Shown here one piece after another: positions 1-32,000 of a stretch of 32,000 bases of DNA. The notes under the pieces are model-generated. The model was not told where the DNA came from, ran no database searches, and saw only the letters and a program-made list of their open reading frames with translations. Location: NCBI RefSeq assembly GCF_000025945.1, contig NC_006138.1, positions 1,830,001 to 1,862,000 on the forward strand. Direction: 5' to 3'. The translations under genes were made by a program, and so were the position numbers. The stretch's first letter is position 1. Each line of letters begins with the position of its first letter. The DNA is from Desulfotalea psychrophila LSv54. GTDB taxonomy: Bacteria; Desulfobacterota; Desulfobulbia; Desulfobulbales; Desulfocapsaceae.

Positions 1-868
1 TTTTTATTTCAAAGGGAATATGAAGGGGCAGGTAGCTGAAGTAGAGGGGCAGATCAAGATCTTTTACCTCGCAGCTAATTCGGGAATCTTTCCCATAACT
101 GTTTTTGCTGAAATGAATGGGACTGCCATTAATAATGGCAGAAAAATACGGTTTCGTGGTGATCTCTGTTCCGGAGTCGAAGTTGTTTATTGTTGGCAGG
201 GATATTTTTATATCCTTGCCATGGTGTGTTTGTTTTCCAGGAATGTCTTGGAAAACAAAGCTTCCATTTTCCATGACAATATTATTAAAAGAAAATAAGA
301 AGAGAGACTCTTTTATAGCTGCAATATTGGTTATTAATTTTCCGTTTTTATCCTTGAAGAGAGAGCCGAAATTATAAAGATTAGCCCCCTCTTTTTTTAG
401 CGCGAGGTGGACTCCATTGAGTGTGCTCCTTCGGCTGGTGAATTTCTTATGGAGTAATCCCAAGGGCTCAATTGCGGTGGAGAGGCTGTCTATGCTAAGG
501 AGGGGGGCTTGGTGGTTGTTGGCACCAGGTTTTTTTATCTCTGCCTTTATTATTGAGATTTCAAAGGAAAATGGATTTGCCTTTACCTCTTCAATTTCAA
601 GTTTGAATTCGCTGTGGGCTGCGACATATTCTGGCAGGACATTTTTAATATAGTAGGGGACAGCAAAAAAGCCCAAGAGAGAGTAACTGGCCAAGAGAAG
701 GGCCAATGTGAAGAACAGTATGGGCAGGGCCCTGCCCCTCTTTCTCTTTTTGGCAGGAGGGCTCGAAGGAGGCTTTGGGCTATGGCCTGTCTTTTTTATC
801 TGTTTGCTGGTTTTTTTTGTACGTGTTTCTGGTGCGTCTATGGAAATAGAACCAAAGTCATCAGCCAT
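1..868 (-). CDS. DUF748/AsmA-like membrane-anchored protein, N-terminal ~289 codons; the 3' end runs off the left edge
   Basis: Absent from the ORF track because it has no stop in the window. My manual minus-strand translation from ATG (866-868) stays open to base 2: MADDFGSISIDAPETRTKKTSKQIKKTGHSPKPPSSPPAKKRKRGRALPILFFTLALLLASYSLLGFFAVPYYIKNVLPEYVAAHSEFKLEIEEVKANPFSFEISI... It has a basic N-terminus, one TM helix and repetitive beta-rich segments, which resembles DUF748/AsmA-type proteins. The start is uncertain: there is no clear SD, and an in-frame TTG at 992-994 is also possible. Confidence 0.5.
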   Translation of the reverse strand, partial: MADDFGSISIDAPETRTKKTSKQIKKTGHSPKPPSSPPAKKRKRGRALPILFFTLALLLASYSLLGFFAVPYYIKNVLPEYVAAHSEFKLEIEEVKANPFSFEISIIKAEIKKPGANNHQAPLLSIDSLSTAIEPLGLLHKKFTSRRSTLNGVHLALKKEGANLYNFGSLFKDKNGKLITNIAAIKESLFLFSFNNIVMENGSFVFQDIPGKQTHHGKDIKISLPTINNFDSGTEITTKPYFSAIINGSPIHFSKNSYGKDSRISCEVKDLDLPLYFSYLPLHIPFEIK

Positions 869-1063
869 AATAAATATATTAATGTGTTGGTGATAGAGAT
901 ATAGCCCATCTGTATGAAATAATAAGCTGAGATGGCGATAAGAGATATTTTCATTTTCAATGATATTAATGCCCTGAGTATAATCGTTTTTCAAGAAGAA
1001 ATGTTTGTTTGAGGAAAAAAGAGTGATAATTATCTAAAAAAAGGACAATTCTAGAAAAAGTTA

Positions 1064-1072
1064 TGCTATACT
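1064..1072 (+). promoter_or_regulatory. Possible extended -10 promoter (TGcTATACT) for cdaA
   Basis: TG at 1064-1065 and TATACT at 1067-1072, about 115 nt upstream of the cdaA ATG. No good -35 element. Pattern match only. Confidence 0.25.
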
Positions 1073-1188
1073 GAGTTGTAAGTTGTGGGTGCTTTTTTTG
1101 TTGTTAATTAACAGGGAAAGCCCAATTTATAATGATCCTTTGACTCCTATGTTCTCTCTGTTGAGAGACGACAACAATTTGAAAAAAT

Positions 1189-1980
1189 ATGTTTGATATT
1201 GTGCGTTATTTTCGCTGGCAGGATATATTAGATATTCTGGTTGTCGCTTTTGTGATTTATCAGTTGATATCTATTATTCGTGGAACCAGATCGGTGCAAA
1301 TGGTTGTAGGGCTTGGTGTTCTCTTTGTTGTCTACGCTATGGCTTCACTTCTCGATCTTTCTGTGCTTACCTGGATCATGCGTACCTCCTTGAGTTCTCT
1401 TTTTCTTATCATTATTATTGTCTTTCAGCAGGATATTCGTAGAGCCTTGACCCAGGTTGGGCAATCCCCCTTTCAAAAACATGCCGATGTGGTTGAAAAA
1501 GATCTCGATGAGGTAATACGTTCGGTTTTTTATCTCGCCAAGCGTCGGATTGGTGCTCTCATTGTTATTGAACGGGAAAACGGTTTGGGGGAGTACGTGG
1601 AATCGGGCTTTATCCTCAATGCTAAACTGTCAAAAGAGTTGCTTATATCGATATTTATGCCCGTTTCTCCTCTGCATGATGGGGGGGTGCTCATTAGCAA
1701 GGGACGAATTGAACATGCAGGTTGTATCTTGCCGCTTACGCAAAATCCCTATATAAATAAAAGGTATGGCACAAGACATCGGGCCGCAATTGGCATATCA
1801 GAGGAGACCGATGCTGTTATACTTGTGGTCTCTGAGGAGACCCAAGAGGTGTCCATTGTTCAGTATGGCTCCCTGACTACTATCAATGATGAGATGAGTT
1901 TGAAAACGAATTTGCGGGCAATTTTTTTGGACAAGAAGAAACAAAACTCCTTTTGGCAGGATTGGGTGGGACGAAAATGA
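1189..1980 (+). CDS. cdaA: Diadenylate cyclase CdaA (c-di-AMP synthase), membrane-anchored
   Basis: 263 aa. Hydrophobic N-terminus with about three helices, followed by a DAC domain with the hallmark motifs DGGVLI and TRHRAAIGISEETDAVILVVSEETQEVS. Sits in the conserved cdaA-cdaR-glmM context. Confidence 0.93.
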   Translation: MFDIVRYFRWQDILDILVVAFVIYQLISIIRGTRSVQMVVGLGVLFVVYAMASLLDLSVLTWIMRTSLSSLFLIIIIVFQQDIRRALTQVGQSPFQKHADVVEKDLDEVIRSVFYLAKRRIGALIVIERENGLGEYVESGFILNAKLSKELLISIFMPVSPLHDGGVLISKGRIEHAGCILPLTQNPYINKRYGTRHRAAIGISEETDAVILVVSEETQEVSIVQYGSLTTINDEMSLKTNLRAIFLDKKKQNSFWQDWVGRK

Positions 1981-2966
1981 AAAATACATGGCAACAGGTT
2001 AAAAAGGTTGGCATCGTCCACCGTTTGTTGAGCTTTTGGTCGAGAGATTGGTTTCTTAAGGTTGTCTCCATCTGGTTGGCGATTGTTCTGTGGGTGCTGG
2101 TCGGTGGAGAGGATACCATTGAAAAGACGGTGAATGTGCCCGTGGAGATCATAAATCTCCCCCGTGGTCTTGTTGTTTCCAACCAGTACAAGAAAAAGAT
2201 AGAGGTGTCCCTTACCGGACCACGATCGGTAATTCTTGATATGGATGATCGAAATATTGTTCGTCAGGTTGATCTCTCTAAGGCAACGCCCGGGACAATG
2301 GTGGTTAATAATGATGTTGATCATATTGATGTGCCGCGTTCTCTGACCGTTCAGCGGGTTCAGCCACCCTCCATTATTCTTTCCATCGATAAACTTGTGC
2401 AAAAACAGTATGCCGTTGTGGCCAATACGGTGGGAGATGTGGCTCCGGGGTTTGAGGTGAAAAGTATTCGGATGAATCCAGAGTATGTCATGATAACTGG
2501 ACCTGGGAGTGTCTTGAGTCAATTAAGTGCTCTGCAGACCTCTTATATTTCACTTGATGGTTTTCGCCGTTCTGAGCAATTACAGGTGCCTCTGGATTTG
2601 AGTCCTGCAATTGTCTCTCTTATTGGAGAAACTTCGGTTACGGCAGATATTGTAGTGGGTCTTGTGGTGGCTGTTAAGACCGTGGAGTTACCGCTTGTCG
2701 TTCAAGAAAAGGGTCTTAGTCTCTTGCCTAAAACGGTTTCGGTGACCGCTTCTTTTCCCCAGATTTTGCTGGATAAGGGCAAGAAGGCAAAAGATTTGCT
2801 GGTTGCCCATGCAGAACGATATGGACAGACAGATCAGTTTAATGTCATTGTAACATCTCAAAATAATGAGGAATTCCCTGTTAAAGTTATTTCTGTGCTT
2901 CCCCGGCGAGTAAGTGAGGGAAAGGCCAAGCTTTTAAGGGCGACCACAAAAAAGAAGAGTGAGTAG
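1977..2966 (+). CDS. cdaR: CdaR / YbbR-domain regulator of CdaA
   Basis: The ATG at 1977 overlaps the cdaA stop (ATGA at 1977-1980); the TTG at 1953 given in the track is less likely. N-terminal TM helix (VVSIWLAIVLWVLVGG) followed by repeated beta-rich YbbR-like modules (VNVPVEIINLP..., VANTVGDVAPGFEV..., ITGPGSVLSQL...). Position between cdaA and glmM. Confidence 0.8.
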   Translation: MKNTWQQVKKVGIVHRLLSFWSRDWFLKVVSIWLAIVLWVLVGGEDTIEKTVNVPVEIINLPRGLVVSNQYKKKIEVSLTGPRSVILDMDDRNIVRQVDLSKATPGTMVVNNDVDHIDVPRSLTVQRVQPPSIILSIDKLVQKQYAVVANTVGDVAPGFEVKSIRMNPEYVMITGPGSVLSQLSALQTSYISLDGFRRSEQLQVPLDLSPAIVSLIGETSVTADIVVGLVVAVKTVELPLVVQEKGLSLLPKTVSVTASFPQILLDKGKKAKDLLVAHAERYGQTDQFNVIVTSQNNEEFPVKVISVLPRRVSEGKAKLLRATTKKKSE

Positions 2967-3047
2967 GGAAGGGACATTTTTTTACTCCAATCTATTTGCT
3001 CCTCAAAAAATATCGATGTTATAAGGCTAGAGAGAAAAAGGTTAAGT

Positions 3048-4400
3048 ATGCGAAAGTTATTTGGAACAGATGGAATCCGTGGGGTGGCTAATGTCCATCC
3101 CATGACCATGGAAATTGCCATGCAGGTTGGGAGGGCTATTGCCTTTCTGGTAAAGAAAGAAAATTATCGTCATCGTATTGTTATCGGTAAAGACACCAGG
3201 CTTTCTGGTTATATGATCGAAAATGCCATTGTGGCGGGTATCTGCTCCATGGGTGTTGATGTGCTTTTAGTGGGCCCTCTTCCCACCCCGGGTATTGCCT
3301 TTATTACCACCTCCATGCGCGCCGATGCGGGAGTGGTCATCTCGGCCTCCCATAATCCCTTCCAGGATAATGGTATCAAGATTTTTTTTAGTGATGGCTT
3401 TAAATTACCGGATGCCATGGAACTGAAGATAGAGGATTTGGTTCTCTCCCAGAGAATGTTGGCTCTGCAGCCACTTGCAGAAGAGGTTGGGCGGGCAAGT
3501 AGAATTGATGATGCCAAGGGACGCTATATTGTCTTTTTGAAAAATACCTTTCCTAAAAAGTATACCCTGGATGGTTTTCATATTGTTATTGATTGTGCCC
3601 ACGGGGCGACCTACGGTGTTGCCCCCCATGTCTTTGAAGAGCTTGGGGCAAAGGTTACTGCCCTGGGGATTGAGCCCAACGGGCAAAATATCAATGCGGG
3701 TTGCGGTGCACTTCATCCTGAACTCATGGCAGGAAAGGTTAAAGAGCTGGGGGCGGATATTGGTCTTGCCTTTGACGGTGATGGTGATCGTCTCATCGTC
3801 TGTGATGAGCATGGTGTCGTTGTTGATGGCGATCATGTTATGGCCATCTGTGCCAAGGAGCTTCTTGCCCAGCGAAAGTCCAAGAAGAAGACTCTGGTGG
3901 CAACGGTGATGTCTAACATGGGGCTTGAGGTTGCCATGAAGAAAATGGGTGGCCATCTGGTTCGTGCGGATGTCGGCGATAGGTATGTTGTCGAGTGTAT
4001 GCGTAAAAATGGCTATTCTTTTGGCGGAGAGCAGTCAGGGCATCTGGTTTTTCTAGAGCATATGACCACCGGTGACGGCATCCTTGCCGCCCTGCAGATT
4101 CTTGCTATTATGAAAAAACGTAAGAAAACTCTGTCAGAGCTTGCCCAGGTTATGCAGAGTTTTCCTCAGGTACTCAAAAATGTGCGTACCGCGAAAAAAA
4201 TATCCGTTGATTCCATTGTAGGCTTTGCCGATGCGGTGAAAAAGTATGAGATGCAGCTAGGTGATACGGGTAGAATTCTTGTCCGTCCTTCGGGCACAGA
4301 GCCCGTTATTCGGGTGATGGTCGAGGGGCTGGATAGCGCTGAAATAAATGACATTGCCGATGAACTCTGTGAACTTATTCGGCGAGTCAGTAACTCCTAA
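3048..4400 (+). CDS. glmM: Phosphoglucosamine mutase
   Basis: 450 aa. [13 protein letters not shown]-terminus, active-site phosphoserine loop [16 protein letters not shown], metal loop FDGDGDR and C-terminal [14 protein letters not shown]. Confidence 0.95.
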
Positions 4401-4408
4401 ATTGGTGT

Positions 4409-4440
4409 GAGGGGTGCCTGCGCATGAACGGCACCTCTTT
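4409..4440 (+). terminator. Possible weak intrinsic terminator after glmM
   Basis: Imperfect hairpin GAGGGGTGCC-(11 nt)-GGCACCTCT followed by only TTT. Confidence 0.3.
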
Positions 4441-4654
4441 CCTCCATTCCCTTTCCAATAATATTAGCCCTCTCCTTGCAAAAAAGAGCTAGCAATGATG
4501 GAATCTCCCTCTTTCTATTCTTGACATTGTAAGAGAGCTACTTATTGTTCGCTGAAGTCTAAAAGAGATAAAGTCATTGTTATTTCCCTTCCTTGAAGAG
4601 GCGGGCTTGTGACTTTAAATACACCGTTCTTATGGTTTTGATAGAGGGAAAATA

Positions 4655-5251
4655 GTGAACGAAAAAGTAAAGAAAGAAGAGCTTAAAGAAGAGCAAGAGG
4701 GTGTTGCTGAGGAACTGATCTCTGGTGTAGCAGATTCTGCTGGCGAAGAGGTGCCTGTAGAGAAAACTCTTGAGGAGCAACTTGCAGAAGCCAAGGCTGA
4801 AGTAGCACAGCTTCATGATTCTATGTTGCGCATGGCCGCTGAAAGTGAAAATTTCAAAAAGCGTATTAGGCGCGAGAGTCTGGCAACCCTGAAATATGCC
4901 GGTGAGAATATCTTTAAAGTGCTGCTTCCTGCCGTTGATAATTTGGAGCGTGCTGTTGCCCATGCGGGTGCAGATGGTACAACTGCTGAGCAAGGTTTTC
5001 CTGCTCTGCGGGAGGGTGTTGAACTTACCCTTAAGAGCCTTGTTGGTATTCTTGAAAAGTTTGAGGTAAAGGCCGTAGATAGTTTGGGTGTGCCCTTTGA
5101 CCCTGCTCAGCAGGAAGCTCTGACCATGGAACCAAGTGAAACTGTGCCTGCCAATCATGTGACCACTGTTTTTGAAAAGGGTTATTATTATAAGGATCGA
5201 CTCTTGCGTCCGGCAAAGGTTGTTGTTTCTTCGGGGGTATCGGTTGGTTAG
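4655..5251 (+). CDS. grpE: Nucleotide exchange factor GrpE
   Basis: 198 aa with a GTG start preceded by GAGGGAA. Acidic N-terminus, coiled-coil region (LAEAKAEVAQLHDSMLRMAAESENFKKR) and C-terminal beta domain (FDPAQQEALTMEPS...GYYYKDRLLRPAKVVV). Lies immediately upstream of dnaK. Confidence 0.92.
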   Translation: MNEKVKKEELKEEQEGVAEELISGVADSAGEEVPVEKTLEEQLAEAKAEVAQLHDSMLRMAAESENFKKRIRRESLATLKYAGENIFKVLLPAVDNLERAVAHAGADGTTAEQGFPALREGVELTLKSLVGILEKFEVKAVDSLGVPFDPAQQEALTMEPSETVPANHVTTVFEKGYYYKDRLLRPAKVVVSSGVSVG

Positions 5252-5429
5252 ATGCTGTTATCTGTCTTGAAAAGGCAAATCTTTAAGAAAAATGAGAGAT
5301 GATGGGGCTCTTTTCTTGACAAATAAATGAAGATGACAACATTGTAGTCTGTTAAATAAAGCGGGATTTACTAGCACGAATAGAAAGGGCTAGTGATCTG
5401 ATACGATTGATATATAGGAGAAAAAAACG

Positions 5430-7331
5430 ATGGGAAAGATTATCGGAATCGATCTGGGAACCACTAACTCTTGTGTTTCCGTAATGGAAGGTGGCGAGCC
5501 GAAGGTTATTGCCAACGTAGAGGGAAATAGAACAACTCCTTCCGTTGTCGCATTTGCGGATAATGATGAGCGTCTGGTAGGTATGATCGCTAAGCGTCAG
5601 GCTGTAACAAATCCTGAGCGTACCGTCTATGCAGCAAAAAGACTTATCGGTCGTAAGTTCACCGACGCTGAAGTTCAGCGCTCCCAAGAGGTAAGCCCTT
5701 TTGATATAGTAGAAGGCATCAGTGGTAGTGTTGCCATACAAGTTGAGGGTCATAAATATCGCCCAGCCGAGATCTCGGCCATGGTACTTGGTAAGATGAA
5801 GCAGACCGCCGAGGAGTATCTTGGCGAAGAGGTAACCGAGGCTGTTGTTACCGTACCTGCATATTTCAATGATTCACAGCGTCAGGCAACCAAGGATGCA
5901 GGTAAGATTGCAGGGCTTGATGTAAAACGTATTATCAACGAGCCAACTGCGGCTTCTCTTGCCTACGGCCTTGATAAGAAGGTTGAAGAAAAGATTGCGG
6001 TATTCGATCTTGGTGGCGGTACCTTTGATGTATCCGTTCTCGAAATCGGTGATGGTGTTTTCGAAGTAAAATCAACCAACGGTGATACTTTCCTTGGTGG
6101 TGAAGATTTCGATATGCGTATTGTTCATTGGCTTGCCGACGAGTTCAAACGCGAGCAGGGAATTGATCTTCGTAGCGACAAAATGGCCCTTCAGCGTCTT
6201 AAGGAAGAGGCTGAGAAGGCAAAAATGGAGCTTTCTACCACCGTAGAGACCGACATTAACCTGCCATTTATCACCGCTGATGCAAGCGGTCCTAAGCATT
6301 TGAACATTAAGCTGAGCCGTTCAAAATTCGAAACATTGGTAGAAGATCTTGTTGAGCGTACCGTAGGTCCATGTAAGACCGCTCTTAAAGATGCTGGCCT
6401 TTCTGCTTCTCAAATCGACGAGGTTATCCTTGTTGGTGGTATGAGCCGTATGCCAATGGTTCAGAAGAAGGTTGTGGAAATTTTTGGTAAAGAGCCACAC
6501 AAGGGAGTTAATCCCGATGAGGTTGTAGCCATTGGTGCTGCAATTCAGGGTGGAGTTCTTCAGGGTGATGTAAAAGACGTTCTTCTTCTCGATGTAACGC
6601 CTCTTTCTCTTGGTATTGAAACCCTTGGTGGTGTAACCACTAAGCTTATCGAGAAAAACACCACCGTTCCAACCAAGAAGAGCCAGGTATTCTCTACTGC
6701 AGCTGACAATCAGCCAGCAGTTTCTATCCACGTGCTCCAAGGTGAGCGTGAGATGGCAGAGGGTAATAAGACCATTGGTCGTTTTGAGCTTGCCGATATT
6801 CCAACGGCACCTCGCGGTGTACCTCAGATCGAGGTGACCTTTGACCTTGATGCAAACGGTATTCTCAACGTATCTGCAAAGGATATGGGAACCGGCAAAG
6901 AGCAGTCTATTAAGATTACCGCCTCTTCCGGACTTACCGATGAAGAGATCGATCGTATGACCAAGGACGCCGAGCTCCACGCCGATGAAGATAAGAAGCG
7001 TAAAGAGTTGGTTGAAGCTCGTAACTCTGCAGATGGTTTGATCCACTCCACCGAGAAGACCCTTAAGGATCTTGGCGATAAGGTAGATGCTGAAACCAAA
7101 GAGAACGTAGAGAAAGAGATTGCAAACGTAAAGACCGCACTCGAAGGCGATGATGTTGAGGCAATTAAGGCAGCTATTGAGGCCCTTACTGCCGCTTCTC
7201 ATAAGCTTGCCGAGCTTATGTATCAGCAAGCATCTCAGGAAACCCCTGGTGATGGCGATGCTGGTGCTGCTGGTGCAAAGAAAAAAGATGATGATGACGT
7301 TGTTGATGCAGACTACGAAGAAGTGAAGTAA
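5430..7331 (+). CDS. dnaK: Hsp70 chaperone DnaK
   Basis: 633 aa. [32 protein letters not shown] and the acidic C-terminal tail [21 protein letters not shown] about 9 nt upstream. Confidence 0.98.
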
Positions 7332-7352
7332 TACTTTTTTCATCGGCTTGAA

Positions 7353-7392
7353 AAGGGGAGTGGGGATATATTCCTTACTCCCCCTTTTTTTT
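7353..7392 (+). terminator. Rho-independent terminator of dnaK
   Basis: AAGGGGAGT (7353-7361) pairs with ACTCCCCTT (7377-7385), followed by a T-run to 7392. Confidence 0.8.
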
Positions 7393-7460
7393 ATTTTCGG
7401 TTATGATACTATGCATAGAAACTTGACTGCTTACAATTATTAAATTTAGTGAAAGAGATT

Positions 7461-8426
7461 ATGAAAATATTATCTGGAATACAACCCTCTGGCCAGCTTC
7501 ATATTGGTAATTATTTTGGTATGATGCAAACAATGATAGATCAGATGGAGAGCTCTGATCTCCATGTCTTCATTGTGGATTATCATGCCCTGACAAGTGT
7601 CCGTGATCCGAAGGTCCTGGCTAAGGGTACCCTGGAGGCGGCGGCAGATTTTCTTGCCCTTGGTCTTGATCCCGACAAATGTACCTTTTGGGTGCAGTCG
7701 GATGTGCCGGCGGTATGTGAACTTATGTGGCTGCTTTCCGTGTTGACGCCCATGGGTCTGGTAGAGCGTTGTCATTCCTATAAGGATAAGGTTGCCAAGG
7801 GTATTCAGGCAAGTCATGGTCTCTTCTCGTATCCGGTTTTGATGGCAGCAGATATTCTTCTCTATCAGGCAGACATTGTACCGGTAGGTAAGGATCAGAA
7901 ACAGCATCTTGAGTTTGCCCGTGATCTTGCTCAAAAATTTAATAATGAGTACGGCGAGACCTTTACCATTCCAGAGCCGGGTATCAGCAAGCATACAGCC
8001 ACTATTCCGGGGCTTGATGGCCAGAAAATGTCAAAATCCTATGGCAATACTATTCCCATATTTTCTGAGGGCAAGCCTCTGAAGAAACGGGTTATGGCCA
8101 TTGAGACCGATGCTAAGGGAATTGAAGAGCCTAAGGATCCTGATAGCTGTAATCTCTATCAACTGCTTAAGCTTTTTGCCACTCCGGATCGCCTTGCTGA
8201 AATTCGTGGTCTCTATGTTAACGGTGGCGCAGCCTATGGTTATCTTAAGCTTGAACTTCTTGACCTGCTCAACGATAAATTTGGCGCTGCCCGTCAGAAA
8301 AAGGCAGAGTATCTTGCCGATCCGGCAGAGCTTCGTCGCATTTTGGCGAAGGGTGCTGAAAAGGCCCGGGCCAAGGCAGCTGTGACCATTGATTTGGTAC
8401 GGGAGAGGGTTGGCATCAAATATTAA
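7461..8426 (+). CDS. trpS: Tryptophan--tRNA ligase
   Basis: Class I aaRS signatures HIGNY (HIGH motif) and KMSKS (QKMSKSYGN), in a TrpRS-type sequence (SGIQPSGQLHIGNYFG). I prefer the ATG at 7461 (MKILSG...) over the GTG at 7449 in the track. Confidence 0.92.
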   Translation: MKILSGIQPSGQLHIGNYFGMMQTMIDQMESSDLHVFIVDYHALTSVRDPKVLAKGTLEAAADFLALGLDPDKCTFWVQSDVPAVCELMWLLSVLTPMGLVERCHSYKDKVAKGIQASHGLFSYPVLMAADILLYQADIVPVGKDQKQHLEFARDLAQKFNNEYGETFTIPEPGISKHTATIPGLDGQKMSKSYGNTIPIFSEGKPLKKRVMAIETDAKGIEEPKDPDSCNLYQLLKLFATPDRLAEIRGLYVNGGAAYGYLKLELLDLLNDKFGAARQKKAEYLADPAELRRILAKGAEKARAKAAVTIDLVRERVGIKY

Positions 8427-8503
8427 AGCTAGCTCTTAAGCTCTTGTTCTGTAGAGAAGGCCTTGCAGGGGAGTTGATTTGAGGCTTGAGCGGGAGAGTT
8501 GAC

Positions 8504-8540
8504 AAAAAAAAGGCCGTCTCCAAGGAGACGGCCTTTTTTA
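8504..8540. terminator. Bidirectional intrinsic terminator between convergent trpS and the PPIase gene
   Basis: A-run, AGGCCGTCTCC (8511-8521), loop AA, GGAGACGGCCT (8524-8534), then a T-run. A perfect 11-bp stem flanked by A and T tracts. Confidence 0.85.
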
Positions 8541-8555
8541 TGCGACTATGGGAGC

Positions 8556-9590
8556 CTATTTAAAATCAACAAGCTCAACATCAAATACCATGGTGGCATT
8601 GGCAGGGATTGGACCACGACCTGCAGCACCATAACCAAGCTTGGCCGGGATGATCAGGACGCGTTTCTCGCCTTTTGTCATGGAGAGAAGGGCTTCGTCC
8701 CAACCTGAGATAACCTGGCCACGGCCAACTGGGAAATCGATGGGCTGACCACGATCAACGGAGCTGTCAAACTTGGTTCCGTCAAGAAGCTTACCTGTGT
8801 AGTGAACGGTAACAACATCGCCCACATTTGGGGTCGCCTCGCCTTCACCTGCTTCAACTACGACATACTGCAGGCCGGAATCGGTGGTGATGGCAGCTGG
8901 CCATTGCTCTTTGATCTGGTTTAAAGAGGCTTCCATTGACTGAAGCTCTTTCTCTTTTTGGCGGCTATCTATGGAGCCAAGAAGGTCGTCAAATGCAGCC
9001 TGATCAGATTTGAATGCCTCAGCCTTTGCACCTACGCGAATGATGGTGATAGATTCGAGGGCATCTTTGCCTTCAATCTTATCCACAACATCCTGACCTT
9101 CTACAACACGACCAAAAACAGTGTGCTTGCCGTCAAGCCATGGGGTAGCAACGTGGGTGATGAAGAACTGGCTACCGTTGGTGCCAGGTCCCGCGTTTGC
9201 CATGGAGAGAACGCCTGGAGCATCGTGGGTAAGGGTTGAATCAAATTCATCGGGGAAGTTATAACCCGGGCCGCCGGTACCGGTGCCAAGTGGACAACCA
9301 CCTTGAATCATGAAATTAGGGATTACTCTGTGAAAGGTAAGACCGTCATAAAAACGAGCGCCTTTTTTACCAGATCCGCCACCGAGTTCTTTGGTGCCCT
9401 CTGCAAGACCTACAAAGTTTGCTACGGTAAGGGGGGTTTTTTCAAATTCAAGACTACAAATAATAACGCCCTTGCTGGTGTTAAACTGGGCGTAGAGACC
9501 ATCTTTAAGATTAGAATTTGCCATTCCTTCTCCTCCAAATAATAGTAAAAATATTAGTGTAATAAGTAACTGCCGCGATACTCTATGCAT
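8556..9590 (-). CDS. Secreted dual-family peptidyl-prolyl isomerase: N-terminal cyclophilin domain plus C-terminal FKBP domain
   Basis: 344 aa. Signal-peptide-like N-terminus ([13 protein letters not shown]). Cyclophilin motifs [15 protein letters not shown] and [17 protein letters not shown]. After a linker, an FKBP domain: [18 protein letters not shown]...[25 protein letters not shown]...YGAAG...[23 protein letters not shown] 5 nt upstream. Confidence 0.9.
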
Positions 9591-9694
9591 ATTTTCTCCG
9601 TTTGCAAGATATGAAAAAAGGAAAGCTCTTTTTTATACTTTTTTCCCCGTGGAGGTTAAAAGAAATACTCTTCCTTTCTTGGCTTCTCAGCAAT

Positions 9695-10879
9695 TTATTT
9701 ATCCGCTTTGGTGGCTCGGCCAATATGACGGCCGTATTCTACACACTCTTTCAGTTGTTCCTCATGGGGGACGTATTTTATGCGCAAGCCATCGTCGATA
9801 CGCTTAATCTTCATCTCATCCATCATGGTGTTCAGTTGTTTGACGGCCTCTCCACCCCAGCCGTAGGAACCAAAGGCTGCACCTATTTTTTTTCGGGGTT
9901 TAAGTCCTTTCATATACATCAAAAAACTTGCCAAACTGGGCATGATGGCGTTATTGATGGTGGCACTTCCCAGGACGATGGTGCTTGCCGTAAGCAGCCT
10001 TTGCATAATGTCACCGCGATGACACTCTTTCAGGCTCATGAGGCGGGCGGGTACATTTTCCTCTTCTATACCCTGGGCGATAGCCTTTGCCATCATCTCC
10101 GTTGATTTCCATTTAGTATCATAGACAATGATGGCTTCGGGGTGCTGTTCCTGTTGGCTCCATCTGCGGTATCCCTCAAGAATCTCATCCTGTTGTTGCC
10201 GCCAGATAATACCATGGTCGGGGGCAATGAGGCGAAGATCCAGCTCCATCTTTTCCATGGTTTTGAGCAGCTTTTGCACAAGAGGTGAGAGAAGGGTGAG
10301 AGTGGTCGCATAAAAATGTTCCGCTGCATTTATGGCCTTGCCCGCCTCAAGTTCATCGTCAAATCGCTCCTCGGTGGCGATATGTTGGCCGAAGGCATCG
10401 TTGGAAAAGAGGATTCCGTCTTCCTTAAGATAGGAGAACATGGAGTCCGGCCAGTGGAGCATACGGGTTTCAATAAATTGAACACTGCGACTGCCGAGGG
10501 AGAGCTCTGTTCCTGTTTTTACCACCTGATAGGGCCAGTCTGTACGGTGATAATGAGCTATGATGGCCCGTTTGCCCATTTCCGAGCAGAAGAGCTTTTC
10601 GGGTTTGATAGCCTCCATGATCTCCGGCAGGGAGCTGGAGTGATCGGGTTCTACATGATTGACAATCAGGTAATCGATATCTGCAGGATCAATGATCTGT
10701 TTTATATGGTTAAAGAGTTGGTCGCGATGAGAGTGCTTAACCCCGTCTACCAGGGTGATTTTCTCGTCGATTATCAGGTAGGCATTGTAGCTGGTACCGG
10801 TATATCCGCTTGATGCTGGGATATCCCAGTCAATGGCGCCGACCCAGTAAATTCCTTTGGCAAGTTCGTTATTCTTGAT
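9695..10879 (-). CDS. Flavodiiron protein paralog 1 (ROO/FprA type); no canonical start codon at the homologous N-terminus, so possibly a pseudogene
   Basis: The track ORF (9695-10618) begins at a residue aligning with about residue 93 of the neighbouring paralog. My manual translation shows the same frame stays open up to the TAG at 10898-10900. It encodes IKNNELAKGIYWVGAIDWDIPASSGYTGTSYNAYLIIDEKITLVDGVKHSHRDQLFNHIKQIIDPADIDYLIVNHVEPDHSSSLPEIMEAIKPEKL, colinear with MNKNKLAKGIYWVGAVDWDV... of the paralog. The codon aligned to that Met is ATC (10877-10879). There is no ATG, GTG or TTG in frame between 10897 and 10619. Confidence 0.7.
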   Translation of the reverse strand: MKNNELAKGIYWVGAIDWDIPASSGYTGTSYNAYLIIDEKITLVDGVKHSHRDQLFNHIKQIIDPADIDYLIVNHVEPDHSSSLPEIMEAIKPEKLFCSEMGKRAIIAHYHRTDWPYQVVKTGTELSLGSRSVQFIETRMLHWPDSMFSYLKEDGILFSNDAFGQHIATEERFDDELEAGKAINAAEHFYATTLTLLSPLVQKLLKTMEKMELDLRLIAPDHGIIWRQQQDEILEGYRRWSQQEQHPEAIIVYDTKWKSTEMMAKAIAQGIEEENVPARLMSLKECHRGDIMQRLLTASTIVLGSATINNAIMPSLASFLMYMKGLKPRKKIGAAFGSYGWGGEAVKQLNTMMDEMKIKRIDDGLRIKYVPHEEQLKECVEYGRHIGRATKADK

Positions 10880-11015
10880 ATTTTGGCCTGCTATTGGCTA
10901 ATGTCTCATGGTGCAGTTACCATTTTTATTATCTAACTGCCATCATAATCCCTCCACCTGCCCGCATGACGCTATCCCTAGGGGGTAGTTGCTTTTTCTA
11001 ACAGCTGATAACTGA

Positions 11016-11052
11016 CACCTCCCCCGCACGCCTTCCTAGCCCGGGGGAGGTG
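11016..11052 (-). other. Perfect 11-bp GC-rich hairpin 11 nt downstream of the FDP paralog 2 stop; intercistronic stabiliser or terminator-like element without a U-tract
   Basis: CACCTCCCCCG (11016-11026), 15-nt loop, CGGGGGAGGTG (11042-11052). Confidence 0.5.
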
Positions 11053-11062
11053 GGAGGAGGGC

Positions 11063-12265
11063 CTATTTTCCCTCTTCACTCGCGAGGATGCTCCGGCCAA
11101 GTTCACGACCATATTCACGACACTGGTCAAGGCTCTCCTCGGTGGGAACATATTTGAGGCGCAGACCATCATTTATCCGCTCTATTTTCATCTCATCCAT
11201 TATGGTGTTGAGTTGGGCCACTGCCTCGCCGCTCCAACCATAGGAGCCAAAGGCCGCCCCCAACTTTCTCGCCGGTTTCAGTCCCTTCATATAGCTCAAA
11301 AGCCCTGCCATACGAGGCAGGATGCCGTTGTTCAGGGTTGGGCTGCCAAGGATGAGGGCCCGGGCATCAAGCACTTTTGTTACCACATCACTGCGGTGAT
11401 GAACCTGCATATTGATAAGCTCTGCCGGTACACCCTCCTCTTCAAGTCCTATGGAGATGGACTTGGCCATCTCCTCGGTGGAGTGCCACATGCTGTCGTA
11501 GATTATCAGAGCCCTGTTAGAATGTTCCTGATTGCTCCATTTCTCGTAGGCGGCAAGGATTTTATCCTGGTGGCTACGCCAGATAAGGCCGTGGTCCGGG
11601 GCGATTATTTTTAAATCCAGGTCCATTTCTTTGATGGTGCGCAGCAACTTTCTTATCAGCGGGGAGAAGAGATTGAGGATGTTAGCATAGTATTTAGCGC
11701 TCTCCTGCATGATTTCGTCCAACTCAAGTTCATCGTCAAAACGTTCTGTACTGGCAAGATGTTGGCCAAAGGCGTCGCTGGTGAAGAGGATGCCATCTTC
11801 CTGTAGGTAGGAAAACATGGAGTCGGGCCAATGCAGCATTCGTGTTTCCAGAAACTGAACGGTGCGGGCCCCGAGGGAAATTTCATCGCCGGATTTTACT
11901 ATATGGTAGGGCCAGTCTTCCCTATGAAAGTGGGCGATCAGTGCCTTTTCTCCCATGGGTGAGCAGATGAGCTTTTCAGGTTGGACGATCTCCATCATCT
12001 TCGGTAGGGAGCCAGAGTGATCGAGTTCTACGTGGTTAACGACAATATAGTCAATCTCCTTTGGATCAATTATTTTTCCTATATTGTAGAGCAGTTGATC
12101 CATGTGGGAATGTTTCACGGTGTCAAAGAGGGTCACCTTTTCATCGATGACTAAAAAAGAGTTATAGGTTGATCCCCTATAGGTGGAGTATCCGTGAAAA
12201 TCCCGTACGTCCCAGTCAACTGCTCCTACCCAATATATGCCCTTGGCAAGTTTATTCTTATTCAT
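11063..12265 (-). CDS. Flavodiiron protein (rubredoxin:oxygen oxidoreductase / FprA family), full length
   Basis: 400 aa. Metallo-beta-lactamase-like domain with the diiron ligand motif NHVELDHSGS (H-x-E-x-D-H). C-terminal flavodoxin-like domain (ALIIYDSMWHSTEEMAKSI, LGSPTLNNG, GAAFGSYGWSGEA). Confidence 0.93.
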   Translation of the reverse strand: MNKNKLAKGIYWVGAVDWDVRDFHGYSTYRGSTYNSFLVIDEKVTLFDTVKHSHMDQLLYNIGKIIDPKEIDYIVVNHVELDHSGSLPKMMEIVQPEKLICSPMGEKALIAHFHREDWPYHIVKSGDEISLGARTVQFLETRMLHWPDSMFSYLQEDGILFTSDAFGQHLASTERFDDELELDEIMQESAKYYANILNLFSPLIRKLLRTIKEMDLDLKIIAPDHGLIWRSHQDKILAAYEKWSNQEHSNRALIIYDSMWHSTEEMAKSISIGLEEEGVPAELINMQVHHRSDVVTKVLDARALILGSPTLNNGILPRMAGLLSYMKGLKPARKLGAAFGSYGWSGEAVAQLNTIMDEMKIERINDGLRLKYVPTEESLDQCREYGRELGRSILASEEGK

Positions 12266-12451
12266 AGCGTTAATACCTTATAAGTTCTTTGAATTTTGCT
12301 GTTTGTTCTTAATTCTCTATTGCTTATACTAAACAATATGGGGCTTTAAGACTAGCAGGTTTTGCCAGGAGATATTTTCCCCCAGCCTGATTGTATTCTT
12401 TTCGACTATTTGCTAAGAAAAATAAGTATTTCCTTAGAAGTTCTTTTGTAG

Positions 12452-12466
12452 TAATGATTATCATTA
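12452..12466. promoter_or_regulatory. Fur-family (PerR/Fur-type) 7-1-7 operator in the divergent FDP/ferredoxin intergenic region
   Basis: TAATGAT-T-ATCATTA is a perfect 7-1-7 palindrome. It shares the 12-mer TAATGATTATCA with the site upstream of the rubrerythrin gene (18735-18746). Confidence 0.45.
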
Positions 12467-12504
12467 ACTGTTTAACAATAATAAAATTTAATGCAAGGAT
12501 TATT

Positions 12505-12729
12505 GTGAAAGAGAAGAGTGAGAGCTGTGGACTGTGGTTTCAGTTTCCGGTGATAGATCTTGGTCTATGCAGTGAGTGCCTTGGCTGCATCGAAATTGCG
12601 CCGAATATTTTTGTCTATAATTATGACCTTGGTATGATGGAGGTGATTGAACAGGAGAGCTATGATCGACAGCTGGTTGATGAGGCCATGAAGAACTGTC
12701 CAAAAAAATGTATTAGCTGGGAGTGCTAG
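12505..12729 (+). CDS. Small single-cluster [4Fe-4S]/[3Fe-4S] ferredoxin
   Basis: C-x2-C-x2-C ... CP pattern: IDLGLCSECLGCIEIAPNIF...DEAMKNCPKKCISWE. I place the start at GTG 12505, with an AAGGA RBS at 12495-12499. The track start at 12391 adds an implausible AT-rich, hydrophobic leader. Confidence 0.72.
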   Translation: MKEKSESCGLWFQFPVIDLGLCSECLGCIEIAPNIFVYNYDLGMMEVIEQESYDRQLVDEAMKNCPKKCISWEC

Positions 12730-12892
12730 TGCTTTGTAGAGCTTTAGATATCGTAAATATTGTTGAGCCATTTTGGTGCGCTGCAAGGCACGAATGAAGG
12801 AGCATAGCAGCGCTATGTGACCGAATGAGAAACGAAGTCAGCGCGAGAAAAGGGCAAACAATATACGGTGGATAAAGTTTTACAGAGCACTA
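12727..12892. repeat. 166-bp element bounded by inverted repeats, filling the convergent ferredoxin / FeS-DedA intergenic region
   Basis: The left arm TAGTGCTTTGTAGAGCTTT (12727-12745) starts on the ferredoxin stop codon. The right arm is AAAGTTTTACAGAGCACTA (12874-12892), matching in 16 of 19 positions. Arms can be extended with gaps to about 40 bp. An inner 7-bp stem pairs GCGCTGC (12778-12784) with GCAGCGC (12807-12813), and there is a second CAGCGC at 12839-12844. Confidence 0.5.
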
Positions 12893-12905
12893 GGCAGGGT
12901 AAGGG

Positions 12906-14642
12906 TTATTTTGATCTTGCCAGGAGTTTTTTTCTTCCCAGGATAGAGATGACGCTCAGAGAGAGCATAAGGCCTGCACCGACAAAAAAGAGGGGGCCCA
13001 TTTCTCCACTGAGGAGTGCTGGCAGTGAGTTAGAAAAGAGAATAAAGGCTGTACAGGCAGGTAGGATACCGAGGATGGTTGCCAGTAGATAGTGGTGGAA
13101 GCGAATGCCGGAGAGTCCGAGGGCATAGTTGAGCGGGGTAAAGGGAAAGAGTGGGATCAGTCGTAGGGCAAAGACTATTTTCCAACCATGTTTTTCGATC
13201 ATGGACTCGAGTTGTTCCCCTTGTCCTTTTCTAAAGAGACCTTTCATTTTGTTCTGTAGCCAATTCCCGGCGATGTATCTTGATACCAGAAAGGAGAGCG
13301 CCGCTCCAAGGCTTGCCCCTGTCATGGCATAGATGATACCCCATACATGGCCATAGAGGAGGCCTGCCACCATAACAAAGGGGAAGGCCGGCAGAAAGCA
13401 TACGGGAACCAGAGCCATAATGCTGATATAGAGCAGGGGGGAAAGGTTCTGCATGTGCAGGATGAGTAGCTCAAGGTGTTCCTTTTGCAGGAAATTGTCT
13501 ACTCCCTTGACCCTGAGGGTACAGGCGAGAGAGATGATGGTGATCAGTAGCGCGGCCTTAGCCCATGGGGTCTTGCTTGCTGTTGCGTGGTCTTTTTCTA
13601 AGCGTTTTTTAAGTAAGAAACGATGCAGATAGGTGAATGGAAAGGCTGTCTTTTGTTCTTTACCTGTGGCACAGCCCTCTTCGTCAAAGAGGATATCCAG
13701 CAGGTGGACGGTGGAAAAGTTCTTGCCGAGGCTGACTGAGCAACCTGCACAGTAGGTAATGATCTTTTCCCCGCCTGCCTCTCTTTCTCTCTTCTGCCAA
13801 CTCTCACGAAACCTGGGGGCAAGGCAGCTTACAGCTCCGCCCTCCCCGCAACAGATGGTCTTCTCCTTGCTATGAACGCTCTCTTTAATTTTCATGTTTT
13901 TGGGAAGTATTTCGCGCACAGCATTCTGTATCTCCACTGAAAAACGGGTGCTGCAGGCATCGTGGATGGAAAATGTCTGAGAAAAATTTCCCTTACAGAT
14001 GGGGGGGGACTCCCTGAGCTCTTCATAGATGGAAATGGTGTCGAAGCCCTGCCCATACTCTTTAAAGATACGGTAACAGCTCGGGCAGGCGGTGATGATT
14101 TTCTTGATGCCCTCTTCTCTGAGACGGCTTAAAAGTCGTTCGAGGGAGGAGGTAAAAAGGTCCTGTTTACCAAGATCGTGGGACGGCTTATGGCAACAGG
14201 CGAGGATAATACCAATGCTGGGATCTCTCTCTTGCAGGAAGTGGTAGGCTCGTTCGGTAACCCTGTCCCGGGTGGCGGCAAGGGCGCATCCGGGGAAGAA
14301 TATGGTGGAACACCCCTGCGGCAGATGCTCCAGACGAAGAAGCTTGCTGTCGCCCCAATTTTCGTAGGCAAGAATGCCCCTATGGGCAGGATTACCACCC
14401 TCTTTTTTTTGCACATCTTCTCGCATGGCAAGCACTGCCGCCGGCATATCCAGAGAGCAGGGACAGACTGCTTGGCAGAGTCCGCACATATTACAGAGAA
14501 AGGGGTCTACTCCATCTTTCCCCTCTTGTAGATAGGCCGTGCAAATTTCACCCGGAGTGCCTTTTTCCTGAAGAAAGAGACACTCTTTGAGGCAGATTTT
14601 ACATTCTATGCAGTGGTTGGCAATATCTTCTATTTTTTTCAT
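12906..14642 (-). CDS. Fusion protein: N-terminal 2x[4Fe-4S] plus two CCG cysteine-rich domains (HdrD/GlpC/LutA-like) and a C-terminal TVP38/TMEM64 (DedA-superfamily) membrane domain
   Basis: CIECKICLKEC and CNMCGLCQAVCP (CxxCxxCxxxC(P)). CCG domain 1: FFPGCALA...ACCHKP...ACPSCY. CCG domain 2: HDACSTRF...ICCGEGG...YCAGCS. Then about 5 TM helices with the TVP38/DedA signature VCFLPAFPFVMVAGLLYGHVWGIIYAMTGASLGAALSFLVSRY...RLIPLFPFTPLNYALGLSGI. Start taken at ATG 14642 (MKKIEDIANHC...); the track start at 14804 would overlap the upstream gene. Confidence 0.8.
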   Translation of the reverse strand: MKKIEDIANHCIECKICLKECLFLQEKGTPGEICTAYLQEGKDGVDPFLCNMCGLCQAVCPCSLDMPAAVLAMREDVQKKEGGNPAHRGILAYENWGDSKLLRLEHLPQGCSTIFFPGCALAATRDRVTERAYHFLQERDPSIGIILACCHKPSHDLGKQDLFTSSLERLLSRLREEGIKKIITACPSCYRIFKEYGQGFDTISIYEELRESPPICKGNFSQTFSIHDACSTRFSVEIQNAVREILPKNMKIKESVHSKEKTICCGEGGAVSCLAPRFRESWQKREREAGGEKIITYCAGCSVSLGKNFSTVHLLDILFDEEGCATGKEQKTAFPFTYLHRFLLKKRLEKDHATASKTPWAKAALLITIISLACTLRVKGVDNFLQKEHLELLILHMQNLSPLLYISIMALVPVCFLPAFPFVMVAGLLYGHVWGIIYAMTGASLGAALSFLVSRYIAGNWLQNKMKGLFRKGQGEQLESMIEKHGWKIVFALRLIPLFPFTPLNYALGLSGIRFHHYLLATILGILPACTAFILFSNSLPALLSGEMGPLFFVGAGLMLSLSVISILGRKKLLARSK

Positions 14643-14673
14643 GGAGAGTAGTAATGACAGAATTATCTGCCTC

Positions 14674-15345
14674 TTAGAGAGGGTTTGCCGTTTTTCTGTC
14701 TCGGTAAATTTTGCGTAGGAGCAGAGCCAGGACAGAGAAGGCAAAGAGGATAAAGAGGGCGGTGACAAAGGTCTTTGCCCCCCCCGTAAGCATCTCTCCT
14801 GCATAGGAATAGACCAGGGTCGCCGGAAGTTGGCCGATACCCGTTGCCCAGAGGAACTGCCAGAAGCTCATGGAGGTGAGTCCTGCCGCGTAGCTGACAA
14901 TATCAAAGGAGACAAAGGGCAGGAGGCGGGCGATGAGGATGGCATATTTGCCATGTCTTTCAAAAAAACCGTCCACTCCTTTCAGGGCCTCTTTTGAGGT
15001 CAGTTTTTCCACCATCTCTCGTCCTAGAAAACGGGCAATCCAGAAGCAGAGCAGGGCACCTGCCATGGCGCTTACCCAAGAGAGAATGGCTCCGTAGACC
15101 CAACCGAAGAGGGTGGCATTGGCAAAGGTAATGAGAAAGGCGGGCAGGGGGGCGATAATGGATTGAAAGATCATCAGGAGAAAGGAGACAATCGGTGCCC
15201 AGGGGCCAAAGCTAAGTATATAGCCTTTAATAGAGTCAAGGTCGTATATACTGAAGAGAAAGAAGACCTGCTCAATGCTCTGCCAGAAGGGGATGCACAG
15301 CAGGGTAATTATGGCGATAAAAATCAGTGGTTTGAATATCTTCAT
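14674..15345 (-). CDS. TVP38/TMEM64 family (DedA-superfamily, SNARE-associated) inner-membrane protein
   Basis: 223 aa, polytopic. IAPLPAFLITFANATLFGWVYGAILSWVSAMAGALLCFWIARFLGRE...RLLPFVSFDIVSYAAGLT. A paralog of the C-terminal domain of the downstream fusion gene. Confidence 0.85.
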   Translation of the reverse strand: MKIFKPLIFIAIITLLCIPFWQSIEQVFFLFSIYDLDSIKGYILSFGPWAPIVSFLLMIFQSIIAPLPAFLITFANATLFGWVYGAILSWVSAMAGALLCFWIARFLGREMVEKLTSKEALKGVDGFFERHGKYAILIARLLPFVSFDIVSYAAGLTSMSFWQFLWATGIGQLPATLVYSYAGEMLTGGAKTFVTALFILFAFSVLALLLRKIYRDRKTANPL

Positions 15346-15496
15346 CTTTTTTTTTCAGGCTAATGTTTTGGGCATGTTGATACATGCCGTAAATAACCTG
15401 CTGAACATATTGAGATGGGAGGGGAAAGTCCAATACTTATCTGCTATGTGGGAACGTGGACATATAGGGAATGCCTATGGCATGGCTCTGGGCAAA

Positions 15497-15587
15497 GGTA
15501 GAGACGTCGATTTATCGCGTCTCATCTGCGTTGCCGGCTACACCAGAGACGCGATAAATTACCCCACGGGTTTGTGAAATGGGTGAT
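15497..15587 (+). repeat. Dispersed palindromic repeat, copy A (hairpin modules only)
   Basis: GGTAGAGACGTCGATTTATCGCGTCTC-(22 nt)-GAGACGCGATAAATTACCCCACGGGTTTGTGAAATGGGTGAT. A 13-bp stem pairs TTTATCGCGTCTC (15511-15523) with GAGACGCGATAAA (15546-15558). Confidence 0.85.
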
Positions 15588-15867
15588 GTGGTGGGGGCGC
15601 AACACAAACCATCCATCAGGGTAATGCGTTAGGCGTTGCTTTTCTAAAATGAGGTTGGCACTCGAAAAACTGTCTCTGGTGCACACCCACCCCAGAGCAC
15701 CCATCACCAAGGGGAGGAGTTAGGTATTGCTCTATTGAACCACAATATGTCACTTGCAGCACATGAAAAACTAAATAGATTTTTGAGAGCAAACGGGGGC
15801 TACAGGATTTAATAGCGCCCGATTCAACAACGGGTTTTGTCATGAAAAATGGAGCTGGCCTTAAGGC

Positions 15868-15904
15868 ACCTCCCCTTCTCGGAGGGGGAGGAGGGAGGGG
15901 GAGT
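15868..15904 (+). repeat. G-rich box (GGGGGAGGAGGGAGGGGGA) with an upstream complementary CCTCCCC, copy 1
   Basis: CACCTCCCCTTCTCGGAGGGGGAGGAGGGAGGGGGAGTG. Near-identical copies at 27021-27067 and, inverted, at 27701-27723. A related G-rich sequence lies at 11041-11060. Confidence 0.7.
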
Positions 15905-15969
15905 GCCAGCCCACCCACATAGCCACAACTGCCCTCTGCCCCTATCCTAAAAAAGGGCTTTGTCCAAAT

Positions 15970-16077
15970 GTAGAGACGTCGACTCATCTGCGTTGCCGGT
16001 TACACCGGAGACGCGATAAATCACCCCACGGGTTTGTGAAATGGGTGATCTTCAAGCAGTGGTTAACTGTTTTTTCT
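15970..16077 (+). repeat. Dispersed palindromic repeat, copy B (10-bp deletion of the left hairpin arm; carries the tail module)
   Basis: GTAGAGACGTCGA[deletion]CTCATCTGCGTTGCCGGTTACACCGGAGACGCGATAAATCACCCCACGGGTTTGTGAAATGGGTGATCTTCAAGCAGTGGTTAACTGTTTTTTCT. Continues directly into the heptamer array. Confidence 0.85.
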
Positions 16078-16126
16078 GATAGCTGATAGCTGATAGCTGA
16101 TAGCTGATAGCTGATAGCTGATAGCT
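16078..16126 (+). repeat. Perfect heptanucleotide microsatellite (GATAGCT)x7
   Basis: Seven exact units counted base by base from 16078 to 16126. The array ends 1 nt before the TAA (16128-16130) that closes the extended methyltransferase frame. Confidence 0.95.
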
Positions 16127-16127
16127 G

Positions 16128-16903
16128 TTATTTGTCAGCCTGGGCACTAAAGAGGGCACCGGCGGTGTAGGCAGAGGTCGTCACCCCTGTATCCCCGACA
16201 TAGCAAATGTTACAAAATCCCGCTTCAAGCATATACTCTATTTGGTCTCCTACAGAGACCGCGCCGCCTATTCAGTTTGACCAGGCGGCTGCTCCCTTCA
16301 TCTCCGTGGGCAGTTTTTTCCGCAGAACAATATCAGCAAACTGTAGCTTTCCTTGTGGCTTGAGTACGCGAAACACCTCGGCGAAGAGGAGTGTCTTTTG
16401 CAAGGAGAGGTTGAATACGCCATTGGAGATGACCAGATCAAAGGAGTTATCGGCAAAGGGCAAGACCTCATCTTTGCTGGTCAGAGCCCGGCAGTTCTTC
16501 AGGCCCAGCCTCTTAAAATTGTTATTTGCCAGCTTTACCATCTCCGCATTGAGATCCACTCCGTAGATCTTTGCCGTCTTGCCCAGGGTCTTGCTGGCAA
16601 TAATCATATCCAGACCACTACCACAACCAATGTCGAGGAGGCTCTTGTTTTTGGATGTGTCCGGCAGAAAAGGATTTCCCACCCCGCAAAAAGAGTCGAT
16701 AATCTCCTTTGGCAGTTCCTGATAAAGAGTCTCGTTGTAGTCGTGCAACAGTAGCCCGGCCCCTCCCGTAGGGTAGGAGAAAAATCCTTCAGGTGATTTT
16801 AGGGCAACCTTGGTGAATTTTTCCTGGATACTGGCCTGAATATCAGCTCTCTCCTGTGTCGCGAGAGTCTTTTGTTGTTTTTCCTGGTTCGGATAAGGTT
16901 CAT
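16128..16903 (-). CDS. ArsM/UbiE-like SAM-dependent methyltransferase; candidate selenoprotein (in-frame TGA at 16272-16274) with an apparent 1-nt frame problem near its 5' end
   Basis: Core ORF 16272-16748: FCGVGNPF, LLDIGCGSGLDMIIAS (SAM motif I), YGVDLNAEMV, FDLVISNGVFNL, VLKPQGKLQFADIV. After ...GAAAWSN-TGA the same frame continues for 47 codons: IGGAVSVGDQIEYMLEAGFCNICYVGDTGVTTSAYTAGALFSAQADK-TAA. From memory, this matches the ArsM-type ...W..C-I-G-G-A...AGF C-terminus, with TGA at the Cys position. Upstream, the frame is open to 16937 with family-like sequence (ERADIQASIQEKFTKVALKSPEGFFSYPTGGAG), but the only RBS-linked ATG (16901-16903) is offset by one base. Confidence 0.6.
16244..16260 (-). 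other. SECIS-like hairpin 11 nt downstream of the in-frame UGA
   Basis: The mRNA reads UGA-AUAGGCGGCGC-GGUCUC-UGUAG-GAGACC: a 6-bp perfect stem and a 5-nt apical loop containing GU. The spacing fits the bacterial SECIS geometry known from E. coli fdhF. Confidence 0.45.
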
Positions 16904-17022
16904 GACTCCTGCTTCCAGCAGGAACTATTGTCGGGCTTCAACCAGATGAACATGTATTGATTGGCATCATATCTCTCTAAAAGGTTTTGCCCCAGCACAC
17001 CTCTCTCGCCAAGGGGAGGTTT

Positions 17023-17155
17023 GGTAGAGACGTCGATTTATCGCGTCTCATTTGCACTGGAGGGTATATCGGAGACGCGATAAATTACCCCACGGGTTTG
17101 TAAATGGGGTGATCTTGAAGCAGTGGTTAACTGTTTTTTCTGACAGCTGATAGCT
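17023..17155 (+). repeat. Dispersed palindromic repeat, copy C (full length: both hairpin modules plus the tail module)
   Basis: GGTAGAGACGTCGATTTATCGCGTCTCATTTGCACTGGAGGGTATATCGGAGACGCGATAAATTACCCCACGGGTTTGTAAATGGGGTGATCTTGAAGCAGTGGTTAACTGTTTTTTCTGACAGCTGATAGCT. Ends 10 nt from the reconstructed HAD stop codon (17166-17168). Confidence 0.85.
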
Positions 17156-17165
17156 CCGCGCGGCC

Positions 17166-17810
17166 TTAAAAGGCACGCAAAAAAGCTTCGTCAACCTGAT
17201 CAAGATCTGTGATGAGCCGATCTGCCTGGCAAAAATCATGGTCCTTGGTGTAGGCGTTGGGGGGATGGCAATGCCCACCATTCCGGCATTCTTTGCCGCC
17301 AGCAGGCCGGGGCCGGAATCTTCAAAGGCCATGGCCTTTGCTGGTACTACTCCGAGCCTGGCACAGCTTGTTAGATAAATTTCGGGATGGGGTTTTCGTT
17401 CACTGACCATATCTCCACCGATGATCTCTTGAAAATATTTCAGTATCCATGACCTCAAGGATTTTACGCACCTCCTTTTCATGGGAGGAGGAGGCGAGGG
17501 CCAGAATCTTTCGTCGTAAAACCGCTCTAAAATTTCTCTGGCTCCCTGGCAGAGGCTGATTTGGGGAATAAGCCCCTATATAAACATCCTGTTTCTCCCT
17601 TATCAGATCCGTCTGAGATATTTGCCAGTTGCGGCTGCTGATATAGTCTGTTGCCACCTTTTCGTTGCTGGTGCCAATATAGGTCTCGAAGAGATCAAAG
17701 GTAAAGGGGCCTGCTCCATGCTTTTCCAGAATCTCCTTCCAGGCCATAAAATGGAGCTCTTCGCTATTTACCAGGGTGCCATCAAGGTCAAAGACCAGGG
17801 CTTCTATCAT
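17166..17810 (-). pseudogene. HAD-superfamily hydrolase (beta-phosphoglucomutase/phosphatase-like, subfamily IA) interrupted by two compensating frameshifts
   Basis: Frame a: MIEALVFDLDGTLVNSE (DxDGT motif I)...ILALASSSHEKEVRKILEVM. Frame b (about 17447 to 17262): ILKYFQEIIGGDMVSERKPHPEIYL...AFEDSGPGLLAAKNAGMVGIAIP. Back in frame a after the G6/C6 run at 17259-17264: NAYTKDHDFCQADRLITDLDQVDEAFLRAF-TAA (17166-17168). The track shows this gene as two overlapping ORFs, 17400-17810 and 17048-17482. Confidence 0.8.
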
Positions 17811-17833
17811 GTCGAATCCTCTTTAAATCGTGT

Positions 17834-18610
17834 TTACTGGGGACGAAGTACGGCAAGCACCCGTCCACTTTCCGTGTCTGCCTCTTTAAGTGTATAGTTA
17901 TTGTAGACCTTTTCCACAGAAAAACCACAGGACCCTATGATCTGGCGCCACTCCTCTTCTCGCAGGGCATTGATTCTGAAAACCCTTCGTTGATCTGAAT
18001 TGTGCCCACCCCGAATTCGCAGTCGATACCTCTCCTCGATCTCGATAAGGCCCTCTTCTGGCAGGTGGTGACGGATAATCTCCTTGACCAGACGCTCATC
18101 CCCCATATCAAAGATCTGAAACTGAAAGGTCTTCCCCTGTTGGAAAAGCGTCGACTCCTCCCTGAGGACGGCAAACTCTGCCAAAAAAACACCCCCTGCA
18201 AGCAGATGCCCATGCACAGAGCGGAGACATTTTTTGATGTCTTCTATCTCTGTCAGCAGATTAAGGACATTGTAGGGGGCAATGATGGCCGGAAAGCTGT
18301 CCAGCTGGAGCTGACGAATATCCATGCAATGTGTCTTCAGCTGGGGGCTCATCTCTCCTGCTCGCTTCAGCATGGAGGGGGAGAGATCCACCCCCGTTAG
18401 TTGCCATCCAGACTTTATCAGCGGCTGACTGAGCCTGCCTGCACCGCAGCCCAGTTCAAGTACTCTGCCCTTCGCGGGCAGATGTTTTTCATAAAAGGCC
18501 AGATCCTCTTTGAACTGGCCCATCTCTAGTTGGTAAAAGGCCGTATAGCTCTCTTCGTCCAGTTCAGTAAACTGGTCTTCGGGCTCGTCATCATAGCTGT
18601 CATAGATCAT
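17834..18610 (-). CDS. Class I SAM-dependent methyltransferase
   Basis: 258 aa. SAM motif I VLELGCGAGRLSQPL, followed by TGVDLSPSMLKRA and IIAPYNVLNLL. Substrate not inferable. Confidence 0.85.
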   Translation of the reverse strand: MIYDSYDDEPEDQFTELDEESYTAFYQLEMGQFKEDLAFYEKHLPAKGRVLELGCGAGRLSQPLIKSGWQLTGVDLSPSMLKRAGEMSPQLKTHCMDIRQLQLDSFPAIIAPYNVLNLLTEIEDIKKCLRSVHGHLLAGGVFLAEFAVLREESTLFQQGKTFQFQIFDMGDERLVKEIIRHHLPEEGLIEIEERYRLRIRGGHNSDQRRVFRINALREEEWRQIIGSCGFSVEKVYNNYTLKEADTESGRVLAVLRPQ

Positions 18611-18731
18611 TGTATTATCTTGTAAGTGGGTGTTTCTTGATTAAGTGGTCTTTGTCGTGACAATAAAAAAGCTAAAAAACGATGAAAAATGCTTGCACAA
18701 AAAAAACGATTCCTGTAACTTAGGGTCAAGT

Positions 18732-18746
18732 TAATAATGATTATCA
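18732..18746. promoter_or_regulatory. Fur-family (PerR-type) operator upstream of the rubrerythrin gene
   Basis: TAATAAT-G-ATTATCA (6 of 7 palindromic positions) lies 24 nt upstream of the ATG. It contains the 12-mer TAATGATTATCA that also occurs at 12452-12463. Confidence 0.45.
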
Positions 18747-18769
18747 AATATAAATATAGGAGAAGTACA

Positions 18770-19321
18770 ATGCAAAAATATGTATGCACTATCTGTGGTT
18801 ATGTTCATGAAGGTGATTCCGCCCCTGTAAAATGTCCCCAGTGTAACGCACCGGCGGCAAAGTTTAAAGTACAAGACGCAAGTGCAGGACTTGCCTGGGC
18901 CGATGAGCATGTAATTGGCCTTGCAGAGGGTGTTGATCAGGAGATAGTTGAAGCTCTTCGTGCTAACTTTACCGGTGAGTGTACCGAGGTTGGTATGTAC
19001 CTTGCCATGAGTCGTCAGGCAGATCGTGAAGGTTTTCCTGAAGTTGCAGAGGCATATAAGCGTATTGCCTTTGAAGAGGCAGATCACGCAGCAAAATTTG
19101 CCGAGCTTCTCGGTGAAGTGGTGAGCAGCAGCACTAAGGCCAACCTCGAAGCTCGTCTTGCCGCAGAGCACGGTGCCTGTGAGGGTAAGAAGATTCTTGC
19201 CACCCGCGCCAAGGAACTGAATTACGACGCCATCCACGATACCGTTCACGAGATGTGTAAGGACGAAGCTCGTCATGGTCAGGCCTTTGCCGGTCTGCTC
19301 AAGCGCTATTTTAAAGGCTAG
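18770..19321 (+). CDS. rbr: Reverse rubrerythrin: N-terminal rubredoxin-like Cx2C...Cx2C domain and C-terminal diiron four-helix bundle
   Basis: [28 protein letters not shown], then the ferritin-like motifs [26 protein letters not shown] and [18 protein letters not shown] at 18758-18762. Start taken at ATG 18770 rather than 18737. Confidence 0.92.
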
Positions 19322-19388
19322 TCTGCTTCATCCTTAGCCCGTGTCATTTAAAAGGGTCGATATCCTCTCAACCCTTGACATAAAAAAA

Positions 19389-19437
19389 GAGCATTTTCAA
19401 AGAGATCTTCATCTCCTGAAAATGCTCTTTTTGTTTC
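19389..19437 (+). terminator. Intrinsic terminator of the rubrerythrin gene
   Basis: AGAGCATTTTC (19389-19399) pairs with GAAAATGCTCT (19419-19429), followed by TTTTGTTT. The loop is 19 nt. Confidence 0.7.
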
Positions 19438-19473
19438 ATGGGATAAAATTGATCGTATCTCTGGACGATGCAG

Positions 19474-19528
19474 TTGGCGCCGGTTTTCCCAAAATTAATC
19501 GGAAAAAATTTGCTTAAGGTTGGTATTG
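19474..19528 (+). repeat. 55-bp direct repeat, copy 1
   Basis: TTGGCGCCGGTTTTCCCAAAATTAATCGGAAAAAATTTGCTTAAGGTTGGTATTG aligns with 20050-20104 at about 82% identity (hand alignment). Confidence 0.7.
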
Positions 19529-19951
19529 CTTCTGAGAAGCACCCCACCCAGCCTCCCCTCACCAAGTATTAGTATCTACACATCTTGCCAGAAGCCAGTA
19601 AATCAAAGAGTTTCACCGATGTTTCTTGGCGCTTAATCATAAAATGAGAGAGCTACATTAACTTCGGAAAATTCTCCCCTTGGTAAGGGAGGTCCGGGGT
19701 TTGTTAAAAATCTCGGCAAATAAGCCAAGCATCATTTAGGCAGGGCCTTTTTGCTTACGCCAACTCTCCCCATGGCCCCGCTGATGATCCCCAGAGCCCC
19801 CTTGCCAAGGGCAAGAGCTCTTGCAAGGCTGCACCAGTTTCTCTATTTTCCCTCAACCCCCATTCATACGGGTATTGCAGAGCTTGTGTAGATATCAATG
19901 TTTAGTAAGGGGAGGAGTGGTAGAGGCAAGGTCAGCTCAACAGATAATTAC

Positions 19952-20017
19952 GAAGAATCGGGCTGGATCGGAAGAAGAATCGGGCGGGGTCGAAAAGAAA
20001 ATGAGGCTGGATCTAAT
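19952..20017 (+). repeat. Three tandem 22-bp repeats
   Basis: GAAGAATCGGGCTGGATCGGAA / GAAGAATCGGGCGGGGTCGAAA / AGAAAATGAGGCTGGATCTAAT. Confidence 0.75.
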
Positions 20018-20049
20018 CAGCCACCACCTTCTTTCCTCTACCCGTTCGC

Positions 20050-20104
20050 CTGGCGCTGGTTTCTCCAAAATTGATCGGAAAAGATTTGCTAACGGCTGCT
20101 ATTG
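20050..20104 (+). repeat. 55-bp direct repeat, copy 2 (overlaps the stop codon of the 132-aa ORF)
   Basis: CTGGCGCTGGTTTCTCCAAAATTGATCGGAAAAGATTTGCTAACGGCTGCTATTG. Confidence 0.7.
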
Positions 20105-20487
20105 ATAAGTCGTCCTGCCTTTTTGCCGCTGATCTGGGACTGGCTATATCCGGTAAGGGCAACCCGGCTCTCACCCATGCAGCGCATATTGTTCTTGAGC
20201 AGGGCCTGACTGTTTCTGGCTGCGGCAGTGATCTTTTTATTATGCTCAATAAGACGGGCAAGTATTTCATGAGCTTCATCAAGCTGATATGTTTCCTCTC
20301 TGGAAACAGTCTTATCCTTGATCTCCTCGGTGAGTTCAATAATATGATTCTGCAGGCGGAGATGCTTTTCAGAGTTCTTTTCGAGTTCATCCACCGTCAT
20401 GGTGGCAACCTGTTCTATCAAAAGGAGAGCAAGCTCTTCGGCCTGCCGACCATATTTAATAAGCTGGCTGATAGGGGATTCTTCCAT
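20089..20487 (-). CDS. Hypothetical helical protein at the distal end of the fliD-fliS unit (FliT/FlgN-position; possible export chaperone)
   Basis: 132 aa. Strong RBS (AGAGGAGG, 7 nt spacing) 14 nt after the fliS stop. The heptad-like sequence is rich in charged residues and Leu. Function is inferred from position only. Confidence 0.55.
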   Translation of the reverse strand: MEESPISQLIKYGRQAEELALLLIEQVATMTVDELEKNSEKHLRLQNHIIELTEEIKDKTVSREETYQLDEAHEILARLIEHNKKITAAARNSQALLKNNMRCMGESRVALTGYSQSQISGKKAGRLINSSR

Positions 20488-20501
20488 TGGCGCACCTCCT
20501 C

Positions 20502-21092
20502 TTAACGGGAAACAGAGAGCGGAGTGTAGCTCTCTGGCATCTGGGTAGGCTTGGCATAAGCACTTGTCGCAGATTTTGCAGGCTTAGGAGCATTGCCATA
20601 GGCGGCCATTCCAGCCCTGCCATGGGCGACCGCAGGTGTGGTGGCAATGGATGGTCGTTGGACACCACTATTTTTCCCGGCAGCAGGGATCTTCACCCCC
20701 CGTCCTTCTCGCAGTTCCTGATTATTCTTTTCCACAGCCTCGCCCCAGGTACCCCGCAGATCCACCAATAGGGCTTCCACACTCTCTAATTTTTCTAGAT
20801 CTGGCTTGATGGTGGCATCGTTCAGCTCCCTGATCATAAAGGCGTAGAGTGCATCGAGATCCTCGGCGATCTTGCCACCCTCTTCATGGTTCAGGGTATT
20901 GGAAAATTCGGTGACAATGGCCATGGTCTTATTAATTCCATAGCGCATCTCGGTGATATCATTTTCAGCAAGGCCGCCCTTGGCTCGACGTAGAAAACGA
21001 ATAGCTCCGTCATAGAGCATCAGGAGAATTTGTTCCGGTGAGGCTGTTTCGATCTGGTTTCGCTGATACTGATCCATCTTCTGTAGGCTCAT
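20502..21092 (-). CDS. fliS: Flagellin-specific chaperone FliS with a ~65-aa Ala/Pro/Lys-rich C-terminal extension
   Basis: MSLQKMDQYQRNQIETASPEQILLMLYDGAIRFLRRAK...ITEMRYGINKTMAIVTEF...LYAFMIRELNDA is a typical FliS four-helix core. ATG at 21092 with an AAGGAAG RBS. The tail GRGVKIPAAGKNSG...AKPTQMPESYTPLSVSR has no FliS counterpart. Confidence 0.88.
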   Translation of the reverse strand: MSLQKMDQYQRNQIETASPEQILLMLYDGAIRFLRRAKGGLAENDITEMRYGINKTMAIVTEFSNTLNHEEGGKIAEDLDALYAFMIRELNDATIKPDLEKLESVEALLVDLRGTWGEAVEKNNQELREGRGVKIPAAGKNSGVQRPSIATTPAVAHGRAGMAAYGNAPKPAKSATSAYAKPTQMPESYTPLSVSR

Positions 21093-21132
21093 AACTTCTT
21101 CCTTTCTATATTTCACCCCTAAGGAGCTTTTG

Positions 21133-22590
21133 CTATTTGCTCGTGCTATCGGTGAGATACTGGCTTATATAGCTGCTTTGGCTATTCATCTTGCTCACCA
21201 ACAGCTCAAGGGCAGTAAACTGGGCCCGATAACGTTTTTCTATGCTTTCAAGCTGGGTTTTCTGGTTGGCAATCTGCTTGTCTATTCGTTTGCCCGTAGC
21301 CTTATAGTGGCCTTTCTTTTCAGCATAGACCCCTCGGGTAGCGGAGGTCTGTTCAAGGAGTTTGCTGTTCAGCTTGTCCATGAGCCCATCTTTGCTGGCA
21401 TCGCCTGCAAAGAGAGTAACAACATCGCCATAGTTCTCATCAAGAGCCTTGTCCAGCTTGGTCTTGTTGACCAGCAAGGTGCCGTCTCTTTGGGTTTTAA
21501 TACCAATTTCACTGAGAATATTGAACTTGCTGGAATTATCAGCACTCTCACCGAGGATACTCTGCAACTCTCTCTTGGCCTTGTTCAGGGTGGGGTCACC
21601 CCGTAAGAGATTACTGAGTTTTTTTGATTTTTGTCCTGCCGCGGCTTCTTTTTCTGCGTCGCTACTGCTGGCGTCGATCTTCTTATCGTTCTCTGCCTTA
21701 TATTCATAACCAGAAACAATCCAGTCCATGGCCTTATTATAGGCCGAGACAAAACCTTCGATCTTCTCTTTCAGAGAATCGCTGTTGGCCGTGAGTTCAA
21801 CCACGGTGGTGGCATAGACTGCAGGCGTATCACCGTCTGCTGGGCTGATCACCTTGCTTACCTCGTTCAGGTTCAGGGTCAGTCCGCCAACAACGCCTTT
21901 TAGAGTGTTGCTGTTGCTCTGTATTTCAATACCATCCACATAGGCAATGGACTGTTGGGCAACGCTGGTGCGTGTATTGGCAAAATCCACGGTCTCCCCC
22001 TCAGCGCCCTTCACCTTCAGGTCGGTGCTAATGGTAAAGTCCGTGGAGGCATCTTTTCCGGCAAAGACCAGATGGTAATTATCCGTCTCCTTGCCATCGT
22101 TGATGATGGAGGCGGTCACCCCCGTCTTATCAGCCACGGAGTTGATGGCCTCCAGCATCCCATCAAGGTTGGTTTTATCGCCATCAAAGACGATTTTGGT
22201 ATCGTTAATGGTAAGATGACCATTGCTGAACATGGCCTCGCTCTGGCTGGAGACACCAGCTGTGACGTTTTTTTGTACCTGGGCCAGCTGGGTAACGGCA
22301 ACATTGTAGCTGCCCGTTGCCGCCCCGCTAGAGCTTGCCGACAGGGTGTCTTCGTTACTGAGCTTTACATCGGTTGTCCGCACATCGGAGGTGAGATGCA
22401 TGGCAGAGACGGATTCCCGTAACTCATCCAGCAGATCGTTATACTCTTCATAGGCCTCAAGGTGAGTGGCGTCGTTGGTTTTTTGTTTTTCCAGACGGTC
22501 AAGGGGTTTACTCTCAGCCTTCATCAGACCAGCGATTAAATCCTCGGTGGGCAGTCCCGTTGCCAAACCGCCAAAACTAATATCTCCCAT
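21133..22590 (-). CDS. fliD: Flagellar filament cap protein FliD (HAP2)
   Basis: 485 aa. N-terminus ISFGGLATGLPTEDLIAGLMKAESKPLDRL and C-terminus YRAQFTALELLVSKMNSQSSYISQ are typical FliD_N and FliD_C. Context flaG-fliD-fliS. Confidence 0.92.
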   Translation of the reverse strand: MGDISFGGLATGLPTEDLIAGLMKAESKPLDRLEKQKTNDATHLEAYEEYNDLLDELRESVSAMHLTSDVRTTDVKLSNEDTLSASSSGAATGSYNVAVTQLAQVQKNVTAGVSSQSEAMFSNGHLTINDTKIVFDGDKTNLDGMLEAINSVADKTGVTASIINDGKETDNYHLVFAGKDASTDFTISTDLKVKGAEGETVDFANTRTSVAQQSIAYVDGIEIQSNSNTLKGVVGGLTLNLNEVSKVISPADGDTPAVYATTVVELTANSDSLKEKIEGFVSAYNKAMDWIVSGYEYKAENDKKIDASSSDAEKEAAAGQKSKKLSNLLRGDPTLNKAKRELQSILGESADNSSKFNILSEIGIKTQRDGTLLVNKTKLDKALDENYGDVVTLFAGDASKDGLMDKLNSKLLEQTSATRGVYAEKKGHYKATGKRIDKQIANQKTQLESIEKRYRAQFTALELLVSKMNSQSSYISQYLTDSTSK

Positions 22591-22625
22591 AACCTTACTC
22601 CCTCAAGTGACTGATTCGTGATGAA

Positions 22626-22979
22626 TTATTTTTTTGTGTCGATGATATTTCCCTGTAGGCCGGCAAGTTGTTTTCTTAAATTCAAGATCTCCTCGCTGGG
22701 AACCTGCCGCAGTACTTCATCGGTCTTGGCATCAAGAATCTTTATAACCATAGAGTTAGAATCGACATTTTTTTCAAAACGAACGCTATAGAGACCATCT
22801 TCGGTGATGGACTTGATCTGATCGAGGAGTTCTTCGGGTTGCAGATCCTTCTGCTCATCGGCATCTGCCTGGGCCAGATCACTCTTTTCCTGGGCACGAC
22901 GTTTAAGATCAATCTCATCTGCGGGGCGCAGACTGTTTTGGTTGGAATTTCCTTGGATGGTGCTGCTGTCAACAATCAT
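22626..22979 (-). CDS. flaG: FlaG family flagellar protein
   Basis: 117 aa. C-terminal FlaG-type motif VRFEKNVDSNSMVIKILDAKTDEVLRQVPSEEILNL. GGGAGAA RBS. Lies between fliC and fliD. Confidence 0.85.
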   Translation of the reverse strand: MIVDSSTIQGNSNQNSLRPADEIDLKRRAQEKSDLAQADADEQKDLQPEELLDQIKSITEDGLYSVRFEKNVDSNSMVIKILDAKTDEVLRQVPSEEILNLRKQLAGLQGNIIDTKK

Positions 22980-22996
22980 TTCATTCTCCCTTGAGT

Positions 22997-23031
22997 AAAC
23001 AAAAACAGGGGTATAGAAAAACTATACCCCT
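22997..23031 (-). terminator. Intrinsic terminator or attenuator downstream of fliC, immediately upstream of the flaG RBS
   Basis: Minus strand: AGGGGTATAG-TTTTT-CTATACCCCT followed by GTTTTTGTTT. A 10-bp perfect stem (23007-23016 / 23022-23031). Confidence 0.65.
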
Positions 23032-23243
23032 GAACTGTACCATCAATGACGTCCCCCTCTAGTGAGGCCAAGAGGCCTCCAAAGGAGGGGGCTTGAAAAA
23101 TTGTGCTTTTCAATAAAGGTCGAGGCAGACGAAAAATTTTACCAGAGGTGTATATGTAATACCGGAGTCTACGCTTACCTCCGATATTAAATTTTTCGCC
23201 TAACAAAGAGATTTGCAGAAAAGGCTATTTTTCAAGTTCCCTA

Positions 23244-26200
23244 TTACTTGATGAGAGAGAGAGCCATCTGCGGTGCCTGCTTAGCCTGAGCAAGAATAGA
23301 AACACCTGCCTGCTGCAGGATGTTCTGCTTGGTCATCTCTGAAGTCTCTTTAGCGATATCGGTATCAAGGATACGAGAACGAGCCGCAGAGAGGTTTTCA
23401 GAAACGTTGTTAAGATTACTGATGGTGGAGGTGAAACGGTTCTGAACCGCACCGAGCTTACCACGCATCTGATCAATATCCATCAGGGCCTCATCAACAG
23501 AGGTGATGGCAGTGTTGGCAGAATCACGGGTGAGGATGTCCAGCTTGTCGATGGTGGTGCTACCGTTACCGATATTGTTAAGACCTGCCTCTTTAAGACC
23601 AGAACCGGTGAGGGTTACGTCAACGGGGCTGTCGATCTCTACCTGGCCGACAAACTTCTTGGCTGCGTTATCTACCCCGACAAGACCATCGGTGATAACC
23701 CCATCATCTTTGGTATCGCCATCCTTGTCAACCATCTCGGTGATCTTGAAGGAGCTACCGTCGTTGCGGCTCACCTGCAACTGTCCGTCCTCGTCCACCT
23801 TGGCAGAGAACTTCGCGGTGGTAGCGGCATCGGAGTTGATAGCTGTTGCCACATCTTCTGCAGTGACGTGACCATCGCGCTTGGCAGAACTCATATCGAC
23901 CTTGAACTCAGTACCATCGTCTCCGGTCAGGGTCAGATTATAGTCACCCACAACACCCGGATCAACCCGACCCGCCTCAAGACCCGCCTTGCTGGGATCA
24001 TCACCGGCGATGATTATAGAGGTATCGCTCTCCAGGCTGACAGTACCACGGAGATCACGGCCATCTGCCACAGTGTCAGCAAGGCCAATCTTGTTAGCAG
24101 CAGCTTCCTTGCTGTCAATGTCTTCGTTGAGGGTGAAGTTGGAACCACCGGCCTTGGTAATGATAATGTTGCCGGTTTCCTTGTCATCCTTATCAAGTTC
24201 AGCTATTGCACTGAAACCATCGGCATTTTTGTTGATGGCAGCGATAACATTTTGGGAGGTAACACTATGGGTGTCATCGTCGGTGCTTACTGCATCGTCG
24301 CCTGCATCCAAAGTGGTCGCTACGGCAATTTCAGCCCCGCCAATCTGCAGGGTATAGCTGCCATCGGCCCCGAGTTTTACCTCGTCAAATTTAACAGTCT
24401 GGCTGTTGGTGGCGGTGGCCGTAATATCGGCATCGGTCTTCTGGATCTGGGCGGCAATAGCTGCTGCATCACCCTCCACTGCCCCAACATCCTCACCGTT
24501 GATGGTCAGATCACCGGCATTAAGTGGACCGGTTACTGAGCTCTCACCACCGGTGCTTGCAACATTCCCAACAATAGGAGCTGGTACCTCATATACACCC
24601 GCCACAAGGCCATCGCCAACTTTAATATCAGCACCAGCACCCATGGCAATGGTTACATCGCTGTCATTGGCGATGGTAACATTTACAGCCGTTGCCGCAT
24701 AATCTACACCGGCCCCACCAACACCTTCTACCAAACCAGCAACAGAAGTAAGAGCAGTATCTGCACCACTACCGTCAGCCTTATTATTAGTGAATTCTGT
24801 AAGGTTAAATGTTGCCCCATCTTTACTCTCAATTACAAGATTACCCGTTGTTACATCAACAGAAGCCTTAAACTCCTCTGTCTCTTTGAACGTCTCATTG
24901 ATTGCAGCAGCAACATCGCCAGCGTCAACCTCACTATCTACATCACCACCAATGATAACATTTGCTGCAACACCACCATCTGTCTCAAGAGTTAATTTAT
25001 AGGACGCATCTACTGCCAAAGTGACATCAGCTGCCCACGCCAAACTCTGCTTATTCTCAAGAGAGGCTGTTACTCCTTCAACTGCTGCTGTATTAATAGC
25101 GTCGACAAGAGTTGCTTTTTCGGCATCAAGAGTGATAATCTCTTCACCACCAATGGTCAGATCACCGGACACAAGTGTGTCCGTTGGCACTGCAGTCATG
25201 ATGGTTGGCGCAGTTGGGTCAACCGCAGGGGCAGGAGGAGCCTCGGTATTGTATGTAGCTCCTGCATAACTGTCCAAAGCTACTGCACCAGCAGTAGTGG
25301 TTTCAACCACAATGTCTTGCTCACCGGAGAAAGTAAGGTCCACTCCATTTGCTTTCTGCAAAACAGCAGTAGCAGTTGGTAGTGCCGTGAATCCTCCAGC
25401 TAAGACACTAGCTCCGTCAGTTTGAGTTTGTTTTATATTAAACGCCTTCCCATCCTCAGACGTAATGGTAATCTCAGTACCAGCAACATTTTTTACGGCA
25501 CTATACCCGGCAATATCGTCAAATGCAGCTATAACATCATCTACACTAGCATTGTCGGTACCTGTAGCAACGTCTACACTTATTGGGTTTGCATCTGCAG
25601 CATCGCTTATCGTTAACTTCATACCTGAACTTGAGGTCGTAACACCCCAAGCCAAAACTGTGCTGTTGGTCGTTTCTGCAGTAACACCATCAATGTCACT
25701 TATTGCTGCTGCAAGGGCGGTGGCATCACCTTTAGCTATTAGGTTCAAGTCAGTAATTGCCGCCGCGGCTTCAGCACCAATTTTAAGATCATCCACAGCA
25801 AATGTAGTTGCATCTGTAGTGTCTGTAATAGCCAAAGAGACAGTTGTATTCTCGCGAGCAAGAGGGGCTGCCTCGTCAGTCTTAGGCCCGGTAATAGAGA
25901 GATTTACCGTGTTAAAATCAAAGCTTTGGTTATTAACGGCCTTGGCCTCAACCGAGGAGTCGGCAGCAGAGATGGCTGCAGCCAGCTCCTTATTGTTGGT
26001 GGCGGCACCCACATCATTGCCGTTTACCTGAATGGTGCCAGCGGCCACGGAACCGGTCATGGTGCTGCCGGTTATGCCGTTACCAGCGGGGGCGTCAAGA
26101 CTACGACCGTCCTGACTGAGGTCAGCGCCCTTGCTACTCTCAATACTAAAGGAGATGGTTTGGTTTTTACCGGCATTGGAACCTACCTGAAAGGTTGCAT

Positions 26201-26630
26201 CCTGCAGGGTGCCGTCGAGTACCTTCTTACCATTGAATTCGGTGGTATCGGCAATACGATCCAGCTCACTCTTCAGCTGCTGTACCTCATCGTTCAGGGA
26301 TGCACGATCGGAACCGGTGTTGGTATCGTTGGAAGATTGAACAGCCAATTCACGAATACGTTGCAGGATATTGGTGGATTCTTGCAGAGCACCCTCAGCG
26401 GTTTGCGCCATGGAAATACCATCGTTGGCATTTCGGGTTGCCTGATTAAGGCCACGCACCTGCGAGGTCATTCGATCGGAAATTGCCAGTCCAGCAGCAT
26501 CATCCTTGGCACTGTTAATACGCAGACCAGAGGAGAGTCTCTCCATGGAGGTGCCGAGAGAACCCTGAGATTTGTTTAAATTACGTTGAGCGTTGAGAGA
26601 TGCAACATTGGTATTAATGGAAAGAGCCAT
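23244..26630 (-). CDS. fliC: Giant flagellin (1128 aa) with conserved N and C flagellin domains and a modular central region of about 900 aa
   Basis: N-terminus: [55 protein letters not shown]-terminus: [69 protein letters not shown]. The centre is Cys-free and rich in A, T, D, G and V, with recurring motifs of the Flagellin-IN type. Confidence 0.93.
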
Positions 26631-26659
26631 TATGTGTTTCCTCCGTGATAAAAAAAATC

Positions 26660-26673
26660 GGGCATCCTTGCCC
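26660..26673 (-). promoter_or_regulatory. CsrA-type binding hairpin in the fliC leader (GGA presented in the loop), paired with a GGA-containing SD
   Basis: Minus strand: GGGCA-AGGA-TGCCC, then CGATTTTTTTTATCAC-GGAGG-AAACACATA-ATG. This is the two-site architecture (hairpin-loop GGA plus SD GGA) known from the B. subtilis hag leader. Confidence 0.4.
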
Positions 26674-26868
26674 TGCTGTTTGGGTGTCTGCCTGATGCAA
26701 ACGACCCGGTATGTTTTACTGCCTGCTACCTAAGAGTACCTGCAGAAAAATCATTTTTCTGCAATTACCCCGTAAAATCTTTACTACCCTGCTTGGAAAT
26801 TCGCGCCAACTTCACCCCCTTCATGGTTGTGATGTATTTGCTTTATAAACTTCATCAAATCTCAAATA

Positions 26869-26895
26869 GTATCGGAGATTTAAATAAAGACTTAA
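26869..26895 (-). promoter_or_regulatory. Sigma28 (FliA)-type promoter of fliC
   Basis: Minus strand: TTAAGTCT-N11-TCCGATAC against the consensus TAAAGTTT-N11-GCCGATAA. That is 6 of 8 plus 6 of 8 matches with exact 11-nt spacing, and implies a leader of about 230 nt. Confidence 0.55.
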
Positions 26896-27020
26896 ATAAT
26901 TTCCTTAATTACCGTCTCGGTTAGACGTGAGAAAGACTTTAGCTTTTTTTTCATAAAAAAGACAATTTTTTATTAAATATTTTAACAGGTTGATGTAAGG
27001 TGCTTTTTTCTGGTGTGCAT

Positions 27021-27067
27021 TCTCCTCCCCTTTTTCAAGGGGGAGGAGGGAGGGGGATATTCTCCCC
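27021..27067 (+). repeat. G-rich box, copy 2
   Basis: TCTCCTCCCCTTTTTCAAGGGGGAGGAGGGAGGGGGATATTCTCCCC. Confidence 0.7.
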
Positions 27068-27197
27068 AGAAGCAATGCCTCACCTCTATCCAATCCCTGC
27101 CAAACAACAGATCACTCTGGATAATAAAATTTCCCAATGATTCTTGAAAAGGCTAAAAATTTAAGCCATCCTCTAAAAAGAACCTCTCCGCGGATGA

Positions 27198-27580
27198 GTG
27201 AGGAGCTGGTTAACAAGGAGATGGGGGCATTTCATGTGTGAAAAGAAAAAGATTTTCAATATTCCACAGCAGAGTAAACTGCGACGGGAACTCCGCAATA
27301 ATATGCCTGAGCCGGAGAGACGGCTTTGGCAGCGGCTCCGCAACAGGCAGTTGGGGGTGAAGTTTCGTCGCCAGCAGGGCATTGGCCGATATATTACGAA
27401 ATCAGTCCAGAGCAGAAACTTGTAATTGAGCTTGATGGCGATAGCCACTGGACTGAAGAGGCTCAGGACTATGACCGGCAACGGGACAGTGCCATGCGGG
27501 CGGTCGGCCTCAGGGTACTCCGCCTGAGTAACCACGATGTTATGCACAACATCGAAGGGGTTCTATTTTGGGTGAAATAG
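27198..27580 (+). pseudogene. DUF559 (Vsr-like endonuclease fold) gene with a frameshift
   Basis: Frame 1: LRRELRNNMPEPERRLWQRLRNRQLGVKFRRQQGIGRYI. Frame 2 from about 27385: YEISPEQKLVIELDGDSHWTEEAQDYDRQRDSAMRAVGLRVLRLSNHDV. Together these reconstruct the DUF559 pattern (LR...T.aE..LW..LR...KFRRQ..IG.YI.DF......IE.DG..H....D..RD..L...G..VLR). The frame junction is at about 27385-27392 (TATATTAC). Confidence 0.75.
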
Positions 27581-27700
27581 CAGATGGTGCTGGTTGATGG
27601 CTTTGTTAATTTTGGACAGAGGCTTTATTGGGGCGTGGTGTAATTCGTTTTTAGGATAGAGAGAAGAGGGTAATTTGTAGCTATTTTGGCAGTTTGTAAC

Positions 27701-27723
27701 TCCCCCTCCCTCCTCCCCACCTC
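27701..27723 (-). repeat. G-rich box, copy 3 (inverted orientation), abutting repeat copy D
   Basis: TCCCCCTCCCTCCTCCCCACCTC is the reverse complement of GAGGTGGGGAGGAGGGAGGGGGA. Confidence 0.7.
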
Positions 27724-27797
27724 GTAGAGACGTCGATTTATCGCGTCTCCGATGTACCCGGCAGCGCACATGAGACGCGATGAATCGACGTCTCTAC
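27724..27797. repeat. Dispersed palindromic repeat, copy D: a full 26-bp-arm palindrome containing the dnaE stop codon
   Basis: GTAGAGACGTCGATTTATCGCGTCTC (27724-27749), 22-nt loop, GAGACGCGATGAATCGACGTCTCTAC (27772-27797); 25 of 26 positions are complementary. The dnaE TAG is at 27794-27796. Confidence 0.9.
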
Positions 27798-30700
27798 TTA
27801 TCTTTTTTGGGAACCCATTTTTTTTTCCGGGCTGGCAGATCAATGGCCTTCTTGCTGAAGAAGAGGGCCTGATAACCGAGAATCTCCTCTACTCCGTCGG
27901 AAAGTTGCCGGCATGGGCGTAGGGTCATATCCCCTGTTACATCGATATCTACCTCGCCCTTCTGGGGGATTTTGAGGGTGATACCCACCGGACAGTTGCC
28001 GTGGTAGCCGTAGAAATGTTTTTTTATCTTTTCCAGTTTCATCCGGTCAAGTCCCTCGGCTTGCAGGCGCAGGCTGACCTTATCGGTATATTTTTCCCGT
28101 GCCTGTTGGATGGTGTCGATTCGCTCGGCGATGATCTTCGGGCCTCGCTCAGTCTGCTGTACCCTGCCAAGTACGACGATGGGTTCCGTACCCTCAAGGA
28201 TCTCCTCACATTCGGCATAGGTGCGGGGAAAGACCACCACCTCCACCGCCTCAAAAATATCTTCGATGGTGATAAAGGCCATGGCATCGCCCTTTTGGCT
28301 CCGATGCTTTTTATAGGTACGTACCAGTCCGCCAATACGCACCGCCTGATCCTCATCCTTATCGACAAGGTCGTGGATTTGGGCGTCGATGATGGTCTTC
28401 AGCTCTGGCATAACATCGTCTAAGGGGTGGCCGGTGATATAAAAACCTACAGTCTCCTTTTCAAAGAGTAGCTTCTGCTTATCGCTCCACTCCTCCATGT
28501 CGGGCATATGTAGGCTGTTTACCTCCTGATCTTTTTGTCCAGCGCTGGGTTGGGCCACGGCAAAAAGAGATATCTGACCACTCTGTTTATCTCTTTGCAC
28601 GGCCTTGGCCTGTTCCATGGCCTTTTCTAACACCTCGATAAACTGTGACCGTTTATAGCCCAGAGAATCAAAGGAACCAGATTTAACCAGGGATTCGATG
28701 ACCCGTGAATTTACCTTGCGGGAGTCTACCCGGTTACAAAAATCACTGATGGAGGTATAGGGCCCGTCTGCCTGTCGTTCTTCGATGATGGAATCCAGGG
28801 CTGCCCCACCAACATTTTTCACTGCGGCCATACCAAAACGGATCCGGTCGTTGATAACGGTGAAATCCTTGAAGCTCTCGTTGATATCAGGGGGTAAGAC
28901 CTCTATATGCTGCTCTTTGCACTCATTGATATAACGCACCACCTTATCGGTGTTGTTCATATCGCAGGAGAGCAGGGCCGCCATAAATTGGGCGGGGTGG
29001 TGGGCCTTGAGATAGGCCGTCTGGTAGGAGACCAGGGCGTAGGCTGCGGAGTGGGATTTATTAAATCCGTAACCGGCAAACTTGGCCATGAGATCAAAGA
29101 CATATTCGGCCTTGTCCAGGGGCACCTCGTTTTTTTCCGCCCCCTCCATAAACTTGACCTTCTCCTCGTCCATTACCGCAGCGATCTTTTTGCCCATGGC
29201 CCGGCGTAGAATATCGGCATCACCAAGTGAGTAATTGGCAAGGATACTGGCGATCTTCATTACCTGTTCCTGGTAGACGATAACGCCGTAGGTCTCCTCT
29301 AAAACGGGTTTAAGTTGGGGCAGGGGATAGTTGGCTTCGGCCCGACCGTGTTTAGTTTCGACAAAGTCATCCACCATACCGGAATCCAGGGGGCCAGGGC
29401 GATAGAGGGCCACCAGGGCAATGAGATCACTGAACTGTTCCGGTGCCATCTTCACCAACAGTTCCCGCATCCCCTCGCTCTCTAGCTGGAAGACACCCAG
29501 GGCATCACCGCGGCAGAGCAGGTCGAAGGTCTTGGGGTCATCCATGGGGATGGCGTCGATATTAAGCGGAATCTTTTTGTCGGCATGGACGTGCTTGACC
29601 GCCTTATCGATGACGGTCAGGGTCTTAAGACCAAGAAAGTCAAATTTGATAAGTCCCGTCATCTCCGTATGCTTCATATCATACTGGGTGACCCGTTCAT
29701 CCGCTTCACCACCACGGCAGGTGGGCAGATAGTGGGTCATGGGCTCGGGGGAGATAACGACACCGGCCGCATGCACAGAGGTATGACGAGCCAGCCCTTC
29801 CAGCGTTTTCGAGACCGAGATAAGTTCTTGTATCTGTGGATCATTGTCAGCGGCCTCCTGCAGCTTGGGTTCCTCTGCCAGGGCCTTTAACAGGGTCATT
29901 TTTAGCTGGTCGGGCACCAGCTTGGCAATGCGATCCACTTCGGTAAAGGGGATGTCAAGTGCCCGGCCCACATCGCGAATAACGCCTCGGGCCTTCATGG
30001 AACCATAGGTGATAATCTGGGCTACGTGTTCGGCGCCACCGTATTTACGGCGTACATAGTCGATGACCTCTCCGCGGCGATCCTGGCAAAAATCGATATC
30101 AAAATCCGGCATGGACTTTCTTTCAATATTGAGAAATCTCTCAAAGATCAGTCCATAGGGCATGGGATCAATATTGGTGATCTTCATGGCGTAGGCGGCA
30201 ATACTACCGGCACCGGAACCACGGCCGGGCCCTACGGGGATATCCTTGCTCTTGGCCCAGTTGATAAAGTCGGCCACGATAAGGAAGTAACCAGGAAAGC
30301 CCATGGTATTGATAACATCAATCTCCATTTCAAGACGGGCCTTGTAGGTTTTTTCGGTATTGTCCTTATAGCTTCCCAGGGCGCGCATTTCCTCAAAACG
30401 GGTCTCTAAACCCTCCCAACATGCGGTGGTGAACATGGTGGAGAGACTCTCTCCCTCGGGCACGGGAAAATTGGGAAAATAGTAGTCATCGAAGGTGAGC
30501 TCAAGGTTGCATCTGTCGGCAATTTCCTGGGTGCTGGCGATGGCTTCCGGACAGTGATGAAAGGCCCGTTCCATCTCTTTGGGAGATTTAAAATAAAACT
30601 CGTCGGAGGAGAAACGAAAACGATTGGTATCGTTTATAGTCTTACCCATCTGGATACAGAGCAGTACCTCATGGGCATGGGCCTCTTGCCGGTTGAGGTA

Positions 30701-31324
30701 GTGACAATCGTTGGTGGCGACTAGTTTGACTCCCATCTCCTTTGCCAGGATTTTGAGTCCGGCATTTACCGGTTGCTGCTCAGCAATGCTGTTTTCCTGC
30801 AACTCAAAGTAGAGACGATCACCAAATATATCATGGAGCTCCTGAGCCTTTTTCCGGGCCCCGTCCATATCACCCTTCATGATCAGATAGGGTACCTGAC
30901 CGTGCAGACAGGCGGTGAGGGCAATGATTCCCTCGTTATATTCCTGCAACACGGCCATATCAATTCGTGGTTTATAGTAAAAACCGTCGGATTGGGCGAT
31001 ACTGGCCATCTTCATCAGGTTTTGATAACCTGTTTTGTTCATGGCCAGAAGGACGATATGGTAGGCTGTCTGCCCATTGATTTTTTTTTGCTCGCGCATA
31101 TCGCCGGGGGCAATATAGAGTTCACTGCCGACGATGGGTTTTATCCCTGCTTTTTTTGCCTTGGTGTAAAATTCCAGGGCACCATACATGGCCCCGTGGT
31201 CAGTGATGGCCACGCTGTCCATGCCAAATTCTTTGCATTTATCAATGAGATCGGGAAGACGGATGGCCCCGTCTAGAAGGCTGTATTGGGTATGGACATG
31301 AAGATGGGTAAAACCTGCACTCAT
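27794..31324 (-). CDS. dnaE: DNA polymerase III alpha subunit
   Basis: PHP domain FTHLHVHTQYSLLDGA, polymerase core (PDFDIDF, GLIKFDFLGLKTL, RPGPLDSGM, IVYQEQVM, GFNKSHSAAYA) and a C-terminal OB fold. I prefer the start at ATG 31324 (MSAGFTHLH...), which has a GGAG about 9 nt upstream, over the track start at 31393. Confidence 0.97.
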   Translation of the reverse strand: MSAGFTHLHVHTQYSLLDGAIRLPDLIDKCKEFGMDSVAITDHGAMYGALEFYTKAKKAGIKPIVGSELYIAPGDMREQKKINGQTAYHIVLLAMNKTGYQNLMKMASIAQSDGFYYKPRIDMAVLQEYNEGIIALTACLHGQVPYLIMKGDMDGARKKAQELHDIFGDRLYFELQENSIAEQQPVNAGLKILAKEMGVKLVATNDCHYLNRQEAHAHEVLLCIQMGKTINDTNRFRFSSDEFYFKSPKEMERAFHHCPEAIASTQEIADRCNLELTFDDYYFPNFPVPEGESLSTMFTTACWEGLETRFEEMRALGSYKDNTEKTYKARLEMEIDVINTMGFPGYFLIVADFINWAKSKDIPVGPGRGSGAGSIAAYAMKITNIDPMPYGLIFERFLNIERKSMPDFDIDFCQDRRGEVIDYVRRKYGGAEHVAQIITYGSMKARGVIRDVGRALDIPFTEVDRIAKLVPDQLKMTLLKALAEEPKLQEAADNDPQIQELISVSKTLEGLARHTSVHAAGVVISPEPMTHYLPTCRGGEADERVTQYDMKHTEMTGLIKFDFLGLKTLTVIDKAVKHVHADKKIPLNIDAIPMDDPKTFDLLCRGDALGVFQLESEGMRELLVKMAPEQFSDLIALVALYRPGPLDSGMVDDFVETKHGRAEANYPLPQLKPVLEETYGVIVYQEQVMKIASILANYSLGDADILRRAMGKKIAAVMDEEKVKFMEGAEKNEVPLDKAEYVFDLMAKFAGYGFNKSHSAAYALVSYQTAYLKAHHPAQFMAALLSCDMNNTDKVVRYINECKEQHIEVLPPDINESFKDFTVINDRIRFGMAAVKNVGGAALDSIIEERQADGPYTSISDFCNRVDSRKVNSRVIESLVKSGSFDSLGYKRSQFIEVLEKAMEQAKAVQRDKQSGQISLFAVAQPSAGQKDQEVNSLHMPDMEEWSDKQKLLFEKETVGFYITGHPLDDVMPELKTIIDAQIHDLVDKDEDQAVRIGGLVRTYKKHRSQKGDAMAFITIEDIFEAVEVVVFPRTYAECEEILEGTEPIVVLGRVQQTERGPKIIAERIDTIQQAREKYTDKVSLRLQAEGLDRMKLEKIKKHFYGYHGNCPVGITLKIPQKGEVDIDVTGDMTLRPCRQLSDGVEEILGYQALFFSKKAIDLPARKKKWVPKKDK

Positions 31325-31664
31325 TGGGTTTTGCTCCTGCAAAAAAGGTAAACTGGCCCTGCGGGCCTTGAAAAAACGGCTAGTATACAACACTCGCCAC
31401 GGCGAAAAAAGAGGCGAATTCTAAATAAATATTTAAGGTCTGTTTCTTCGTTGTAAGAGGCGGTAAAGATGGAATTAAATAAAAAGTATTTTTTGTCTGC
31501 AAAGAGGAGCTTATTTCCCTCCTTTCTGCCAACTAAAAATAATTTGTACGATTTTTGTACAAGGTGGAGATCACCTTTAGGGGCCTCTGCCCTGAGGATG
31601 GCCAGGAGAGAGGGGTATTCCACCTCCCTCCTGCTCTCAGCTACAACAGGCCTCCATTTGTAAA

Positions 31665-32000
31665 TTATGCGAGAACCTGTTTTTTAAACTCTTCAATACC
31701 AATACGCTCGATGAAGCGGGCTGTTCGTTCCCGTTTCTTAGAGTTATCCAAATAGTATTGGACACATTTTTCCATGAGGGCGAGGAGTGCTTCGTCATTT
31801 AAATCTTCGGCAATAAGGTCAGAAATACGGGCCTGTCTTCCGGAGTGACCGCCAAAAAAGAGGGACCAGCCACTCTTCTTACCGGTAATACCAATATCGC
31901 GGACAGATCCTTCGGCGCAGGTAAAAGGACAGCCGGAAACACCAACCTTCAATTTGGCAGGAAAATCACGTCCGGCCAGGAGCTCTTCAATGTGCTGACC
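31665..32000 (-). CDS. C-terminal part of a nitrite/sulfite reductase family protein (siroheme/[4Fe-4S] domain); the 5' end lies outside the window
   Basis: KVGVSGCPFTCAEGSVRDIGITGKKSGWSLFFGGHSGRQARISDLI...RERTARFIERIGIEEFKKQV resembles the C-terminal cluster-binding segment of NirB/sulfite-reductase hemoproteins. The frame is open to the window edge. Confidence 0.65.
   Translation of the reverse strand, partial: GQHIEELLAGRDFPAKLKVGVSGCPFTCAEGSVRDIGITGKKSGWSLFFGGHSGRQARISDLIAEDLNDEALLALMEKCVQYYLDNSKKRERTARFIERIGIEEFKKQVLA

What the first reader, a model, noticed from the sequence alone, without database searches (positions are those of the whole stretch)
16128..16274. In-frame TGA at the conserved Cys of an ArsM-like methyltransferase, with a SECIS-like hairpin: candidate selenoprotein
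The annotated ORF stops at TGA (16272-16274) after ...KGAAAWSN. The same frame then runs 47 more codons to TAA (16128-16130), encoding IGGAVSVGDQIEYMLEAGFCNICY... As I remember ArsM-family alignments, the C-terminus has ...W..C-(I/V)-x-G-A followed by an AGF motif, so the TGA sits where the catalytic third cysteine is expected. Eleven nt after the UGA the mRNA forms GGUCUC-UGUAG-GAGACC, with GU in the apical loop, compatible with a bacterial SECIS. Desulfobacterota are selenoprotein-rich, and selenoproteome surveys have, to my recollection, reported Sec-containing methyltransferases. The alternative is a TGC/TGT to TGA nonsense mutation in a decaying gene, given that its 5' end is also irregular.
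Basis: partly seen in the sequence, partly recalled or inferred. Interest (0 to 1): 0.8.

Follow-up and report, generated by a model that had tools for sequence, protein, structure and literature searches.

The report
Unannotated two-selenocysteine ArsM-like methyltransferase gene
What databases list as a short methyltransferase fragment in Desulfotalea psychrophila is most likely an intact 280-residue enzyme whose two in-frame TGA codons each encode selenocysteine, a design shared by dozens of anaerobes and mis-annotated in most of them.

Summary
TGA 16272-16274 (minus strand) aligns with Cys224 of the crystallised arsenite methyltransferase CmArsM. All 80 related loci fetched have TGA at this column. 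In each, the protein sequence continues in frame and is conserved after it. Two homologs carry Cys there instead. The 17-nt hairpin 11 nt after the UGA is kept in all 72 distinct sequences aligned (99.3% of cells paired). Compensatory changes occur at codon positions the protein does not constrain. The Cys homologs lack the hairpin.

The "irregular 5' end" is not decay. It is a second in-frame TGA (16938-16940), ten codons after an ATG at 16968-16970, followed by its own hairpin. Fifty-seven of the 80 loci have the same short Met leader plus TGA. The gene is therefore 16128-16970: 280 residues, with Sec at 11 and 233.

Selenocysteine-containing ArsM-type enzymes are already known (Fomenko 2007; three NCBIfam fusion families). 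None of the curated models I scanned covers the N-terminal Sec leader, and the public record (CAG36381.1) is a 158-residue fragment. The family lacks the Cys174 arsenic ligand and scores below the ArsM model cut-off, so arsenite as substrate is unproven.

The parts
16128..16970 (-). Full coding sequence as re-interpreted: 280 codons plus TAA, with selenocysteine at codons 11 and 233. It belongs to the ArsM/UbiE-like SAM-dependent methyltransferases.
   Evidence: A continuous frame runs from ATG 16970 to TAA 16128, interrupted only by two TGA codons. Pfam Methyltransf_31/11/25 match. The best NCBIfam matches are three ArsM-type selenoprotein models. P0002 (L082) has the same length (280) with TGA at codons 14 and 232.
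16965..16970 (-). ATG ATG, the likely start codon(s). An in-frame TAG lies 2 codons upstream (16977-16979).
   Evidence: Sequence and upstream translation (..F*RDMMPINTCSSG*SPT..). Which of the two ATGs is used is not determined, and the upstream AGAGAG is only a weak Shine-Dalgarno match.
16938..16940 (-). First in-frame TGA (codon 11), proposed Sec; context C-S-S-G-U-S-P.
   Evidence: 57 of 80 loci have a Met leader of about 7-14 codons, then TGA, then [PGAS]-P. No canonical start codon follows for 64 codons, although homology to the family N-terminus (IRxxIxxKYxxVA...YPTG) lies in that stretch.
16905..16925 (-). Hairpin after the first TGA: GUUCCUGCU-GGA-AGCAGGAGU, candidate SECIS 1. The out-of-frame ATG 16901-16903 overlaps its 3' arm.
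   Evidence: Folded. A contiguous hairpin 10-26 nt after this TGA is present in 49 of 58 family members, against 45 of 232 control segments of the same genes. RNAalifold on 34 same-register members gives one helix in which 5 of 6 pairs show compensatory change. The window's copy alone is not significant (z = -0.52).
16671..16691 (-). Invariant FCGVGNP motif. Its Cys lies two residues before the position of CmArsM Cys72 (FYGCGS).
   Evidence: Invariant columns C54-F60 in alignment A1; alignment to 5eg5/4kw7.
16608..16637 (-). SAM-binding glycine-rich motif LDIGCGSGLD.
   Evidence: Invariant L71 D72 I73 G74 G76 G78 D80 in A1; Pfam methyltransferase domains.
16272..16274 (-). Second in-frame TGA (codon 233), proposed Sec; context W-S-N-U-I-G-G (the UxxG motif). 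It aligns with Cys224 of CmArsM.
   Evidence: PDB alignment. TGA at this column in 80 of 80 loci. Cys in P0008 and P0016. Database proteins end one residue before it.
16244..16260 (-). 17-nt hairpin GGUCUC-UGUAG-GAGACC, 11 nt after the second UGA: SECIS 2.
   Evidence: In alignment A2, columns 15-20 pair with 26-31 and 99.3% of cells are paired. Pair 16-30 is AU 41 / GC 24 / GU 7; pair 19-27 is CG 46 / UA 21 / UG 4. G22 in the loop is invariant. RNAalifold finds the same helix independently. The helix is absent from the Cys homologs.
16128..16130 (-). True stop codon TAA.
   Evidence: The C-terminus ...YTAGALFSAQADK ends where the homologs end (...YT.GALFRARK..*).
16272..16748 (-). The fragment annotated in public records: TTG start, 158 aa, ending at the second TGA.
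   Evidence: P0001 = CAG36381.1 / WP_011188893.1 / Q6AMP4.

Best explanation
The locus encodes one intact 280-residue SAM-dependent methyltransferase of the ArsM/AS3MT superfamily. Its mRNA carries two UGA codons that are decoded as selenocysteine. Each UGA is followed at 11-15 nt by a short stem-loop with G in the apical loop. By analogy with the E. coli fdhF system, the Sec-specific elongation factor SelB would bind this stem-loop and deliver Sec-tRNA(Sec) to the ribosome (inferred, not shown here). Sec233 occupies the position of the arsenic-binding Cys224 of CmArsM. Sec11 sits, with Cys7, in a short N-terminal leader. I infer that the two Sec residues, probably with the invariant Cys of FCGVGNP, form the site that binds a soft metalloid or metal (or the redox site). 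That site would stand in for the canonical four-cysteine site, whose Cys174 is Gly in this whole family. The methyl acceptor is unknown. Arsenite is the default guess from homology, but other soft metal(loid)s are not excluded. Shown here: the two TGAs, their conservation, the Cys/Sec pairing at codon 233, the two conserved hairpins and the methyltransferase fold. Inferred: actual Sec insertion, the role of the N-terminal Sec, and the substrate.
For: The TGA at codon 233 aligns with CmArsM Cys224. All 80 related loci from many lineages (Desulfobulbales, Nitrospirota, Methylomirabilis, Brocadia, Geobacter, Bacillus benzoevorans) have TGA there, followed by conserved in-frame coding sequence. 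Cys replaces it in P0008 and P0016. For hairpin 2, 99.3% of cells are paired and 47 cells changed on both sides, against 17.5 +/- 3.2 in shuffles; sliding the partners drops pairing to 70% or less. The covarying bases are a Val/Ile first codon position paired with an Asp third position, and a Ser/Pro first position paired with a Gly/Arg third position. The Ala third position is fixed as G in 69 of 72 sequences. These are constraints the protein cannot explain. RNAalifold gives the same helix. For codon 11, the same leader plus TGA architecture occurs in 57 of 80 loci. A hairpin follows in 49 of 58 members, against 19% of controls, with compensatory changes. P0002 has TGA at codons 14 and 232 and is also 280 aa long. 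The window has no canonical start codon for 64 codons after the first TGA, although conserved N-terminal sequence lies there. The window protein keeps every invariant residue of the family. The best curated matches are three ArsM-type selenoprotein models. D. psychrophila is a known Sec user with 12 listed selenoproteins, including SelD (PMC1794560). The locus is syntenic in a Desulfotalea MAG, which has both TGAs.
Against: There is no experimental evidence of Sec insertion. Neither hairpin in the window is significant on its own (z = -0.27 and -0.52). The window's N-terminal motif (C-S-S-G-U-S-P) departs from the commoner G-x-U-P-P, and its hairpin is shifted by one register relative to the family consensus. 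The Shine-Dalgarno match before ATG 16970 is weak. The subset used was picked by me for a common register. Sec machinery genes are not in the window, so their presence rests on the literature. The neighbouring HAD gene carries a frameshift, which shows that this stretch of sequence is not free of lesions or errors. The protein scores below the ArsM model cut-off (154 against 263 bits) and lacks Cys174, so arsenite methylation is not established.
Confidence: 0.8

Rival explanations
1. The protein has a single Sec. Only the TGA at codon 233 is recoded. The upstream TGA (16938-16940) is an ordinary stop of a tiny upstream ORF, and translation starts downstream at a non-canonical codon, for example ATT 16839-16841, which lies 9 nt behind AGGAG.
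For: AGGAGA precedes ATT 16839-16841 at a good spacing. About a quarter of the related loci lack the N-terminal leader and start just before IRxxIxxKY. Several database entries start after the first TGA. The window's leader motif is atypical.
Against: ATT starts are very rare. An ATT start would remove about 20 residues that resemble homolog N-termini (PNQEKQQKTLATQER against KNQLDPEAFSEEEK). The same leader-TGA-[PGAS]P arrangement in 57 loci, with a hairpin in 84% of members against 19% of controls, is hard to explain if the TGA is a plain stop. P0002 shows the same design.
Confidence: 0.13
2. The gene is decaying. One or both TGAs are nonsense mutations of Cys codons, and the 5' end has been damaged by a frameshift near ATG 16903.
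For: The neighbouring HAD gene is split by a frameshift, and repeat elements flank the gene. ATG 16903 followed by one extra A would read MKPYPNQ, which resembles P0062 MKPKNQ.
Against: TGA occurs at the same column in 80 of 80 loci, and at the N-terminal position in 57 loci, from many phyla. This cannot be recurrent nonsense mutation. Coding conservation continues after both TGAs. All family-invariant residues are intact in the window. The frame is uninterrupted from ATG 16970, so no frameshift needs to be assumed.
Confidence: 0.03
3. The product is truncated. Translation terminates at TGA 16272, and the 158-232-residue product is the functional protein, as annotated.
For: This is how NCBI, JGI and other pipelines call nearly all members.
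Against: The 47 codons after the TGA are conserved at the protein level in all loci, including the AGF and TS.YT.GA motifs that belong to the ArsM fold. A conserved RNA hairpin with covariation sits exactly where a SECIS is expected. The Cys homologs read straight through.
Confidence: 0.03

Closest known systems
Selenocysteine-containing arsenite methyltransferase (Fomenko et al. 2007, Science 315:387). Listed as 'Arsenite methyltransferase, NF008823, UxxG, 1 Sec, WP_011987699.1' among experimentally verified families in PMC13188914 Table 1, and in PMC9312934.
   Same: Same superfamily and the same Sec position: a UxxG motif at the Cys224 (CmArsM) / Cys206 (AS3MT) column.
   Different: The window protein scores 154 bits against the 263-bit cut-off of NF008823. 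It has Gly at the Cys174 position. It carries a second Sec in an N-terminal leader, whereas the listed family has one Sec.
NCBIfam 'exception' models NF047649 (methyltransferase/UXPK-star double selenoprotein), NF041537 (ArsM/AhpD domain selenoprotein) and NF041536 (ArsM/DUF2284 domain selenoprotein). PMC13188914 attributes them to Haft & Tolstoy 2025.
   Same: These are the closest curated relatives of the methyltransferase body (233-245 bits over about 243 residues). They have the same UxxG Sec and carry more than one Sec per protein.
   Different: Their extra Sec residues lie in C-terminal additions (a UXPK tail, AhpD, DUF2284) that the window protein lacks. The matches cover only profile positions about 3-247, and the scores are about half the cut-offs. 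None of these models covers window residues 1-33, where Sec11 lies.
Canonical Cys-type ArsM/AS3MT (CmArsM structures 4FR0, 4KW7, 5EG5).
   Same: The Rossmann SAM-binding fold, and the C-terminal C/U-x-G-G-A ... AGF segment.
   Different: Sec replaces Cys224. Cys174 is absent (ISNGV against ISNCV). The Cys72 equivalent is shifted by two residues (FCGVG against FYGCG). The protein is much shorter (280 against about 380 residues) and lacks the C-terminal domain.
Bacterial SECIS elements of the E. coli fdhF type. From my own knowledge: the minimal element is a 17-nt upper stem-loop placed 11 nt after the UGA (Liu et al. 1998), and the bSECIS consensus requires G in the apical loop (Zhang & Gladyshev 2005).
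   Same: Hairpin 2 is 17 nt long, starts 11 nt after the UGA, and has an invariant G followed by U or G in the loop. Hairpin 1 is similar, at 12-15 nt from the UGA.
   Different: Both hairpins are short (6-9 bp), have no bulged U, and lie entirely within conserved coding sequence. SelB binding was not tested.

Membership tests
Bacterial selenoprotein gene | The in-frame UGA aligns with Cys in non-Sec homologs (a Sec/Cys pair). | tested here: met
   For codon 233: P0008 has TGT and P0016 has TGC at the same column, and CmArsM has Cys224. For codon 11: no clear Cys counterpart was found; the Cys homologs lack the leader.
Bacterial selenoprotein gene | The UGA is conserved in orthologs, and coding conservation continues downstream. 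| tested here: met
   80 of 80 loci for codon 233. 57 of 80 loci for the N-terminal TGA.
Bacterial selenoprotein gene | A SECIS stem-loop lies immediately downstream of the UGA, supported by covariation. | tested here: met
   Hairpin 2: 99.3% of cells paired, 3 of 6 pairs with compensatory changes, 0 of 500 shuffles reaching the observed covariation. Hairpin 1: present in 49 of 58 members against 45 of 232 controls, and 5 of 6 pairs compensatory in a chosen subset. bSECISearch itself was not available.
Bacterial selenoprotein gene | The genome encodes selA, selB, selC (tRNA-Sec) and selD. | not testable with these tools
   None of these is in the window: no tRNA, and no matching Pfam domains in the ORFs scanned. 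The literature lists D. psychrophila with 12 selenoproteins, including SelD (PMC1794560).
Bacterial selenoprotein gene | Selenium incorporation demonstrated (75Se labelling or mass spectrometry). | not testable with these tools
   An experiment is required.
Arsenite methyltransferase ArsM (NCBIfam NF008823 / PRK11873) | Whole-protein score reaches the curated cut-off. | tested here: not met
   154.4 bits against a cut-off of 263; 147.9 bits without the leader.
Arsenite methyltransferase ArsM (NCBIfam NF008823 / PRK11873) | As(III)-binding Cys174 and Cys224 (CmArsM numbering). | tested here: not met
   The Cys224 column holds Sec (acceptable), but the Cys174 column is Gly, invariant in the family (ISNGV).
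Arsenite methyltransferase ArsM (NCBIfam NF008823 / PRK11873) | N-terminal Cys44 and Cys72, needed for the methylation cycle. | tested here: inconclusive
   The invariant Cys of FCGVGNP lies two residues before the Cys72 column. No Cys occupies the Cys44 region. An N-terminal Cys7/Sec11 pair exists, but at a different place in the sequence.
Arsenite methyltransferase ArsM (NCBIfam NF008823 / PRK11873) | SAM-dependent Rossmann methyltransferase domain. | tested here: met
   Pfam Methyltransf_31 at 5e-27, Methyltransf_11 and Methyltransf_25; the DIGCGxG motif is invariant.
NF047649 methyltransferase/UXPK-star double selenoprotein | Cut-off score, and a C-terminal tail ending U-x-P-K-stop. | tested here: not met
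   233 bits against 460. The match covers profile positions 3-246 of 283. The window protein ends ...SAQADK-TAA with no further TGA.
NF041537 / NF041536 ArsM-AhpD and ArsM-DUF2284 selenoproteins | Cut-off score, and the C-terminal AhpD or DUF2284 domain. | tested here: not met
   245 bits against 510, and 227 against 575. Only profile positions about 4-247 match, and no C-terminal domain is present.

The most novel reading that the evidence does not exclude
The N-terminal leader (Met, a few residues, often Cys, then U-[P/G/A/S]-P) together with the UxGG Sec may define a two-selenocysteine ArsM-like family that has not been described. In this reading a mobile N-terminal Sec arm and the active-site Sec form a selenium-based (diselenide or selenenyl-sulfide) substrate-binding or redox pair that replaces the Cys44/Cys72/Cys174/Cys224 chemistry of ArsM, possibly for a substrate other than arsenite. 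The family is widespread in anaerobes (Desulfobulbales, Nitrospirota and others), and the database records I examined for it were either truncated calls or had TGA read as Trp.
Probability: 0.35. Interest if true: 0.65.

Novelty: new variant of a known kind. Interest (0 to 1): 0.55.

Why it matters
Three points.

1. Annotation. It corrects a protein in a reference sulfate reducer from a 158-residue fragment to a 280-residue protein with two Sec residues. That adds a selenoprotein to the 12 listed for D. psychrophila. Most of the 120 best database hits have lengths and coverage that fit the same truncation, which was confirmed for all ten truncated sequences aligned, so the family is largely invisible to annotation-based surveys of selenium use or arsM diversity.

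2. Biochemistry. Sec sits at the metalloid-binding position of an ArsM-type enzyme, with a second Sec on an N-terminal arm and the Cys174 ligand missing. This is a natural experiment on how selenium changes metal(loid) methylation chemistry. It bears on anaerobic arsenic methylation in sediments and paddy soils, where Desulfobulbales and Nitrospirota are common.

3. Method. The two short SECIS hairpins with clean covariation give ready-made patterns for finding and correctly calling these genes.

Tried and rejected
- Frameshift at ATG 16903. I first thought the 5' end was a 1-nt deletion after ATG 16903 (ATG AAA CCT.. = MKPYPNQ, compare P0062 MKPKNQ). I dropped this once translation further upstream showed an uninterrupted frame from ATG 16970 through a TGA, an arrangement shared by 57 loci.
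- ATT start at 16839-16841. This is kept only as a minor rival.
- Single-sequence folding of both hairpins gave no significant z-scores. Only the comparative analysis was informative.
- Rfam at gathering thresholds found nothing in the window, and ARAGORN found no tRNA or tRNA-Sec.
- The promoter/terminator scan around the gene was uninformative: 3 promoter-like sites, all on the wrong strand, and no terminators.
- Gene-neighbourhood analysis of the 80 loci gave no strongly conserved partner. The best was a heavy-metal P-type ATPase in 8 loci, then Rrf2 in 6, ArsR in 4 and VTT/DedA in 4. Context therefore hints only weakly at metal handling.
- I tried to read Haft & Tolstoy 2025 (PMC12013261) to check whether the N-terminal Sec form or 'MduS' is this family, but the paper is not held.
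- 'W' at the Sec columns in P0002, P0003 and P0009 is not a Trp variant. In P0002 both W residues are TGA codons. I infer that the gene caller used a genetic code that reads TGA as Trp.
- No structure prediction was run, because the tool returns no coordinates, so distances between residues could not be measured.
Full report
**1. The observation**

On the minus strand the ORF reads ...LPTEMKGAAAWSN and then TGA at 16272-16274. The same frame continues for 47 codons (IGGAVSVGDQIEYMLEAGFCNICYVGDTGVTTSAYTAGALFSAQADK) to TAA at 16128-16130. Eleven nucleotides after the UGA lies GGUCUC-UGUAG-GAGACC (16260-16244). The ORF lister gives only a 158-codon ORF, from a TTG at 16748 to this TGA. That is exactly the public protein CAG36381.1 / WP_011188893.1 / Q6AMP4 of Desulfotalea psychrophila LSv54, which lies on a contig of 3,523,383 bp. 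The window therefore comes from that chromosome. The hairpin folded alone is unremarkable: z = -0.27, and 71 of 200 shuffles fold at least as well.

**2. What the protein is**

Pfam finds a class I SAM-dependent methyltransferase domain (Methyltransf_31 at 5e-27, plus Methyltransf_11 and _25). The best NCBIfam matches are three curated selenoprotein models:
- NF041537, ArsM/AhpD;
- NF047649, methyltransferase/UXPK-star;
- NF041536, ArsM/DUF2284.

All three match only through their shared methyltransferase body (profile positions about 3-247), at roughly half their cut-off scores. The general arsenite methyltransferase model NF008823 scores 148-154 bits against a cut-off of 263.

Against solved structures, the best hits are the arsenic methyltransferase CmArsM entries 5EG5, 4KW7 and 4FR0. 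The alignment places the TGA on Cys224 (ilyGEC-LGGALYLEDFRRLVAEAGF against aawSNx-IGGAVSVGDQIEYMLEAGF). It also shows Gly where CmArsM has Cys174 (ISNGVFNL against ISNCVCNL), and a Cys two residues before Cys72 (FCGVG against FYGCG).

**3. Comparative test of the TGA at codon 233**

A search of 5.8 billion proteins returned 1952 relatives. Most of the best 120 are 190-225 residues long and cover only 71-80% of the query. In the alignment, all ten truncated sequences included end exactly one residue before the TGA column (...E[AS]W[SA][QND]). P0008 and P0016 have Cys at the column (..NW[CF]Q-C-IGGA). P0002, P0003 and P0009 have Trp there. For P0002 I checked the DNA: both of its Trp residues are TGA codons, read as Trp by the gene caller.

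A scan of one genome per species returned 80 loci. They come from:
- Desulfobulbales and Desulfocapsaceae;
- Nitrospirota and Thermodesulfovibrionia;
- Methylomirabilis and Brocadia;
- Geobacter and Desulfuromonas;
- Bacillus benzoevorans;
- a Desulfotalea MAG.

All 80 have TGA at this column. In every one it is followed in frame by conserved IGGA[IV][PS]V[RG]DQ..L...AGF...G.TG..TS.YT.GA, ending about where the window's protein ends. Recurrent nonsense mutation cannot produce this pattern.

**4. The hairpin after codon 233**

Seventy-two distinct sequences (TGA plus 47 nt) align without gaps. Columns 15-20 pair with columns 26-31 in 99.3% of cells. Pair 16-30 is A-U in 41 sequences, G-C in 24 and G-U in 7. 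Pair 19-27 is C-G in 46, U-A in 21 and U-G in 4.

Forty-seven cells have changes on both sides, against 17.5 +/- 3.2 in shuffles (0 of 500 shuffles reach the observed value). Sliding the 3' partners by one to three columns drops pairing to 22-70%. RNAalifold predicts the same helix unprompted.

The covarying bases are the first base of a Val/Ile codon paired with the third base of an Asp codon, and the first base of a Ser/Pro codon paired with the third base of a Gly/Arg codon. The third base of the preceding Ala codon is G in 69 of 72 sequences. These constraints act on the RNA, not on the protein. The loop has an invariant G followed by U or G.

The element is 17 nt long and starts 11 nt after the UGA. 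From my own knowledge, that matches the geometry of the minimal E. coli fdhF SECIS. The two Cys-encoding homologs (L081 with TGC, L083 with TGT) have no helix at these columns.

**5. The 5' end is a second Sec codon**

The gene frame is open upstream of the TTG and shows family homology there (ADIQASIQEKFTKVA..FSYPTGGAG against IRxxIxxKYxxVA..FxYPTGKAGA). Yet it contains no ATG, GTG or TTG for 64 codons, and ATG 16903 is out of frame.

Extending the frame further upstream gives ATG ATG (16970-16965) CCA ATC AAT ACA TGT TCA TCT GGT TGA (16940-16938) AGC CCG..., which reads MMPINTCSSG-U-SPTIVPAGSRSHEPYPNQ.... An in-frame TAG lies two codons before the first ATG.

The same design, a Met leader of about 7-14 codons, then TGA, then [P/G/A/S]-P, is present in 57 of the 80 loci. 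Examples are MTDKNVCFLGAGG-U-PPKNN, MIEKQVCNLKTGN-U-GPPKV and MTDNKSC-U-PPAKV, the last in the Desulfotalea MAG. P0002 has TGA at codons 14 and 232 and is 280 residues long, as is the window protein with TGA at codons 11 and 233.

A contiguous hairpin starts 10-26 nt after this TGA in 49 of 58 members, against 45 of 232 control segments taken from the same genes. In the window it is GUUCCUGCU-GGA-AGCAGGAGU (16925-16905). The out-of-frame ATG 16901-16903 overlaps its 3' arm.

RNAalifold on 34 members that share one register gives a six-pair helix with a GGUC-type loop, and five of the six pairs show compensatory changes. I chose that subset myself, and the window's copy is offset by one position, so this result is weaker than the one in section 4. 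The peptide encoded across this hairpin differs between lineages (DGRQ, GGHQ, SGSL; PAGSRS in the window) while the structure is kept. That argues for an RNA element.

About a quarter of the loci, and both Cys homologs, lack the leader and start just before IRxxIxxKY. One-Sec and two-Sec forms therefore coexist in the family.

**6. Integrity and context**

The window protein keeps every invariant and near-invariant residue of the family alignment, and its C-terminus has normal length. A Desulfotalea MAG (L068) has the same gene order: rubrerythrin, a 260-residue methyltransferase, a HAD hydrolase, then the Sec methyltransferase.

The window differs from L068 in two ways:
- its HAD gene is split into two frames (17400-17810 and 17048-17482, covering Pfam profile positions 2-118 and 118-177);
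- a repeat of about 150 nt lies between the HAD gene and the Sec gene, with further copies downstream.

The rest of the window is ordinary chromosome: cdaA, glmM, grpE, dnaK, trpS, flavodiiron proteins, fliS, fliD, flagellin and dnaE. It contains no Sec machinery and no tRNA.

Zhang et al. 2006 list D. psychrophila as a Sec user with 12 selenoproteins: SelD, FdhA x4, GlpC, Prx-like, SelW-like, FrhA, FrhD, HdrA and ArsC-like. No methyltransferase is among them (PMC1794560). The two early stop-codon surveys I checked, which cover this genome, do not list it either.

**7. Function**

What is shown is a SAM-dependent methyltransferase fold with Sec at the position of the metalloid-binding Cys224. 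The rest is inferred. Cys174 is Gly throughout the family and the ArsM model cut-off is not reached. The binding site must therefore be built differently, most plausibly from Sec233, the invariant Cys of FCGVGNP, and the N-terminal Cys7/Sec11 arm.

Neighbourhoods are not conserved. The commonest neighbours hint weakly at metal handling: a divergent heavy-metal P-type ATPase in 8 of 80 loci, Rrf2 and ArsR regulators, and VTT/DedA membrane proteins in 4 loci as well as in the window. Arsenite is the default candidate substrate, and I hold that with low confidence.

**8. Relation to what is known**

Sec-containing arsenite methyltransferase is an established selenoprotein family with a UxxG motif and one Sec. 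It is credited to Fomenko et al. 2007 and listed in PMC9312934 and PMC13188914. The three ArsM-type multi-Sec fusion families have NCBIfam models, which PMC13188914 attributes to Haft & Tolstoy 2025.

The N-terminal Sec leader is not covered by any NCBIfam model in release 20.0: there is no match to residues 1-33. None of the five full-length sequences among the 120 best hits (P0002, P0003, P0008, P0009, P0016) is named as a selenoprotein by its source. I could not read Haft & Tolstoy 2025 to rule out prior description. In particular, I could not check 'MduS', a two-Sec methyltransferase listed with a CxxU motif, which does not fit this family's motifs. On that basis I rate this a new variant of a known kind.

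**9. Verdict**

- The selenoprotein interpretation is supported and extended to two Sec codons.
- The pseudogene alternative is rejected.
- Confidence that codon 233 is Sec is about 0.93; that codon 11 is also Sec, about 0.8.
- The substrate is undetermined.

Noticed in passing
window 15484-15629, 15956-16091, 17010-17155: Three copies of a repeat of about 110-150 nt (71-87% identical) flank the Sec gene. One lies between the HAD gene and the Sec gene; two lie downstream. Each contains a 14-bp inverted repeat (ATTTATCGCGTCTC ... GAGACGCGATAAAT), and the middle copy has a 10-nt deletion in it. There is no Rfam match. The syntenic Desulfotalea MAG (L068) has no such element between the HAD and Sec genes. 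This could be a MITE- or REP-like intergenic element.
   Followed up: partly
window 16076-16127: A perfect heptamer tandem repeat (CTGATAG x 7.4 on the plus strand; CAGCUAU in the mRNA sense) starts immediately after the TAA stop of the Sec gene. The copy of the flanking repeat at 17133-17160 has only about two units at the same end, so the array looks like a local expansion of the end of the repeat.
   Followed up: partly
window 17048-17810 (minus strand): The HAD-family hydrolase gene is split into two overlapping frames (17400-17810 covers Pfam HAD_2 positions 2-118; 17048-17482 covers 118-177). The break falls around ..KILEVMD / ILKYFQEIIGGDMV... The ortholog in L068 is an intact 212-residue ORF. 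This is either a real frameshift or a sequencing error. The tail of the second ORF runs into the repeat element.
   Followed up: partly
window 12906-14804 and 14674-15345 (minus strand): Downstream of the Sec gene lie a fusion ORF (4Fe-4S dicluster + CCG cysteine-rich domain + VTT/DedA membrane domain, 632 aa as listed) and a separate VTT-domain protein. The 632-aa ORF overlaps the upstream gene by 130 nt, so its real start is probably the internal MKKIEDIANHC. VTT/DedA genes also lie next to the Sec methyltransferase in 4 of the 80 related loci, and a CCG-domain gene lies near the Cys homolog in L081.
   Followed up: partly
window 9695-10618 (minus strand), next to 11063-12265: There are two flavodiiron-type ORFs (ODP metallo-beta-lactamase + flavodoxin). 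The shorter one matches the ODP profile only from position 67, so it may be N-terminally truncated, or its start may have been missed.
   Followed up: no
window 23244-26630 (minus strand): An unusually long flagellin (1128 aa) with normal N- and C-terminal flagellin domains and a central region of about 900 residues that matches no Pfam family at 1e-5.
   Followed up: no
loci L002, L004, L007, L008, L012, L017 (N-terminal leaders): In several Desulfopila-like members the leader reads C-D-L-K-[TSA]-G-x-U. As I remember it, this resembles the D-L-K-T-S-A-C(44) motif of CmArsM and D-L-Q-T-N-G-C(32) of human AS3MT. In this family, however, it lies before the IRxxIxxKY helix rather than after it. 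It could be chance, or a relocated equivalent of the N-terminal catalytic Cys.
   Followed up: no
P0009 (418 aa, JGI metagenome): An ArsM-AhpD fusion homolog with Trp at the Sec column (..SWFR-W-EGGA) and in the AhpD motif (GCEP-W-TQYC). By analogy with P0002, these are probably TGA codons read as Trp. That would match the multi-Sec NF041537 family. The DNA was not checked.
   Followed up: no
L042 (Geobacter sp. MAG), upstream of the gene: At the position of the N-terminal Sec this locus reads ..TTPV-S-PPSSGAGGCCQ.., with Ser where relatives such as L079 have ..GSV-U-APSSGTGGCCQ... A Cys-Cys pair follows a few residues later in both. The contig is short, and the start of the gene is unclear.
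   Followed up: no
window 19952-20013: An imperfect 22-nt tandem repeat (2.8 copies, 78% matches) in the intergenic region between the rubrerythrin gene and the fliS side.
   Followed up: no
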